From Bryobacterales bacterium (GTDB lineage Bacteria; Acidobacteriota; Terriglobia; Bryobacterales; UBA6623), in contig OZ251486.1 in assembly GCA_965242705.1 (NCBI GenBank), positions 2,412,255 through 2,476,254 on the forward strand: DNA of 64,000 nucleotides. Reading direction: 5' to 3'. The notes beneath the pieces are model-generated. The model ran no database searches. It was not told the origin of the DNA and saw only the letters and a list, made by a program, of their open reading frames with translations. Below, one piece after another: positions 1-64,000 of the stretch. Positions within the stretch are counted from its first letter, which is position 1. Each line of letters begins with the position of its first letter. The position numbers were made by a program, and so were the translations under genes.

Positions 1-10
1 AAAGGTCTGA

Positions 11-1198
11 ATGCTCGAAGATATCCGCGTCATCGACCTCTCGCTCAATATCGCCGGCCCGAACGCCACCCAGATTCTCGGCGACCTCGGCGCCGACGTC
101 ATCAAGGTCGAACCCCCGGCCGGCGACCCGGCGCGGAAATGGGGACCGCCCTTCTGGGGCGGCCAAGCGCCGCTCTTCCTCGCCTTCAACCGCAACAAGC
201 GCAGCATCGTGCTCGATCTGAAGGCGCCCCAAGGCAAGGCGGTTCTCGAAAAGCTGATCGCCGGCGCCGACGTGCTCGTGCAGGCTTTCCGCAAGGGCGT
301 CGCGGAATCGCTGGGGTTCGGCTACAACGACCTGAAATCGAAATACCCCGCGCTGATCTACGCTTCCCTCACCGGCTTCGGCTCCCAGGGGCCGCTGGCC
401 GACAGGCCGGGCTACGATCCGCTGCTCCAGGCCTATAGCGGCATCATGTCGATCACCGGCTATCCGGACGGCCCCCCCGCGCGCGTGGGCGGTTCGGTCG
501 TCGATATCGGCACGGGAATTCTCACCGCGATGGGCGTTCTGGCCGCCCTGCGCAAACGCGGCGCCTCCGGCCGGGGAACGCACGTCGAATCCGCCCTGCT
601 CGACACGTCCATCGGCTGGATTACCTACCACATGATGAGCTACCTCGCCGACGGCAACGTGCCCCAACGCATGGGCTCCGGGCTGAAAATGGTCGCCCCC
701 TACGAAGCCTTCCCCACCGCCGACGGCGAACTCATGATCGCCGGCGGAAACGACGGCATATTCAAGCGGCTGTGCCTGGCGCTGGGCGCCCCCGGCATCG
801 CCGGCGACAAGCGTTTCATCGACAATCCCTCGCGCGTGGAAAATCACGATGCGCTCTACGCGCTGCTCACCGAGCGCACGAAAACCTTTTCCTCGAAGCA
901 ATTGGTCGAATTGCTGGGCGAACATCAGGTTCCCTGCTCGCCCATCAACGATATCGCCCAGGTCGTAGACGACCCGCAGGTTCGCGCGAACGGCATGTTC
1001 GACCCCTGCCCCCACCCGCGCATCCCCGGTTACCGCAACCCCGCGCTGCCGCTGAAATTCAACGGCGAGCGGCCGCCCGTGCGCCGGCTTCCTCCCGACC
1101 AGGGCGAACACACCGCCGAAGTGCTCCGCGAATTAGGATATGGAGAAGTCGAGGTGCGCGCGCTGCTCCAGGGAGCGGCCGCGCCGCGCGCCGCCTGA
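11..1198 (+). CDS. CoA transferase family III (CaiB/BaiF)
   Basis: N-terminal 'RVIDLS...AGPNATQILGDLGADVIKVEPPAGD', plus 'FNRNKRSIVLDLK', 'GYDPLLQAYSG' and C-terminal 'GEHTAEVLRELG', all family III CoA-transferase motifs. Confidence 0.93.
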   Translation: MLEDIRVIDLSLNIAGPNATQILGDLGADVIKVEPPAGDPARKWGPPFWGGQAPLFLAFNRNKRSIVLDLKAPQGKAVLEKLIAGADVLVQAFRKGVAESLGFGYNDLKSKYPALIYASLTGFGSQGPLADRPGYDPLLQAYSGIMSITGYPDGPPARVGGSVVDIGTGILTAMGVLAALRKRGASGRGTHVESALLDTSIGWITYHMMSYLADGNVPQRMGSGLKMVAPYEAFPTADGELMIAGGNDGIFKRLCLALGAPGIAGDKRFIDNPSRVENHDALYALLTERTKTFSSKQLVELLGEHQVPCSPINDIAQVVDDPQVRANGMFDPCPHPRIPGYRNPALPLKFNGERPPVRRLPPDQGEHTAEVLRELGYGEVEVRALLQGAAAPRAA

Positions 1199-1236
1199 CG
1201 GCAAGACGTCAAAAAGAAAGCCGAACGAAAACTGCC

Positions 1237-2256
1237 ATGGAACGCCTGCCCCAAGCCCTGCGCACCCCCGTCTGCGATCTGCTGGGAATCGAAGTCCCCA
1301 TCCTGCAAGCCGGCATGGGCTGGGTCGCCTACGGCAAACTTGCCGCGGCCGTATCCTCGGCGGGCGGCCTGGGCGTCATCGGAGCCGGCACGAATATGCC
1401 CGCCGACGATCTGCGGCGCGAAATCCGGCTGGTGCGCAGCCTGACCGACAAACCCTTCGGCGTGGACGTCCTCTTTGCAACCATCCGCACCGAAGACAAT
1501 GCCGCCGCCGTCTATACCGAAGGGGTCTCGCAAATGCTCGAAGTCGCGCTCGAAGAGAGGGTCCCCGTCCTGGTTTCCGGCCTGGGCAGCCCCAAGGCCG
1601 TCATCCCCCAAGCGCGCGCCCGCGGCATGAAGGTGCTCTCCGTGGTCGGCGCGGTGCGGCACGCCCGCAAGGCCGTCGCCGACGGCGTGGACGCCGTCAT
1701 CGCCACCGGCTGCGACGGCGGCGGACACGTCGGCGAAATCGGCACGGCGGCGCTGATTCCCGCCGTGGTCGACGCCGTCGATGCGCCCGTGATCGCCGGC
1801 GGCGGCCTGGCCGACGGACGCGGTCTCGCCGCCGCGCTGGCCCTCGGCGCGCAGGGCGTCTGGCTGGGCACCCGTTTCATCGCCACCCGCGAGGCCAACG
1901 GCCACGCCAATTACAAGAACAAAATCGTCGAAACCAGCGAAGCGCAAACCGTGGTCACGCGGGCGCACAGCGGCAAGCCCTGCCGGCTGATCCGCAACAG
2001 GTTCACCGACGAATGGGCCGCGCGCGAAGCCGACATCCGCCCCTACCCGCTGCAATTGGAAATCGGCCACCACGCCTCCGACCTCGGACGCCGCCAAGGC
2101 GACGTCGAGAACGGCGTCCTGCCCGCGGGGCAAAGCTGCGGCCTGATCCGCGACGCCCCTTCGGCCGGCGGCGTCGTCCGGCGCATTGCCCGAGAAGCCG
2201 CCGCGGCGATCGACCGGCTCGCCGGCGAAACGCGCCCAAGTTCTCGGCAAAATTGA
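1237..2256 (+). CDS. nitronate monooxygenase / FabK-like flavin oxidoreductase
   Basis: 'LLGIEVPILQAGMG', 'GGGHVG', 'VIAGGGLADGRGLAAALALGAQGVWLGTRFIAT', 'AGQSCGLI'. Start moved to ATG 1237, in frame with the 772 ORF. Confidence 0.9.
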   Translation: MERLPQALRTPVCDLLGIEVPILQAGMGWVAYGKLAAAVSSAGGLGVIGAGTNMPADDLRREIRLVRSLTDKPFGVDVLFATIRTEDNAAAVYTEGVSQMLEVALEERVPVLVSGLGSPKAVIPQARARGMKVLSVVGAVRHARKAVADGVDAVIATGCDGGGHVGEIGTAALIPAVVDAVDAPVIAGGGLADGRGLAAALALGAQGVWLGTRFIATREANGHANYKNKIVETSEAQTVVTRAHSGKPCRLIRNRFTDEWAAREADIRPYPLQLEIGHHASDLGRRQGDVENGVLPAGQSCGLIRDAPSAGGVVRRIAREAAAAIDRLAGETRPSSRQN

Positions 2257-2299
2257 TGCTGTCCATGAAATATACCGTGTAACCCATTCAAAAAAAGTT

Positions 2300-3700
2300 A
2301 TGGATTCCCCAGAAACTCCGCGGCCGTCTTTCGCCGTATCCGTATTGCCCGTTCTCGCGCTCAGCGCTCTGCTGGCGGCCGCGATCGGCTTCATGGACGG
2401 CACGGGCCACGTCCCGCTCATTCTCTGTACGGCGTTCGCCGGACGCCTGGCCTGCCGTCGGATCGGAGTTCCCTGGAACGATCTCGAAGCCGGCATGCGC
2501 CAAGGCGTCGCCGCCGGTATGCAGGCCATCCTCATTTTGTTGGTAGTCGGCCTGCTGATCGGCGTCTGGATCGCTTCCGGCGTCGTCCCCCTGCTCATCT
2601 ATTACGGCTTGCTGATCCTCGCTCCAAGCTATTTCCTGGCCGCCGCGTGCGCCATCTGCGCCGCGGTCTCGCTGGCCACCGGCTCATCGTGGTCAACCGC
2701 GGCGACCGTCGGCCTGGCCTTGATCGGCGTCGGCGGCGCGCTTGAAATCAACCCCGGCATGACCGCCGGCGCGGTCATCTCCGGCGCTTACTTCGGCGAC
2801 AAGATGTCGCCGCTCTCCGACACCACAAACCTCGCGCCCGCCTCCGCGGGAAGCGAGCTTTTCGCCCACATCCGGCACATGACCTACACCACGGCGCCGG
2901 CCCTGGCGCTGGCGCTCATCGCCTATGCCCTGCTGGGGGCGGGAGCCGAAACGGACGGCGGGGCGGCATCGGCCGATTATGAACAGTTGACGACGGCCCT
3001 GGCCGAGACCTTCCATCTCTCCCCCTTGCTCCTGCTTGCGCCCGCCGCCGTGCTCGGGCTGGTCATCCGCAAGGTTCCCGCTCTGCCCGCTCTGATGGCG
3101 GGCGTATGGATGGGCGTCTTCCTGCTGCTGACGGTGCAGGGCGGTTCGCCCGCCGCGGCGCTCGACGCCTTGTACGGCGGTTACGTCGGCGATACCGGCA
3201 TCGCCTCGGTCGATGAACTCCTCTCGCGCGGCGGCCTGACCAGCATGCTCGACACCATCGCGCTGATCGTCTGCGCGCTGGCCTTCGGCGGACTGATGGA
3301 AGCCTCCGGCATGCTGTCGTCCCTGGCCCGCGGCATACTCGGCCTGGCCCGCTCGACGGGGTCGCTCATCGCCGCAACCCTGGCAAGCTGCATCGGCATG
3401 AACGTCCTCACCTCCGATCAGTACATCGCCATCGTGATCCCCGGCCGCATGTACCGCTCGGCCTACATCCGGCGCGGACTCCACCCCAAAAACCTCTCGC
3501 GGGCCCTCGAAGATTCGGCGACGATGACCTCGCCGCTGATTCCCTGGAACACCTGCGGGGCCTACATGGCGGGCGTCCTGGGAGTAACCGCCGGGGCCTA
3601 TCTGCCCTATGCGTTCGTCAACCTCGCCACCCCGGCCATCTCGCTGCTCCTGGGCTTCACCGGCTGGACAATCGAACCGCTGCGGCAGGACGAAGCCTGA
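2300..3700 (+). CDS. nhaC: Na+/H+ antiporter NhaC family transporter
   Basis: 'SLATGSSWSTAATVG', 'GAVISGAYFGDKMSPLSDTTNLA', 'LSRALEDSATMTSPLIPWNTCG'; multiple TM helices; ATG 2300. Confidence 0.9.
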   Translation: MDSPETPRPSFAVSVLPVLALSALLAAAIGFMDGTGHVPLILCTAFAGRLACRRIGVPWNDLEAGMRQGVAAGMQAILILLVVGLLIGVWIASGVVPLLIYYGLLILAPSYFLAAACAICAAVSLATGSSWSTAATVGLALIGVGGALEINPGMTAGAVISGAYFGDKMSPLSDTTNLAPASAGSELFAHIRHMTYTTAPALALALIAYALLGAGAETDGGAASADYEQLTTALAETFHLSPLLLLAPAAVLGLVIRKVPALPALMAGVWMGVFLLLTVQGGSPAAALDALYGGYVGDTGIASVDELLSRGGLTSMLDTIALIVCALAFGGLMEASGMLSSLARGILGLARSTGSLIAATLASCIGMNVLTSDQYIAIVIPGRMYRSAYIRRGLHPKNLSRALEDSATMTSPLIPWNTCGAYMAGVLGVTAGAYLPYAFVNLATPAISLLLGFTGWTIEPLRQDEA

Positions 3701-3786
3701 CGCCCCGCTCCCCCGAAAATCGACGGATGCCCCGCGGTTTCGCCGCGGAAGCCCGTGGAAACCCTGAAAGCGGCGGAAAAGGCGCG

Positions 3787-4022
3787 CCCAGCCGCCCGGC
3801 TCACAACCCCCGACGCACAAGCCCCCGACTCACAACTACGGCGCAGCCGTCAAGCCTGACGGGTTTCATGCGGGTAAAAGAAGGGCTTCATGCGAAGTTT
3901 GCTCGCTTTGCCCGCCTATGAGCGCCAATGCGCGCTTGTTTTCGAAGTCGCGCCGCCCCAAATCGACCGGATGCGTTCAGCGCCTTCCGCCCCGAAACCG
4001 TACAGAAGAAAAGCAGCGGATG
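3787..4022 (+). repeat. dispersed intergenic repeat, copy A
   Basis: Shares 'GCCGCCCGGCTC.CAAC...GCGCAGCCGTCAAGC(C/A)TGACGGG.TTCATGC...AAAAGAAG.GCTTCATGC...AAATCGA.CG.ATG..TTCAG' with the copies at ~30041, ~49301 and (inverted) ~19071. Confidence 0.8.
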
Positions 4023-4023
4023 C

Positions 4024-4130
4024 CCGCGACTCTTGACCCCCGACCCGTGACCGCCGCGCGAAGCGCGGCCCGACCCGCGACTCTTGACCCGTGACCCGCC
4101 GACTCGCGACCGCCGCGCAAAGCGCGGCCC
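4024..4130 (+). repeat. heptamer (GACCCGC/GACTCGT-like) tandem array plus GC hairpin, REP-like, two units
   Basis: 'cccgcgactcttgacccccgacccgtgaccgccgcgcgaagcgcggc' followed by a near copy; similar to 19322, 31232 and 51636. Confidence 0.6.
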
Positions 4131-7100
4131 TATTCGACGGCAATGGTGACGCCGGGCTGGCTTCTGGCGCCGCCGACTTCGAGATACACTTCCAGCGCGT
4201 CGTTGGGCGCAATGCCCGCCGGAACCCGCGCCAGGATTACGTTGACTCCCACCAGCGACGGCGCTCCGCCCGCGAACAGCACTTCCTCCGCCGCCAAGGG
4301 CTGCGACCCAAGCCATACCCGCACCGACGCCGCCGCATGCCGCAGCACCGCTGCGCCGCCCGCCTCGCCGTCCGCCGGCGCAGGCTCCAGCGCGCCCAGG
4401 CCCGTCGCGTAAATCTCCAGCACGTCCCCCGCTCTCGCCGGTCGCGCCGACCCCTCGCCGTAGCCCCGCGGCGCCGCCAACTCGGCCGTCCCCGCAAATA
4501 CGATCGAGCCCTGACCCGCTCCCGCGCCCTCTACCGTGAACACGCCCGGCGCTTGCGCCGCCGCGTGGAAAAAGCGCGCGTAGCTCACGCCCTGCTCCGT
4601 CTCCACCTCCACCGAAGCCAACGCCGTGCGCGCGCCCTCGGGCAGCAGACCAGACGGCAACTGCGCCGCGATGCGCCCCGACTCCACCGTAAACAGCGGC
4701 GCCGCCTGCCCGTCAATCATCACCCGCGTCCCGCCCAGGCTGCGCGGCAGCGGCAAGCCCTCCGCCGAAGCCGACCCATCGGCGGCAAAGTTCCGCCCGC
4801 GGATCTCCACTACCGACCCGGGCGCCACCGGCAGAATGCGCGGCCCGAACAGCCCCGGCTCCCCGTAGGCGCTCTGCCGCGCCGCGTTGAGCACTCCGCC
4901 GTTCTCCGTCACCGCCGGCCCCGTCGGCGGCGGAACCTCCAGCACGATGCGAATCGTCGCCGTCAGCCGCCCGTTGGAGCGGATGTACAGCCGTCCGTTG
5001 TGGGTTCCCTCGCGCAGCCCCAGCGGGTTGACCGTCACCTGCAGCGCCACCGTCTCGCCCTGCTCCAGACGGCCCCGCCACTGCGCCGCGCCGCTTGCCG
5101 CCCGCGTGACTTCGATCCAGCGCGCGCTGGGTATGGCCTGATAGTCCACTGCGCCGTTTTCGGCGCGCAGCGTCAGCGTCTTCGACGTCGGCTCGGCGGC
5201 TTCCGCCGGCTCGAACGTCAACTCCCCTACGCCGCCCACCGGCTGCGCCTCGGGCTCCGGCTGCCCCGTTCCCGAGCTCGTCCCCGAACCTGAGCCTGAC
5301 CCCGGATCCGTTCCCGGATCCGTTCCAGTCCCCGGGGGCGGATCCGGATCCGGAGTCGGCGGCATACCCGCCGTCAGCTTGCGCACGCGGTGGTTGTTTC
5401 TATCGGCCACGTAGAGATTGCCCGACGAGTCCACCGCTACGCCGAAGGGCAGATTGAGCGCCGCCGATGCCGCCGCCCCGCCGTCCCCGGAAAATCCTGC
5501 GCTCGCGCCGGCGATCGTGGAGATGGTCCCCGACGTGCCCACCCTGCGGATGCGGTGGTTGCCCGTATCGGAGATATACACGTTGCCCGCGGAGTCCACC
5601 GCTACGCCGTTGGGATCGTTCAACCTCGCCGATGCCGCCGCCCCGCCGTCGCCCGTGCTCCCCGAAGTTCCCGTGCCGGCGAAGGCCGCTATGTTGCCCG
5701 TGGAAGCATCCACCCGGCGCACGCGGTGGTTGCCCGCATCGGCGATGTAAACGTTGCCCGATGAATCCACCGCCACGCCGATGGGAGTATTCAACGCCGC
5801 CGAAGACGCCGCCCCGCCGTCGCCCGTGTTCCCTCCGCTTCCCGTGCCGGCGAAGGTCGAAATGGTCCCCGACGTATTCACCATGCGGACCTTGTGGTTG
5901 ATCGTGTCGGCGATGTAAACGTTGCCCGACGAGTCCACCGCCGCGCTGTTGGGAAAACTCAACGTCGCCGCCGTCGCCGCGGCGCCGTCGCCCGTGCTGC
6001 CCGCCGTTCCCGTGCCGGCGAAGGCCGCAATGTTCCCCGACGTATCCACCCGGCGGACGCGCTGATTGCCCGTGTCGACGATATAGACGTTGCCCGATGA
6101 ATCCACCGCCACGCCGCGGGGAGCGGTCAACGTCGCCGAGGTCGCCGCGGCGCCGTCGCCCGTGTTCCCCGCCGTCCCCGTGCCGGCGAAGGTCGTGATA
6201 TTGCCCGTGGTGGCATCCACCCGGCGCACGCGGTTGCCGGCCGTGTCGGCGATATAGACGTTGCCCGATGCGTCCGCCGCCGCGCCGTAGGGCGTGTTCA
6301 ACGACGACGAAGCCGCCGCCCCGCCGTCCCCCACGGCCGTCGGCCCCAGCCCGGCGATGGTCGAAATGTTCCCCGACGTATCTATCTTGCGTACGCGGTT
6401 GCCGCCCGTTTCGCCGATGTAGATGTTGTCCGACGAGTCCAATATCAGCTTTTCGGGGCTGTTCAACGTCGCCGAAGACGCCGCCCCGCCGTCGCCCGTG
6501 CTCGACGCGGTTCCCGTGCCGGCGAAGGTCGTGATATTCCCCGACGTAGTCACCCGGCGGATGCGGTGGTTGCCCGAATCGGCGATGTAAACGTTGCCCG
6601 ACGAGTCCACCGCCGCGTCGCGGGGGCTGCTCAACTGCGCCGAAGTCGCCGCGAATCCGTCGCCGGAGAAGCCGCCGCCGAGCGGGTACGTACCCGCAAA
6701 GCGGGAGCCGGTCCCTGAGCTGGTCCGCTTGAAAACCCTGTTGCCGTCCTGACTGGCGGCCCAGAGGTTGCCCGACGAGTCCACGCCTACGCCCTCCACG
6801 GCGCTCAACGAAATCGTACTTACCGTCGGACCAAAAATGGTCGAGACTTGCCCCGTGGCAGCGGTCAGCAGGCGCACGATGCTGTTGGCTCGATCGGCGA
6901 TATAGAGGTTGTTCGACGAGTCCGCCGCCACGTCGTACATCCAGGTGAACGACGCCGACGCGCGGGCGCCGTTGGTGGAGCCGGCGCCCCCCGTGCCGGC
7001 GTAAGTGGAGATATTGCCCGTGGAAATGGTCACCTTGCGGATGCGGCGGTTGCCCGTATCGGCGATGAAAACGTCGCCGTTCGAGTCCACGGCCACGCCG

Positions 7101-7459
7101 TAGGGTTCTTCCAACTGCGCCGAAGTCGCCGCGCCGCCGTCGCCGCTGAAGCCCGAGCTGCCCGTGCCGGCGAAGACCGAAGAGTTTTTGGTGGCGCCGT
7201 CGATGCGGATGACGCGGTGGTTGTTCACGTCGCCGACGTAGACGTTGCCGTTGGAGTCCACGGCCACGCCGCGGGGGGCGTTCAACGTCATCAGAACCGC
7301 CGTTCCGCCGCCTCCGGCGAACGTGTCGATGGTGTACGTTTGCGCCGGGGCGCGCTGCGCGCCCCAGTGGAGAGCGAACGCCGCCAACGCAGCGGCGGCC
7401 AGGCGGCCAAGCCGCTTGGCGGTCACGGGCCGCGCGCCGCGAGTCGTTTCACGGGTCAC
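4130..7459 (-). CDS. secreted NHL-repeat (teneurin-like beta-propeller) protein with Pro/Gly linker and C-terminal TIGR03437-like domain, paralog 1
   Basis: Signal-peptide-like N-terminus ending '...RAPAQ'; about 12 'P.GVAVDSSGNVYIADTGNHRVRRV' repeats with 'GDGGAA' spacers; C-terminal 'VLNAA...VAPGSVVEIRG...QAPGVF...PARAGDVLEIYATGLG...SQPGVTIAVE'. GTG start preceded by GGAGG. Confidence 0.88.
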   Translation of the reverse strand: MTRETTRGARPVTAKRLGRLAAAALAAFALHWGAQRAPAQTYTIDTFAGGGGTAVLMTLNAPRGVAVDSNGNVYVGDVNNHRVIRIDGATKNSSVFAGTGSSGFSGDGGAATSAQLEEPYGVAVDSNGDVFIADTGNRRIRKVTISTGNISTYAGTGGAGSTNGARASASFTWMYDVAADSSNNLYIADRANSIVRLLTAATGQVSTIFGPTVSTISLSAVEGVGVDSSGNLWAASQDGNRVFKRTSSGTGSRFAGTYPLGGGFSGDGFAATSAQLSSPRDAAVDSSGNVYIADSGNHRIRRVTTSGNITTFAGTGTASSTGDGGAASSATLNSPEKLILDSSDNIYIGETGGNRVRKIDTSGNISTIAGLGPTAVGDGGAAASSSLNTPYGAAADASGNVYIADTAGNRVRRVDATTGNITTFAGTGTAGNTGDGAAATSATLTAPRGVAVDSSGNVYIVDTGNQRVRRVDTSGNIAAFAGTGTAGSTGDGAAATAATLSFPNSAAVDSSGNVYIADTINHKVRMVNTSGTISTFAGTGSGGNTGDGGAASSAALNTPIGVAVDSSGNVYIADAGNHRVRRVDASTGNIAAFAGTGTSGSTGDGGAAASARLNDPNGVAVDSAGNVYISDTGNHRIRRVGTSGTISTIAGASAGFSGDGGAAASAALNLPFGVAVDSSGNLYVADRNNHRVRKLTAGMPPTPDPDPPPGTGTDPGTDPGSGSGSGTSSGTGQPEPEAQPVGGVGELTFEPAEAAEPTSKTLTLRAENGAVDYQAIPSARWIEVTRAASGAAQWRGRLEQGETVALQVTVNPLGLREGTHNGRLYIRSNGRLTATIRIVLEVPPPTGPAVTENGGVLNAARQSAYGEPGLFGPRILPVAPGSVVEIRGRNFAADGSASAEGLPLPRSLGGTRVMIDGQAAPLFTVESGRIAAQLPSGLLPEGARTALASVEVETEQGVSYARFFHAAAQAPGVFTVEGAGAGQGSIVFAGTAELAAPRGYGEGSARPARAGDVLEIYATGLGALEPAPADGEAGGAAVLRHAAASVRVWLGSQPLAAEEVLFAGGAPSLVGVNVILARVPAGIAPNDALEVYLEVGGARSQPGVTIAVE

Positions 7460-7460
7460 G

Positions 7461-7484
7461 GCCGCGCCTCCAGGCAGGCGCGGC
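7461..7484 (-). promoter_or_regulatory. hairpin sequestering the SD (GGAGG) of NHL paralog 1
   Basis: mRNA reads GCCGCGCCT-GCCTGG-AGGCGCGGC-C-GTG: a perfect 9-bp stem with the SD in the loop and 3' arm; conserved at 34631-34654. Confidence 0.7.
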
Positions 7485-7499
7485 GGCGCGCAGTTTGCC

Positions 7500-7562
7500 C
7501 TACCTGAATTGCGGGGGGGGGGGGGGGGGGGGGGTAAAACGGTGCATGCCGACGTTGCTCAT
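7500..7562 (-). CDS. putative leader peptide (uORF) MSNVGMHRFTPPPPPPPQFR containing a C22 tract
   Basis: GGAG 8 nt upstream of ATG 7562; stop TAG at 7500-7502; homologous, same-frame uORF at 34670-34720. Confidence 0.55.
   Translation of the reverse strand: MSNVGMHRFTPPPPPPPQFR
7513..7534. repeat. G22 homopolymer (C22 on the coding strand)
   Basis: Direct count of 22 consecutive G. Confidence 0.95.
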
Positions 7563-7588
7563 CAGACGGTCTCCAAACTGAAACCGAC

Positions 7589-7617
7589 AATATAGCATCC
7601 CGCAGAAAAATTCACAA
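7589..7617 (-). promoter_or_regulatory. sigma70-type promoter with extended -10 for NHL paralog 1
   Basis: Minus strand TTGTGA-N17-TATATT with TG at the extended -10 position; spacing and -10 conserved in the paralog (34747-34775). Confidence 0.7.
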
Positions 7618-7689
7618 CGCAACATCGCCATAAGAAATGTTTTTTCGGCGGCGCGGCCTTTTTCAGCATATGCAGAGGCCGCAACTCCC

Positions 7690-7724
7690 GCGCCCCTGCC
7701 TTCAGGCTCATTCTTCGATTGGAA
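7690..7724 (+). mobile_element. solo IS terminal-repeat remnant (same family as 41008-41245)
   Basis: 'TTCAGGCTCATTCTTCGATTGGAA' matches 41227-41245 and is an imperfect inverted match to 41010-41032; absent from the paralogous region at ~34800. Confidence 0.45.
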
Positions 7725-7750
7725 CAGCGGCGCCCGCTTGTTCCGATCTT

Positions 7751-7838
7751 CCCTAACCCCCAACCCCTAACCCCTGATCCCTGCCGCGCCGCTTTGCGGC
7801 GCGGCCCCCCTAACCCCTGCCGCGCCGCTCCGCGGCGC
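7751..7838. repeat. CCCTAAC-like heptamers plus GCCGCGCCGC-N3-GCGGCGCGGC hairpin (two units); possible terminator or REP
   Basis: Seen directly; same element at 34813-34853. Confidence 0.65.
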
Positions 7839-9036
7839 GAGCATAATGCCGGCGCAGCAGGTCTTTCCCGTAATCGTTGCCGTTGGGTGTGCGCACCACG
7901 CTGTGGATGTGCCTGCGCGAGGGATCCCATCCGTCGAGAGCTATCGGCCCCTGATGGTCGAACTCGATCAGCACGACCGGACTGTGTACCCGGTAATAGT
8001 AAACGCCCGCCGGACCGGTGGAGCCGATCCAGCCGAAATAGGTGTCGTCGAGATGCCCGCGCACCTCGCCCAAGCGAATCTTGGCGTGCCCGGGCTTCAT
8101 GTTGTTGACGAACTCGGCAACGATATCCATCAGCAATTCGCGCTGCAGCTCGGTCAGATCGGTTGCGCGGATGCCCGCGTAGTCCAGCACCAGATTGTCG
8201 CGGAACGCCTCGGCCACATTGTTGACCCGCTGCTTGCCCTCCCGGCCCCCGATGATCGCCTTGTCCCGCTGCTCCGCGCTGAGCGAATCCATCAGCGCCG
8301 CGCCCTTCGCCTGCTCGTCCTGCATCACCGCGGCGCCCTGGAACTTCCCGGAATCGGCCACCACCGGCTCCGAGCCCATGAATACCGGCGTCATCACCAC
8401 CTGATCGCCCAAAACGAAGTAGTTGACGATCACGTGATGCCCCTCGAACTGCCAGCCCCACGGCTCGGACGCCGACGGCTCGCCCATGATGGTCAGGTAA
8501 TAGAGCCATTCCCCGTATTCCGCGAAGTTGTCGGTCAACTCGCCCAGCGTGTGGTTCAGGCGCATGATGTCCCGCGTCTTGCGGTAACCGCTCGCGCTGA
8601 GGCCGCTGCGCACGACCTTGAGCGCCAGCTTGCGCTGCTTCGCCGACAGCTTGTCCAGCCGGACGCCCTGCTGCCAGTAGAAATGCCAATTGCCCCACTT
8701 CTGCCATTCCGGGTCATCCACCGGATAAACCGTCTGCGCCTTTTCCTCCGCGCTGAGGCCGGCCAGAAACTCCTGCGCGGCGGCCCGCGTCGGCGCGGTC
8801 GAAACTCCGGTCGGCTCGATCGAAAACAACCCCGAAAGCGGACTGCCGTTCGTCGTGACGCCCACCCATTTCTCGGCAAGCTGGCGCTCCTCGTCCTCCC
8901 GCGCGCGCTGCATGGGGCCGCCGCCTCTCTTGCCCGCCGCGCCGCGCTTGCCCCCCTGCGAAAACGCCGGCCGGTCGATGAAGGCGAAAACCGCCAGCAG
9001 ACAGAAACAACCGAAAATGCAAACTCGCTTGAGCAT
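7810..9036 (-). CDS. DUF3500 domain-containing exported protein
   Basis: 'EPWGWQFEGHH...NYFVLGDQVVMTPVFMGSEP', 'YYRVHSPVVLIEFDHQ', 'HIHSVVRTPNGNDYGKDLL'; signal-like N-terminus from ATG 9036. TATACT lies 7 nt upstream, so the transcript may be leaderless. Confidence 0.8.
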   Translation of the reverse strand: MLKRVCIFGCFCLLAVFAFIDRPAFSQGGKRGAAGKRGGGPMQRAREDEERQLAEKWVGVTTNGSPLSGLFSIEPTGVSTAPTRAAAQEFLAGLSAEEKAQTVYPVDDPEWQKWGNWHFYWQQGVRLDKLSAKQRKLALKVVRSGLSASGYRKTRDIMRLNHTLGELTDNFAEYGEWLYYLTIMGEPSASEPWGWQFEGHHVIVNYFVLGDQVVMTPVFMGSEPVVADSGKFQGAAVMQDEQAKGAALMDSLSAEQRDKAIIGGREGKQRVNNVAEAFRDNLVLDYAGIRATDLTELQRELLMDIVAEFVNNMKPGHAKIRLGEVRGHLDDTYFGWIGSTGPAGVYYYRVHSPVVLIEFDHQGPIALDGWDPSRRHIHSVVRTPNGNDYGKDLLRRHYARAAERRGRG

Positions 9037-9327
9037 GACTGCAAGTATAATACGCGCGCCCCATCGCATAGAAATTTTCGATAGGAACAATTGCCGGGGA
9101 CTTGAACGCCGCGGTTCGTAGATGATATTCCTGTAAGGCTTGAGCCGTATTTCTCGGCCGGCCGACAAAAAAATGGATGCCGCCGACTGACGGATTGCGT
9201 ATAATCGGGGTTTCCCAATGCCTGCCGACGGACTGGAGAACGCCGGCCGCCCGGCTGCGCGCCGAAATCTCGACGACCGCACTCGACGACCTCATCGGCA
9301 GGCTCGATTTTGCAGAAGGAGTGAAAC

Positions 9328-10629
9328 ATGATGCGTAGGACCATGAAGTACCTGCCCGCCCTTGCACTGCTGTGCCTCCCGGCGGCCGCAAAAGCCCAGG
9401 ATGGCGTGGACAGCGGAGACAACGCCTGGCTGTTGGTCAGTTCCGCCCTCGTCCTGATGATGACCGGGCCGGGGCTCGCCCTCTTTTACGGCGGGCTGGT
9501 GCGCAAGAAAAACGTGCTCAACACGATGATGCAGTCGTTCGCCATGATGGCCTGGATCACCGTGCTCTGGGCCATTTACGGCTACAGCCTCGCCTTCAGC
9601 AGCGGCAACGCCTTCATCGGCGGCTTCGAGTACCTGTTTCTCAACGGCGTCGGACAGGAAGCGAGCGGCTCGATCTCGCACCTGACCTTCATGGTCTTCC
9701 AGTTGATGTTCGCCATCATTACGCCCGCGCTGATTACCGGCGCGTTCGCCGAACGAATGCGCTTCGTCGGCATGCTCGTCTTCATGACGCTGTGGATCAC
9801 CTTCGTGTACTTCCCCATGGCGCATATGGTCTGGGGTCCGGGCGGGCTGATGAACGCCTTCGACGGCGGCGCCATTCCCTGCCTCGACTTCGCCGGCGGC
9901 ACCGTCGTGCATATTTCCTCCGGCGTATCCGCGCTCGTGGCCGCTCTGTACATCGGCAAGCGGCACGGCTACGCCCATGAACCGATGATTCCGCATAACC
10001 TCGTGCTGGCCTTCATCGGCGCCTGCCTGCTGTGGGTCGGCTGGTTCGGCTTCAACGCCGGCAGCGCCCTGGCCGCCAACGGACTGGCCGCGGCGGCCTT
10101 CGTCAACACCCATTTCGCCGCAGCCGCCGCGGTCATCGGCTGGCTCGCCACCGAATGGTGGCGCGACGGCAAGCCCAGCATCCTCGGCGGCATCACCGGC
10201 GCCGTCGCCGGCCTGGTCGCCATCACCCCCGCATCCGGTTTCGTCACTCCCATGGCCGCGCTCCTCATCGGCCTGATCGCCGGCGCCGTCTGCTATATCT
10301 GCGTGGCCATGGTCAAGGCCAAATTCGGCTACGACGATTCGCTCGACGCATTCGGCGTCCACGGCGTGGGCGGCACGCTCGGAGCCATCCTTACCGGAGT
10401 CTTCGCCAGCAACAGCGTGCAGGAAGGCTCCACCGGCCTGGTCGAAGGCAACGCCGGCCAGTTCGTCAACAATTTCCTCGGCGCCCTGCTCACCTGGGTG
10501 CTGGCCGGCGCCGCGACCTTTGTCCTGCTGAAAATCACCGACAAACTCGTCGGTTTGCGCGTCATGAAGGCCGAGGAGATCATCGGTCTCGACATCGCCG
10601 AGCAAGGCGAAGAAGCCTACACTTCGTGA
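9328..10629 (+). CDS. amtB: ammonium transporter
   Basis: 'GLALFYGGLVRKKNVLNTMMQS', 'FQLMFAIITPALITGAFAER', 'DFAGGTVVHISSG', 'LLWVGWFGFNAGS', 'DDSLDAFGVHGVGG'. Confidence 0.97.
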   Translation: MMRRTMKYLPALALLCLPAAAKAQDGVDSGDNAWLLVSSALVLMMTGPGLALFYGGLVRKKNVLNTMMQSFAMMAWITVLWAIYGYSLAFSSGNAFIGGFEYLFLNGVGQEASGSISHLTFMVFQLMFAIITPALITGAFAERMRFVGMLVFMTLWITFVYFPMAHMVWGPGGLMNAFDGGAIPCLDFAGGTVVHISSGVSALVAALYIGKRHGYAHEPMIPHNLVLAFIGACLLWVGWFGFNAGSALAANGLAAAAFVNTHFAAAAAVIGWLATEWWRDGKPSILGGITGAVAGLVAITPASGFVTPMAALLIGLIAGAVCYICVAMVKAKFGYDDSLDAFGVHGVGGTLGAILTGVFASNSVQEGSTGLVEGNAGQFVNNFLGALLTWVLAGAATFVLLKITDKLVGLRVMKAEEIIGLDIAEQGEEAYTS

Positions 10630-10671
10630 CGATGTCCTCTGCTAACCTCATGCAAGGAAGGAACTGAAGGA

Positions 10672-11010
10672 ATGAAGAAAATCGAAGCTGTGATCCAGCC
10701 TTTCAAACTCGACGACGTGCGCGAAGCCCTCAAGAGCATCGGCATCGACGGCATGACCATCTACGACGTGCGCGGCCACGGCCGCCAGAAAGGCCACAAA
10801 GAGGTTTACCGCGGGCAGGAATACGAGGTGGATCTGCTGCCCAAGGTGAAGATCGAAACCGTCATCCCCGACGACCGCGCGGAAGAAACCATTCAGGCGA
10901 TCGTCGAAGCCGCCCGCACCGGCAAAATCGGCGACGGCAAGGTCTTTATCTTCAACGTCGCCGAAGCGGTGCGCATCCGCAACAGCGAAAAAGACGCCGC
11001 CGCGCTCTAA
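10672..11010 (+). CDS. glnK: nitrogen regulatory protein P-II (GlnB/GlnK)
   Basis: 112 aa; 'GRQKGHKEVYRGQEY', 'TGKIGDGKVF'. Named glnK by linkage to amtB. Confidence 0.95.
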   Translation: MKKIEAVIQPFKLDDVREALKSIGIDGMTIYDVRGHGRQKGHKEVYRGQEYEVDLLPKVKIETVIPDDRAEETIQAIVEAARTGKIGDGKVFIFNVAEAVRIRNSEKDAAAL

Positions 11011-11154
11011 AGCGGCGCATACGAAATCACCGCGCTCGACCCATCGAGCGCTTCTCCCGGCGCCAAGACCGCGCCGGGCCGCCGGACAAGTGCGCTTCCC
11101 TGTCGAAGCGGTAACTCCCGCCAGCGGACCGCGCAGGGAATTTCGGGTACGCAC

Positions 11155-13731
11155 ATGTCTGACCTCTCCACGTATCACCTCCAGCAAATGGAGAGCGTCA
11201 ACTCCGCGTTCTTCCAGTCCGGCGACGGGCTCGGCGTCATCGGCCGGCGCACTCTGGCCGTCGATGAAATCGTCAAGGGGCGCTTCGCCGAAGCCTTCGA
11301 AGGCGCCGCGCCGGGCGTGGCCGCCGCGGCCGTCGGCGGCTACGGCCGTAAACAGCTTTTCCCCTACTCCGACGTCGACCTTCTCCTGCTGGTCAAAGAC
11401 AACGGCGGCGCCGCGAAAAACAAGGAACGCATCGCCCGCCTGCTGACCGATCTATGGGATTCGCAACTCCGCGTCTCCCAGTCGGTGCGCACGCCCGCCG
11501 ACTGCGCCAACCTCACGGCCGACAATACCGAGCTGCATATCAGCCTCCTCGATACGCGCTTCCTCTGCGGCGACGAAGGCTTTTTTCGCGAGTTCGCCGC
11601 GGTCAAGCTCCCCAGGTTCTACCTGCGCGAGCAAAAAGCGCTGGTCCGCGCCCTCGTGGACTCGGCGCGCAATCGCTGGCGCGCCTTCGGCAATACGATC
11701 TATCACCTCGAACCCAACGTCAAGGAAGGGCCGGGCGGGCTGCGCGATTTCCAATTGGCCTGCTGGCTCACCCAGCTCGAAAACGTATCGCCCGACAAAA
11801 TCCCTCTGAGCCGCGAGTTCCTGCCTCCCGACCACGACCGGCGCGTGGACGAAGCCATGCGCTTCCTCTTCGCCCTGCGCTGCTACCTGCACTATTTCAA
11901 CGGCCGCGACAAAAACCACCTCTCCTTCGACCTGCAGGAGACAATCGCCCACGAAGGCTGCGGCAAAGCGTTCGCCGCAACGCAAGGCGCGGCGGACTGG
12001 ATGCGCGAGTTCTTTCGCAACGTCCGCGTCATCGATCGCCTCGCCGCGCGCACCGTGGACGAATACGCCGCCTCCCACGGCAGCCTGTTCCATATCTTCC
12101 GCGGCCGCAAATCGAAATTCTCCAACCGCCATTTCAGCGTCAGCAACGGAAAAATCTTCTGGCGCGGCGCGCAGCAACTGGAAGCCGCCCCTGAACTCGG
12201 CCTGGAAATTTTCGTTTTCATGGCGCGCCGCGGCCTGCCGCTCGCCGCCGGAACGGAACGCCGCATCGAAACCCGGCTTCCCGCCCTCCGCGCCTACCTC
12301 GACTCCCATGGCCCGCATTGGCCCGCCCTGCGCGAAATCCTGCTCGCGCCCTACGCCTACGAAGCCCTGCGCGCCATGCGCGAAACCGGCGTACTCTTCG
12401 AGTTGCTGCCCGCCTTCAAACTCGTCGATTGCCTGGTCATCCGCGATTTCTACCACCGCTATACGGTGGACGAGCACATCCTGGTCACCATCCGCGTGCT
12501 CAAAACCCTCAAAGCCAACGGCGACGAGCGCGACAACCGCTTCGCCCGGCTGCTCGAAGAAATCGACCGCCCGGAACTGCTCTATTTCGCCCTGTTGTTC
12601 CACGACCTCGGCAAGGGAGTCCAGGGCCGCGACCATTCCGAAGCCGGCGTCGATCTCGCCCGCGAAGCCATGGACCGCATCGGCCTCGCCGACCCATCCG
12701 ACCGCGAAACCGTTTCCTTTCTGATCCGCGAGCATCTGGCCATGTCCGCGGTCATGACCAAGCGCGACATCGGCGAGGCCGAAACGCTCGAAAACTTCAA
12801 AGAGCGCGTCGGCGCCGTCGAAAGACTGAAAATGCTCGCCGTGCTGACCTTCGCCGACACCAGCGGGGTCAACCCGCGGGCCATGAGCGCCTGGAGAAAA
12901 GACCTGCTCTGGCAGCTCTACCTGCGCACGCACCACGTCTTCACCCGCGACCTCGAAGACAAACGCATCGAGCCCGACCGCGAAGAACTGCTGCTCGGCC
13001 TGGCCGGCGACCCGGGCGAAGGACGCGACCTGCGCGCCTTCCTGAAAGGCTTTCCCTACCGCTACCTGCGCACGCACGCCCCCGAGCAAATCTACCGGCA
13101 CTACGCCCTGAGCCGCGAACTGCCCCCGCAAGGCGCGGCCATCGGCATCCGCAACGTGCATGGCCACTACGAAATCGTGGCCATCGCCTGGGACCGCCCG
13201 TTTCTTTTCGCCTCGCTGTGCGGCGCGATCTCCGGCTTCGGACTGAACATCGAAAAAGCCGAAGCCTTCGCCAACGACGGCGGCGTCGTTCTCGATACGT
13301 TCCGCGTGTCGCTATCGGAAAACATCGGCGGAGCCGACCTGCAGGAAAGCGAAATCGCCCAACTCAAAAAAAACCTGCGCCGAGTCGCCGACGGCCGCGC
13401 CAACGCGGAAGAGCTTCTCCGGCGGCGCCGCGCCCTCGGCAGCCGCCGCAGAGTGTTCATCGAACCGCAAGTCTCCTGCGACAACGAGACCTCGACCCGC
13501 GCAACCATCTTCAACGTGACCGCCGCCGACCGCGCCGGGCTGCTCTTCGATTTGGCCGCGCTCTTCTCGCAGCACGAATGCGACATCGACGTGGTTTTGA
13601 TCGATACGCGCGGCCACCGCGCCTTCGATGTCTTCTATGTGCGCGGCCCCGGCGGCAAGCTCAGCGAATCGAACTGCGAAACCCTCTGCGAAGAGCTTCG
13701 CGGCGCCTGCCTGGCGCGCCCGGCCGCTTAA
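11155..13731 (+). CDS. glnD: PII uridylyltransferase/uridylyl-removing enzyme
   Basis: 'AVGGYGR..LFPYSDVDLLLL', 'EPNVKEGPGGLRD', 'YHRYTVDEH', HD motif 'LFHDLGKG', two C-terminal ACT domains. Confidence 0.95.
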   Translation: MSDLSTYHLQQMESVNSAFFQSGDGLGVIGRRTLAVDEIVKGRFAEAFEGAAPGVAAAAVGGYGRKQLFPYSDVDLLLLVKDNGGAAKNKERIARLLTDLWDSQLRVSQSVRTPADCANLTADNTELHISLLDTRFLCGDEGFFREFAAVKLPRFYLREQKALVRALVDSARNRWRAFGNTIYHLEPNVKEGPGGLRDFQLACWLTQLENVSPDKIPLSREFLPPDHDRRVDEAMRFLFALRCYLHYFNGRDKNHLSFDLQETIAHEGCGKAFAATQGAADWMREFFRNVRVIDRLAARTVDEYAASHGSLFHIFRGRKSKFSNRHFSVSNGKIFWRGAQQLEAAPELGLEIFVFMARRGLPLAAGTERRIETRLPALRAYLDSHGPHWPALREILLAPYAYEALRAMRETGVLFELLPAFKLVDCLVIRDFYHRYTVDEHILVTIRVLKTLKANGDERDNRFARLLEEIDRPELLYFALLFHDLGKGVQGRDHSEAGVDLAREAMDRIGLADPSDRETVSFLIREHLAMSAVMTKRDIGEAETLENFKERVGAVERLKMLAVLTFADTSGVNPRAMSAWRKDLLWQLYLRTHHVFTRDLEDKRIEPDREELLLGLAGDPGEGRDLRAFLKGFPYRYLRTHAPEQIYRHYALSRELPPQGAAIGIRNVHGHYEIVAIAWDRPFLFASLCGAISGFGLNIEKAEAFANDGGVVLDTFRVSLSENIGGADLQESEIAQLKKNLRRVADGRANAEELLRRRRALGSRRRVFIEPQVSCDNETSTRATIFNVTAADRAGLLFDLAALFSQHECDIDVVLIDTRGHRAFDVFYVRGPGGKLSESNCETLCEELRGACLARPAA

Positions 13732-14603
13732 TCTGCGCGGCCCCGCTGATCGTCGGCGCGGTAAATGCGATCGACCGCGGCGGCCGCGAACTTCACCGAG
13801 CGCGGCTCCGCAACGCGCAGGATATGCGCTCCCTCCGCCGCGGCCAACGCCGCCGCCGCCGCCAAGCCCGCCTGCCGTTCCGCTTCCCCCGCGCGCATCG
13901 ACCCCAGCAGAAAACGGATGTCCGTCAAATTCGCCTGAATGCCCTGCCCCGCCGCCGCAAGCCGGCGCAACCCCTTCAGCAAATCGAAATTTTCGTCCGC
14001 CGGCCGGCCCTGCCCCATGCCCGAGTCGAGTACGACCCGCCGCCGGTCGATGCCCGCCCGGCGGGCGCGGAGCAGCGACGCCTGCAGCGCCTTGCCCACC
14101 GTTTCGACCAAATTCGCCGGCGCCGCCTGATCGCGGCGCTCCTCGGCGTCCCCGCCCGCGCGCCCCAAAATCAAGGCCGCGTCCGAATCGTTGACCGTTC
14201 GCGCAAGCTGCGGATCGAAAGTCAGCCCGCCGGCGTCGTAAACCGCGTCCGCCCCCAGATCGATCGCCCGCCGCGCGGTTTCGGCGTTCGGAGTCGTTAC
14301 GATCAGCGGCGCCCGCAGCCGCTGCCTCGCCTTCCTCAGCGCCGGAACCAACAGCGGCAACTCGTCGTCCGGACGGGGCCGCCCGACGGACGGATGCGCG
14401 AGACCCGGGTCCAGTTCGATGAAGTCCGCGCCTTCCGCCTCCAACCGCTGCCCCGCGTCCGCGATCTTCTCCGCGTCCGCGCGCTCGCCGTCCGCAGCCG
14501 CGAACGAAACGAGCCGCATCGAGGCGCAAAGCAAGGTGCGCACTCCCAGGGTCGTCTCCCCGCCCCGAATCCTCCACACCTGTTTATTTCTCTGAAACGA
14601 CAA
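13728..14603 (-). CDS. dihydropteroate synthase (FolP)-like protein with degenerate active site
   Basis: Pterin-binding barrel layout ('AEGADFIEL', 'GGLTFDPQLA', 'VVLDSGMGQG', 'GAHILRV') but lacks the LNxTPDSFSDGG, SIDT, IND, SRK and RVHD motifs. Confidence 0.7.
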   Translation of the reverse strand: MSFQRNKQVWRIRGGETTLGVRTLLCASMRLVSFAAADGERADAEKIADAGQRLEAEGADFIELDPGLAHPSVGRPRPDDELPLLVPALRKARQRLRAPLIVTTPNAETARRAIDLGADAVYDAGGLTFDPQLARTVNDSDAALILGRAGGDAEERRDQAAPANLVETVGKALQASLLRARRAGIDRRRVVLDSGMGQGRPADENFDLLKGLRRLAAAGQGIQANLTDIRFLLGSMRAGEAERQAGLAAAAALAAAEGAHILRVAEPRSVKFAAAAVDRIYRADDQRGRAD

Positions 14604-14610
14604 GGCGCGG

Positions 14611-15468
14611 TTATCCGAACTCGAAACCCGCGGCGGCGTATAGATATTCGGGATGCGCCGCGCCGAACGGCGGCGCGCCCTCGTCCTCCAACGCCATGCG
14701 CGTCAAACGGCGGTGCGGCTGAAACCCGAAACGCCGGGCCAGGCGCGCAGCCGGCGCATTCGCGGGCAGCAAGTCCCAGAATACAGCTTCTCCGGCTCGC
14801 TCCGCCAAAAACGCGCTCACCAACCTGCCCGCCGCCGCCTCGCCGCGAGCCGCGCAGGGACCCAGAAACCACGCCTCCGACCCCGGCCGGCCCAGCAGAT
14901 AGCCCTCTCCGTCCGCGAAACCGACGCCGCCCTCCGCCGCCGCCAACGCAGCGAGCAGCGCGCCGCGGTCCGCGCCGAAAGCAAGCCGGTCCAGCTCCCG
15001 GCATGCATCGAGCCGCGCGGGGCCGAGCGGACAATCGGTTCGAGACGGCCGGACGCCTGCTTTGAGGCGATCCCGGCTGCTCGGCCGGCGCAGCCGGCGA
15101 TCGATCGGCTGCTCATCGACGAACCCAAGCTGCCGATAGAGCGGCAATCCCATATCCGAGGCGTCGAGCTTGATGCGCCGCGCGCCCCGGCCGCGCAGCC
15201 AGGCAAGAGCATGACGCATCAGGCCGCGGGCGATCCCTTGCCGGCGGCGCTCGGGCGCAACGAGCACCATGCCGACCCAGGCCGCCTCCGCGCCGTAACG
15301 CAGCGCCGTCGCCGTGCCCGCCGCCTCGCCGCCCCGCTCATCGACGAAACAGCCCTCCGGCTCCAAAGCAAGCAGGCGCGCCCAATCCGCGGGCGTCTGA
15401 TTCCAGCCCGCCGCTTCCTTCAGCCGCATCGCGCCGGGAACGTCCTCCGGCGTCATCGCGCGGATCAT
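14611..15468 (-). CDS. GNAT family N-acetyltransferase (YitH-like two-domain)
   Basis: 'AAGWNQTPADW', 'WVGMVLVAPERRRQGIARGLM', 'LDASDMGLPLYRQLGF'; ATGA overlap with the upstream gene. Confidence 0.85.
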   Translation of the reverse strand: MIRAMTPEDVPGAMRLKEAAGWNQTPADWARLLALEPEGCFVDERGGEAAGTATALRYGAEAAWVGMVLVAPERRRQGIARGLMRHALAWLRGRGARRIKLDASDMGLPLYRQLGFVDEQPIDRRLRRPSSRDRLKAGVRPSRTDCPLGPARLDACRELDRLAFGADRGALLAALAAAEGGVGFADGEGYLLGRPGSEAWFLGPCAARGEAAAGRLVSAFLAERAGEAVFWDLLPANAPAARLARRFGFQPHRRLTRMALEDEGAPPFGAAHPEYLYAAAGFEFG

Positions 15469-16115
15469 GCCCTCCGCCCCCTCTGCTTGCGGTAAACCAG
15501 CAACCCCGCGGCGAAGAGCGCGGCGGCCGCGGCGATCCACGCCATCGCAAGGTAATTCCCCGCATAGGCCTGCGCGCCGAAAAGCGTGCTCAAAAACAGC
15601 GCCGGAGCCCGCGCCGTCATGCTGATCGCCGCGAATTCCCAAAAGCCGAAACTCGTCAGGCCGGCCGCGTACGACATGGCGTCTTTGGGCATGCCCGGCA
15701 GCAGGAACAACACGAACAAGGCCATCCTGCCTCTGTCGCTGCGCAGCCGCGCATCGATTCGCGCCAACCGCTCGGAGCCCACAATCCGCGCCGTGAACGG
15801 CCTGCCGGCAATCCGCGCAAAACCGTAATCGAAAGCCGAGCCGAGCGCGATGCCGGCGGCGGCGTAAAGAAACCCCCGGTACGGGCCGAATACGTACCCC
15901 GCGGCGATCTGCGTCACCTCGCCCGGAATGGCGAAAATCACCACCTGAGCGAACTGGATCGCCACGCACAACAGCGGGCCGCGAACGCCGCCGCTGCGCA
16001 TCCATGCCGTGATCCGCTCGGGGTCGGCCAAATCGGCCGCCAAACCGCTGCGCCATGCTGCATAAAACGCGGCGCCCAGCGCAAGCGCCGCCGCCGCGGC
16101 CGTCAATCGCTTCAT
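15465..16115 (-). CDS. TVP38/TMEM64 (VTT/DedA) membrane protein
   Basis: 'QVVIFAIPGEVTQIAAGYVFG', 'LFLLPGMPKDAMSYAAGLT'. Confidence 0.88.
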   Translation of the reverse strand: MKRLTAAAAALALGAAFYAAWRSGLAADLADPERITAWMRSGGVRGPLLCVAIQFAQVVIFAIPGEVTQIAAGYVFGPYRGFLYAAAGIALGSAFDYGFARIAGRPFTARIVGSERLARIDARLRSDRGRMALFVLFLLPGMPKDAMSYAAGLTSFGFWEFAAISMTARAPALFLSTLFGAQAYAGNYLAMAWIAAAAALFAAGLLVYRKQRGRRA

Positions 16116-16179
16116 TCGCTCGCAAGCCGCCGCGCCGCGCCGCGCGGAGCCGCCCCGCATTTCCCGTATTCTATCCCTG

Positions 16180-16821
16180 ATGCCCTGGCCCGCGGTAATC
16201 CTGCACGAGCCGATGACGGTGCTTACCGATTTCATCCTGGCGGCGCTGTCGGCCGGGTGGGCGCGGCGCCTCGCTCAATCGGGGAAAACCGGCCCCTCTA
16301 CCGCGGGCGGCAATTGGACATGGGCGCTGGCCGCTTCGGCCGCGGCGGCGTTTTTCGGCGGCGTCAGCCACGGCTTCCCGGCGCTGCCCCAGCCGCTCCC
16401 CCGGCTGCTCTGGAAATCCGTGCAGACCGCCATCGGCCTGGCTGCCTTTTTCACCGTCCGCGCAACCGCGCTGAGCAGGCTCCCGCCGCGCGCTTCCCGC
16501 GCGGCGCTGCGCATCGCAGCCGCGCAACTCGCCATCTACCTGGCCTGGATCGCGTACTACGACGACTTCATCTACTCCATCGTCGATTACGGCGCCGCCT
16601 TCGTCTTCGCCCTCGCCGCGCACCTGCCCGCGGCGCTGCGCCGCGCCGACCCCGCGGCGCGCGCCGTCGCCGGCGGCATCGTCGTCTGCTTCGCCGGAGC
16701 GGCGATCCAGGCCGCCGGAATCGCCCCGCACACCCACTTCAACCACAACGACCTCTACCACGTCATCCAGATGCTCGGAACCTGGCTCATCTACCGCGGC
16801 GCGCGTGCGCAAAACCCCTGA
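16180..16821 (+). CDS. integral membrane protein (DUF6962-like)
   Basis: About 7 TM segments; 'HEPMTVLTD', 'GGVSHGF', 'HFNHNDLYHVIQM'. Confidence 0.65.
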   Translation: MPWPAVILHEPMTVLTDFILAALSAGWARRLAQSGKTGPSTAGGNWTWALAASAAAAFFGGVSHGFPALPQPLPRLLWKSVQTAIGLAAFFTVRATALSRLPPRASRAALRIAAAQLAIYLAWIAYYDDFIYSIVDYGAAFVFALAAHLPAALRRADPAARAVAGGIVVCFAGAAIQAAGIAPHTHFNHNDLYHVIQMLGTWLIYRGARAQNP

Positions 16822-17058
16822 AACGCCTGTGCTTTCATGATGGCTGGAGAAACCCCATGGCAACGCTTGGCTCGCGCCGTCCAACACTTGATAAAAATCG
16901 AATCCGGGGGTGTTTAGGCATTGGGTGCGGGAAATCAATGAATTCCGCAAAAAGATGGCGAAGCTCATCGGAAAAAACCGCGGACCATCTTGTCTCGGTC
17001 GCCTGCCGTCGGATCGACCCGCGTCAACGCTGGTTGCATTCCTTTGAATTCCAGAAGG

Positions 17059-18651
17059 TCAAGTGCGCAGCCGGATGCTTGCGGAGCCGGGCAATGGTTC
17101 CCAGGGCAGGCTGCCGTCGCAGCGGCCGCGGTAGTACGGGTCGATGTCGTCCACCCGAACCGCAACGCGGGCGGGCGTTCGCTGCAAAGCGCCGCCGTCG
17201 ATGATCGAAACGGCTGTGACCCGCCCCGGCGCGAACTTGTGCCAAGCGTCGAAGCCGGTGTTCGCTGCCCCGTCGGCGGGCCGCGGAAAATCGAACTGCA
17301 AGGTCCGGGCGTCCACGCGCTTGCGCAAACCCTGGTAGTACCACGACTGCGCGACCAACTCGCCCTGACGCGGAGAGCCGCGGAACGCGGGGCGCAGGCG
17401 CAGGGCGGCGATTTCCATCTGCGCCAGCGAGGTGCCGGTCGAGAAACCGGCAAAGCCGCCTTCGGTATGCGCAAGGGTTCGCCCGCGGCGGCGGAGAGTT
17501 GCCCCGAAGCCGAGCGGGCTCACGAATGCGTCCACCTCGCCGGCCTTCGTCGGGTAGCCGAAAACTTCCCGTCCGAACTCCGCGCCCGAGGTTGAAGGCT
17601 TCAGGTGCGAGACGGCGTACCAGACCGCGCGGTTGTCGAGCAGGCAATAGGCCAGCAGCCAAGCCTCGTCCAGCGCGGGATTGTCGAGGCCGCGCTGAAC
17701 AAAGATTTTCAGCAACGGCCTGAGCGTTGCCCTGCAGCCGGGCGGCAGCAGCGCGGCGTGCCGTTCGGGGTTGACGGTGACCTCGACCTCAATGATGGTG
17801 ACGCCTTCGGCAACGGTTTCCCGCCGGCCGCGGTACGCCTCGATCTCCCGCGCCTCGGCCCGCGAGCGGATGCGCCCCGGCGACGGCGGAACAAACCCTA
17901 GTGCGCCGCCGGCATAAGTCCGAAAGGCGAACGGCTCGAACGCCGCGGCGGGAACCGCCTCGACGAACTCCGGCGACGGCGGCGCGTCCGCCGGCTGTCC
18001 GCCGCGGACGGCAACGGCAACCGGCTTCGATACGCCGAGCAGGGAAAATGCGCCGCCGAACGTTCCAGAGATGGCGGCCGCCTCGACCGGAAGCGTTTTC
18101 CAACCTGCATCCGAGCCTCCGATGAGGCGCCGCAACTCGACCGGCGCCTGCGCGTCGAGGGGGCCCCGGCGCCAATCCGGATGCAACAGACAGCGGTAGG
18201 TCAATACGGGCAGGCGCTGCGCGGCGGCGGGGGACGGCTCGGCATTGCCGCCGATCGCGGCTTGGAACAGTTCGGTTCCGCCGACCCGCAGGCTGAAGAC
18301 GCCGCCGCCAATTGTGAAGGCGCCGGCAAACGCCGGCAGGCCGAGAAATTCGCGGGCGGCGCGCAGCGCGAACGGGTTGGCGAGCCGGACGGCCAACGGC
18401 AGCAGGCACTTTTCGCCCCGCAAATCGACAACCGCGGCGAGCCGGCACTGCGCGCCGCCGTCCGGTCGGTTGTCGAACTCGATGACCGCGCGCCCCGGCT
18501 CGATCGGCCGCAGCGGAGGGGGAACCACTTGGCGCAGCTTGTCCGCATCCGCTGCGAACCGCAGCCGCAGCGCCGACCATTCCCTCGCGGCGGCCGCCGG
18601 CGGCAGCGCGGCGGCGGCCGCCGCGCCCATGAACTGACGCCGATCGAACAT
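17059..18651 (-). CDS. Tat-exported tandem acetoacetate-decarboxylase-like domain protein
   Basis: 'DRRQF' twin-arginine signal; two ADC-like units ('VVPPPLRP...AREFLGLP' and 'LLPPG...GREVFGYPTK'). Confidence 0.6.
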   Translation of the reverse strand: MFDRRQFMGAAAAAALPPAAAAREWSALRLRFAADADKLRQVVPPPLRPIEPGRAVIEFDNRPDGGAQCRLAAVVDLRGEKCLLPLAVRLANPFALRAAREFLGLPAFAGAFTIGGGVFSLRVGGTELFQAAIGGNAEPSPAAAQRLPVLTYRCLLHPDWRRGPLDAQAPVELRRLIGGSDAGWKTLPVEAAAISGTFGGAFSLLGVSKPVAVAVRGGQPADAPPSPEFVEAVPAAAFEPFAFRTYAGGALGFVPPSPGRIRSRAEAREIEAYRGRRETVAEGVTIIEVEVTVNPERHAALLPPGCRATLRPLLKIFVQRGLDNPALDEAWLLAYCLLDNRAVWYAVSHLKPSTSGAEFGREVFGYPTKAGEVDAFVSPLGFGATLRRRGRTLAHTEGGFAGFSTGTSLAQMEIAALRLRPAFRGSPRQGELVAQSWYYQGLRKRVDARTLQFDFPRPADGAANTGFDAWHKFAPGRVTAVSIIDGGALQRTPARVAVRVDDIDPYYRGRCDGSLPWEPLPGSASIRLRT

Positions 18652-18775
18652 GAGCACTCAGTTTCGCACGGTCGGGGCGGAGAATCTGCGCAAAGGGGAA
18701 ACGGCGCAGCCGATCCGACAATGCCGACGGCGCCGCGTCCGCTAAGATGGATGCATACGAAGCGGGAGGAATCAC

Positions 18776-19042
18776 GTGCCCATCGGTCAGGAATTGCTGG
18801 AAATCCTTTGTTGCCCCAAGTCGAAGGTTCCCGTCGAGATGATGAGCGGGGAGCAGGTTGCCCGTCTGAACGCTCTTGTCGAGGCTGGAAAGGTCTGTTA
18901 CTCCGACGGCGCCGCCGTGGAGGAACCGTTCGCTGAAGGACTGATCACCACTGACGGCAGGACGATTTACCGCATCGACGACGATATCCCCGTGATGCTC
19001 ATTGACCGCTCGATCGCCGCCGGAGAACTGGAAGGCTTTTGA
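18776..19042 (+). CDS. Trm112-like protein
   Basis: 'LLEILCCPKSK...YRIDDDIPVMLID'; GGAGG SD upstream. Confidence 0.85.
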   Translation: MPIGQELLEILCCPKSKVPVEMMSGEQVARLNALVEAGKVCYSDGAAVEEPFAEGLITTDGRTIYRIDDDIPVMLIDRSIAAGELEGF

Positions 19043-19070
19043 CGGACAATCGGGGCGCGGCGGGTGCGGC

Positions 19071-19175
19071 CAATCCGTCGATTTTCGGCCGTGAGGCTTC
19101 AATGAAGCGAACATGGGCGCACAAAGTGAACAAACTTTAAGCCTTTTTCTACATGAAACCCGTCATGCTTGACGC
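19071..19175 (-). repeat. dispersed intergenic repeat, copy B (inverted, shortened)
   Basis: Reverse complement reads 'CGTCAAGCATGACGGGTTTCATGTAGAAAAAGGCTT...CCGAAAATCGACGGAT'. Confidence 0.7.
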
Positions 19176-19209
19176 CGCCGCCTTGACGCCGCCGCCTTGA
19201 CGCCGCCGC
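19168..19209. repeat. 3 x 14-bp tandem repeat CTTGACGCCGCCGC
   Basis: Seen directly. Confidence 0.9.
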
Positions 19210-19487
19210 CGGGGACGCTGTGCGCCAGTGGACAGTGAATCGTGGTTCGTGGATAGCGGGCGGCGCCCGGCGAACACACTGCGCCGAGCAAGCTCGCCGC
19301 AGAAAATCGACGGATGCGTTCGACCCGCGACTCGTGACCCGCCGACTCGCGGCCGCCGCGAGAAACGCGGCCCCCCTTGCTCTCCGCCGTCCGCGTCTGC
19401 TATCTTCAAGTTTGACGGCGTTGCGCCCGTCCGCCATCGCGTTAGGAGCAGTTTCCCTTAGAAATCATCGAAACCGGGAACCTTACC

Positions 19488-19682
19488 GTGAAGTTTCGCC
19501 CGTCCACGGCAGTTCATGCGGCGGCTTTCTCGTTGAGCGGATCGGTGCTCGGCGGATTGCTGATCGGCGCCCTGATCGGCGAACGCTGGGATTGCAATCC
19601 GGCTGCCGCGGTCGTCGGGCTCTTCCTCGGAATTGCCGTCGGATTCTACAACCTCGCCAAGGCTATCTGGAACAAGAAATGA
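19488..19682 (+). CDS. AtpZ/AtpI-family (ATPase gene 1) small membrane protein
   Basis: 64 aa with two TM segments ('VLGGLLIGALIG', 'GLFLGIAVGFYN'); first gene of the Fo cluster; ATGA overlap. Confidence 0.7.
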   Translation: MKFRPSTAVHAAAFSLSGSVLGGLLIGALIGERWDCNPAAAVVGLFLGIAVGFYNLAKAIWNKK

Positions 19683-19960
19683 CAAGCGCCGTTGTAGCAG
19701 GACTGACCGCGGGCTTCGCGACTCTCGCCGTTTCCGAGATCGTCCTGCGCCGCGTCGGGCGGCGGTCGGGGCGCGCCTTCTGGAAAGCGCTGACCGCTGG
19801 CGCGGCGGCGCGCGCCGCCTGGGTGCTGATCGCGCTGGCCTCCGCGCTCTCGCTCGGCTTGGCCGAACCTCGGGCGTTCGCGCTCTCTCTGCTCGCAAGC
19901 TATTTTGCCGCGCAGGTCATCGAAGGCATGCGCTACCGGAGGGCTTTCGAACGGCGATGA
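19679..19960 (+). CDS. ATP synthase protein I-like membrane protein
   Basis: Hydrophobic 93-aa ORF coupled by ATGA overlaps to both neighbours, directly upstream of atpB. Confidence 0.55.
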   Translation: MTSAVVAGLTAGFATLAVSEIVLRRVGRRSGRAFWKALTAGAAARAAWVLIALASALSLGLAEPRAFALSLLASYFAAQVIEGMRYRRAFERR

Positions 19961-20805
19961 TGCGGCGGCTTTTCACGGCGCTGCCGGCGGCGGCGCTCGC
20001 CTACGGGGCGGAGCAGGGCGAATCGCACGAGGAGTCCCTGCCCGAAGTCATCATGCACCACATCTCCAACGGCGCGGTCGAATACGGCTTTCTCACGCCG
20101 GCCGCGCCCTTTCTGGAGCACTGGGGCATCTCCAAAGCGGTGCTCATGATGCTGGCCGCTTCGCTCATCCTGATCGTGATCGCCGGCTTTTTCCTGCGCG
20201 CGCCGCAGGCCGCCGGCGCCGCCCCGAAGGGCATGGCCAACGCGCTCGAGGCGATGGTCGTCTTCGTGCGCGACGAAATCGCCGTCGGCAACATGGGCGA
20301 GAAATGGGGGCGCCGCTTCACGCCTTTCCTGCTGACCCTGTTCTTCTTCATCCTGACCTGCAACCTGCTGGGGCTCGTCCCCGGCGGATTCACCGCAACG
20401 AGCAACCTCAACGTCACCGGCGCGCTCGCCGTCGTCTCGTTCTTCACGTTCATCGTCAGCGGCGTCGCCGCCCTCGGCCCCGTCGGCTACATCAAACACA
20501 TGGTGCCGCACGGAACCCCCCTGGCCATCGCCCCGCTGGTCGTCGTTCTGGAGACGATCTCGATGTTCGTGCGCCCGATCGCGCTGATGATCCGCCTCGG
20601 CGCGAACATGACTGCCGGGCACATCGTCATCCTGATCATCCTCGGCTTCATTTTCATGTTCCAAAGCGTCGCGCTGTCGGTCGTCTCCATTCCTCTGGCC
20701 GTCGCCATCACGCTGCTGGAGCTGATCGTCGCCTTTATCCAGGCGTACGTGTTTACGCTGCTGACCTCCATGTACATAGGCATGGTCGTCCATTCTTCGC
20801 ACTGA
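19957..20805 (+). CDS. atpB: ATP synthase Fo subunit a
   Basis: 'FFFILTCNLLGLVP', 'TATSNLNVT', 'VRPIALMIRLGANMTAGH', 'LELIVAFIQAYVFTLLT'. Confidence 0.95.
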   Translation: MMRRLFTALPAAALAYGAEQGESHEESLPEVIMHHISNGAVEYGFLTPAAPFLEHWGISKAVLMMLAASLILIVIAGFFLRAPQAAGAAPKGMANALEAMVVFVRDEIAVGNMGEKWGRRFTPFLLTLFFFILTCNLLGLVPGGFTATSNLNVTGALAVVSFFTFIVSGVAALGPVGYIKHMVPHGTPLAIAPLVVVLETISMFVRPIALMIRLGANMTAGHIVILIILGFIFMFQSVALSVVSIPLAVAITLLELIVAFIQAYVFTLLTSMYIGMVVHSSH

Positions 20806-20864
20806 TTTTTTCTGAAGACGTTCTTACGCTTCGCATCACCACCACGCAAAAAGGAACCCTTACG

Positions 20865-21155
20865 ATGAAACCCACCCACAAAATGTTCTGGCTCGCGGCG
20901 CTTCTGCTCGCCGCGCCCGCTCTGGCCTCCGCCCAGGTGCTCGACAAGTATTCCGGCGCCGCGCTGGGCGCGGGCATCGTTGTCATCGGCGCCGGCCTGG
21001 GCATCGGTCGATTCACGGCCGCCGCAGTCGAGAGCATCGCCCGCCAGCCGCAGGCCGCCGACGACATCAAAAGCGCGTTCACCCTGCCGCTGTTCCTGCT
21101 CGAAGGCGTCGCCGTTATCGGACTCGGCGTGCTCTTCGTCGCGCTGCTCTTCTAG
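20865..21155 (+). CDS. atpE: ATP synthase Fo subunit c with signal-peptide-like extension
   Basis: 'GAGIVVIGAGLGIG...ARQP' and ion-binding Glu in 'FLLEGVA'. Confidence 0.92.
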   Translation: MKPTHKMFWLAALLLAAPALASAQVLDKYSGAALGAGIVVIGAGLGIGRFTAAAVESIARQPQAADDIKSAFTLPLFLLEGVAVIGLGVLFVALLF

Positions 21156-21190
21156 CTCGAAATCGAGTCGAAATCCAGGAGACGACCGCC

Positions 21191-21703
21191 ATGGCCGGCG
21201 ACAATCCCTTGCTCAAATTCGAACCGGGTCTGATGATCTGGACCGTGGTGACGTTCCTCCTTACGTTCGTCGCCTTGCGCCTGATTGCCTGGAAACCGCT
21301 TCTGGGCGCTTTGGACGAGCGCGAGCGGCGCATCAAAGACTCCTTGGAAAAAGCCGACCGGACCCGGCGCGAGGCCGAACGGGCCATGGCCGAAGACAAG
21401 GCCCGCTCCGAAGAAGCTCTGCGCCGCTCGGAAGAACTGATCGCCGCCGCGAAACAGGAAGCCGAACAGGTCCGCGCCCGGATCGTAGAGGAAGCGCGCG
21501 CCGAGTCGAAAAAGATCGTCGAGCAGGGGCTGCGGCGGGTCGAAGCCGAGCAGCGCGCCGCCTCCGAGGCGATTCGCCGCGAAACCGCGGAAATCGCCGT
21601 CCGCGCGGCCGAGCGCGTCCTTGAGAAAAATCTCGACGGCCCGGAACAGCGGCGCCTCGTCGAAGATTTTCTCAACGAGCTTCCCGACAGGCCGGCCCGG
21701 TAA
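21191..21703 (+). CDS. atpF: ATP synthase Fo subunit b
   Basis: 'PGLMIWTVVTF...AWKPLLGALDERERRI' followed by a coiled coil. Confidence 0.92.
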   Translation: MAGDNPLLKFEPGLMIWTVVTFLLTFVALRLIAWKPLLGALDERERRIKDSLEKADRTRREAERAMAEDKARSEEALRRSEELIAAAKQEAEQVRARIVEEARAESKKIVEQGLRRVEAEQRAASEAIRRETAEIAVRAAERVLEKNLDGPEQRRLVEDFLNELPDRPAR

Positions 21704-21709
21704 CGGTCC

Positions 21710-23611
21710 GTGGCGAAACGCGCGGCATACGGCTTCTGGAAGTCGCCCCTGACTTCCGACTTGGCCGCCGCCGAATCCGTCCGCCTCGGCGAACCCGCCC
21801 TCGACGACGGCGATATCTATTGGCTTGAAGGGCGCCCCGCGGAAAAGGGCCGCTCCGTGCTGGCGCGCATGGCGCCCGACGGATCCTGCGCCGATGTTTC
21901 CCCGCCGCCGTTCAACGTGCGCACCCGCGTTCACGAGTACGGCGGCGGCGCCTATGCCGCAGACCGCGGAACCGTCTTCTTTTCCAACTTCAGCGACCAG
22001 CGCATCTACAGCGTTGATCCCGGCTGCGAGCCCGAGCCGCTGACTCCTGAGCGCCCCTGGCGCTATGCCGACTTCGCGGTGGACCGCCCCCGCGGACGCT
22101 TGACGGCGGTGCGCGAAGACCATTCCGACCCCTCGCGCGAGCCGGTCAACGCCATCGCCGCGATTCCCCTCGATCCCAGCGCGCAACAGAGCATCCTGGT
22201 CTCCGGCGCGGATTTCTATTCCAATCCGCGCCTTAGCCCCGACGGCGGCCGCCTGTGCTGGATCGAGTGGCGTCACCCGAACATGCCTTGGGACGGAACC
22301 GAACTCTGGACGGCCGATTTCGCCCCCGACGGCAGCCTTGCCGACCGCCGCAAAGTCGCCGGAGGCCCGCGGGAATCGATCTTTCAACCCGAATGGTCGT
22401 CGAACGGGCATATCTTCTTCGTCTCCGACCGCAACGGCTTCTGGAATCTCTACCGCGAGTCCCCCTACGGCGTCGCCGCGGTTCACGAGATGGAAGCCGA
22501 GTTCGGCTTCCCCCAATGGGTCTTCGGCATGCGCACCTACGGCTTTATCGGCGACGGACGGCTGATCTGCGCCTATGTCCGCTCGGGCCAATGGAGCCTG
22601 GCGCGCATCGACCCCGCCGCGGGCAGATTCGAACCGATTGAAACGCCCTACACCGACATCGAAGGTTTGCAGGCGTCGGGCAACGCCGCCGTTTTCCGCG
22701 GCGCCTCGCCGGGCGAGCCCGCGGCCATCGTCAAACTCGACGCCGCAAGCGGCGAAACCGAGCGGCTGCGCAGCGCGGCGGCGTTGCCCGACGGCCTCCG
22801 CCCCTATCTCTCCGCCCCGCGGTCAATCTCGTTTCCCACCGACGGCGGCCGTGAAGCCCACGCCTTCCACTACCCGCCGCACAACCCCGACTTCGAGGCC
22901 CCGCCCGACGAGAAACCGCCGCTGATCGTGATGAGCCACGGCGGCCCGACCGCCGCCGCGTCGAACGCCCTGTCGCTCAGCAAACAATACTTCACCAGCC
23001 GCGGCTTCGCCGTCGTGGATGTCAATTACTCGGGAAGCGCCGGCTACGGACGCGAGTACCGCGAACGCCTCAACGGCAACTGGGGCGCCGCCGACGTCGC
23101 GGACTGCGCGAACGCCGCGCTGCGCCTCGCCGATCAGGGTCTCGCCGACCGCGAACGCCTCATCGTCAAGGGCGGCAGCGCCGGCGGCTACACCACGATG
23201 GCCTGCCTGGCCTTCCGCGATGTCTTCGCCGCCGGAGCCAGTTCCTACGGCGTCAGCGATCTCGAAGCGCTGGCCCGCGACACCCACAAGTTCGAGTCGC
23301 GCTACCTCGACAGCCTGATCGGCCCCTACCCCGAAGCAAGACAAACCTACGTCGAGCGCTCGCCCATCCACGCCGTGGACAGACTTTCCGCCCCGATTAT
23401 TTTCTTCCAGGGCGGCGAAGACCGCGTCGTGCCGCCCGATCAAACCGAAACCATGGTCGACGCCCTGCGCGCCAAGGGCATACCCGCGGCCTATCTGCTG
23501 TTCGAAGACGAGCAGCACGGCTTTCGCAACGGCGAAAACGTCAAGCGCGTGCTCGACGCCGAACTCTACTTCTACGCGGCCATGCTGCTCAAAAAAGGCA
23601 TACGCTTCTAG
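21710..23611 (+). CDS. S9 family (prolyl oligopeptidase/acylaminoacyl) peptidase
   Basis: 'YGFWKSP', 'VHEYGGG', 'HGGPT', catalytic 'GGSAGG', 'DRVV', 'EQHGF'. Confidence 0.93.
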   Translation: MAKRAAYGFWKSPLTSDLAAAESVRLGEPALDDGDIYWLEGRPAEKGRSVLARMAPDGSCADVSPPPFNVRTRVHEYGGGAYAADRGTVFFSNFSDQRIYSVDPGCEPEPLTPERPWRYADFAVDRPRGRLTAVREDHSDPSREPVNAIAAIPLDPSAQQSILVSGADFYSNPRLSPDGGRLCWIEWRHPNMPWDGTELWTADFAPDGSLADRRKVAGGPRESIFQPEWSSNGHIFFVSDRNGFWNLYRESPYGVAAVHEMEAEFGFPQWVFGMRTYGFIGDGRLICAYVRSGQWSLARIDPAAGRFEPIETPYTDIEGLQASGNAAVFRGASPGEPAAIVKLDAASGETERLRSAAALPDGLRPYLSAPRSISFPTDGGREAHAFHYPPHNPDFEAPPDEKPPLIVMSHGGPTAAASNALSLSKQYFTSRGFAVVDVNYSGSAGYGREYRERLNGNWGAADVADCANAALRLADQGLADRERLIVKGGSAGGYTTMACLAFRDVFAAGASSYGVSDLEALARDTHKFESRYLDSLIGPYPEARQTYVERSPIHAVDRLSAPIIFFQGGEDRVVPPDQTETMVDALRAKGIPAAYLLFEDEQHGFRNGENVKRVLDAELYFYAAMLLKKGIRF

Positions 23612-25077
23612 CGTTCGCGCCGTTTCCGTATCTGAATGCCCAGGCGCTGAATCTTCTGGTTCAGGGTCGAAAGCGCTACGCGGAACGTCTTGGCCGTCTC
23701 GGTCTGGTTGAAGCCGTGCTTCTCGAGTTGCGACTCGATCAGCTTGCGCTCGAACCCCTCCACGATTTCCGACAGGCTCGCCCCGGCAACCGGCTGAATT
23801 TTACGCGCCTCGCGCGGAACGACCATGCCGTGCGCCGCCAGCAGCGATTCCGGGAAAACCTCGGGCGTCAACTCGACGCCCGTCGCCAGCACCACGGCCC
23901 GCTCGACCACGTTTTCCAACTCGCGCACGTTGCCCGGCCACTCGTGATCCATCAGGATGCGCATCGCTTCGCTGGAAAAGCGCAGCGTCGAAACGTTGTT
24001 TTCATCCAGATAGGCGTTCCTTTCCCGGCGGCAAAACATCGTCAGAAAGTGATCGACCAGCAGCGGGATATCGCCGCGCCGCTCGCGCAGCGGCGGCAAA
24101 TGCACGCCGATCACGTTCAGGCGGTAAAACAGGTCTTCGCGGAATCTGCCCTCGGCCGCCGCGGCCGCCAGATCCTCGTTGGTCGCGGCAATGATGCGCA
24201 CGTCCACGCGAACCGTCTCCGTCGAACCGACCGGCATGAACTCGCGCTCTTGAATCACGCGCAGCAATTTCGCCTGCGTGTCGATGCCGAGCGTGCCCAC
24301 CTCGTCGAGAAAGATCGTCCCCTCGTGCGCCAACTCGAAACACCCTTTGCGGTTCTGCACCGCCCCGGTAAACGCCCCCTTGATGTGCCCGAACAGCGTC
24401 GATTCCAGCAAATCCACGGGCACCGACCCCGAATTGACCGGCACGAACGGCTTGCCGGCGCGGGGCGAGTTGGCATGGATGGCCTTGGCGATCAGTTCCT
24501 TGCCCGTTCCGCTCTCGCCGGAGATCAGCACCGTCGAGCGGCTGGGCGCGACCTGCGACACGAGCGAAAAGACGCGCTGCATCTCGCCGCTCTTGCCGAC
24601 GATATTCTCGAAGCTGTAGCGCTGCTGCAATTCGCCCCGCAGCCGGGCGTTCTCTTCTTCCAGGCGCCGCCGCGTCAGCGTCTGCTTGATCTCCAGCAGC
24701 AGCTTTTCGTTGCTCCAGGGCTTCGTCAGGAAATTGTCCGCGCCCAGCCGGATGGCCTTGACCGCCGTTTCCACCGACCCGTAAGCGGTCAGCATGAGCA
24801 CGGGCAGCGACTTGTCCGCCTTGCGCAGCTCTTCCAGGACTTCCAGACCCGAACGGTCGGGCAGCATCAGGTCGAGCAGCACCAGATCGTGAGACGCCCG
24901 CGACGCCGCCCGAATCCCTTCGGCTCCCGTCGCCGCCGTGGAAACAGCATAGCGTTCGAGCGTCAGCAGCAGCTCCAGGCTGTCGCGGATGGCCGCCTCG
25001 TCATCGACGATCAGGATGCGCCCGCGGCCGGGAGCATCGAGAGGCCGCCGCGAAGCCGCGGATAGCAGATCAGACAT
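23608..25077 (-). CDS. sigma54-dependent response regulator (NtrC family)
   Basis: REC domain, 'GESGTGKE', 'GAFTGA', 'FLDEVG', 'WPGNVRELEN', Fis-type HTH. Confidence 0.95.
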   Translation of the reverse strand: MSDLLSAASRRPLDAPGRGRILIVDDEAAIRDSLELLLTLERYAVSTAATGAEGIRAASRASHDLVLLDLMLPDRSGLEVLEELRKADKSLPVLMLTAYGSVETAVKAIRLGADNFLTKPWSNEKLLLEIKQTLTRRRLEEENARLRGELQQRYSFENIVGKSGEMQRVFSLVSQVAPSRSTVLISGESGTGKELIAKAIHANSPRAGKPFVPVNSGSVPVDLLESTLFGHIKGAFTGAVQNRKGCFELAHEGTIFLDEVGTLGIDTQAKLLRVIQEREFMPVGSTETVRVDVRIIAATNEDLAAAAAEGRFREDLFYRLNVIGVHLPPLRERRGDIPLLVDHFLTMFCRRERNAYLDENNVSTLRFSSEAMRILMDHEWPGNVRELENVVERAVVLATGVELTPEVFPESLLAAHGMVVPREARKIQPVAGASLSEIVEGFERKLIESQLEKHGFNQTETAKTFRVALSTLNQKIQRLGIQIRKRRER

Positions 25078-27946
25078 GAACCGGACGTTCCGCCGCGGGC
25101 AGGGCAATCGTAAACGTCGTCCCCCGCCCGGGCGCGCTGCTTGCCGAGATGACGCCGGAATGTTCCCGCACGATGCCGTAAGTGACCGCCAGCCCCAGAC
25201 CCGTGCCGCGCCGCGGCCCCTTGGTCGTGAAGAACGGGTCGAAAATTCGCCCCTGCGCCGCTTCGGGAATGCCCACGCCCGTATCGCCGATGCGAATCTC
25301 GACCGAGCCTCCGCCGGCGCGCTCCGCGGTCTCTACCGCCAGCGCGCCGCCTTGCGGCATCGCATCGCGCGCATTGAGGAACAGATTCAGGAAAACCTGC
25401 TGCAGTTTTCCAGCGTTGCCCTCGACCGGAACCGCCGCATCGAGCCGCCTCTCTACGCGGACGCCCGCCTCGCGAAGCTGCGGCGCAACCAGAACCAGCA
25501 CGTCTTCAATCACCCGATTTACGTCCGTCGGGGCGGTTTCGCTGCCGGAAGTCCGCGAGAAATTGAGCAGCGACTGCACGATCTCGCCGGCGCGGAAGGT
25601 CTGCGCCGTGATTTTCCCCAGCATCTCGCCTTCGCTGCTGTCCCGCTCGATGCGCTTGGCCAGCATCTGCGCATAGCTGGAGATTACCGCCAACGGCGTA
25701 TTCACTTCGTGCGCGACGCCCGCCGCGAGCAGCCCGACCGAGCTCAGTTTGTCCGCCTGCGCCGCCTGCTCCTCGAGCTCGACCCGCTCGGTCACGTCAT
25801 CGAAAATCACCAGCCGCCCGATCGGTTCGAAATCTTTGGCCACAAGGGGCGCGACTGCGATATTGACCAGCCGCTCCTGTTCGGCCGAGGCGCCCGACGG
25901 ACGGAACTCCGCAGGGAAGTCCCCCGCCCGCAGACGGAACTTGTAGATGTTGCGGATGCCCGTCTCGCCGCGGCATTTCTCGAACTCGGCGATCAACGCC
26001 GGCGGCAAAAGCTCTTCGATCTTGCGTCCCGCCGCCTGCGGGCGCGAAATGCCGAACACCAACTCAAGCTGCGTGTTCCAGCTTTCCACGCGGTCGTCGA
26101 GATCGACCGCCAGGATGCCCGCCGCAAGCGATTCGACGATGTTTTCGTTGTAGTCCTTGAGTTGCTGGTACTGCTCCGCCTTGCGCTCCAGGGAACGGTA
26201 CAGGCGGGCGTTTTCCAGGGCGATGGCGAAATAGCCGGCCGCGGCCTCGACCAGAGCCGCGTCGCCGCTGCTCGGGTACCGCCCGGCGTTCGTGCGCCCC
26301 AGAGCCAGCCATGCCGCGGTGCGCCCCCGCGCGCGGCAGGGCACGAAGTAGTGGCAATCGAGCGCCGCGAGCAGTTCGCGCAATTTGCCGGACTGCCCGC
26401 TCAGAGACTGCGGATCCTCGAAAAACACCGTGCCCGAAGCCCGCTGCGAAAACCCTTCCAGCAAACCCAGGTTCGCCGAAGCGCCGGTCGGCAAACCCTC
26501 GATCCCTTGCTGCTGCGCCAAGCGGAAGCGCCCCGCCTCCCGCTCCTCGCCGGAATCGGCAACGAACACCGCCAAGCGCGCGGCGTCCAGCGTCTGCGTC
26601 AGGCGGACGCAGACCGCTTCGGCCATCGCTCCCGGGTCGGCCGCCCGGGTCAACTCCGCGGCGAATTCCGTCAGTGTCCGCCGGTAGTCATAGCGTTCCC
26701 GATAGAAACGCCGGTCGAGCGCCCGTTCGATTCGCTTGCGCAGCGGCTGGAAGAGCAGCGCGGCGGCAACCAGCAGCGCCGGCCAGGCAACCGGCGCCAG
26801 GGACGGCGATCCCGTCTCGACGAACAACCTGCCGGTCAACAGCCCGCCCAGATAAACCACGATCGTCAACGCCGCAGCCGCCAACGCGTAAGCGCCCGAA
26901 CGCCGCGCCAACAGTTCGACGTCCATCAAGCGGTACTTCACCAGCGCAAACGCGCAGGCCAGCGGAAGCAGCGCCAGCGAAAACACCGCGAGCGCCGCGT
27001 TCGGCCCCGGTTCGTAGCCCAAGGCGAACGGCGCAGCATAGACGGCGCAGAACGGCAGCGCCGCTCCCAGCGCTCCGTACGCCAGCCAGCGCCGCTGCTG
27101 CCGCAGCGGCCACGCCTCTCCGGCCTGCGCCCCGAACCGAACCGCCGCGGCGCCGCCCGCAAAATTCAGCCCCAGCAAAAGCAGCGGCAGGGAATCGAAA
27201 ACAAACAACTCCTCGGCAGCCGAGCTGTCGGTAACCAGCCAACCCGCGGCCGTCAGATGGTGGCCGGCGCCAATGCAGACGGCAACGCCGTACGCCGCCT
27301 TCGCCGCCCAGGCGAGACGCTTTTGCCCATGCGGAAACCGCAGGCAGAAATCCAGGAAGATCGCCGGCGCCAACAGCAGCGCCCAGACGTCCAGCCAGTA
27401 CGTCAGGCGGTCGAGCGCGTCCAACGCTCCGCTGAAGCTCAGGCTGTAAAGCGCGAACGAAGCCAGGCAAAACGCATAGAACCGCGCGGCCTGCGCTCCG
27501 CTCTTGCGCCAATAGACCGTAAACCCGATCAGCCCGTAAATCCAGCCCAGCGCCGTGAGAAACCAGCGCACCGCCGGCTGCCTGCCGCTCTTGGCGACAA
27601 TGACGCCGCCCGCAAGCTCGGTTTCGCCGCGTGAGAAAACATACTCCACGCGGTTCCAGACGCCCACCGCGGCAAGCGCCTCGGGTACGTCGAGCGATTC
27701 AGCCATCGGCCGCCCGCCGATGGACAGTAAAACGTCGCCCGGCCGCACCCCCACCCGTGCGGCCGGGCCTCGAGGATCGACCCGGGCGGCCTCGACGCCG
27801 GCATCCGAATCGACCCACATGACCCCGTCCTCCGGCGCCCCGAAATGGCTGCGCTGCGCCTGGTTGGCCAGCGACAGCATGCCCAGAGCCAACCCCACGA
27901 AGGCCCCGAGCACGGTCCATTTCATCGATCGACGAGGTCTAACCAT
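25070..27946 (-). CDS. membrane sensor histidine kinase (PDZ, multi-TM, GAF, PAS, HisKA/HATPase)
   Basis: PDZ 'GPAARVGVRPGDVLLSI', 'AIALENARLY', H-box 'AHEVNTPL', 'NARDAM', 'FDPFFTTK', 'GTGLGL'. Confidence 0.93.
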   Translation of the reverse strand: MVRPRRSMKWTVLGAFVGLALGMLSLANQAQRSHFGAPEDGVMWVDSDAGVEAARVDPRGPAARVGVRPGDVLLSIGGRPMAESLDVPEALAAVGVWNRVEYVFSRGETELAGGVIVAKSGRQPAVRWFLTALGWIYGLIGFTVYWRKSGAQAARFYAFCLASFALYSLSFSGALDALDRLTYWLDVWALLLAPAIFLDFCLRFPHGQKRLAWAAKAAYGVAVCIGAGHHLTAAGWLVTDSSAAEELFVFDSLPLLLLGLNFAGGAAAVRFGAQAGEAWPLRQQRRWLAYGALGAALPFCAVYAAPFALGYEPGPNAALAVFSLALLPLACAFALVKYRLMDVELLARRSGAYALAAAALTIVVYLGGLLTGRLFVETGSPSLAPVAWPALLVAAALLFQPLRKRIERALDRRFYRERYDYRRTLTEFAAELTRAADPGAMAEAVCVRLTQTLDAARLAVFVADSGEEREAGRFRLAQQQGIEGLPTGASANLGLLEGFSQRASGTVFFEDPQSLSGQSGKLRELLAALDCHYFVPCRARGRTAAWLALGRTNAGRYPSSGDAALVEAAAGYFAIALENARLYRSLERKAEQYQQLKDYNENIVESLAAGILAVDLDDRVESWNTQLELVFGISRPQAAGRKIEELLPPALIAEFEKCRGETGIRNIYKFRLRAGDFPAEFRPSGASAEQERLVNIAVAPLVAKDFEPIGRLVIFDDVTERVELEEQAAQADKLSSVGLLAAGVAHEVNTPLAVISSYAQMLAKRIERDSSEGEMLGKITAQTFRAGEIVQSLLNFSRTSGSETAPTDVNRVIEDVLVLVAPQLREAGVRVERRLDAAVPVEGNAGKLQQVFLNLFLNARDAMPQGGALAVETAERAGGGSVEIRIGDTGVGIPEAAQGRIFDPFFTTKGPRRGTGLGLAVTYGIVREHSGVISASSAPGRGTTFTIALPAAERPVHV

Positions 27947-28012
27947 GTTTCAACGGGCGGCCTTCAGCGCCAGGACGCGCCTCAGCCGCACCGATCCGTC
28001 ACTACTCTTCGT

Positions 28013-28029
28013 AGCAAATACCGTGCCAA
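28013..28029 (-). promoter_or_regulatory. sigma54 (-24/-12) promoter for the kinase/regulator operon
   Basis: Minus strand TTGGCACGGTATTTGCT fits TGGCAC-N5-TTGC exactly, about 65 nt upstream of ATG 27946. Confidence 0.85.
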
Positions 28030-28101
28030 TTTGGAAATACCTGAAAAAAACCGCTCTTGCGCGGCTGGGCGCCGCTTGAATCCCATTTAACGGATATTGC
28101 A

Positions 28102-29976
28102 TTATGAAATTTCATATCTTTTTGCCTGTTTCATGTCTTCTTTTGAACTGTGCTCAGCCGGCGCCGTAAAGCCGGCGCGAACGCCGCGGCTCGACGCCTC
28201 GACCGCAAGCTCCACCCCGCCCCCGTAGCAGAGTTGCAGCCGGCGCCTGACGTTGCGCAATCCATGCCCCGCCGTTTCCGCCGCGCCGAGGCTCATGCCG
28301 GCGCCGTTGTCGATCACCTCGACCGCCAGATCTCCATGGATCCGCCGGGCGCGGACCGTGACTTCGCCGCCCTCCGGCTTCTCGCTGATTCCGTGCTTGA
28401 CGGCGTTTTCCACCAAGGGCTGGATGGAAAGCGCCGGCACGCTGACCGAGCGGGCGTCCGGTTCCACTTCGACCCGCACCGACAGCCTGTTTCCCAAGCG
28501 CAGCCGTTCGATGTCGAGATAGGCCTCGACCACGCGCATCTCTTCGTCGAGCGGCGCCATCTGGCGCTTGCTTTCCAGCGAATAGCGGAAAACCTCGGCA
28601 AGGTTGGCAAGAGTCTTGCGGGCGTCCGCGGCGGCCCGCGGAATGATGCCGTAAAGCGCGTTCAGCGCATTGAACAGAAAGTGAGGATTGATCTGCGCGC
28701 GAAGGGCTTGCAGTTCGGTTTCCGAGAGCAGATTTTGCTGTTCCTCGCGGCGCAGGCTGTCGATGCGATCGTTGACCGCGGCCGCAAGCAGTTCGAGATC
28801 GGCCGCATCGCCGCTCAAATAGGGGCGTCCGCCCTCCCGCGGCCCCAGCAGCAGCGTGCGCGCCTTGTGCGGCGCAACGCGGAACACAACCGCCGCCTCG
28901 GCCCAGGAATTCGCCGCAGGCCGCAATCGATCCGCCCATTGCCCATGAAAAACGTGTGCGCCGAGGGGCATGCCCCCGTCCCCGGCATCGAGCAGACGCC
29001 AATGCCTGACGGAAAAAAAGCGGGCGATCCGCTTGGCCGCGGCCTGCAAGAAAGCGTCCCCGCCGCCGGTTATTGCGCGAATGCCGTCAGCGGCCGCGCG
29101 AACGTCCCCGCGGCGGAAAAGGGCCGCTTCGGCCCACCGCCGCATCTTCCCGGCCGCGTAGGGATAGCCCAGAATCGCCGCGCAGGTCAACACGACGAAA
29201 ACAACTAGGCGCACGGCGTCCGCGTCCTGAAATTGCAGCAGTCCCAATCGGTTGCCGGTGGTTAGCAGGGCGGCGGCCAGTCCGGCGGAAAACACGGCTG
29301 CGCCGACCACTCGCACGAAGACGTCGAGCAGCAGAAAGCGAAAGTCCTGGAGCAGCACGAACAGCGCCAGCGGCATGCCCGCGTGGTGGAAGATCAACTC
29401 GCGCCCCCACGACCCCGGCCCGTGTTCGGCGCCGAAGTGGACGAACGACGCCGCAAGCAGAAACAGCGCCATCGCCGTAACCGTGCGCATCCCTGCGGCG
29501 CGGCGCGCGGCGCGGCCTCTCGAAAGCAGGATCGCGGCGCCGACCGCCAAAGCGCCGAAGCCGAACGTGATGAGCCGGATGCCGAAGTCGTGGCCGGCAA
29601 TGCCCAAACCGAACGCTTCCTCAAGGTGGGCCGCGGCGGCAAGTCCGCCGATGGCGTACCCGCCGGCGCGCAGCCGCGGATGCTCCCGCCCCAGCGCAAG
29701 ATGCAGCAAGACGGACGGCAGCAGGCTCAACACCGTAAAGCTCAGCGACGCGACCAGTTCGCTCAACGCGCTGTTCGGTTCTCCCAGCACGACAATCAGA
29801 GAACCCAGATTCCACGACAAGGCAAGCGCCGCCGCCGCGCCGGGAGCCGCGGTCTCCGCGCGGGAACGCCGCATCGGCGCGCGGAAAATCAGCCAAAGGA
29901 AAGCGCCGAAAACGACAACTCCGGCAACATGTCCCAAAGCATTCGTCAAAATCGAAAGGTGCGGGGCGGTATCCAT
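28102..29976 (-). CDS. LytS/YehU-type sensor histidine kinase
   Basis: 'ELQALRAQINPHFLFNALN', 'IQPLVENAVKHG', 'GHGLRNVRRRL'. Confidence 0.92.
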   Translation of the reverse strand: MDTAPHLSILTNALGHVAGVVVFGAFLWLIFRAPMRRSRAETAAPGAAAALALSWNLGSLIVVLGEPNSALSELVASLSFTVLSLLPSVLLHLALGREHPRLRAGGYAIGGLAAAAHLEEAFGLGIAGHDFGIRLITFGFGALAVGAAILLSRGRAARRAAGMRTVTAMALFLLAASFVHFGAEHGPGSWGRELIFHHAGMPLALFVLLQDFRFLLLDVFVRVVGAAVFSAGLAAALLTTGNRLGLLQFQDADAVRLVVFVVLTCAAILGYPYAAGKMRRWAEAALFRRGDVRAAADGIRAITGGGDAFLQAAAKRIARFFSVRHWRLLDAGDGGMPLGAHVFHGQWADRLRPAANSWAEAAVVFRVAPHKARTLLLGPREGGRPYLSGDAADLELLAAAVNDRIDSLRREEQQNLLSETELQALRAQINPHFLFNALNALYGIIPRAAADARKTLANLAEVFRYSLESKRQMAPLDEEMRVVEAYLDIERLRLGNRLSVRVEVEPDARSVSVPALSIQPLVENAVKHGISEKPEGGEVTVRARRIHGDLAVEVIDNGAGMSLGAAETAGHGLRNVRRRLQLCYGGGVELAVEASSRGVRAGFTAPAEHSSKEDMKQAKRYEIS

Positions 29977-30040
29977 GCGGGGCAGGTTGAGACAGGGCGG
30001 AAACGGCGGCCGACAGACTCATTAGAGCACTACCGGCTCA

Positions 30041-30300
30041 CCAGGAAAGCTCTGCGCAAGCAGGCGCCGGCGGCGGGCGCAGTCCCCCGGCTCACAATCC
30101 CCCAATTCAAAAACCCCGATTCAAAAACACTGCGCAGCCGTCAAGCATGACGGGGTTCATGCAGCGAAAAGAAGGGCTTCATGCACGGATTGTTCGCCTT
30201 GTTCGCCAATGATCGCCTGAGCTCACTTATTTTCGACGCCGCGCCGCCGAAAATCGATCGCATGGCTTCAGAGCTTCCTTCACTGAAGCCGTGCGGTTTC
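30041..30300 (+). repeat. dispersed intergenic repeat, copy C
   Basis: 'CAGGAAAGCTCTGCGCAAGCAGGCGCCGGCGGCGGGCGCAG' identical to the start of copy D, then the CCGTCA-AGCA-TGACGG core. Confidence 0.85.
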
Positions 30301-30471
30301 ACCTGGCCCCCAACCCCTGCCGCAGCGCTCCGCCTGCGGCGGCGTCCATGCCGTTTGCGCGCTAAAACGGCCCGTTTGCGGAAAGTGTTTGAGCCGCCGC
30401 CCGCGGCGCCTGTATCGTTATTTTTAGAGAGTGGCGGGTTTTCTCCCCCGCCGCAAAAAACCGCCGGACGC

Positions 30472-31233
30472 ATGGCAGAGCAGATTTTACGCACGCTGAT
30501 CGTGGACGACGAGCCCATCGCCCGCGCCGTTCTGGCGGAAGAGCTCGCCGATTTCGACGACGTCGAAGTCGTCGGAGAAGCGGGCAACGGCGAGGAAGCC
30601 CTGCGCCGCATCGACGAGCTTGCGCCGGATCTGCTGCTGCTCGACATCCAGATGCCGGCCAAAGACGGCTTCGAGTTGGCCCGCGGCATACGCGGCCCCC
30701 TGCCGGCGATCGTTTTCGTGACCGCCTACAGCGAGCACGCGCTGCGCGCTTTCGAAGTCGGCGCGGTGGATTACTTGCTGAAACCGATCGCCGTCGAGCG
30801 CTTGCGGCAGGCGTTGGACCGGGCCCGGGAATCGCGCCGCGGCCCGGCCGAGAGCGCCGAGCGAGTGGCCATGATGCTCAACGCCGAGGGCCTTTCCCGC
30901 GGCCGGCGGAAACTGAAAATCGCCGCCCGCTCCGCCGCCGATACCTACCTGCTCGACCTCGACGAAGTTTACGCCTTCCAGGCCGACGGCGAGATCGTCT
31001 GGATACTCACCGCCGACAAAAGATTCATGGCCGGGCAGACCTTGCAGGGGCTGGACGACCGCTTGCAGGGTACGCAGTTCCAGCGCATTCACCGCTCGGC
31101 GATCGTCAATACCGACAGGGTGCGCAAGGTGAACGCCCTGAGCAGCCGCCGTTGGCTGCTGACCCTGGCCAACGGCTTGCAGTTCACCGTAAGCAAGCGG
31201 CAGGGCGCCTTCATACGCGGTCTGCTGCGCTGA
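30472..31233 (+). CDS. LytTR family response regulator
   Basis: REC 'IVDDEPIAR...LLDIQMP...FVTAY...DYLLKP' plus LytTR 'FQRIHRSAIVN'; ATG 30472; divergent from the LytS-type kinase. Confidence 0.93.
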   Translation: MAEQILRTLIVDDEPIARAVLAEELADFDDVEVVGEAGNGEEALRRIDELAPDLLLLDIQMPAKDGFELARGIRGPLPAIVFVTAYSEHALRAFEVGAVDYLLKPIAVERLRQALDRARESRRGPAESAERVAMMLNAEGLSRGRRKLKIAARSAADTYLLDLDEVYAFQADGEIVWILTADKRFMAGQTLQGLDDRLQGTQFQRIHRSAIVNTDRVRKVNALSSRRWLLTLANGLQFTVSKRQGAFIRGLLR

Positions 31234-31276
31234 CCCGCTGCTCGTGACCCGCCGACCCGTGAAATAATGGCGCAAG

Positions 31277-31324
31277 CCGCTATTCCACGGTGCCCTTATT
31301 CCACGGCGCCGCTATTCCACGGCA
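31277..31324. repeat. 3 x 16-bp imperfect tandem repeat copying the last codons and stop of NHL paralog 2
   Basis: CCGCTATTCCACGG(T/C)G-type units, reading GTG-GAA-TAG/TAA on the minus strand. Confidence 0.8.
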
Positions 31325-34300
31325 ATGGTGACGCCGGGCTGGCTTCTGGCGCCGCCCACTTCGAGATACACTTCCAGCGCGTCGTTCGGCGCTATGCCCG
31401 CCGGAACCCGTGCCAGGATTACGTTGACGCCCACCAGCGACGGCGCTCCGCCCGCGAACAGCACGTCCTCCGCCGCCAAAGGCTGCGACCCCAGCCACAC
31501 CCGCACCGCCACAGCAGCATGCCGCAGCACCGCTGCGCCCCCCGCCTCGCCGTCCGACGGCGCAGGCTCCAGCGCGCCCAAGCCCGTCGCGTAGATCTCC
31601 AGCACGTCCCCCGCTCTCGCCGGTCGCGCCGCCCCCTCGCCGTAGCCCCGCGGCGCCGCCAACTCGGCCGTCCCCGCAAATACGATCGATCCCTGTCCCG
31701 CTCCCGCGCCCTCTACCGTGAACACGCCCGGCGCTTGCGCCGCCGCGTGGAAAAAGCGCGCGTAGCTCACGCCCTGCTCCGTCTCCACCTCCACCGAAGC
31801 CAACGCCGTGCGAGCGCCCTCGGGCAGCAGACCCGACGGCAACTGCGCCGCGATGCGCCCCGACTCCACCGTAAACAGCGGCGCCGCCTGCCCCTCGATC
31901 AGCACCCGCGTCCCGCCCAGGCTCCGCGGCAGCGGCAAGCCCTCCGCCGAAGCCGTCCCATCGGCGGCCAAGTTCCGCCCGCGGATCTCCACTACCGACC
32001 CGGGCGCCACCGGCAGAATGCGCGGCCCGAACAGCCCGGGCTCCCCGTAGGCGCTCTGCCGCGCCGCGTTGAGCACTCCGCCGTTCTCCGTCACGTCCGG
32101 CCCCGTCGGCGGCGGAACCTCCAGCACGATGCGGATCGTCGCCGTCAGCCGACCGTTGGAGCGGATGTACAGCCGTCCGTTGTGGGTTCCCTCGCGCAGC
32201 CCCAGCGGGTTGACCGTCACCTGCAGCGCCACCGTCTCGCCCTGCTCCAGACGCCCCCGCCACTGAGCCGCGCCGCCTTCCGCCCGCGTGACCTCGATCC
32301 AGCGCGCGCTGGGTATGGCTTGGTAGTCCACCGCGCCGTTTTCGGCGCGCAGCGTCAGCGTCTTCGACGTCGGCTCGGAATCTTCCGCCGGCTCGAACGT
32401 CAACTCCGTGACGCCGCCCACCGGCTGCGCCTCGGGCTCCGGCTGTCCCGAACCCGACCCTGTATCCGTTCCCGGCTCCGTCGGCTCATCCGGCTGCAGC
32501 GTCAGCATCAGCTTGCGCACGCGGTGGTTGTTGCTATCGGCGACGTAGATGTTGCCTGACGAGTCCGCCGCCACGCCGTAGGGTCGGTTGAGCTGCGCCG
32601 AAGCCGCCAGGCCCCCGTCCCCGCTGAAGCCCGCCGTCCCCGCCCCGGCGATGGTCTCGATGCTCCCCGATGTATCCACCCGGCGGATGCGGTTGTTGGA
32701 ATAATCGGCGATATACAGGTTGCCCGCAGCGTCCAGAGTCAGGCCGCGGGGGAAGTTGAGCCGCGCCGCCGTCGCCAAGCCGCCGTCGCCGCTCGAGCCG
32801 GAAGTCCCCGTTCCCGCGACGGTCGAGATATTCCCCGTGGAAGCATCGATCTTGCGAATGCGCTGGCCGAACGTATCGCTGATATAGACGTTGCCCGACG
32901 AGTCCACGGCTATGCCCGCGGGGTTGTTCACCTGCGCCGCCGTCGCCAAGCCGCCGTCCCCGCTCGAGCTGGAACCCCCCATGCCCGCGATAGTCTCGAT
33001 GTTGCCCGTGGAAACCGTCACCTTGCGGATGCGGTTGTTCGTCGAGTCCGCGATATAAACGTCGCCCGACGAGTCCACCGCTACGGCTTCGGGGCTGCTC
33101 AACGTCGCCGAGGTCGCCGCCCCGCCGTCGCCGGTGAACCCTGCCGTTCCCGTGCCCGCAAGGGCGGCGATATTGCCCGTGGAAACCGTCACCTTGCGGA
33201 TGCGGTTGTTGCCCGCATCGGCGATATAGACGTTGCCGTCGGAGTCCAGAGCCACGCCGCGGGGAAGGCTCAACGTCGCCGAGGTCGCCGCCGCGCCGTC
33301 GCCCGTATTCCCTGCCGTTCCCGTCCCCGCGATGGTCGAGATATTGCCCGTGGAAGCATCGATCTTGCGGATGCGGTTGTTCGTCGCATCGGCGATATAA
33401 ATGTTGCCCGCAGCGTCCGCAGCCGCGCCGCTGGGCAGATTCAACGACGCCGAAGACGCCGCCCCGCCGTCGCCGACGGCCGTCGGCCCCAGCCCGGCGA
33501 TGGTCGAAATGATCCCCGACGCGTCTATCTTGCGCACGTTGTTGGCGCCCGAATCGCCGATGTAGATGTTGCCCGCCGAGTCCACCGTCAGCTTGTCGGG
33601 TCTGCTCAACGTGGCCGAAGCCGCCGGGCCGCCGTCGCCGGTGCTCGACTGGACTCCCGTGCCGGCGATGGTCGAAATGTTGCCCGACGTATCCACCTTG
33701 CGGATGCGTTCGTTGAACGTATCGGCGATGTAAACGTTGCCCGAAGCGTCCGGCGCCACGTCGAGGGGGTTATTCACGGCCGCCGAAGTGGCCGCGCCGC
33801 CGTCGCCGGCGAAGCCGCTCGTCGCCGAGCCGGCAAAGACGGAGCTGGTCCCTGCGCTGGTCCGCTTGAAAATCCTGCTGGTGGAATTACTGGCGACCCA
33901 GACGTTGCCCGCCGCGTCCGCGCCCACGCCCTGTATCTGGCCCAAATTAACCCCACCTACCGCCGGCCCCATAATGGACGAGATGTTGCCCGTGGAAGCG
34001 GTCACCATGCGCACGCGGCTGTTGGTCAAATCGGCGATATAGACATTGTCCGACCCGTCCGTCGCCACGTCGTAAACATAGCCCATCGTCGCCGCCGTCG
34101 CCGCCCCGCCGTCGCCGCTGAAGCTTAGGGTTCCCGTGCCGGCGAAGGCGGCGATGTTGCCCGTGGAAAGGGTCACCTTGCGCACGCGGCTGTTGCCCGT
34201 ATCGGCGATGAGAACGTTGCCCGCCGAGTCCACGGCCACGCCGTAAGGTTCGTTCAACGTGGCCGAAGTGGCCGCCCCGCCGTCGCCGGCGTTGCCGGAG

Positions 34301-34629
34301 CTGCCCGTGCCGGCGAAGACCGAATAATTCTTGGTGGCGCCGTCGATGCGGATGACGCGGTGGTTGCTCACGTCGCCGATGTAGATGTTGCCGTTCGAGT
34401 CCACGGCCACGCCGCGGGGGCTGCTCAGCGTCGTCAGAACCGCCGTTCCGCCGCCCCCGGCGAACGCGTCGATGGTCCACGCGTACCTTTGCGCCGGGGC
34501 GCGCTGCGCACCCCAGTGGAGAGCGAACGCCGCCAACGCGGCGGCGGCCAAACGGCAGAGCCGCTTGGCGGTCACGGGCCGCGCGCCGCGAGTCACGGGC
34601 CGAAGACCGCGGGCCGCGAGCCGTTTCAC
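31312..34629 (-). CDS. secreted NHL-repeat protein with C-terminal TIGR03437-like domain, paralog 2
   Basis: Same architecture as 4130-7459 with a nearly identical C-terminal ~380 aa; GTG 34629 preceded by GGAGG, as in paralog 1. Confidence 0.88.
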   Translation of the reverse strand: MKRLAARGLRPVTRGARPVTAKRLCRLAAAALAAFALHWGAQRAPAQRYAWTIDAFAGGGGTAVLTTLSSPRGVAVDSNGNIYIGDVSNHRVIRIDGATKNYSVFAGTGSSGNAGDGGAATSATLNEPYGVAVDSAGNVLIADTGNSRVRKVTLSTGNIAAFAGTGTLSFSGDGGAATAATMGYVYDVATDGSDNVYIADLTNSRVRMVTASTGNISSIMGPAVGGVNLGQIQGVGADAAGNVWVASNSTSRIFKRTSAGTSSVFAGSATSGFAGDGGAATSAAVNNPLDVAPDASGNVYIADTFNERIRKVDTSGNISTIAGTGVQSSTGDGGPAASATLSRPDKLTVDSAGNIYIGDSGANNVRKIDASGIISTIAGLGPTAVGDGGAASSASLNLPSGAAADAAGNIYIADATNNRIRKIDASTGNISTIAGTGTAGNTGDGAAATSATLSLPRGVALDSDGNVYIADAGNNRIRKVTVSTGNIAALAGTGTAGFTGDGGAATSATLSSPEAVAVDSSGDVYIADSTNNRIRKVTVSTGNIETIAGMGGSSSSGDGGLATAAQVNNPAGIAVDSSGNVYISDTFGQRIRKIDASTGNISTVAGTGTSGSSGDGGLATAARLNFPRGLTLDAAGNLYIADYSNNRIRRVDTSGSIETIAGAGTAGFSGDGGLAASAQLNRPYGVAADSSGNIYVADSNNHRVRKLMLTLQPDEPTEPGTDTGSGSGQPEPEAQPVGGVTELTFEPAEDSEPTSKTLTLRAENGAVDYQAIPSARWIEVTRAEGGAAQWRGRLEQGETVALQVTVNPLGLREGTHNGRLYIRSNGRLTATIRIVLEVPPPTGPDVTENGGVLNAARQSAYGEPGLFGPRILPVAPGSVVEIRGRNLAADGTASAEGLPLPRSLGGTRVLIEGQAAPLFTVESGRIAAQLPSGLLPEGARTALASVEVETEQGVSYARFFHAAAQAPGVFTVEGAGAGQGSIVFAGTAELAAPRGYGEGAARPARAGDVLEIYATGLGALEPAPSDGEAGGAAVLRHAAVAVRVWLGSQPLAAEDVLFAGGAPSLVGVNVILARVPAGIAPNDALEVYLEVGGARSQPGVTIAVE

Positions 34630-34630
34630 G

Positions 34631-34654
34631 GCCGCGCCTCCCGGCAGGCGCGGC
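34631..34654 (-). promoter_or_regulatory. hairpin sequestering the SD of NHL paralog 2
   Basis: GCCGCGCCT-GCCGGG-AGGCGCGGC-C-GTG; stem identical to paralog 1, one loop change. Confidence 0.7.
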
Positions 34655-34669
34655 GGCGCGCAGTTTGCC

Positions 34670-34720
34670 CTACCTGAATTTGCGGGGGGGGGTAAAACGG
34701 GACATGCCAACGTTGCTCAT
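34670..34720 (-). CDS. putative leader peptide (uORF) MSNVGMSRFTPPRKFR containing a C9 tract
   Basis: GGAG 8 nt upstream of ATG 34720; TAG at 34670-34672; G9 at 34684-34692. Confidence 0.55.
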   Translation of the reverse strand: MSNVGMSRFTPPRKFR

Positions 34721-34746
34721 CAGGCGATCTCCAAACTGAAACCGAC

Positions 34747-34775
34747 AATATAACATCCCGCGGAAAAAACCGCAA
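34747..34775 (-). promoter_or_regulatory. sigma70-type promoter with extended -10 for NHL paralog 2
   Basis: TTGCGG-N17-TATATT with TG extension. Confidence 0.65.
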
Positions 34776-34814
34776 TACAACATCGCTATAAAAAATGTTT
34801 TTTGCGGCGCCTCC

Positions 34815-36953
34815 CTAACCCCCAATCCCTGCCGCGCCGCTCCGCGGCGCGGCCTTTCCATCCCTTCCCTGTCGGGCGAACAGGTCGCCGGGGTCGGTAA
34901 CGGGCTGCCGGCAAACGTAGTTGCGGCAGACGTAGGCGGCCGGCGCTCCGCCGACCGCCGTCTTGCCCGCCAGCAACGGAACGCGCGCGGCGGCGGCGTC
35001 TTGCGGAGCGCAGCGGGCGACGACCTTGTTGGGGCGGTAGCCGGCATGGACTTCGGCCAGCAGGCTCTGCGTTCGCGGGTCGTCCGGCTCGCCGACAACG
35101 GCGATCTCGTCGAAGCCGCGATGCCAGGCGTCGAGCGCGCACAGCAGCCGTTCCTGCTGGAAGACGGCGCGCAGCGAGTCGCCGCTGAAAACACGCAGGA
35201 TGCGCTCGGCCTTCTGCTTGTAATCGTCCCGTCCCAGCAGCGCCGCCAGTTTTTGCAGCACGAGCGCCATGGTCGAATTGGCCGACGGCACGGCGCCGTC
35301 ATGCGCCGTCTTCGTCCGCACCAGCAACTTTTCGTGATCGGACGCGGTAAAGAAAAATCCGCCATTCTCGGCGTCCCAATAGAACGCGGCCAGAGTGTCG
35401 GTCAACGCTTGGGCTTCGTCCAGGAAGGCGGGGTCGCCGTTCCATTCGTAAAGCGCGATGAGTCCCTCGATGAGAAAGGCGTAGTCGCTGCTGTAGGCGG
35501 TCAGCCGCGCTTTTCCCTTGCCGTAGCTCGCCGGCAGCCGGCCGTCCCGGCGGGCTTCGCGCAGCAGAAAACGCGCGGCTCTCGCTCCGGCTTCGCCGTA
35601 ACGAGGCTCTTGCAGGACGACGGCGGCCTTGGCCAGGGCGGCAATCATCAGGCCGTTCCAACCGGTCAGTATCTTGTCGTCGAGGCCGGGGCGCGGCCGG
35701 TTTTCGCGGACGGCGAACAGTTTGGCCCGCGACGCGGCCAACGAAGCCTCGACCTGCTCGGGCGCCGCGCCGTCGAGCTTGGCGATGACCTCGGCGGGGC
35801 GCACGATCTGCAGCACGTTTTTCGGTCCCGCGGGGACATGCGCGTCGCCGGGGTGCATCCAGTTGCCGTATTCGGAAACGTCGTAGTGCGCGGCGAACGT
35901 CTTGGCTTCCCGCTCCCCCAGCACTTCGCGGATTTCGTCCCGCGTCCAGATGTAGAACTTGCCTTCGAGGCCTTCGCTGTCGGCGTCTTCGCTGGAGTAG
36001 AAAGCCCCTTGCGGAGCGGTCAGATCGCGCAGCACGTAATCGCAGATGCCGCGGGCGCGGTCGGCGAACAACCGCTTGCGCCGCGGGTCGCCGGAGGCTT
36101 GGCAAGCGTCGAGGAAAATCGAGGCGACCAGCGCCTGATCGTAGAGCATCTTTTCGAAATGGGGGACGAGCCATTTGGGATCGGTGGCGTAACGGTGCAG
36201 TCCTCCGCCCAAGTGGTCGTAAATGCCGCCGTCGGCCATGCGCTCGAGCGTGATTTCGACGGCATCGCGGTAACGGGCGTCCCCGGTTGCGTCGAAGGCG
36301 CGCAGCAGCAGGTCCAGCGAAAGGCTCTGCGGGAACTTGTTGGCGCCGCTCGCAATGCCTCCCAGCGAGAGGTCGAACGCGCGGTAAACGGCGTCGGCCG
36401 CGGCGGCGGCGCGCTCTTTTTCCGGTAAGACGCCCGCTTCGCCCGCCGAATGGATCTGCTTGACGGCTTCGACGACGCGCGAGGCGTCGGCCAGCAGCGC
36501 CTCGCCCTCGTTGCGCCATTTCTCATGAATCAGGCGCAGCAGCGTCTTGAAGCCCGGCCGCCCGTAGGCGTTGTCTTTGGGGAAATAGGTTCCGGCGTAA
36601 ACGGGGCGCAGGTCGGGGGCGAGGAAGACGCTCATGGGCCAGCCGCCGTGGCCGCCCGTGAACAGCATCGTGGCCGACATGTAGATTTCGTCGAGGTCGG
36701 GGCGCTCTTCGCGGTCAACCTTGACGGGAACGAAATCGCGGTTGAGCGCGGCGGCGACCTCGGCGTCCTCGAACGACTCGTGCTCCATCACGTGGCACCA
36801 GTGGCAGGCCGCGTAGCCGATGCTGAGAAAAATCAGCTTGTTTTCGCCGCGCGCTTGGGACAGCGCTTCTTCGCCCCAGGGAAGCCAGTCCACCGGGTTG
36901 TTCGCGTGCTGCAGCAAATAGGGGCTGGCTTCCGCGGCAAGACGGTTGGGCAT
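34815..36953 (-). CDS. thioredoxin domain-containing protein YyaL/DUF255 family
   Basis: '[21 protein letters not shown]', '[14 protein letters not shown]', '[11 protein letters not shown]', '[11 protein letters not shown]', '[11 protein letters not shown]'. Confidence 0.95.
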
Positions 36954-37040
36954 AAGCTGCGATGGTAGCAGGCGGTTCCGCCGGCGGCGGACTGCTACGA
37001 TAACGAATCGAGCCTGTTGCGGGTCGATGGAGGCTGCCCC

Positions 37041-38456
37041 ATGAAAACGAAACGAAACGCCCTTGCCGCGGCCGCCGCGCTTCCGGCCGCGCTTCTCTGC
37101 GCCGCGCCCGCCGCGGCCCAGCAAAGCGAGGCCACCAGGCGGCTGCTCGAGCGCAACAAGATGTTCGAGCCGCGCATCGTCAAGGTCGCCGACAACGTTT
37201 ACACCGCAATCGGCTATCAGGTCAGCGCCAACTCGATGATTGTCGGCGAGGACGGGGTGATTATCGTCGATCCCGGCCAGGCGCCGCCGTTTGCGGCGAA
37301 GGTGCGCGCGGAGTTCGACAAGATCGCGGCGAAACCGGTCAAGGCGATCATCTATACCCACGGCCACGGCGACCACACCAACGGCGCGCCGGCGTTTTTC
37401 GAGCCGGGGAAAGGCATCCAGGTCTGGGCGCGCTCGAACTTCGGCTCGGAAGGGGCGCTGCTCGCCGCAAAGGGGCTGGCCGGAGGCATGCGGCCTTCGA
37501 ATACCCAAGGGTTCGATCTGCTGCCGGAACAGAAGATCAGCATCGGCATCGCCATCCCGCCCGCCCGCCGTCCGGCGGGAAACATGATGCAGGACGGCAT
37601 GCGCCGCGCCCCGGGCGCCGCCGCGCCCCCGAGCCGGCGCGGCGTTCCCGTGCCGCCCACGCATACCTTTGCGGAAGAACGCAAGGAACTCGAAATCGAG
37701 GGCGTCCGGCTCGAGCTGGTCGCCGCGCCCGGCGAAACCGCCGATCAGTTGTACGTCTGGCTCCCCGACCAGAGGGTCGTTTTCGCCGGCGACAATTTTT
37801 ATCAATCATGGCCGAACGTCTATCCGCTGCGCGGCACGGCGCGGCGCTCGCTGCGCGACTGGATCGCCGGCGTCGGCAAGATGGTGAAAGAAAACCCTCT
37901 GCACGTTGTCGGCGGACACACGGCGCCGATGCTCGGCAACGCCGTCGAGGTGCTGACGAATCAGCGCGACGCCATGCAATGGGTGCTCGACCGCACGATC
38001 GAGGGCATGCGCAAGTTCATGACCCCCGACGAGCTGGTCGAGTACGCCGCGCTGCCGGAGCGGTTCGCCAAGCTCGACTACCTGGCCGACTACTACGGAT
38101 CGGTCGAGGGCACGGTGCGCGATCTTTACGCCCAGGATCTCGGCTGGTTCGACGGCGATCCGTTGAGCCTGCACCGCGAGACCCCGCGCAAGCAGTCCGA
38201 GCGCATGGCCGACCTGGCCGGCGGCGTCGATGCGCTGCTCGAAAAAGCTCAGGCGGCGATGAACAACGACGACCCGCTTGGAGCGGCGCAACTTTTGCGG
38301 CACGTGATTCGCTTGCGGCCGGCGGACCGCGGCGCCAAGGCGATGATGGCCGACGCGCTGGCCGTCGTCGGCGAGCGCACCTTCAACGGCCCGGCGCGCA
38401 ACTACACCATTTCATCGTCGAACCGCTACCGCCGCCAAGCCGAAGGCAAGGAATAA
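37041..38456 (+). CDS. alkyl/aryl sulfatase (SdsA1-like metallo-beta-lactamase fold), secreted
   Basis: Signal peptide; '[10 protein letters not shown]', 'APGETADQ', 'PNVYPLRG', 'GWFDGDP'. Confidence 0.88.
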
Positions 38457-38495
38457 GGCGGAAGCCGGTCTTTTAACGAACTATCAGCCGAACCG

Positions 38496-39389
38496 TCAGC
38501 CGCGCGGGTGGTGCCGGTCGTAAACCTCGCGCAGACGCTTGCGCAGAACGTGCGTGTAGATCTGCGTGGTGGAAATGTCGGCGTGGCCGAGCATCATCTG
38601 CAAGCTGCGCAGGTCGGCGCCGCGCTCGAGCAGGTGCGTGGCGAAACTGTGGCGCAGCACGTGCGGCGTGAGCCGCTTGCCTACCCCGGCGGCGAGTCCT
38701 TGCAACTTCAACAGCTTCCAGAAAGCTTGGCGGGTCATGGCGCCGCCGCGCGCCGTAACGAAAAGGTATTCCGACGGCCGGTTCTTGAGGATGACCGGCC
38801 GGCCGCTGCGCACGTAGTCCTCCACCGCTTCGAGCGCCTCGCGTCCGACGGGGACGAGGCGCGTTTTCCCGCCTTTTCCCGTCGTGCGCAGTACGCCCAT
38901 CTTGATGTCGAGTTCCGCGGTTCTGGCCTGCACCAGTTCGGAAACGCGCAGGCCCGTCGCGTAGAGCAGTTGCAGCATCGCGCGGTTGCGGCTGCCGCCC
39001 GGCGATTGCGGGTCCGCCGCGGCCAGCAGGCGATCGACTTCTTCGAGCGACAGGTAGTTGGGGAGTTTTTTCCATTGCGCGGGCGAGGTCAGGTTTGCCG
39101 TCGGGTCCGCCGCGAGGTAGTTCTGCTGCCGCAGATAAAGATAAAGGTTGCGCAGGCTCGATAGATGGCGGGCGATCGAGCGGGCGCTGAGGCCGGCGTC
39201 GTAGAGCGAATCGAGAAAAGCGCGCAGGTCGGCGCCGCCGGCCCCGCGGACGGGCCGCCCGCGCGATTGCAGGAAGTCGGCCAAGCGCGCCAGATCGCGG
39301 CGGTACGCCTGCAGGCTGTTGGCGGAAAGCCCTTTCTCGATACGGCAATAATCGAGATATTCCCGGACGTCGGCTTCTATCGGCTGCAC
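38496..39389 (-). CDS. xerD: site-specific tyrosine recombinase XerD
   Basis: 'EKGLSANSLQAYRRDL', 'LLYATGLRVSEL', 'PHVLRHSFATHLLERGADLRSLQMMLGHADISTTQIYTHV'. Confidence 0.93.
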   Translation of the reverse strand: MQPIEADVREYLDYCRIEKGLSANSLQAYRRDLARLADFLQSRGRPVRGAGGADLRAFLDSLYDAGLSARSIARHLSSLRNLYLYLRQQNYLAADPTANLTSPAQWKKLPNYLSLEEVDRLLAAADPQSPGGSRNRAMLQLLYATGLRVSELVQARTAELDIKMGVLRTTGKGGKTRLVPVGREALEAVEDYVRSGRPVILKNRPSEYLFVTARGGAMTRQAFWKLLKLQGLAAGVGKRLTPHVLRHSFATHLLERGADLRSLQMMLGHADISTTQIYTHVLRKRLREVYDRHHPRG

Positions 39390-39488
39390 AGCTTGTTGCC
39401 CGTCAGCGGGTTACGGGGCCGCGGCGTTGACAGGGAAGTTTCGGCGTATTAGCATACATTTGGATATATAAAACATTCCGCGGCCATT

Positions 39489-39998
39489 TTGTCGAACTCT
39501 ACCACAAAAAAGGTCTATGTGCGGCGCTTCGACCGCGAGACGCTCGCCGGGTACGTATCGCCGCAAACGTTTCTGCGCGCGGACGGCATCGAGGTCATCG
39601 ACCGCGAGGCCGAGGTCGTGCTCGTCCCCTATGAGCAGGCGCGGGCCGTGTATTTCGTGCGCGACTTCAACGGCGGTCCGGAGATCGACCGGCGCACGGC
39701 GTTCGCCTCGCGGCCGAAGCTGGGCGGGCTTTGGGTGCGAATGCGCTTCCGCGACGAAGAGGTGCTCGAAGGGGTCATGCCCAACGACCTGCTGCAAGTG
39801 GGCGAGCATGGGGTGACGGTCACGCCTCCGGACGCGAATGCGAACACGCAAAAGGTGTTCGTGCCGCGCGGCGCGCTGGCCGACTTTCAGGTGCTGGGCG
39901 TGATCGGCAGCCCGCTTCACCGCCGCCGGGTCCGCTTGCAGCAATCCGACCGCGGCCAAGGGGATTTGTTCCGCGCCTCGGCCGAAACCGCTTCCTGA
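39489..39998 (+). CDS. conserved hypothetical protein (DUF6982-like)
   Basis: 'KKVYVRRFDRE', 'AVYFVRDF', 'RPKLGGLWVRMRFRDEEVLEGVMPNDL' resemble an Acidobacteria-typical family; recognised from memory, not searched. Confidence 0.6.
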   Translation: MSNSTTKKVYVRRFDRETLAGYVSPQTFLRADGIEVIDREAEVVLVPYEQARAVYFVRDFNGGPEIDRRTAFASRPKLGGLWVRMRFRDEEVLEGVMPNDLLQVGEHGVTVTPPDANANTQKVFVPRGALADFQVLGVIGSPLHRRRVRLQQSDRGQGDLFRASAETAS

Positions 39999-40009
39999 TC
40001 CCTTGCGGG

Positions 40010-40936
40010 TCAGCGCCCCTCTTCCGCTTCCAGGAAACGCTCGGCTTCGATGGCGGCCATGCAGCCCGCGCCGGCCGCGGTGACGGCTTGGCGGTACACC
40101 TTGTCCTGGATGTCGCCGGCGTGGAAAACGCCCGCCACGTTGGTCCGCGCGCCGCCGTGCGAAACGATGTAGCCCTGCTCGTCGAGATCGAGTTGCCCGC
40201 GGAATACCCCTGTGTTGGGGATGTGCCCTATGGCCAGAAACAGGGCGTTGGTCTTGTGCTCCCATTCCCTGCCGTCGATGGTGCTTTTCAACTTGATGCC
40301 GCTGACGGCTTTCTGCGCCGGGTCGAAGACCTCTTCGACCGCGGCGTTGACGATCCATTTGATCTTCTCGTTGGCGCGGGCCCGCTCGAGCATGATCTTC
40401 GACGCGCGGAACTCCTCGCGGCGGTGGATGATCGAAACTTCCGAGGCGAACTTGGTGAGAAAGGTAGCCTCTTCCATGGCGCTGTCGCCGCCGCCAACCA
40501 CGGCCACCGGCTGCCCGCGGAAAAAGAACCCGTCGCAGGTGGCGCAGGAGCTGACGCCGCGGCCGATGAGTTGTTGCTCGGATTCGAGGCCGAGCCAACG
40601 GGCGGAAGCGCCCGCCGCCGCGATCAGAGTTTTCGTTTCCACCGCGTCATCGCCGATCCAGACCTTGAAAGGCCGCTCGGAAAGATCGACTTTCTCGACG
40701 TAACCGGGACGGAAGACGGCGCCGAACCGCTGCGCCTGCTTCTTCATGTTTTCGACCAGTTCCGGCCCCAGAATGCCCTCGGGAAAACCGGGGAAGTTTT
40801 CGACGTCGGTGGTCAGCGTGAGTTGGCCGCCGGCTTCGGGGCCTTCGAGCACGAGAGGCGCAAGGTTGGCGCGGGCGGCGTAGATGGCGGCGGTATTGCC
40901 GGCGCAGCCGGAACCCATAATCAGGACGTTGAGCAT
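40010..40936 (-). CDS. trxB: thioredoxin reductase
   Basis: 'GGQLTLTTDVENFPG', 'GVSSCATCDG', 'VVGGGDSAMEEA', 'YRQAVTAAGAG'; ATG 40936. Confidence 0.96.
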   Translation of the reverse strand: MLNVLIMGSGCAGNTAAIYAARANLAPLVLEGPEAGGQLTLTTDVENFPGFPEGILGPELVENMKKQAQRFGAVFRPGYVEKVDLSERPFKVWIGDDAVETKTLIAAAGASARWLGLESEQQLIGRGVSSCATCDGFFFRGQPVAVVGGGDSAMEEATFLTKFASEVSIIHRREEFRASKIMLERARANEKIKWIVNAAVEEVFDPAQKAVSGIKLKSTIDGREWEHKTNALFLAIGHIPNTGVFRGQLDLDEQGYIVSHGGARTNVAGVFHAGDIQDKVYRQAVTAAGAGCMAAIEAERFLEAEEGR

Positions 40937-41007
40937 AGAGGCGGTTTCTCCCGGGGAAACGGGGCGATGAATCTTCCATTCTAACGATGCCCGCGGATCG
41001 AGGCGCC

Positions 41008-41245
41008 TTTTCCAATGCAAGATGAATCCGAAGGTGTGCAAGGAGAACAGGCTGTGGCGATGGGAGTCGTCATGCAGCGAGCGGAAGAGTTGAGTTTGGA
41101 GCAGCCCGAGGCGTTTCCGGCGGGAGCGAGCGGGTGGAGTTTGGGGCGGAGAGCCGGGCGGAGAAGTACGCCTTGTTCAATGCCGTGCTGAGCAAGCATC
41201 TCCCCCGCTCGACTCCCTGCGCGGATGCTCATTCTTCGATTGGGA
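41008..41245 (+). mobile_element. internally deleted IS remnant (MITE-like) with imperfect terminal inverted repeats
   Basis: Left end TTCCAATGCAAGATGAATCCGAA versus right end (reverse complement) TCCCAATCGAAGAATGAGC. The interior encodes a frameshifted 'MQRAEELSLEQPEAF / SERVEFGAESRAEKY' resembling the N-terminus of integrase-type transposases (inference). Confidence 0.5.
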
Positions 41246-41350
41246 TAGAGTGGGGAAACGGTGCGTAACGCGGTTCCGGCCGGTAATCCCGCGGCGCAAG
41301 TTCTTGACAGAACGCGCTGCTCATCACCAATAATGTAGGCGTAGGGGATC

Positions 41351-43603
41351 GTGCGGAAACCCGGCGCCGCGTTGGTGGGAGTATTGCTGTCTTTGCCGGC
41401 GGCTTGGGTCTTGTCCGCCAACCCCCGCGAGGCGCCCCCCCAATTCACCGAACAGCAGCGCGCTTGGTGGGCCTTCCAGCCGCCGGCCGCGCCCGAGCCC
41501 CCGGCGAACGGCGCGGCGAATCCGATCGACGCCTTCGTCCGCGCCCGGCTGGCTGAAAAACAAATCGAGATCTCGCCGCCCGCGGACAAGGCCGCGCTGA
41601 TCCGCCGCGCATCGTTCGACCTGCTCGGGTTGCCGCCGACGCCCGAGCAGGTCGAAGCGTTCGTCAACGACGATTCGCCCGACGCCTTCGCCCGGCTCAT
41701 CGACCGCCTGCTCGACTCGCCGCATTACGGCGAGAGATGGGCGCGGCACTGGCTCGACTTGGCGCGCTACGCCGAGAGCGAGGGCTTCAAATCCGACGAG
41801 ACGCGCCCCAACGCCTGGCGCTACCGCGATTATGTGATCGAGGCCTTCAACGCCGACAAGCCCTACGACCGCTTCGTGCAGGAACAGATCGCCGGCGATG
41901 AGCTATGGCCCGAAAGCGCCGAAGCGCGCATCGCCACCGGATTCAACCGCCACTACGCCGACGAAACGAGCGCCGCCGTCCTCATGCAGCGGCGTTCCGA
42001 AATCCTGCTCGATATCACCGACGCGGTCGGGGCAACGTTCATGGGGCTGACCTACGGCTGCGCCAAGTGCCACGACCACAAGTTCGACCCGCTCCTGCAG
42101 GCCGACTATTACCGCCTGCAGGCGTTTTTCGCCAACGTGACCGAAGACGACGAGGTGGTGCTGCTGAGCGAAGAGGAGCATGCCGAATACCGCCGCAAAC
42201 TCGCCGCCTGGCAGGAGGCGACCCGGGAAATCCGCGATGAAATGCAGGCTTTGATGGCGGAAGACCGCGCGGAATTCGAGCGCAGCGAACTGCTTCGCCG
42301 GTCCGCCGAGACGCAGGCCGCTTATACGAAACCGCCCGAGCAGTTGACGATGTACGAACGGTTGATGCTGAAGAAGCATCGCTGGGCGTTGAGCTACGTG
42401 GGCAGCGACGAGAAGCTGCTGCCGGCGATCGAATACGACAAGAAAGTGCGTTACAAGGAATTGGCGAAGGAATTGGCGAAGTTCGAAGCGCAGCGCCCCG
42501 GCGAGCTTCCAGTCGGCAGCGGATTGACCGAATTGGGCGCCGAAGCGCCGCCTACGCACGTGCTCTCTCTGGCCGACTTCGCGGCGCCGGGGCAGGAAGT
42601 CCAACCGGGCTTCCCGTCCATCCTCGACCCGTCGCCCGCCCGTTACCGGCCGACCGCGAACGGCAAGTCCTCGGGCCGGCGCACGGCTCTGGCCATGTGG
42701 CTCACCGACCCGGACAACCCGCTGACCGGCCGGGTCATGGTCAACCGCTTGTGGCACTACCATTTCGGGCGGGGGATCGTGCGCACGCCCAGCGACTTCG
42801 GGGCGATGGGCGATCGCCCGACGCATCCCCGGCTGCTCGATTACCTGACCCGCGAGTTCATCGAGAACGGCTGGAGCCTGAAGCATATGCACCGGCTGAT
42901 GATGACCTCCGAGACGTACCGCCAGTCGTCCGCATACCGCGAAGAGGCGGCGCAGGCCGATCCGCTGAACAAGCTGTTGTGGCGTTTTCCGCCGGGGCGG
43001 CTCGAGGGCGAGGCGATCCGCGACGCGATGCTGGCGGTTTCGGGCAAGCTCGACCCGCGCATCGGCGGGCCGAGTGTCTTCCCCGCTCTGCCGGACGGCG
43101 CTTTCACGCCGCGCGGCGGTTGGGATACATCGCAATCGGAGGCGGATCAGAACCGGCGCAGCATCTACATCTTCGTGCGGCGCAACGGGCGTTACCCGAT
43201 GCTCGAATCGCTCGATATGCCCGACCCGCACGAGGCATGCGCGCGGCGCAACACGACGACGTCCGCGCCGCAGGCTCTGGCGCTGCTCAACAGCCGGCAT
43301 ACGGTGGAGTGGGCTCGGGGGTTCGCCGGGCGGGTCGTCGAACGCGCCGGAGCCGACCCGGCAAGGCAGGCGGATGAAGCGTACCGGCTGGCCTATTCCC
43401 GCCTGCCGGACGCTTGGGAGAAGGACACGGCTCTGACGTTTTTCGACAGTCAGAGCCGCATCGCCGCCGAACGCGCGGCGGCCGGCGAGCCGATCGCGGT
43501 TCCCGATGGTCTGCCCGCGGGCATGAGCCGCGGACAGGGCGCGGCGCTCACCGATTTCTGCCACGCGCTGCTCAATTCCAACGAGTTCGTCTATCGCAAT
43601 TGA
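41351..43603 (+). CDS. DUF1549 + DUF1553 (PSD1/PSCyt2-type) exported protein, copy 1
   Basis: 'WWAFQP', 'NPIDAFV', 'SPHYGERWARHWLDLARYA', CxxCH 'CAKCHDHKFDP', 'NPLTGRVMVNRLW', 'PTHPRLLD', 'LLNSNEF'. Confidence 0.92.
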   Translation: MRKPGAALVGVLLSLPAAWVLSANPREAPPQFTEQQRAWWAFQPPAAPEPPANGAANPIDAFVRARLAEKQIEISPPADKAALIRRASFDLLGLPPTPEQVEAFVNDDSPDAFARLIDRLLDSPHYGERWARHWLDLARYAESEGFKSDETRPNAWRYRDYVIEAFNADKPYDRFVQEQIAGDELWPESAEARIATGFNRHYADETSAAVLMQRRSEILLDITDAVGATFMGLTYGCAKCHDHKFDPLLQADYYRLQAFFANVTEDDEVVLLSEEEHAEYRRKLAAWQEATREIRDEMQALMAEDRAEFERSELLRRSAETQAAYTKPPEQLTMYERLMLKKHRWALSYVGSDEKLLPAIEYDKKVRYKELAKELAKFEAQRPGELPVGSGLTELGAEAPPTHVLSLADFAAPGQEVQPGFPSILDPSPARYRPTANGKSSGRRTALAMWLTDPDNPLTGRVMVNRLWHYHFGRGIVRTPSDFGAMGDRPTHPRLLDYLTREFIENGWSLKHMHRLMMTSETYRQSSAYREEAAQADPLNKLLWRFPPGRLEGEAIRDAMLAVSGKLDPRIGGPSVFPALPDGAFTPRGGWDTSQSEADQNRRSIYIFVRRNGRYPMLESLDMPDPHEACARRNTTTSAPQALALLNSRHTVEWARGFAGRVVERAGADPARQADEAYRLAYSRLPDAWEKDTALTFFDSQSRIAAERAAAGEPIAVPDGLPAGMSRGQGAALTDFCHALLNSNEFVYRN

Positions 43604-43605
43604 AC

Positions 43606-45021
43606 ATGGCGCCCCGGCAGCATTCCCGGCTTTCCCTGCGCTCGCGGCGGAAGTTCCTCACTCAAACCAGCAGCGGGCTGGGCGCCTTGGCGCTTTCGTC
43701 GCTGCTGCGCGAAAGCGGCTTGGCCGCGCCCGGAGGCAGACCGTCCGCAGCCGGGGAACCGCACCACAAGCCCACGGCCAAATCGGTCATCTGGTGCTTC
43801 ATGAACGGCGGCCCCAGCCATCTCGACACGTTCGACCCCAAGCCCGCGCTGGAAAAGTACGCCGGACAGCCCATGCCGGAATCGTACGGGCGTCCGACAA
43901 CCGCCTTCGGCACGGCGCACAATACCCTGATGCCGTCGCAGCGCGAGTGGGCGCAGCACGGCGAAAGCGGCTTGTGGATATCGGACTGGTATCCGCGCGT
44001 GGCCGAGCACGCGGACGATCTGGCGGTCATCCGCTCCTGCTGGATGGACGGCTTGAATCACGCCGGGGCTATGTCCCAGATGAACACCGGCTCGATTCTT
44101 GCCGGGCGCCCCTCGATGGGCGCCTGGGTGACCTACGGCCTCGGCGCCGCCAACCGCAATTTGCCGACCTTCATCGTCCTCAACGAAGAGGGGCCCATCC
44201 GCGGCGACACGCTCAATTGGGGCGCGGGATTCCTGCCGGCGGCCGCTCAGGGGACGTTCCTTCAGCAGCAAGGCGCGCCGATTCTCAACCTCGAAACGCC
44301 GCCGACGGTCGGCGTCCGTCAACAGCGCGGCAAGCTCGACCTGCTCGGCGCCCTGAACCGCCGGCACGCGGAAAAGCACCCCCGCGAGAGCGAACTCGAC
44401 GCCCGGCTAGAATCGTATGAGCTGGCTTGGCGCATGCAAACGCACGCGCCCGAGGCCATCGACCTGACGGGGGAATCGGCGGCGACCCGGAAGCTCTACG
44501 GAATCGGCGAAGAACCCACCGACCGCTACGGCGCGATTCTGCTGCAGGCGCGGCGGCTGGTCGAGCGCGGCGTAAGGTTCGTCCAAGCCTATTGCGGCCG
44601 TTGGGACGCGCACAGCAAACTCGAAGAAAACCACACCAAATGGTGCGGCGTATCCGACAAAACCATCGCCGGCTTGTTGACCGATCTCAAATCGCGCGGC
44701 CTGCTCGACGAAACGCTCGTCATCTGGGGCGGCGAGTTCGGGCGTACGCCGTTCAACGAAAAAGGCGACGGCCGCGACCATAACCCTTGGGGCTTCACCA
44801 TGTGGATGGCCGGCGGCGGCGTCAAAGGCGGCCAAACCATCGGCGAGACCGACGAAATCGGCCTGCGCGCGGTCGAAAAGCCCTACCACGTGCATGACAT
44901 CCACGCGACGATTCTGCACCTGCTGGGACTCAACCATCTCGATCTGACCTACCTGCGCAACGGGCGTTCCGAAAGGCCGACCGTGGACGGCGGAAAGCTG
45001 ATTACCGAAGCCTTGGGGTAG
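43606..45021 (+). CDS. DUF1501 domain protein (sulfatase-like fold, Tat signal), copy 1
   Basis: 'SRRKFL', 'GGPSHLDTFDPKP', 'ARRLVERGVRFV', 'WDAH', 'WGGEFGRTP', 'GRDHNP'. Confidence 0.92.
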   Translation: MAPRQHSRLSLRSRRKFLTQTSSGLGALALSSLLRESGLAAPGGRPSAAGEPHHKPTAKSVIWCFMNGGPSHLDTFDPKPALEKYAGQPMPESYGRPTTAFGTAHNTLMPSQREWAQHGESGLWISDWYPRVAEHADDLAVIRSCWMDGLNHAGAMSQMNTGSILAGRPSMGAWVTYGLGAANRNLPTFIVLNEEGPIRGDTLNWGAGFLPAAAQGTFLQQQGAPILNLETPPTVGVRQQRGKLDLLGALNRRHAEKHPRESELDARLESYELAWRMQTHAPEAIDLTGESAATRKLYGIGEEPTDRYGAILLQARRLVERGVRFVQAYCGRWDAHSKLEENHTKWCGVSDKTIAGLLTDLKSRGLLDETLVIWGGEFGRTPFNEKGDGRDHNPWGFTMWMAGGGVKGGQTIGETDEIGLRAVEKPYHVHDIHATILHLLGLNHLDLTYLRNGRSERPTVDGGKLITEALG

Positions 45022-45175
45022 CCCGCCGCGCCGTTTGCCGGCAGCGCCTCCCGTGTATGCAAGCCCGATTCGCGGGAAACGGAGAATAACGCCGTTACCG
45101 AGCGTAATTTCTCCGTTTGGTCCCTTGACAGAATGCGCTCGCTATAACCATAGTGATATGCGTAGGAGATTGCGC

Positions 45176-47404
45176 ATGAAATCCATCGCCGCGTTTCTGG
45201 GAGTGTTGTTGTCTCTGCCGGCGGCTTGGGTCTTGTCCGCCAACCCCCGCGAGGCGCCCCCCCAATTCACCGAACAGCAGCGCGCTTGGTGGGCCTTCCA
45301 GCCGCCGGCCGCGCCCGAGCCCCCGGCGAACGGCGCGGCGAATCCGATCGACGCCTTCGTCCGCGCCCGGCTGGCTGAAAAACAAATCGAGATCTCGCCG
45401 CCCGCGGACAAGGCCGCGCTGATCCGCCGCGCGTCGTTCGACCTGCTCGGGTTGCCGCCTGCGCCCGAGCAAGTCGAAGCGTTCGTCAACGACGATTCGC
45501 CCGACGCCTTCGCCCGGCTCATCGACCGCCTGCTCGACTCGCCGCATTACGGCGAGAGATGGGCGCGGCACTGGCTCGACTTGGCGCGCTACGCCGAGAG
45601 CGAGGGTTTCAAATCCGACGAGACGCGCCCCAACGCCTGGCGCTACCGCGATTATGTGATCGAGGCCTTCAACGCCGACAAGCCCTACGACCGCTTCGTG
45701 CAGGAACAGATCGCCGGCGATGAGCTATGGCCCGAAAGCGCCGAAGCGCGCATCGCCACCGGCTTCAACCGCCATTACGCCGACGAGACGAACGCCGCCA
45801 TTCTGCTGCAGCGGCGTTCCGAAATCCTGCTCGATATCACCGACGCGGTCGGGGCAACGTTCATGGGGCTGACCTACGGCTGCGCCAAGTGCCACGACCA
45901 CAAGTTCGACCCGCTCCTGCAGGCCGACTATTACCGCCTGCAGGCGTTTTTCGCCAACGTGACCGAAGACGACGAGGTGGTGCTGCTGAACGAAGAGGAG
46001 CATGCCGAATACCGCCGCAAACTCGCCGCTTGGCAGGAGGCGACCCGGGAAATCCGCGCCGAGATGCAGACTCTGTTGGCGGAAAAGCGCGCGGAGACCG
46101 AGCGCGACCAAATCCACCGCCGGGCCGCCGAGACGCAGGCCGCTTATGCCAAGCCGCCCGAGCAGCGGACGATGTACGAGCGGCTCATGCTGCAGAAACA
46201 TCAATGGGCGCTGCGCTACTTCACCGACGAGAAGCTGGCCGGTTCGCTGAAAGGCGCGGAGAAAGCGCGGTACAAGGAACTGGCGAAGGAATTGGCGAAG
46301 TTCGAAGCGCAGCGCCCCGGCGAGCTTCCAGTCGGCAGCGGATTGACCGAATTGGGCGCCGAAGCGCCGCCTACGCACGTGCTCTCTCTGGCCAACTTCG
46401 CGGCGCCGGGGCAGGAAGTCCAACCGGGCTTCCCGTCCATCCTCGACCCGTCGCCCGCCCGTTACCGGCCGACCGCGAACGGCAAGTCCTCGGGCCGGCG
46501 CACGGCTCTGGCCATGTGGCTCACCGACCCGGACAACCCGCTGACCGGCCGGGTCATGGTCAACCGCTTGTGGCACTACCATTTCGGGCGGGGGATCGTG
46601 CGCACGCCCAGCGACTTCGGGGCGATGGGCGATCGCCCGACGCATCCCCGGCTGCTCGATTACCTGACCCGCGAGTTCATCGAGAACGGCTGGAGCCTGA
46701 AGCATATGCACCGGCTGATGATGACCTCCGAGACGTACCGCCAGTCGTCCGCATACCGCGAAGAGGCGGCGCAGGCCGATCCGCTGAACAAGCTGTTGTG
46801 GCGTTTTCCGCCGGGGCGGCTCGAGGGCGAGGCAATCCGCGACGCGATGCTGGCGGTTTCGGGCAAGCTCGACCCGCGCATCGGCGGGCCGAGTGTCTTC
46901 CCCGCTCTGCCGGACGGCGCTTTCACGCCGCGCGGCGGTTGGGATACATCGCAATCGGAGGCGGATCAGAACCGGCGCAGCATCTACATCTTCGTGCGGC
47001 GCAACACGCGTTACCCGATGCTCGAATCGTTCGACATGCCCGATACGCACGAGGCATGCGCGCGGCGCAACACGACGACGTCCGCGCCGCAGGCTCTGGC
47101 GCTGCTCAACAGCCGGCATACGGTGGAGTGGGCTCGGGGGTTCGCCGGGCGGGTCGTCGAACGCGCCGGAGCCGACCCGGCAAGGCAGGCGGATGAAGCG
47201 TACCGGCTGGCCTATTCCCGCCTGCCGGACGCTTGGGAGAAGGACACGGCCCTGACGTTTTTCGACAGGCAGAGCCGTATCGCCGCCGAGCGCGCGGCGG
47301 CCCCCGATCGGCTGCCCGCGGGTATGAGCATCGAACAGGGCGCGGCGCTCACCGATTTCTGCCACGCGCTGCTCAACTCCAACGAGTTCGTCTATCGCAA
47401 TTGA
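45176..47404 (+). CDS. DUF1549 + DUF1553 exported protein, copy 2
   Basis: Near-identical to 41351-43603 apart from a central patch; AGGAG SD before ATG 45176. Confidence 0.92.
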   Translation: MKSIAAFLGVLLSLPAAWVLSANPREAPPQFTEQQRAWWAFQPPAAPEPPANGAANPIDAFVRARLAEKQIEISPPADKAALIRRASFDLLGLPPAPEQVEAFVNDDSPDAFARLIDRLLDSPHYGERWARHWLDLARYAESEGFKSDETRPNAWRYRDYVIEAFNADKPYDRFVQEQIAGDELWPESAEARIATGFNRHYADETNAAILLQRRSEILLDITDAVGATFMGLTYGCAKCHDHKFDPLLQADYYRLQAFFANVTEDDEVVLLNEEEHAEYRRKLAAWQEATREIRAEMQTLLAEKRAETERDQIHRRAAETQAAYAKPPEQRTMYERLMLQKHQWALRYFTDEKLAGSLKGAEKARYKELAKELAKFEAQRPGELPVGSGLTELGAEAPPTHVLSLANFAAPGQEVQPGFPSILDPSPARYRPTANGKSSGRRTALAMWLTDPDNPLTGRVMVNRLWHYHFGRGIVRTPSDFGAMGDRPTHPRLLDYLTREFIENGWSLKHMHRLMMTSETYRQSSAYREEAAQADPLNKLLWRFPPGRLEGEAIRDAMLAVSGKLDPRIGGPSVFPALPDGAFTPRGGWDTSQSEADQNRRSIYIFVRRNTRYPMLESFDMPDTHEACARRNTTTSAPQALALLNSRHTVEWARGFAGRVVERAGADPARQADEAYRLAYSRLPDAWEKDTALTFFDRQSRIAAERAAAPDRLPAGMSIEQGAALTDFCHALLNSNEFVYRN

Positions 47405-47416
47405 AGTGAGGCTACC

Positions 47417-48835
47417 ATGGCGCTCCAGCATCGTTCCCGGCTTTCCCTGCGCTCGCGGCGGGAGTTCCTCACCCGCGCCGGCAGCGGGCTGGGCGCCTTG
47501 GCGCTGACGTCGCTGCTGCACGAAAACGGCTTGGCGGCGGCAGGCGGCGGCCCGCTCGCCGCCAGGAAGCCGCACCACGCGCCCACGGCCAAATCGGTCA
47601 TCTGGTGCTTCATGGAGGGCGGCCCCAGCCACATCGACACGTTCGACCCCAAGCCCGCACTGGAAAAATACGCCGGGCAGCCCATGCCGGAATCGTACGG
47701 GCGTCCGGCGACCGCGATGCCCGGCACGGCGAACAACGCCCTGATGCCGTCGCAGCGCGAGTGGGCGCAATACGGCGAAAGCGGCTTGTGGGTATCGAAC
47801 TGGTATCCGCACGTGGCCGAGCACGTGGACAATCTGGCGGTCATCCGCTCTTGCCAGGCCGACGGATTGAATCACGTCGGCTCCGTGTGCCAGATGAACA
47901 CCGGCTCGATCCTCGCCGGACGCCCCTCGATGGGCGCCTGGGTGACCTACGGCCTCGGCGCCGCCAACCGCAATCTGCCGACCTTCGTCATCCTCAATGA
48001 CGAGGTGCGCATCAACGGCGGCGCGAAAAACTGGAGCGCGGGATTTTTGCCGGCAACCTACCAGGGCACGCTTTTTCAGCAGGAAGGCTCGCCGATTCTC
48101 AACCTCGAGCCGCCGAAGACGGTCAGCGGCCTCCGCCAGCGCGGCAAGCTCGACCTGCTCGGCGCCCTGAACCGCCGGCACGCGGAAAAGCATCCCCACG
48201 AGAGCGAACTCGACGCCCGACTCGAATCGTACGAGCTGGCTTGGCGCATGCAGGCGCACGCGCCCGAGGCCATCGACCTGACGAAAGAGTCGGAGGCGAC
48301 GAAAAAACTCTACGGCATCGGCGAAGAACCCACCGACCGCTACGGCGCGAACCTGTTGCTGGCGCGGCGGCTGGTCGAGCGCGGCGTAAGGTTCGTCGAA
48401 GCCTATTGCGGCGGCTGGGACGCCCATCGCAACATCGAAGAAAACCATACCAAATGGTGCGGCGTGTCCGACAAGCCGATCTCCGGATTGCTGGCCGATC
48501 TCAAATCGCGCGGTCTGCTCGACGAAACGCTCGTCATCTGGGGCGGCGAGTTCGGGCGCACGCCGTTCAACGAAAAAGGCGACGGCCGCGATCATAACCC
48601 TTGGGGCTTTACCATCTGGATGGCCGGCGGCGGCGTCAAGGGCGGCCAAACCATCGGCGAGACCGACGAAATCGGCCTGCGCGCGGTCGAAAAGCCTTAC
48701 CACGTGCATGACATCCACGCAACGATCCTGCACCTGCTGGGACTCAATCATCTCGATCTGACCTACTTGCACAACGGACGCTCCGAGAGGCCGACCATCA
48801 ACGGCGGAAAGCTGATCGCGGAAGCCTTGGCCTAG
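47417..48835 (+). CDS. DUF1501 domain protein, copy 2
   Basis: Same motifs as copy 1. Confidence 0.92.
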   Translation: MALQHRSRLSLRSRREFLTRAGSGLGALALTSLLHENGLAAAGGGPLAARKPHHAPTAKSVIWCFMEGGPSHIDTFDPKPALEKYAGQPMPESYGRPATAMPGTANNALMPSQREWAQYGESGLWVSNWYPHVAEHVDNLAVIRSCQADGLNHVGSVCQMNTGSILAGRPSMGAWVTYGLGAANRNLPTFVILNDEVRINGGAKNWSAGFLPATYQGTLFQQEGSPILNLEPPKTVSGLRQRGKLDLLGALNRRHAEKHPHESELDARLESYELAWRMQAHAPEAIDLTKESEATKKLYGIGEEPTDRYGANLLLARRLVERGVRFVEAYCGGWDAHRNIEENHTKWCGVSDKPISGLLADLKSRGLLDETLVIWGGEFGRTPFNEKGDGRDHNPWGFTIWMAGGGVKGGQTIGETDEIGLRAVEKPYHVHDIHATILHLLGLNHLDLTYLHNGRSERPTINGGKLIAEALA

Positions 48836-49148
48836 GTGTTCGGTCCCGCGAAGTGATGATATGGATTGAGGTGGAAGCGGTGGTTTTCTTCTGAGTCATA
48901 GAGGTTGCAGATGTACTGGTGGGGAGTGGAGCCGTTGAGGGCTTTGAGGCGGCGGGCGAAATTGTAGGCCTTGAGGAAGCAATCGAGGTGGTTGCGGAAG
49001 CAGTCGTGGCTGTCGTAGTGGTAGCGTTTGACGGTGGCTTCCTTGATGGTGCGGTTGATGCGTTCGACTTGGCCGTTGGTCCAGGGGTGGTTGGGTCGGG
49101 TGAGGCGCTGCTCGACGCCAAGCTGGGCGCAAACTTGAGTGAAGCTGT
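48832..49148 (-). pseudogene. IS481-family transposase C-terminal fragment with its right end
   Basis: 'RLTRPNHPWTNGQVERINRTIKEATVKRYHYDSH...AYNFARRLKALNGSTP'; ends '...GGGACCGAACA'; N-terminal part missing. Confidence 0.85.
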
Positions 49149-49149
49149 G

Positions 49150-49205
49150 CGCGGCGCGCTTCGCGCCGCGGCAGCGGATAGCGGATAGCGGATAGCGGAT
49201 AGCGG
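49150..49205. repeat. GC hairpin plus (AGCGGAT)x4 heptamer array, REP-like
   Basis: 'cgcggcgcg-ctt-cgcgccgcg' then agcggat x4. Confidence 0.8.
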
Positions 49206-49300
49206 GCAACCCCGTATCGAACTCCCGTATCGAACTGTGGAAACCCGACCCGGCGCCGTCAAACGCACGGGCTTGAAAATAAAGCCCCGCGCGCAAATTT

Positions 49301-49562
49301 TCAGGAAAGCTCTGCGCAAGCAGGCGCCGGCGGCGGGCGCAGCCGCCCGGCTCGCAACTCCCGACTCGGAAACACTGCGCAGCCGTCAAGCATGACGGGG
49401 TTCATGCCACGAAAAGAAGCGCTTCATGCAAGTTTTGATCGCTTTGCGCGCCTATACCCGCCAATGCGCGCTTATTTTCGACGTCCCGCCGCCGAAAATC
49501 GATCGCATGGGTTCAGAGCTTCTTGGGCCGAAGCCGTACAGACGAAAATCGACGCATGGGAC
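49301..49562 (+). repeat. dispersed intergenic repeat, copy D
   Basis: Aligns by eye with copies A and C along its full length. Confidence 0.85.
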
Positions 49563-49599
49563 GGAACCCGGGGTAGGCCGCTGCTTGTTCAGAGCGTCT

Positions 49600-49800
49600 T
49601 TAGCGGGCGACTGCATTGCCGCGTTTGACTTCCTCTGCAAGATATTTCCTGCTGCCATCCCGGCGGCGGTAATTCTCATAGGTGATGCCCGGGTTCTTCA
49701 GAATTAGGTCCAGCGACTTGTACGTACGCTTTCCATGTTTACGATAATTCTCGTCGATAGTCGCATACAGGCGCTTTCCGGCATATTCCGAAACAGACAT
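49600..49800 (-). CDS. small basic hypothetical protein (66 aa)
   Basis: Strong SD GGAGGT 4 nt before ATG 49800; lower GC than flanks; MSVSEYAGKRLYAT...NPGITYENYRRRDG. Confidence 0.65.
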   Translation of the reverse strand: MSVSEYAGKRLYATIDENYRKHGKRTYKSLDLILKNPGITYENYRRRDGSRKYLAEEVKRGNAVAR

Positions 49801-49834
49801 CTTTACCTCCTGATTTTCTGCCGGCGCGCCGCGG

Positions 49835-50881
49835 CTATTCGACCCAGCCGTGCGCGCCGCGCACCGCAACCATCGCCGCCAGGATGTCGTTCCAGGTCTG
49901 CGGCTCCATCATCACCGCGTTGGGAAACATGCAGCCGTCCCAGCAAATATGCCGCGCCGCCTTGGTCAACGCGCCGTTCTCATCGCGCAGCCAGAAGCCC
50001 GCGTGCCTGGGAATATCCAGCTTGCCGTTGGGGTCGCCGGCCTGACAGTGGCGCCCGGTGCGGTCGTGGCTGCCCGCGCCGTGAACCGTCGCATCGTTCT
50101 GCGCCACGTGAAAATCAATGGTCCACGGCCGCAGCGCGCCGGTCAGCGCGCGCAGCGCGTCGTCCAGCTTGCCCGCGTCGTCCCAAGCGAAATCCTGCGG
50201 CAGCAGGGCGTGTTCCGGCGCATTGTAGCCCAGCGTATAAAGCAGCGTGTGCGCCATGTCGGCCTGGAAACCCAGATGGGGGCTGTCCACGCCTTCGAGG
50301 ATTTCCAGCATGTATTTCCAACTGTGCATGCCGCCCCAGCAGATCTCGCCCTCGGCGGCCAGCCTTTCGCCGTGGTCGGCGGCGATGGCCGCGGCCTGCT
50401 TGAACGTCTCGACGGCGTGGGCCGTGTTGCCCGCCGGGTCTTTCGCCCAGTCGGCCACGCCGCTGGCCGTGTCTATGCGCACCACCCCGTAGGGCCGCGC
50501 GCCCCATTCCTTGAGCTTTTGCGCGATGCGGCAGCCCTTGCGCACCGCCGAGAGAAACGCCGCGCGCCCCTCGCCCGGGTCGATCGCCGCGCCGCCTCCG
50601 GTCGGTCCCCATATCGGAGCCACCACCGAGCCGATGGCCAGATTCCGAGCGGAAAACTTGTCCGCCCAAACCTTGAGATCGTCGTCGGAAATGTCGATGT
50701 TGATATGCGGGTCGTACAGAAACAAATCCACGCCGTCGAACTTCTGCCCGTCAACCTCGGCGTTCGCCGTCAGATCGAGCATCGTATCCAGATCGATCGG
50801 CGGCTGATCGGAACCCGGCTCCTTGCCGACCACGCCCGGCCAAGCGGCATTGTGCAATTTGGGAAAGTTGTTGGCGCTCAT
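49835..50881 (-). CDS. sugar phosphate isomerase/epimerase (xylose isomerase-like TIM barrel)
   Basis: 'LHNAAWPG', '[14 protein letters not shown]', 'FQADMAH', 'DFHVAQND', 'HICWDGCMF'. Confidence 0.8.
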
Positions 50882-50926
50882 CGTCAGACAATCATAGCGC
50901 TATCCGCGGCCGCGGCGCAGCCCGTC

Positions 50927-51589
50927 TCAGCGCTGCGGCGGCGATTCCACGCGGTAGCGCAGCAGAATCGTATTGTCCAACTCGAGATCCTCGCTCCAGA
51001 TGAACTCGGCGCCCTCGAAATCGTAATCGCGGTAGGGCTGCTGCGGACGCACCTGCTCCACCGTGAAAACCGTCGCGGCGCCCCAGGCCGAATCGTCGAA
51101 ATCGGGCTGGTTCCATCCCTCGGGAACGGGAATGCGCTCCGTCCGCGGATTTTCCAGGTCGCCGCCGATCGGCCCCCAGAAAACCTTTTTCGCCTTCCAG
51201 TCGCCGTTGGTCACCGTGCCGTCGCCGAGCTTCATGACGAAACCGCCGTCGCCGATCTGCGTGTTGTTCCACTCCAGGCCGGTCTTCTCGTCGGCAAAGT
51301 CTTTGGCCATCACCGCGATCGTCAGCGGATACTTCGGCAGAATATCGACGGAAATCGCGTTGTGCGGCACGAAGGCGATCGAATCGACGGCCGTCAGTTC
51401 GCCGTTGATCCACAGCATGAACGAGTTGTCCGCGTAGATGTTGGCCTTGATCGTGTCGGTCATGCGCGGACGGTTGGGGCGCGGGCCGCCGCCCTTGCGG
51501 CGCGGCCTCTGGGCCTCGGCCGCCGCCGGACAAAGCAGCGCCGCCAACCCGGCAAAGAGCAACACACGGCGGTGTCTCCAAACAGACAT
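50927..51589 (-). CDS. secreted hypothetical protein (possible carbohydrate-binding jelly-roll)
   Basis: Signal peptide ending 'AEAQ'; 'NIYADNSFMLWING', 'WNQPDFDDSAW', 'AEFIWSEDLELDN'. Confidence 0.6.
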   Translation of the reverse strand: MSVWRHRRVLLFAGLAALLCPAAAEAQRPRRKGGGPRPNRPRMTDTIKANIYADNSFMLWINGELTAVDSIAFVPHNAISVDILPKYPLTIAVMAKDFADEKTGLEWNNTQIGDGGFVMKLGDGTVTNGDWKAKKVFWGPIGGDLENPRTERIPVPEGWNQPDFDDSAWGAATVFTVEQVRPQQPYRDYDFEGAEFIWSEDLELDNTILLRYRVESPPQR

Positions 51590-51688
51590 GACCCCTTCAG
51601 CTTGCCATACTTTCCGACGTTTCGGGGACGCGCCCCGACCCGCGACCCGCCGACCCGCGGCGCCGCGCCAAGCGCGGCCGATTAGACT

Positions 51689-52522
<834 letters not shown>

Positions 52523-52547
52523 CCCTCAAAGCCTGCGGCGGCGCCCC

Positions 52548-53150
52548 ATGCAAACCTACTCCCACCTGCTGATCGGCATCTGGCTGCGCGCGCGGCTGAC
52601 CAAGCGCGGAACGGCGGCTCATACGATGATGATCTTCGGCTCGTCCGCCCCCGACGCGCCGCTGACGCTGCTCACTCTCTGGCATTTCTGGCAACAATAC
52701 GGCCTGCACGGCTCAGGGTTTCCGCTTTTCGGGCCGGAGTACGACGCCCGCTACTTCCACGATCCCCTCTGGCTCGCCGCGCACAACGTCTTGCACAGCC
52801 CGACCGCGGCCGCCCTCTGGCTCGCCCTCGGCTGGTTCGCCGGCGTCCGCCGGGGCAGCCGCCCCTGGACGGTCTTTTTCTGGTTCGCCGCCGGCTGCGC
52901 GCTCCATTCGCTGATCGACGTCGCCACGCACCACGACGACGGCCCGCTGCTGTGGTTCCCCTTCGACTGGGAAACCCGCTTCCATAGCCCGATCAGCTAC
53001 TGGGACCGCCGCCATTACGCGGGCGTCGTCTCGCCCATCGAGCACGCTATCGACGCCCTGATCCTCGTCTGGGCGGCGGCCGCCCTGCTGCGGCGGCGCA
53101 AGGCGAAACTCAGGCGGACGGCGGCGCAGGCCGCAGAACGCCCTCGATAA
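52548..53150 (+). CDS. membrane-bound metal-dependent hydrolase-like protein
   Basis: 'YSH', 'APDAP', 'HNVLHS', 'LHSLIDVATHHDDGP'. Confidence 0.7.
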   Translation: MQTYSHLLIGIWLRARLTKRGTAAHTMMIFGSSAPDAPLTLLTLWHFWQQYGLHGSGFPLFGPEYDARYFHDPLWLAAHNVLHSPTAAALWLALGWFAGVRRGSRPWTVFFWFAAGCALHSLIDVATHHDDGPLLWFPFDWETRFHSPISYWDRRHYAGVVSPIEHAIDALILVWAAAALLRRRKAKLRRTAAQAAERPR

Positions 53151-56100
53151 TTTTGCGCAGGCAATCGCGGTCGTTCAGAAAATAAACGCCCCGGTCTTCC
53201 CATACGCTCTGCGAATGCCCCTCGCCGCCGATTTCCTCGGGCCGCGTCACGGACAAAACATAGGCATGCAGGCGCAGGTTCGGCTCCTGCCCGCGCACCC
53301 GCTCCTCGACCTCTTTGATCGCCTCGTTCAGATTCACCTTTTCGCGTTCCCTGGCGCCGAACCGGCTCAGCCCCTTCGGGTCGAGAAACAGCATGTGCTG
53401 CAATCCGCCGTCTTTCAACCAGACGATGAAATCCGGATAGTAGCCGAAATCGTCGAAGAACGACACGCCCCGGCCGCGCGTCAGGTTGCGAATCAGGAAC
53501 AATTCCCTGCCCGGCGGCCAAGCGGAACCGTCGGACCGAATCAACGATTCCAACCCGCTAACGAACATACATTCGTCAGGGTTCAGGGGAACGGGCCGCA
53601 CCGTGACGACGCGATCCCTGCCGTCGGTATAGAGCAGCGGACGGTAAGCATGAGCATCCGAGCGCACGAAGCCGACTCGAATCCTCTGGAACATTGCCAA
53701 AGTCTGCTCGTTTTCCTCGATACAGCGCTGCAACTCGCAGACGTCGGCGATCAACCGCTCGTCTGCCGCATCGACCGACAACTCGTAGGCGCCGGGGTTG
53801 TTCGGGTCGTTCTCATCCAACGCGGCGACCTCGATCTCGTTGTGCTCCCAGCGCCGGCGCTCGCGGCGCCAGAAACGCTCGGCGTAGGCGCCGAGTAGAT
53901 CGACGGCGATATCCTCCAATTCGCGCACCCGCCGGAAGCCGCCGGAGCGCAGCCGCTCCTCGGGCATGTAAAGTTCGTACCAATCTTCGCTTTGCAGCAG
54001 CCGCTCCACCGTTTGCCGCGGGACGGCCAGATTGCGCCAACCATTCTGCAGCTTGCGCCGCAGCAGCCTGTCGTAAACGCGGGTCGTATCGAAAAACGCA
54101 GCGTAACGCTTGAGGCCGACTCGGTTTTTCCGCGCTTCCGGGCCTGATTCGCGGGCGCCGGAGGCGGTCGATTGCAGCCGCGAATACAGGTCGAGCGTCA
54201 CCGCGGGCGCGGCCCCGAGGTCAGGCTCCGGCAGCACGGGGCGCTCGGCGGAAAGGTCGTAGAAGCGGCCTTCCTTCAGCCGCAGCGTCTTCAGGCCGGC
54301 ATCCCGCGCGAAGTTCCAGGTGACCGGCAGGCGGAAGGTCTCCCGATCGACGCCCATCCCGCCCTCGCGCAGGATTTCCCGAAAGCGCTGCATGTAATCG
54401 GCGCGCAGGCCGAAGATATACAGCTTCTCCAGTTCCGCCAGCATTGCGCCGCCCTCGGGCGGCTCGACTCCCAGCGCGCGATGCCGCTTGAGGCTCATGC
54501 CCCGCCCCTTCAGGCGCACGCCGCGGCCGAACATCTGGATGATTTCCGGCCCCTCGCTCTTGCCGACGTGCATCAGCCCCATCACGCTCACCCGCCACGA
54601 GTTCCAACCGGCGATGAAGCGCCGCGCGCCGACGACCACGTTCACCGGCGAGCCCGGCCGGTCCACGCCGTGGAACAGCCGCTCGACAAAGCCCATTTCC
54701 CGCTCCACGTCGAAATCGGGATTGGCGTTTTCCGCCAGCAGCGCGTAAAGCCGCGCCGAATCGCCGACGTTGACCACGCCGAAAGGGTCGTTGTCGCCCG
54801 CGCGCAGGTGCAGTTCCCCCTCGCCCGCGGTCAGATAGACGACGCGCAGCCGCCCGGCGCCGTGGAAAAGCGTTGCGCACAGGTCGGCGTAGATGTCTTC
54901 CCCCCGCGGCAGATGCCCAAAGCGCTCGGCGAAGTAGTCGCGGCCGTCCTCGTCGAGCAGCCCCGATTCCCCCGCCAGCAGGCGCGCGATCATCGGCCGC
55001 GCCTCGCCGCCGCGGGCCAGCGCCCAGCCGAGGAAGTTGAGGATGCGCGCCACGTCCGAGCGCGTTTCCCGATCCGCCTCGCTCGACCCCGTAACCGTCT
55101 TGCCCAGAAACACCCACAGCGGCTTGGCCAAGTTGAACTCGCTCCACTGCGCGGCGTTCTCCCGCCAGATGCGGCACTGTTGGTAGAAGGTCAGCAGACA
55201 GCCCAGCAGGTACATCCGGCTGTTGTCGTCCGCCGACCCCTGCGGCAGGTTCGAGATGGCGTAGTCCTTGCCGTAGCCGTCCGCGTGGAAGCGGCGGTAG
55301 GCGTAATCGAACAGCAGGCACTTGCCGTAAGCGTGCAGCAAGTCTTCGTCGCCCTTCTTGCCGACGACCTGATTGAACGTCGCCGAGTACTCGAAGGTGA
55401 AGCCGCCGCGGGAAAGCTCCTTGCGGCGCTCGCGCCAGACCTTGCCCGACGAACCCAGGTGCCCCTCATCGACCAGCACCAAGTTGTTCTCGCCGAAGTC
55501 GCTCACGGCCACGCGCTTGACGCCTTTCCTCTCGGCCAGCTTGTTCAGGTCGATGATCTCGACGGGCGCGAACAGGTCCGCCGCCGCATCCGGCGAAAAC
55601 AGCCGCGCGCGCAGGCCGCTCTCGCGCATCTCGCGCTCGTGCTGCGCCGACATCTGCTCGTTGGGCGTCACCAGCACGACGTTGTTCAAGCGTCCGCCCG
55701 CCCGCTCGAGATAATGCCGGTATTGCAGGATGTGCGCATGCATCAACAGCGTCTTGCCCGAGCCGGTCGCGCTCTGAAAGGCGATGGTGCTCAGGTCGTC
55801 CAACTCGTAGTCCGGCAGCCGGCCGGTCAGCCGGCGATTCCACCTCGCGTTGTTCAAAGAGGCGCGCAGCGCCTCGGGGTCGTCGAACCAGCACCGCAGG
55901 TAATGCTCGGTGAACAGCAGCGCCAGATACTGATGGGGCTTCCACGTCCGCCCGCGCTCCCCCGTCATGCTCAACTTGCCGCTGTGCGCCTCGATGTTGG
56001 CGTCGTACTCGGCAAGCCGGTCTTCTGTAACAGGGCGGTCGCGGGGAGAGGACAGCCACAACACTTCCGCATACTGGCTCTTGCCGCTGCGAGAATGACC

Positions 56101-56226
56101 GCCGGGCTCAACGTTGCGCAGCCGGTCGAGCATCGTGCCGATATCGTCGTAGCCGAACTGTCGACAGACGAAAAAGCACAGTACGAGGCGGTTTTCGAGC
56201 TGCGGGTTGCTTGTCTGGCGTCGCAT
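53110..56226 (-). CDS. res: type III restriction endonuclease subunit Res
   Basis: Walker A 'ATGSGKT', 'LVDEGH', 'EYSATF', 'QMFGRGVRL', C-terminal nuclease 'YPDF...DPKG'. Confidence 0.9.
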   Translation of the reverse strand: MRRQTSNPQLENRLVLCFFVCRQFGYDDIGTMLDRLRNVEPGGHSRSGKSQYAEVLWLSSPRDRPVTEDRLAEYDANIEAHSGKLSMTGERGRTWKPHQYLALLFTEHYLRCWFDDPEALRASLNNARWNRRLTGRLPDYELDDLSTIAFQSATGSGKTLLMHAHILQYRHYLERAGGRLNNVVLVTPNEQMSAQHEREMRESGLRARLFSPDAAADLFAPVEIIDLNKLAERKGVKRVAVSDFGENNLVLVDEGHLGSSGKVWRERRKELSRGGFTFEYSATFNQVVGKKGDEDLLHAYGKCLLFDYAYRRFHADGYGKDYAISNLPQGSADDNSRMYLLGCLLTFYQQCRIWRENAAQWSEFNLAKPLWVFLGKTVTGSSEADRETRSDVARILNFLGWALARGGEARPMIARLLAGESGLLDEDGRDYFAERFGHLPRGEDIYADLCATLFHGAGRLRVVYLTAGEGELHLRAGDNDPFGVVNVGDSARLYALLAENANPDFDVEREMGFVERLFHGVDRPGSPVNVVVGARRFIAGWNSWRVSVMGLMHVGKSEGPEIIQMFGRGVRLKGRGMSLKRHRALGVEPPEGGAMLAELEKLYIFGLRADYMQRFREILREGGMGVDRETFRLPVTWNFARDAGLKTLRLKEGRFYDLSAERPVLPEPDLGAAPAVTLDLYSRLQSTASGARESGPEARKNRVGLKRYAAFFDTTRVYDRLLRRKLQNGWRNLAVPRQTVERLLQSEDWYELYMPEERLRSGGFRRVRELEDIAVDLLGAYAERFWRRERRRWEHNEIEVAALDENDPNNPGAYELSVDAADERLIADVCELQRCIEENEQTLAMFQRIRVGFVRSDAHAYRPLLYTDGRDRVVTVRPVPLNPDECMFVSGLESLIRSDGSAWPPGRELFLIRNLTRGRGVSFFDDFGYYPDFIVWLKDGGLQHMLFLDPKGLSRFGAREREKVNLNEAIKEVEERVRGQEPNLRLHAYVLSVTRPEEIGGEGHSQSVWEDRGVYFLNDRDCLRKIIEGVLRPAPPSA

Positions 56227-56229
56227 CCT

Positions 56230-57153
56230 TTACAACAATCCTTCGCGCTCGAAGACCTGCCGTATCTCCTCGAACGCTCCCTTGATCTCTCCCTTTGGAA
56301 ACTTTATACATCCAAGTCCATTGATATTGCTGAATTCCTCACAGCCCTTTTCCAAAACAATGATCGCCTTCTCGAACCCAAGCCGCCCTTGAAACAAACC
56401 TACTTCATGAACGACATTCTCCCGAGCCCGTAGCGTACCATCCGGCTGCCCGTCTTCTGCCGTCATAACTAGAAGCGCAATGGATGCCGAATCCAACATT
56501 TGCTTGAGGCGGTCAACAGTAGTCATGCCGGCAGCAGACGATCTATTAAATTCATCTACCGTAAGCTGCAAACGCTCAGTAATGAAGTCCTTTAATTCGC
56601 GCCAAACCGGTGAATGGCCATGGCCAATAAATACTTTCCCTTTATCCACAGTATCTTTCCCGGTTGTTCTAGTGGTTTTTCGTGTCGATTTCTTTTGCTC
56701 TTTATTATCATCACAAAAGATGAATCGAGATGGACTTTGTGATGTATCCAAGCGACATGATGCACCATGTTCTTCAAATAAAACATACATCTTCTTTGTA
56801 AATTCTTCTACTTCATTTTTGACGCTTTTTTTATTATCGTCTTCTCCATGAGATATTATTATATTGACAAGATCAAGAGCACGGCTAGATTTGCCTCGGA
56901 TAATTTCATTTTCAATGTCTTTCGGAAGCTTGGAACCGTAGCGACCCATTTCATTTTGAATTTCATTGGTATTTTTATTAAGAAACTCTCTCAAAACTCG
57001 GTCAAAAAAACGCTTTCCCGGGTAGATGTTGCAATCTTCATCTACTTTTACATTCCGGGACCATAATAGCAAATCTTCAACAGCATTGAATATTGCACGT
57101 CTCAGATCATCCGCCATCCGATTATCGGTAAATTTGCCACGATTAGAGGTCAT
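56230..57153 (-). CDS. TIR-like nucleotide-binding domain protein (Cap12/PF10137-type) with N-terminal AbiJ-NTD-like region
   Basis: 'KVFIGHGHS..W..LKDF', 'ALLVMTAED', 'RARENVVHEVGLFQGRLG', 'EFSNINGL'; GAGGAGG SD inside the mod 3' end; markedly AT-rich. Confidence 0.85.
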   Translation of the reverse strand: MTSNRGKFTDNRMADDLRRAIFNAVEDLLLWSRNVKVDEDCNIYPGKRFFDRVLREFLNKNTNEIQNEMGRYGSKLPKDIENEIIRGKSSRALDLVNIIISHGEDDNKKSVKNEVEEFTKKMYVLFEEHGASCRLDTSQSPSRFIFCDDNKEQKKSTRKTTRTTGKDTVDKGKVFIGHGHSPVWRELKDFITERLQLTVDEFNRSSAAGMTTVDRLKQMLDSASIALLVMTAEDGQPDGTLRARENVVHEVGLFQGRLGFEKAIIVLEKGCEEFSNINGLGCIKFPKGEIKGAFEEIRQVFEREGLL

Positions 57154-60100
57154 TGACAGCCTCCTCAAACATCAGCTCCCGAAGAACCGGCTCGATGCTC
57201 TCCGCTTTCCAAGTATCGTTTGGCTGCCGCATGGCGTTCAGCGTGTGGTCGCCGTTGGCGTAAATCACGTCCAGCGGGGCCGCGAAACGCTCGCGGTTGC
57301 GCACGAACCAAGCTTCCAGAGCGGTGTTGCTCGTCTTCTCGAAATTGCGCCAGAGGATCAGGCATTTTCGCTCTTGGGAGTCTGCGCCCTCGATAGCGAG
57401 TAAGCCTTCGACACTCCGCCGGGATTCCACGCGCAGGCCGAGCAGGTAGTTGAAGGTCGCCGGCAGATCGACCGGCGTTTCGCGGCGCATGCCATCGCGC
57501 ACGACGGAAAGCGTGTAGACGAAGGGGTCCGCAAAATACTTGCCCAACAGGCAGGCGCTGCCCGCCGTCTCCGTGCCGAGAGCATAGCGCAGCCGGTAGT
57601 CTTCGGCCATTTCGGGGTTCTCGTCGAGCAATGCCTCCTGCGCGTCCGACCGCGGCGCCACTTCCAAGCTGTCCATCGTGTCCTCGTAGGACTCCAAGCG
57701 GACATACTGGAACAACTGCGATACGCCCTTGCGGGAAACTGGCCTGCCGTCCTTCCAATCCGACGAATAGGCAACCTTCTTCATGCGCGGCAACAGTACC
57801 GTATCGAAGTGGCGGCCAATCTCCACCAAGACATATTTGCGCCGTCCCTCGTCTTCACGGTTGAGATTGACCACCGCATGGCCTGTCGTGCCGGAACCGG
57901 CGAAGTAGTCCAAAACTGTCGCCGTGTCCTCGGAGATCGTAAAAATAGAATCCATCACCGTATGGATGGATTTCGGGTAAAGGTCCTGTTCGACCTTGAG
58001 TCCCAGATTCGTGAGCCAACGCGTACCGTAATCGCCAGCTATGTATCTCGGACTGTCCCAGACCGTCTTGACTGCTTTTTCAGACCGTCCCTTCTCAATC
58101 TGAACCTCACCTGAACTGTTGACGACTTTGACCCGGAGAAGATGCCTGATTTTTCCCACCGATCCCCGTGCATACCGCCACTTTCTCTCAACCCCTTGGG
58201 AATCGACAGGATAGACGAGTACGCTGTCGCCCTGAACTATATTCGATGCGCCTGGATGAAAATCCTCTGCACATACATCGCCAAAACCCACAACTTCATT
58301 GTTTTTGACGATAATCGGATAAAAGCAGTTTTTCGCAGTGAATCGTTCGGACTCCCTTCCCCATTTCCGAAGATTATCAAAATTTCGTTCCTCTTCGGAA
58401 ACGGGCATGCCGTGTGCCGTCTGTAGTCCCGGCGGAATACAGAACAAAGCGTAATCGTGATTGTAGGAAAAAAACGCCCCTTGTATGCCCTTTTTGTTAT
58501 GCACTACCACAATACATATTCTGGAGTGATCTGGAAACAGGATTGACAGGAGTTTGCCGAGAACTTCCTGTTCATTTTCATCGATAGCTATAACATGGGA
58601 GCCGTCGGATGTCGTCAACTTACTGCTCAGTCTCAACCGATTGTCCATGAGAGAAAGCCACGACGAATGTTTGTAGGAGTTTTTGTAGAGTATCTCCGAG
58701 GTCTTCGAGTTATACGGCGGATCGATGTAAACACACTGCACCTGCCCTCGATATCTCGCCTGCAACAGGTTGAGCGCCTGGAAGTTTTCGCCGTGGAGCA
58801 GCAGCCCGTCTGTTTGCTCGTCGAGCGGCCCGGCGTCGGAGAGCGCCGCCAGCAGCCGATCGCGGAACGCGCCGTCGAAGTGCCGCGTATCCAGCACCAG
58901 ATAGGGGTTGGCCTTGAGGAAGGCCGCGCTTGGCGGGCTGCTCCAGGTTGCGTTGCCGTTGGTCAGGTCGCCGGCGACCGTATCGACGGCGAACAACTCG
59001 ACCCATTCCCCGCACTGCGCTTCGTTGGCGGCGATTTCGGGGTACAGCGCCTCCGGCACGCGGTCGAGCGTCACGCACCAGTTCGTTTCGAGCACGAATT
59101 TCTTCTTGAGCCAGAGCCGCTTCTGAAAGTCCTCGAGCTGCGCCAGAAAGTCGATGATCTTGACGCCGATGTAGCGGGCGGCGCATACGCGCGCCAGAGC
59201 GCGGTCGAAGCGAAAGACGTCGCCCTGGTCCAGATCGTCAAGGTTGAGCATCTCGGTATTCAGGTACAGATCCAGTTCGCGGCGCAGGAAACCGCCCAAG
59301 TCTTTGTGGATGAAGTAATCGAAGCTGTTCTTGGCCGTGTAGCGCTCCAAGTGCTTGGCCAGCAGCGTACGCTCGCCGTTGGCCTCCGTGGGCTCGGGAC
59401 GGCCAAGCAGGGGCAGCCATTCCGCCCCCGCCGCGCTGCGGATGCTCTCCGCCGCCGCCTCGTTGATGCGGCTTTGCTGCTTGCTGTTGTTGCCCGGCCA
59501 CTTGCGCTTTTCGCCGTCGGTCAAGGGCCTGTGCTCGAAGCGGACGACCAGTTCGTTGCCTTCGACGGCAACGGCGGCCTTGCCGCGGGCGAGCACGAAG
59601 CGGCGCTGCCGGCCGTTGGCTTCCTTGACGTTGTCCTTCTCGTTATCGGCCGCGGCGATCTCGAAACGCACGCGCCGCGCCGCCTCGCCCGCGCCGGCGG
59701 CGAAAGCGTAGGCGGCGTAGTTCTCGGTCGTTTTGACGTAGTACTGATCGGCGTTGGCCCAGTGCAGCTTGACTTCCTCGCCGTCGTAGGGGATCAGGTA
59801 GGCCGCGCGGCCGCCGCTCGAATAGCGCCGCTGCGAGATGAAATCGCCCTCGGCGTAGTAGCGGGAAAAGAAGTTGACCAGATGGTTGTAAACGTCGGCT
59901 TCGGCGTTCTTGTCCTGCTCCATCGCGGTCAGCCGAGCGCGCAACTTCTGAATCACGGGCGAATCTTCGGGCTCGAATCCCAATTTCGAAGCATCCATAG
60001 CCACCTCCAGCATCCTGTCCTTCAGATTGACTATTTGCTCGGCGGTGGTGAGATCGAGCTTGTCTTTCACCTGCGGCAGCAGGTCGTTTTCGAGGAACGC

Positions 60101-60268
60101 GGCGATTTCGGCGGACTTCAGATTCATGATCCGGTACAGGCCGAAATCGAGATCGCCGCGGTCGAGTTGGAACATCTCGCGCAGCAGCGCCTGCAGCCGC
60201 TCGAATTTTTCCCCCGATCCCGGCGCCGGGCGCGCTGAAGCCGAAGCGGATGGCGTCGAATCTCTCAT
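57143..60268 (-). CDS. mod: type III DNA methyltransferase subunit Mod
   Basis: 'DLDFGLYRI', 'YDGEEVKLHWANADQYY', 'YIDPPYN', 'YPK', 'VLDYFAGSGTTGHA'. Confidence 0.92.
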   Translation of the reverse strand: MRDSTPSASASARPAPGSGEKFERLQALLREMFQLDRGDLDFGLYRIMNLKSAEIAAFLENDLLPQVKDKLDLTTAEQIVNLKDRMLEVAMDASKLGFEPEDSPVIQKLRARLTAMEQDKNAEADVYNHLVNFFSRYYAEGDFISQRRYSSGGRAAYLIPYDGEEVKLHWANADQYYVKTTENYAAYAFAAGAGEAARRVRFEIAAADNEKDNVKEANGRQRRFVLARGKAAVAVEGNELVVRFEHRPLTDGEKRKWPGNNSKQQSRINEAAAESIRSAAGAEWLPLLGRPEPTEANGERTLLAKHLERYTAKNSFDYFIHKDLGGFLRRELDLYLNTEMLNLDDLDQGDVFRFDRALARVCAARYIGVKIIDFLAQLEDFQKRLWLKKKFVLETNWCVTLDRVPEALYPEIAANEAQCGEWVELFAVDTVAGDLTNGNATWSSPPSAAFLKANPYLVLDTRHFDGAFRDRLLAALSDAGPLDEQTDGLLLHGENFQALNLLQARYRGQVQCVYIDPPYNSKTSEILYKNSYKHSSWLSLMDNRLRLSSKLTTSDGSHVIAIDENEQEVLGKLLSILFPDHSRICIVVVHNKKGIQGAFFSYNHDYALFCIPPGLQTAHGMPVSEEERNFDNLRKWGRESERFTAKNCFYPIIVKNNEVVGFGDVCAEDFHPGASNIVQGDSVLVYPVDSQGVERKWRYARGSVGKIRHLLRVKVVNSSGEVQIEKGRSEKAVKTVWDSPRYIAGDYGTRWLTNLGLKVEQDLYPKSIHTVMDSIFTISEDTATVLDYFAGSGTTGHAVVNLNREDEGRRKYVLVEIGRHFDTVLLPRMKKVAYSSDWKDGRPVSRKGVSQLFQYVRLESYEDTMDSLEVAPRSDAQEALLDENPEMAEDYRLRYALGTETAGSACLLGKYFADPFVYTLSVVRDGMRRETPVDLPATFNYLLGLRVESRRSVEGLLAIEGADSQERKCLILWRNFEKTSNTALEAWFVRNRERFAAPLDVIYANGDHTLNAMRQPNDTWKAESIEPVLRELMFEEAVNDL

Positions 60269-60591
60269 GAACGGAGCCGCGGAAAGCGCCAACAAGCCGC
60301 CGTCCGGGCAACCGCCATTTTACCACCCCCGCCGAGCGCTGACGATCTTTTCGACGGCATATCGGAAAAAACGCGGACAGTCGTTTTCGGAAGCAACAGG
60401 CCCAGCGGCTCGTAAGCCCGCGGGCGGACACGGTTCCCGCCGCACAGGAAACGGGAATCGTACTCCCGGCAGGCACAGCCTTTTCCCAACGGCCGCCTTT
60501 TTGCCCGCGGATCACAACCGGCCTTGCAACTCCTGTGGTTGCGTTATGTCCCCGCCTCTGCTAGACTGACCACTGACGGGCGGGAAACTCC

Positions 60592-61269
60592 ATGCTGAAC
60601 GAGAAATTCGCGAAACGATTTCAAGAACTCCAGAAAAACTCAGAGTCGATCCCGTTCGATGCAGTGCCAGATGAACGCCACAAACACATAGTCAACCACT
60701 ATGCGCGCAATGGAATTTGGCAAGGATGGGCCACAAGCGCCCAAAACTTGATAAAAGCAGTATTCGGCGAAGATTCCCCGCATTATTCTAATTTCAAAGA
60801 AGCGGTTCATAGACATTTGCAGTCCCGTCAAGTCTTAGAAGATACAATTCAGATTTTCCAGGAAATATTCAAAAGCGCAAAAGAAGATTTTGAAAGCGGC
60901 TGTGTTTTCAATGTCGATCTGCGCGTTTCAGGGGAAGTTTTCGGGGACTTCATTGTTCTTGCCAAGCAGTCGCTCGCCGAAGGACACAAAGATGTAGCGG
61001 CCGTTCTGGCGGCCGCAGCACTCGAAGACTCGTTAAAGCGTTATGCGAGAGTAAACAAGCTGAATATCGACGACAAATCAATGAAAGAAGTCGCCAATGC
61101 TCTCAAATCGAAAGGCTTGGTCGGCGGGGCTCAAAAATCTTTGCTGGACGCCATGCCCAGGATACGAAATTGCGCAATGCATGCAGAGTGGGACAAAATA
61201 TCGGAACCGGACGTGAACAGCATCATCGGATTTGTCGAGGAGTTTCTATCGAAAAAATTCAGCAGCTAG
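60592..61269 (+). CDS. DUF4145/HEPN-like protein
   Basis: 'AAVLAAAALEDSLK' and an Rx4H motif 'RNCAMH'; AT-rich; divergent from mod. Confidence 0.7.
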   Translation: MLNEKFAKRFQELQKNSESIPFDAVPDERHKHIVNHYARNGIWQGWATSAQNLIKAVFGEDSPHYSNFKEAVHRHLQSRQVLEDTIQIFQEIFKSAKEDFESGCVFNVDLRVSGEVFGDFIVLAKQSLAEGHKDVAAVLAAAALEDSLKRYARVNKLNIDDKSMKEVANALKSKGLVGGAQKSLLDAMPRIRNCAMHAEWDKISEPDVNSIIGFVEEFLSKKFSS

Positions 61270-61921
61270 AGCCGCTCTTTCCCCGCGTGAGCAGCATGGC
61301 CAGGCCGGGCAGCGCGATGGAGCCGGCGAAGGCAAGCAGAAACGCCTCCGTTTCCATCGCAAGCGCGCCCACGGCGGCATAAACTACCGCGATCGCGGCG
61401 TTCGACAGGCCGACCAGCAGAGCGAAGCGCGCCGGCCTCATGCGCGCCGCGCCGGCGAAAACCACCGAAGCCTCGGCCAGCACGGGCGCAGCGCGGGAGA
61501 CGATCAGCGACCAATCGCCCCAGCGCCGATGCGCTTCGGCGGCGCGCTCCAGGCCGCGAACGCCGACAACGCGCCGCGCCGCCGCGCGGCCGGCGGTCGC
61601 GCCGATGCAGTAGCCGAGAGCGGCCCCGGCGTTCAGCCCGGCCCAGTTGACCAGCGCGCCGAGCGGCCAGCCCAACAGCAGCCCCGCGGCGGTCGCCGTC
61701 AGACTCGACGGAATCGGCAGCGCCACGTCGGAAGCCAGCAGCGCGGCCAGCGCGAGCGCCGCGCCCGCCCGCGAGGGCCGCGAGTCGAGAAAGCGCTCGA
61801 CCGCCTGCTCAAGCGCCTGTTCGTAAAGGAAGAACGGCGCAAGCAGAAACGCCGCCGCAACGACGGCCAACACGCTCCAGCGCAAAACCATAAACCGCGG
61901 CTCCAAGCGGACCCGCACCAT
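61259..61921 (-). CDS. VTT/SNARE-associated (DedA-like) membrane protein
   Basis: 'LLASDVALPIPSS', 'SRAAPVLAEAS'; start may be ATG 61891. Confidence 0.8.
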   Translation of the reverse strand: MVRVRLEPRFMVLRWSVLAVVAAAFLLAPFFLYEQALEQAVERFLDSRPSRAGAALALAALLASDVALPIPSSLTATAAGLLLGWPLGALVNWAGLNAGAALGYCIGATAGRAAARRVVGVRGLERAAEAHRRWGDWSLIVSRAAPVLAEASVVFAGAARMRPARFALLVGLSNAAIAVVYAAVGALAMETEAFLLAFAGSIALPGLAMLLTRGKSGSSC

Positions 61922-61959
61922 TTTCCGACTCGCGGCGCGGCAGCCGCAACTCAGGCGCT

Positions 61960-63468
61960 ATGCTGGGGGGCATGCTGCGTTACCGTGCGTTCCCCGTCTT
62001 GCTTCTGGCGTTGCTTTGTTGGGCCGGTTGCTCAAGCGGCGGCCCGCAGCCGGAACAGGCCGCCAAGCCCAACATCGTCATCCTGCTCGCCGACGATCTG
62101 GGCTGGGCCGACGTCAGCTTCAACGGCGGCGGCATCGCCACGCCCAACATCGACCGCATCGCCGCCGAAGGCGCGCAACTCAACCGCTATTACGTCGCGC
62201 CGGTCTGCTCGCCGACGCGCGCCGGGTTGATGACCGGACGCTATCCGATCCGTTTCGGCGCCATGCGCGCGGTTTATCCGCCGTGGCGCGCGGGCGGCAT
62301 GGACACGTCCGAAGTCACCTTGGCCGACGTGCTGGCCAAGGCCGGCTACGAGCACCGCGGCATATTCGGCAAATGGCACCTGGGCCACGGCGGGCTGGAA
62401 TACCATCCGCTGCGGCGCGGCTTCACCGAGTTCTACGGCCACTACAACGGCGCAATCGACTTCTTTACCCACGAGCGCGAAGGCGAGTTGGACTGGCATG
62501 ACGGGTACGAGTCGAGTTACGACCAGGGCTACACGACCGACCTGATCGCCGATGCCGCCGTGCGCTTCATCGAGAAGCGCGCGGCGGGCGGCGCGCCGTT
62601 CCTCTGCTATGTGCCCTTCAACGCCGTCCACAGCCCGTTTCAGGCCAAGGAAGAGCACCTGCCGCTGTACGCCGACCTTGCCGCAGCGCAAGGCAATTGG
62701 GCGGGCGCGCCGGCAGTCAACCCGACCGCGGGCGCCGAGCGGCGGCTGGCCGACCGGCGCATCCTGGGGGCGATGACGCACGCGCTCGATGAGAGCGTCG
62801 GGCGCATCCTCGAGGCGATCGACAAGGCAGGGATCGCCGATTCCACCTTCGTGCTGTTTTCCTCCGACAACGGCGGCGTGGGCGGCATCGGCGAAAACGC
62901 GCCTCTGCGCGGAGCCAAGGCTTCGGTCTTCGAGGGCGGCATCCGCGTAGCCGCCGCGGCGCGCTGGCCGGGCGTGATTCCCGCCGGCGGGAAAATTGAC
63001 GTTCCATTGGCCAACATCGACGTCCTGCCGACCGCGATGCGCATCGCGGGCATCGCGGAAAGCGGCGGCAAGCCGCTCGACGGCGCGGACGCGCTCGACG
63101 TGCTGACCGGCAAGCGGCAGAGCCTCGACCGCGGCCTTTTCAACTACATCGGCCAAGCCGGGCCGGACGCGGAGCAAATCTCACACATGACCGACGAATG
63201 GAAACTCGTCGTGCTGGGGCCGGTCGTCACTGACGATTCGGCGGACGACTCCAAGCGGCAGCGGATGCTGTTCCGCATCGACGAGGACATGGCCGAGGAA
63301 AACGACGTTGCCGCCGAGCACCCCGAAAAAGTCGCCGAAATGTACGCCAAGATCAAGGAATTCCGCGCGCTGCAGCCCGCGGACGCGGTGCCGCCCTACA
63401 ACGAGGGGCGCAACAGCCCCGACTTCAAGGCGCCGCCGGAATGGCGCATCCCGGGCGACTATCCGTAA
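61960..63468 (+). CDS. arylsulfatase (probable lipoprotein)
   Basis: 'PNIVILLADDLGW', FGly motif 'CSPTRAGLMTG', 'GKWHLG', 'SSDNG', 'FEGGIRV'; lipobox-like 'WAGC'. Confidence 0.94.
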   Translation: MLGGMLRYRAFPVLLLALLCWAGCSSGGPQPEQAAKPNIVILLADDLGWADVSFNGGGIATPNIDRIAAEGAQLNRYYVAPVCSPTRAGLMTGRYPIRFGAMRAVYPPWRAGGMDTSEVTLADVLAKAGYEHRGIFGKWHLGHGGLEYHPLRRGFTEFYGHYNGAIDFFTHEREGELDWHDGYESSYDQGYTTDLIADAAVRFIEKRAAGGAPFLCYVPFNAVHSPFQAKEEHLPLYADLAAAQGNWAGAPAVNPTAGAERRLADRRILGAMTHALDESVGRILEAIDKAGIADSTFVLFSSDNGGVGGIGENAPLRGAKASVFEGGIRVAAAARWPGVIPAGGKIDVPLANIDVLPTAMRIAGIAESGGKPLDGADALDVLTGKRQSLDRGLFNYIGQAGPDAEQISHMTDEWKLVVLGPVVTDDSADDSKRQRMLFRIDEDMAEENDVAAEHPEKVAEMYAKIKEFRALQPADAVPPYNEGRNSPDFKAPPEWRIPGDYP

Positions 63469-63480
63469 TAAGGCGCCCGC

Positions 63481-64000
63481 TCAGCCGAAGTGATACGTTC
63501 CTTCGCGCTGGTTCCAGAAGACCTTCTTTTCCTTGCGCAGCGCCATCGTGGCCAAGTGGCCGGTGATCGCCGCTTCGTGCCCCAACTCGACGGGGCAGTT
63601 CAGTTCCGCGCCGTGCGCGACGGCGTCGATGAAGTTCTTGATGTGGTCGTTGGTCGAGTTGGTTTCGTTGAAATCCTTGCGCGCGTCGAAGTGCATTTCC
63701 GGCCGCGCGGTGACCTTTTCGGGCAGGCCGCGGGCTTTTTCGGGATACACGTTGAGATAGCGCATGCCCATGATTTCCATGACGCCTTCGCTGCCGCAGA
63801 GTTGCTCGCCGTAGCCGTAATGCGACGTGCTGAAGGCGGCCGAATACGAAATGTGGAAATGGTCGTCGTACTCGTAGGCGGCGGTCACGGTGTCGGGAAC
63901 TTCGCGGTCGTCCTGAATCCAGTGGTGGATGCCGCCGTTGCAAACGACCGAGTCGCAATAGCGCCGGCCGGTAATCATGTGCAGCGCGTCGGTCTGGTGG
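63481..64000 (-). CDS. Gfo/Idh/MocA family oxidoreductase, C-terminal part (runs off the window end)
   Basis: 'HQTDALH', 'REVPDT', 'HIKNFIDAV...NCPVELGH', typical of the C-terminal domain. Confidence 0.75.
   Translation of the reverse strand, partial: HQTDALHMITGRRYCDSVVCNGGIHHWIQDDREVPDTVTAAYEYDDHFHISYSAAFSTSHYGYGEQLCGSEGVMEIMGMRYLNVYPEKARGLPEKVTARPEMHFDARKDFNETNSTNDHIKNFIDAVAHGAELNCPVELGHEAAITGHLATMALRKEKKVFWNQREGTYHFG

Follow-up and report, generated by a model that had tools for sequence, protein, structure and literature searches.

A homopolymeric C tract in a leader ORF as a candidate three-state translational switch for a family of NHL-repeat proteins in a Bryobacterales-like bacterium

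Results

A poly-C leader ORF and a start-site hairpin precede an NHL-repeat gene

The window analysed here, 64,000 nucleotides of contig OZ251486.1 (GenBank assembly GCA_965242705.1), carries on its minus strand a gene for a protein of 1109 aa (4130–7459, GTG start at 7459; coordinates are those of the window throughout). The product has a signal-peptide-like N-terminus and contains both NHL repeats (PF01436; 239.7 bits versus a cut-off of 20) and the C-terminal paralogous domain TIGR03437 (Soli_cterm; 151.3 bits versus a cut-off of 29.05), each above its curated cut-off, which places it among the NHL/TIGR03437 proteins. Upstream of the gene on the same strand, a sigma-70-type promoter is predicted at 7589–7617, with a -35 element TTGTGA (7617–7612), a 17-nt spacer and a -10 element TATATT (7594–7589) that is preceded by a TG (TGnTATATT). 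This was the sole sigma-70-like match between 7300 and 7900, versus 0.0 matches in 50 shuffles, and no promoter was predicted in that region downstream of the poly-C tract described below. As the tract lies downstream of the sole predicted promoter, a model in which it acts as a promoter spacer was rejected.

The promoter is followed by a leader ORF (uORF; 7500–7562), which is 20 codons long as assembled, encodes MSNVGMHRFTPPPPPPPQFR followed by a stop codon, and has an SD, GGAG (7574–7571), 8 nt ahead of its ATG (7562–7560). It runs through a homopolymer of 22 C residues (C22; 7513–7534, G22 on the plus strand), the presumed slippage-prone element, and ends at a TAG (7502–7500) that lies 15 nt ahead of a stem. 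This frame-1 stop is held by a 14-nt box, AATTCAGGTAGGGC (7497–7510). The 5' arm of the stem, GCCGCGCCT (7484–7476), is separated by a 6-nt loop from the 3' arm with which it pairs, AGGCGCGGC (7469–7461), and the complete hairpin (9 + 3 bp; 7457–7488) pairs the AGG of the NHL gene SD as well as the GTG start codon. This second SD, GGAGG (7467–7471), stands 7 nt ahead of the GTG and straddles the loop and the 3' arm, with half in each. In the +1 frame of the NHL gene, a TGA overlaps the start codon to give GTGA. A first-pass annotation of the window had listed the promoter, SD, ATG, C22 uORF, TAG, stem, GGAGG and GTG, and we found every one of them where it had placed them.

Between 7300 and 7900 there were no terminator-like sites, and no U-run follows the stem. 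A scan of 7000–8200 against Rfam (E up to 1) matched no known RNA family, the two matches returned being at chance level (21 and 17.8 bits versus gathering scores of 80 and 47). A 381-aa ORF at 7562–8707 was taken as spurious, as it has no Pfam match and overlaps a DUF3500 gene (7810–9282).

The cassette is repeated ahead of thirteen paralogous genes

An initial motif search that allowed 3 mismatches returned 222 mostly random matches, and BLAST was used instead. The 4.98-Mb Bryobacterales-like genome holds 13 paralogous cassettes, 10 canonical and 3 divergent, each ahead of an NHL/TIGR03437 paralogue. Protein identity among the paralogues is 70–94%, with the exception of one at 45–48%. The -10 box is kept in all 10 canonical cassettes, and GGAG or GAGG together with a start codon is kept ahead of the tract, behind a predicted promoter, in 12 of the 13. 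One of these cassettes also lies in the window: a tract at 34684–34692 to which the first-pass annotation had drawn attention turned out to belong to a sequence copy of the first cassette (34627–34760, minus strand). It has the same layout, with a -10 TATATT, a uORF ATG at 34720, C9 (34692–34684), a TAG (34672–34670), the hairpin and a GTG at 34629, from which an NHL paralogue of 1105 aa is read (31312–34629).

The uORF runs through the tract in 13/13 cassettes, and the three reading frames that leave the tract have the same fates in every copy. One frame stops at a TAG at -43 or -49 (43–49 nt ahead of the gene start; 13/13), the +1 frame stops at a TGA that overlaps the gene start (13/13), and frame 0 has no stop and fuses to the gene (13/13). 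This three-frame layout extends to the cassette whose protein is only 45–48% identical to the others. The consequences of gaining or losing one C, which the earlier annotation had worked out by hand, are borne out by the natural paralogues: copies in the +1-nt state terminate at the TGA of GTGA, and copies in the -1-nt state are continuous with the main ORF. The 54 nt 3' of the tract show 91% identity per column and include the 14-nt box, which is identical in 12/12 aligned copies and recognisable as AATTCAGTAGAGGC in the most divergent one. A GGAGG with a 7-nt spacing to the gene start is found in 11 of the 13 cassettes and is missing from two divergent copies that start with ATG; in the two most divergent copies, an ATG with a typical MKR signal-peptide start comes directly after the hairpin.

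The tracts themselves measure C9, 13, 15, 18, 19, 19, 20, 20, 21, 22, 22, 22 and 22, and there are 8 distinct lengths among the 12 near-identical cassettes. As assembled, 4 cassettes are in the TAG frame, 6 in the TGA frame and 3 in the fused frame, a split that is indistinguishable from random and that rests on homopolymer lengths which the assembly may misreport. Assemblies do not reliably give the exact length of a 20-nt homopolymer; the length of C22 is not guaranteed here, as tract lengths may be off by a base, and the earlier call that the locus is currently OFF depends on exactly 22 C residues. Contigs from 4 runs (Logan) all end at 7504–7544 and none bridges the tract, and two scans of metagenome contigs gave 0 exact matches to the cassette pattern.

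The NHL start is predicted to be enclosed at every tract length

The 46-nt hairpin folds with -25.2 kcal/mol (z = -2.57; a value reached in 1 of 200 shuffles) and is the only part of the leader that stands out in fold stability, whereas the fold of the whole leader is not unusually stable (z = -1.05; 35 of 200 shuffles equally good). Whatever the tract length (0–30 C), the SD has a predicted probability of being unpaired of 0.40 (0.401) and the start codon one of ~0.05, so that the hairpin is predicted to keep the start codon about 95% paired. Since the predicted accessibility of SD and start is the same for 0–30 C, pure refolding is excluded and an effect of tract length must act via the reading frame. 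In the 45%-identity copy, too, the start is predicted to lie within a structure, built there from different sequence.

Across 12 copies, 99.2% of the hairpin cells are paired, and two C-to-U changes retain G-U pairs. There were no compensatory changes in the hairpin among these copies, which are too similar for covariation to appear. The box could instead pair with the 5' arm in a 12-bp helix; this alternative is 95.5% paired, likewise with no covariation and no compensatory pairs. The predicted structures draw on thermodynamics and conservation only. A further pairing in the fold of the whole leader, of CAGTTTG near the uORF SD with CAAACTG after the box, was dropped because the CAAACTG partner varies in 5 copies without compensation.

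A proline-rich leader ORF with two mutually exclusive candidate helices behind it could also belong to an attenuator that senses translation speed and not tract length, either by EF-P-dependent stalling on poly-proline, as in Salmonella mgtP, or by Rho loading on bare poly-C RNA after an early end of the leader ORF, with control being physiological or transcriptional and slippage secondary. The uORF encodes 2–7 consecutive prolines, and genes for EF-P and for two Rho homologues are present in the genome. Rho binds poly-C strongly, and ribosomes that terminated early, at the TAG, would leave transcription uncoupled from translation. However, neither helix shows covariation, the number of proline codons varies among the cassettes (C9 to C22), and like tracts are found inside ordinary coding regions of many other genes, which suggests that length change is the common theme. 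We regard attenuation as improbable, and it could in any case act on top of a frame switch instead of replacing it.

Long C/G runs form a second mode in the genome

Across the genome, C/G runs fall ~7-fold with each extra base between lengths 5 and 8 (C-run counts: 2770, 392, 54 and 13), and the run-length distribution has a second mode made up of 47 C/G runs of 11–25 nt. No run of A or T is longer than 9. The long C/G runs lie in or beside two TonB-type outer-membrane barrel genes, two type I methylase genes, SspC, an FGE-sulfatase gene, four tandem GDSL-like genes and a 10-member membrane-protein family. Two hsdM copies share an identical 70-nt flank, yet one has C19 and the other C11. The tracts, mostly 13–25 nt, are much longer than the ~8–13 nt of Campylobacter tracts, and C22 is long enough for hypermutability. 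Judged by position and neighbouring genes, the 47-run set fits a typical contingency repertoire in which envelope, surface and defence genes are favoured. In the lineage, runs of at least 13 are present in 18 of 40 relatives, and among long-read Bryobacterales genomes one has 48 and another 19 of them.

Long homopolymers might instead be mutational by-products, perhaps in part sequencing or assembly artefacts, with no switch function, in a lineage that tolerates or generates long C/G runs, and with the NHL gene starting at its own GTG whatever the tract length. In keeping with this, and as noted above, the assembled length of a 20-nt homopolymer is unreliable and runs of at least 13 recur in 18 of 40 relatives, some of them at contig ends of fragmented assemblies, where they look artefactual. 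Against it stand the bimodal run-length distribution, the concentration of runs in surface, envelope and defence genes, the presence of the tract at the same position in 13/13 cassettes across 45–94% protein identity, and the predicted 95% pairing of the start codon, which speaks against its being used efficiently by itself. We give the by-product account little credence.

Relatives usually place poly-C after the start codon of the gene itself

The first-pass annotation had suggested a search for the cassette pattern in the genome and in relatives; the genome yielded 13 copies, as described above, and the exact pattern was found in 0 of 40 relatives. When the cassette DNA was compared with 76 family genomes, it matched only through the poly-C itself or through GC-rich pieces of at most 39 nt. 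Upstream of NHL homologues elsewhere (best homologue 49% identity), the cassette was present at 0 of 79 loci and a C/G run of at least 9 at 2 of 79. The usual order in relatives is an SD and ATG, a few codons, poly-C and a signal peptide in one of the frames, with no second start, as seen at four loci (L019, L036, L147 and L151).

This order is that of classical in-gene phase variation. Applied to the NHL locus, ATG 7562 would be the true start, the tract would be part of the coding sequence for the N-terminus, protein would come from the fused frame alone, the TAG and TGA would be ordinary out-of-frame stops, and the hairpin and GGAGG-GTG would be incidental. The arrangement in relatives favours this simpler account, in which fused means ON, over a switch that works through a separate leader ORF, and the four tandem GDSL-like genes of the genome itself show the same poly-C placement, before a signal peptide or transmembrane segment. 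No copy (0/13) has a stop in frame 0, the uORF has a good SD and ATG, and two divergent copies lack the internal SD, all of which agrees with in-gene variation. On the other hand, GGAGG is kept at a distance of 7 nt from the start in 11/13 copies, and the hairpin falls exactly on SD and start and is stronger than 199 of 200 shuffles. The predicted start-enclosing structure is also formed from different sequence in the 45%-identity copy, and the two most divergent copies begin with ATG and a typical MKR signal peptide right after the hairpin. The fused product would moreover gain ~35 residues before an n-region that is already long. By hand count, the third position is A or T in 6 of the 18 codons that separate the tract from the GTG, versus a GC3 of 0.85 for the gene, which argues weakly against the fusion frame being ordinary coding sequence. 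Taking both sides together, we judge in-gene phase variation at the NHL locus to be unlikely, though the likeliest of the rival accounts.

Discussion

The explanation that we prefer, and to which we would give an even chance, is that C22 is a slippage-prone contingency tract in a short translated leader ORF, the frame of which sets the opening of the hairpin at the NHL start. The GGAGG-N7-GTG start, locked in a hairpin of about -25 kcal/mol, would initiate poorly by itself, and the gain or loss of C residues would change the frame in which ribosomes translating the leader ORF exit the tract. In the TAG frame they would stop 15 nt ahead of the stem and leave the hairpin closed, giving low or no expression (OFF). 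In the TGA frame they would traverse the hairpin and stop at the TGA overlapping the GTG, which would allow coupled re-initiation (ON). In the fusion frame they would read on into the gene and melt the hairpin, giving an N-terminally extended product and possibly internal initiation as well. With the same device on 13 paralogous genes, a population would carry shifting combinations of variable NHL surface proteins. The anatomy of the locus, its conserved three-frame layout, the hairpin strength, the indifference of the predicted fold to tract length and the differing lengths of the paralogous tracts are seen in the sequence, whereas we infer that the tract slips in vivo, that the leader ORF is translated and how strongly each state is expressed. 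The frames could also be blurred at C18–22 if RNA polymerase or the ribosome slipped there, which counts against the preferred explanation.

Start-site hairpins that are opened by upstream ribosomes, together with ATGA or GTGA stop-start overlaps, underlie translational coupling and attenuation. The NHL cassette resembles such systems in that SD and start lie in a stem and an upstream ORF stop overlaps the start in one frame. In the known cases the upstream frame is fixed, whereas in the NHL cassette one of three frames would be selected by a hypermutable tract.

The idea that the frame of a leader ORF controls a downstream gene is less unprecedented than the first-pass annotation implied. At the pil1 locus of Streptococcus gallolyticus, a repeat within a leader-peptide gene is described, and its frame determines whether or not translation extends to a hairpin further downstream (Danne et al. 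2014, PMC3894217). The closest precedent is pil1: one frame stops short of the hairpin (39 bp in pil1, 15 nt here), with low expression, and the other two end in or past it, with high expression, and we predict the same outcomes for the NHL gene. The target in both cases is a surface structure with heterogeneous expression, which for the NHL proteins is a prediction. In 13/13 cassettes the short frame stops ahead of the hairpin, the TGA overlaps the start just past the stem, and the third frame is open. The two systems also differ. The repeat unit is GCAGA x 22 in pil1 and a C homopolymer encoding poly-proline here, and the pil1 hairpin is an intrinsic transcription terminator, whereas the NHL hairpin has no U-tract and pairs the SD and start, so that control would be translational. 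The NHL cassette also differs from pil1 in its stop-start overlap frame, in its gene-fusion frame, and in occurring as 13 copies, each ahead of a member of a paralogous family. The host of pil1 is a Gram-positive pathogen, and that of the NHL cassettes an uncultured Bryobacterales-like bacterium. As its hairpin is not a terminator, the NHL locus is not a member of the pil1 family, although it would work in a similar way.

A one-base change in a leader homopolymer can also act through RNA structure. A 7G variant in the 5'UTR of Mycobacterium tuberculosis espR is described as altering translation while the mRNA level is unchanged, and the proposed effect is a UTR refolding that frees the ribosome-binding site (PMC11898584). 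Unlike espR, the NHL leader keeps its predicted SD and start pairing constant for 0–30 C.

The genome as a whole may be compared with the phasomes of Campylobacter, Helicobacter, Neisseria and Haemophilus, in which many poly-G/C tracts are described in surface, envelope and restriction-modification genes (PMC6321876, PMC5953494, PMC2823697). There, as here, tract length differs between near-identical copies, and ON and OFF follow the frame, which for the present genome is predicted. Unlike the tracts of the classical phasomes, the NHL tracts lie in a separate leader ORF, outside the gene proper and outside any promoter spacer. Also to be set against the classical phasomes are the G+C content of the present host, 65%, and the MutS and MutL that it encodes.

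To our knowledge, simple-repeat phase variation is known almost wholly from host-adapted pathogens, and in the literature searched there was no report of it for Acidobacteriota or sponge symbionts. The present genome is also found in runs labelled sponge metagenome. If the tracts slip, a non-pathogenic and probably host-associated bacterium would keep a large, randomly switching repertoire that spans surface, envelope and phage-defence functions, and, if this is true, stochastic surface variation of the kind seen in pathogens would operate in a symbiont of an early-branching animal. The full proposition, a contingency system of ~47 tracts that includes a 13-member NHL family under an undescribed three-state translational switch in a bacterium from sponge metagenomes, is put forward tentatively, and we think it rather more likely to fail in some part than to hold throughout. 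The NHL cassette itself would add a mechanism of which pil1 is the one relative published to date; where pil1 acts on the termination of transcription, the cassette would extend such control to the initiation of translation, with three possible outputs in place of two. The 'eukaryotic-like' proteins considered in work on sponge symbionts include those with NHL-type repeats, and random switching of such proteins would bear on the dealings of a symbiont with host cells and phages. The 13 natural copies, with their differing tract lengths, are a ready-made allelic series for reporter tests.

A poly-C leader ORF and a predicted start-site hairpin precede an NHL gene

Viewed along the minus strand, the C22 tract occupies part of a 350-nt gap that separates a DUF3500 gene (7810-9282) from an ORF of 1109 aa (4130-7459). 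The product of this ORF matches NHL repeats (239.7 bits) and, C-terminally, the TIGR03437 domain (151.3 bits), and its N-terminus resembles a signal peptide. All of the elements listed by the first-pass annotation were found in this gap. In minus-strand order, a predicted sigma-70-like promoter, TTGTGA-N17-TATATT (7617-7589), is followed by a GGAG Shine-Dalgarno (SD) sequence (7574-7571) and an ATG at 7562, from which a leader ORF (uORF) of 20 codons, MSNVGMHRFTPPPPPPPQFR, runs through the C22 tract (7534-7513) to a TAG at 7502-7500. A stem formed by GCCGCGCCT (7484-7476) and AGGCGCGGC (7469-7461) comes next, with a GGAGG at 7471-7467 and the GTG of the NHL gene at 7459. This promoter was the only sigma-70-like site in 7300-7900 (0.0 in 50 shuffles), and an Rfam scan of the leader gave no family match. 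A 381-aa ORF ending at 7562 was rejected as spurious, since it shares sequence with the DUF3500 gene in a different frame and Pfam gave no match for it. Further upstream, a telomere-like G-rich repeat, GGGGTTAGGGGTTGGGGGTTAGGG (7747-7776, minus strand), adjoins a GC hairpin 3' of the DUF3500 gene; genome-wide there are 170 occurrences of its core, GGGGTTAGGG, and the contig joints of two other runs skip 36-50 nt at this repeat.

The cassette recurs ahead of 13 NHL paralogues in one genome

The arrangement of promoter, poly-C leader ORF and start-site hairpin is hereafter called the cassette; the first-pass annotation had proposed searching the genome and relatives for a sequence pattern of the leader ahead of other NHL/TIGR03437 genes. 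BLAST of the genome (4.98 Mb, 65% G+C, two contigs) with two leader halves as queries identified 10 canonical copies, and inspection of every long tract revealed three more divergent ones, giving 13 in total, each preceding an NHL paralogue of 891-1110 aa. Their tracts are C9, 13, 15, 18, 19, 19, 20, 20, 21, 22, 22, 22 and 22 in length, the C9 being the second tract that the annotation had named (window 34684-34692). The NHL homologues of the genome form approximately 70 tblastn clusters, 13 with the cassette and four more with a run of C10 to C18 close to the 5' end; the remaining clusters have neither. Protein identity among the paralogues is 70-94%, except for the one whose tract lies at contig C1:3247314 (45-48%). 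When the 10 canonical paralogues are aligned, identity is 52-66% in certain segments of the propeller (columns 200-300 and 500-700) and 93-97% over the C-terminal 300 columns, a pattern that, judged from the alignment, looks like exposed blades diversified on a constant anchor. Several cassettes also share a further 100-150 nt 5' of the promoter (window 7640-7740, minus strand), with the motifs GGAACAAGCGGGCGCC ... TTCCAATCGAA ... CTGAAGGCAGGGG ... GAAAAAGGCCGC, and the conserved unit is thus longer than the promoter and leader.

Outside this genome the search came up empty: 76 family genomes gave no match beyond poly-C, and no cassette was found ahead of 79 homologous loci elsewhere. The closest NHL homologues elsewhere, in records titled Bryobacterales or Terriglobia, reach 49% identity at best. 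Unique DNA neighbouring the tract is present in four runs labelled sponge metagenome and in several 2025 runs.

Three reading frames are preserved in every copy

In all 13 copies the NHL gene's frame has no stop from tract to start, the next frame holds a single TAG at -43 relative to the NHL gene start (-49 in the most divergent copy), and the third ends in a TGA that shares bases with the start codon (as GTGA in 11 copies and ATGA in two). A start codon 5' of the tract, in a frame that stays open across it, is also present in every copy; GGAG or GAGG lies a few bases before it in 12, and in the thirteenth it is an ATG at -69 without an obvious SD. One-base differences directly 3' of the tract (GCAATTC, GCGAATTC, GCAAATTC) and deletions of 5 or 6 nt within the uORF likewise shift the frame among the copies compared. 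Owing to these natural differences, the copies serve as the '+1' and '-1' constructs of the first-pass annotation, which had predicted OFF or low expression for the TAG frame, coupled ON for the TGA frame and a fusion for the third frame, and they confirm its frame arithmetic. As assembled, four copies are in the TAG state (the C22 copy included), six in the TGA state and three fused; since these counts are no different from random and assemblers easily miscount homopolymers of about 20 nt, we draw nothing from them. A 14-nt box 3' of the tract, AATTCAGGTAGGGC (7497-7510, minus strand), which contains the TAG, does not vary among the 12 copies aligned (12 of 12) and can still be recognised in the copy whose protein is 45% identical; its conservation exceeds the need of a stop codon alone.

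Tract length is predicted to act through the leader reading frame

The 46 nt around the GTG fold at -25.2 kcal/mol (z = -2.57), a stability matched by one of 200 dinucleotide shuffles. The predicted helix comprises 9 bp and three outer pairs, the latter including the GTG, and 99.2% of its cells are paired across 12 aligned copies; these copies contain no covariation in the helix, and two C-to-U changes retain G-U pairs. The most divergent copy differs in sequence, yet its predicted helix again encloses the ATG. The box AATTCAGGTAGGGC could instead pair with the 5' arm plus loop in a competing helix of 12 bp (95.5% paired), the central A-U of which is disrupted in five of 11 distinct sequences. 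Taken as a whole, the 154-nt leader shows no unusual stability (z = -1.05). When the tract was replaced in silico by 0-30 C, the mean unpaired probabilities of the SD (0.401) and start codon (about 0.05) were unchanged, and in this model tract length does not act via RNA folding. Since folding was unaffected, the tract lies 3' of the sole predicted promoter in 7300-7900, and no terminator-like site was found in that interval, a one-base change would matter only via the leader-ORF reading frame, or through a DNA-level effect. A ribosome with the TAG (7502-7500) in its A site would extend roughly to 7490 and the stem begins at 7484, so it is reasonable to expect, as the first-pass annotation did, a closed stem in the TAG frame.

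The closest published system is the Streptococcus gallolyticus pil1 locus; no closer leader-ORF or uORF phase switch was found in the main texts of the open-access literature. At pil1, GCAGA repeats in a leader-peptide gene determine peptide length: a short peptide ends 39 bp before a hairpin terminator and expression is low, and in both shifted frames ribosomes enter the hairpin and expression is high (PMC3894217). The NHL cassette would share this frame logic but departs from pil1 in one defining feature: its hairpin is not a terminator and is predicted instead to mask the SD and start codon. In the M. tuberculosis espR leader, a homopolymer indel in the 5'UTR can alter translation by refolding (PMC11898584); for the NHL cassette, the modelled constancy of SD and start accessibility over 0-30 C excludes an effect of this type.

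We give even chances to a frame-reading leader switch. The anatomy and conservation fit this interpretation of the first-pass annotation, which is partly supported; that the tract slips in vivo, that the uORF is translated and how much each state expresses are inferred. Alternatively, only the fused frame may be productive, as in classical in-gene phase variation, which we consider unlikely but far from negligible. Its chance is raised by the relatives, where poly-C tracts of 14-30 nt, often with TA before and GAA(T)TT or GCA after, follow an SD-ATG by a few codons and directly precede a signal peptide (loci L019 and L036 in genome G005, L151 in G002, L147 in G078, L022 in G003 and L135 in G021). 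In their common layout, seen at L019, L036, L147 and L151, four or five codons separate the SD-ATG from the poly-C, and the signal peptide follows in one frame without a second start; several other genes of the cassette-bearing genome are arranged likewise, the poly-C preceding a signal peptide or transmembrane segment. L022 and L135 have a second SD and start 3' of the tract as well. The cassettes themselves argue otherwise: the SD is at ideal spacing in 11 of 13, the two NHL genes starting with ATG begin, as is typical, with MKR, the strong hairpin sits exactly on the NHL gene start, and in a fused protein the stretch before the signal peptide's hydrophobic core would be unusually long.

Long C and G runs concentrate in surface, envelope and defence genes

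Genome-wide (contig C1), C and G runs drop steeply in number from length 5 to 8, after which the length distribution has a second mode, made up of 47 runs 11-25 nt long; A and T runs end at 9. Grouping by flanking sequence and ORF context assigned 12 of the 47 to NHL leaders and 10 to copies of a membrane protein (polytopic, about 686 aa), with a mid-gene poly-G tract of 13-22 nt some 1110 nt into the gene (C1 64500, 697111, 1457411, 1478944, 2130307, 2278983, 2281098, 2297360, 2610434 and 3393767). This protein is a single ORF in one copy only (L122), the other paralogues being split at the tract, and had no match in Pfam, NCBIfam or PADLOC. Four genes in tandem, which match GDSL-like lipases weakly, carry a tract directly after the start. 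Two type I methylase (HsdM) genes (C1:2866114-2867829, L128, and 3469567-3471273) have tracts near the 3' end, C19 in one and C11 in the other, although the 70-nt flank is identical, and are therefore candidates for phase-variable methylases. An SspC defence gene (C1:74790-78188, L124; 1244 bits in PADLOC) has a mid-gene C22, two outer-membrane barrel genes, one FGE-sulfatase-domain gene and one SH3-domain gene bear tracts, and the remainder are the rest of 19 singletons. The long runs are concentrated in surface, envelope and defence genes, phage-defence genes included, a content typical of phase-variable repertoires, and they look like a large one in an Acidobacteriota genome. We found no publication describing phase variation driven by repeats in Acidobacteria or in sponge symbionts in the main texts of the open-access literature. 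C/G runs of at least 13 nt are present in 18 of 40 relatives, with up to 48 in G012; some of the runs in fragmented assemblies sit at contig ends and look artefactual. The cassette-bearing genome encodes EF-P, two Rho homologues, MutL and two MutS-family genes.
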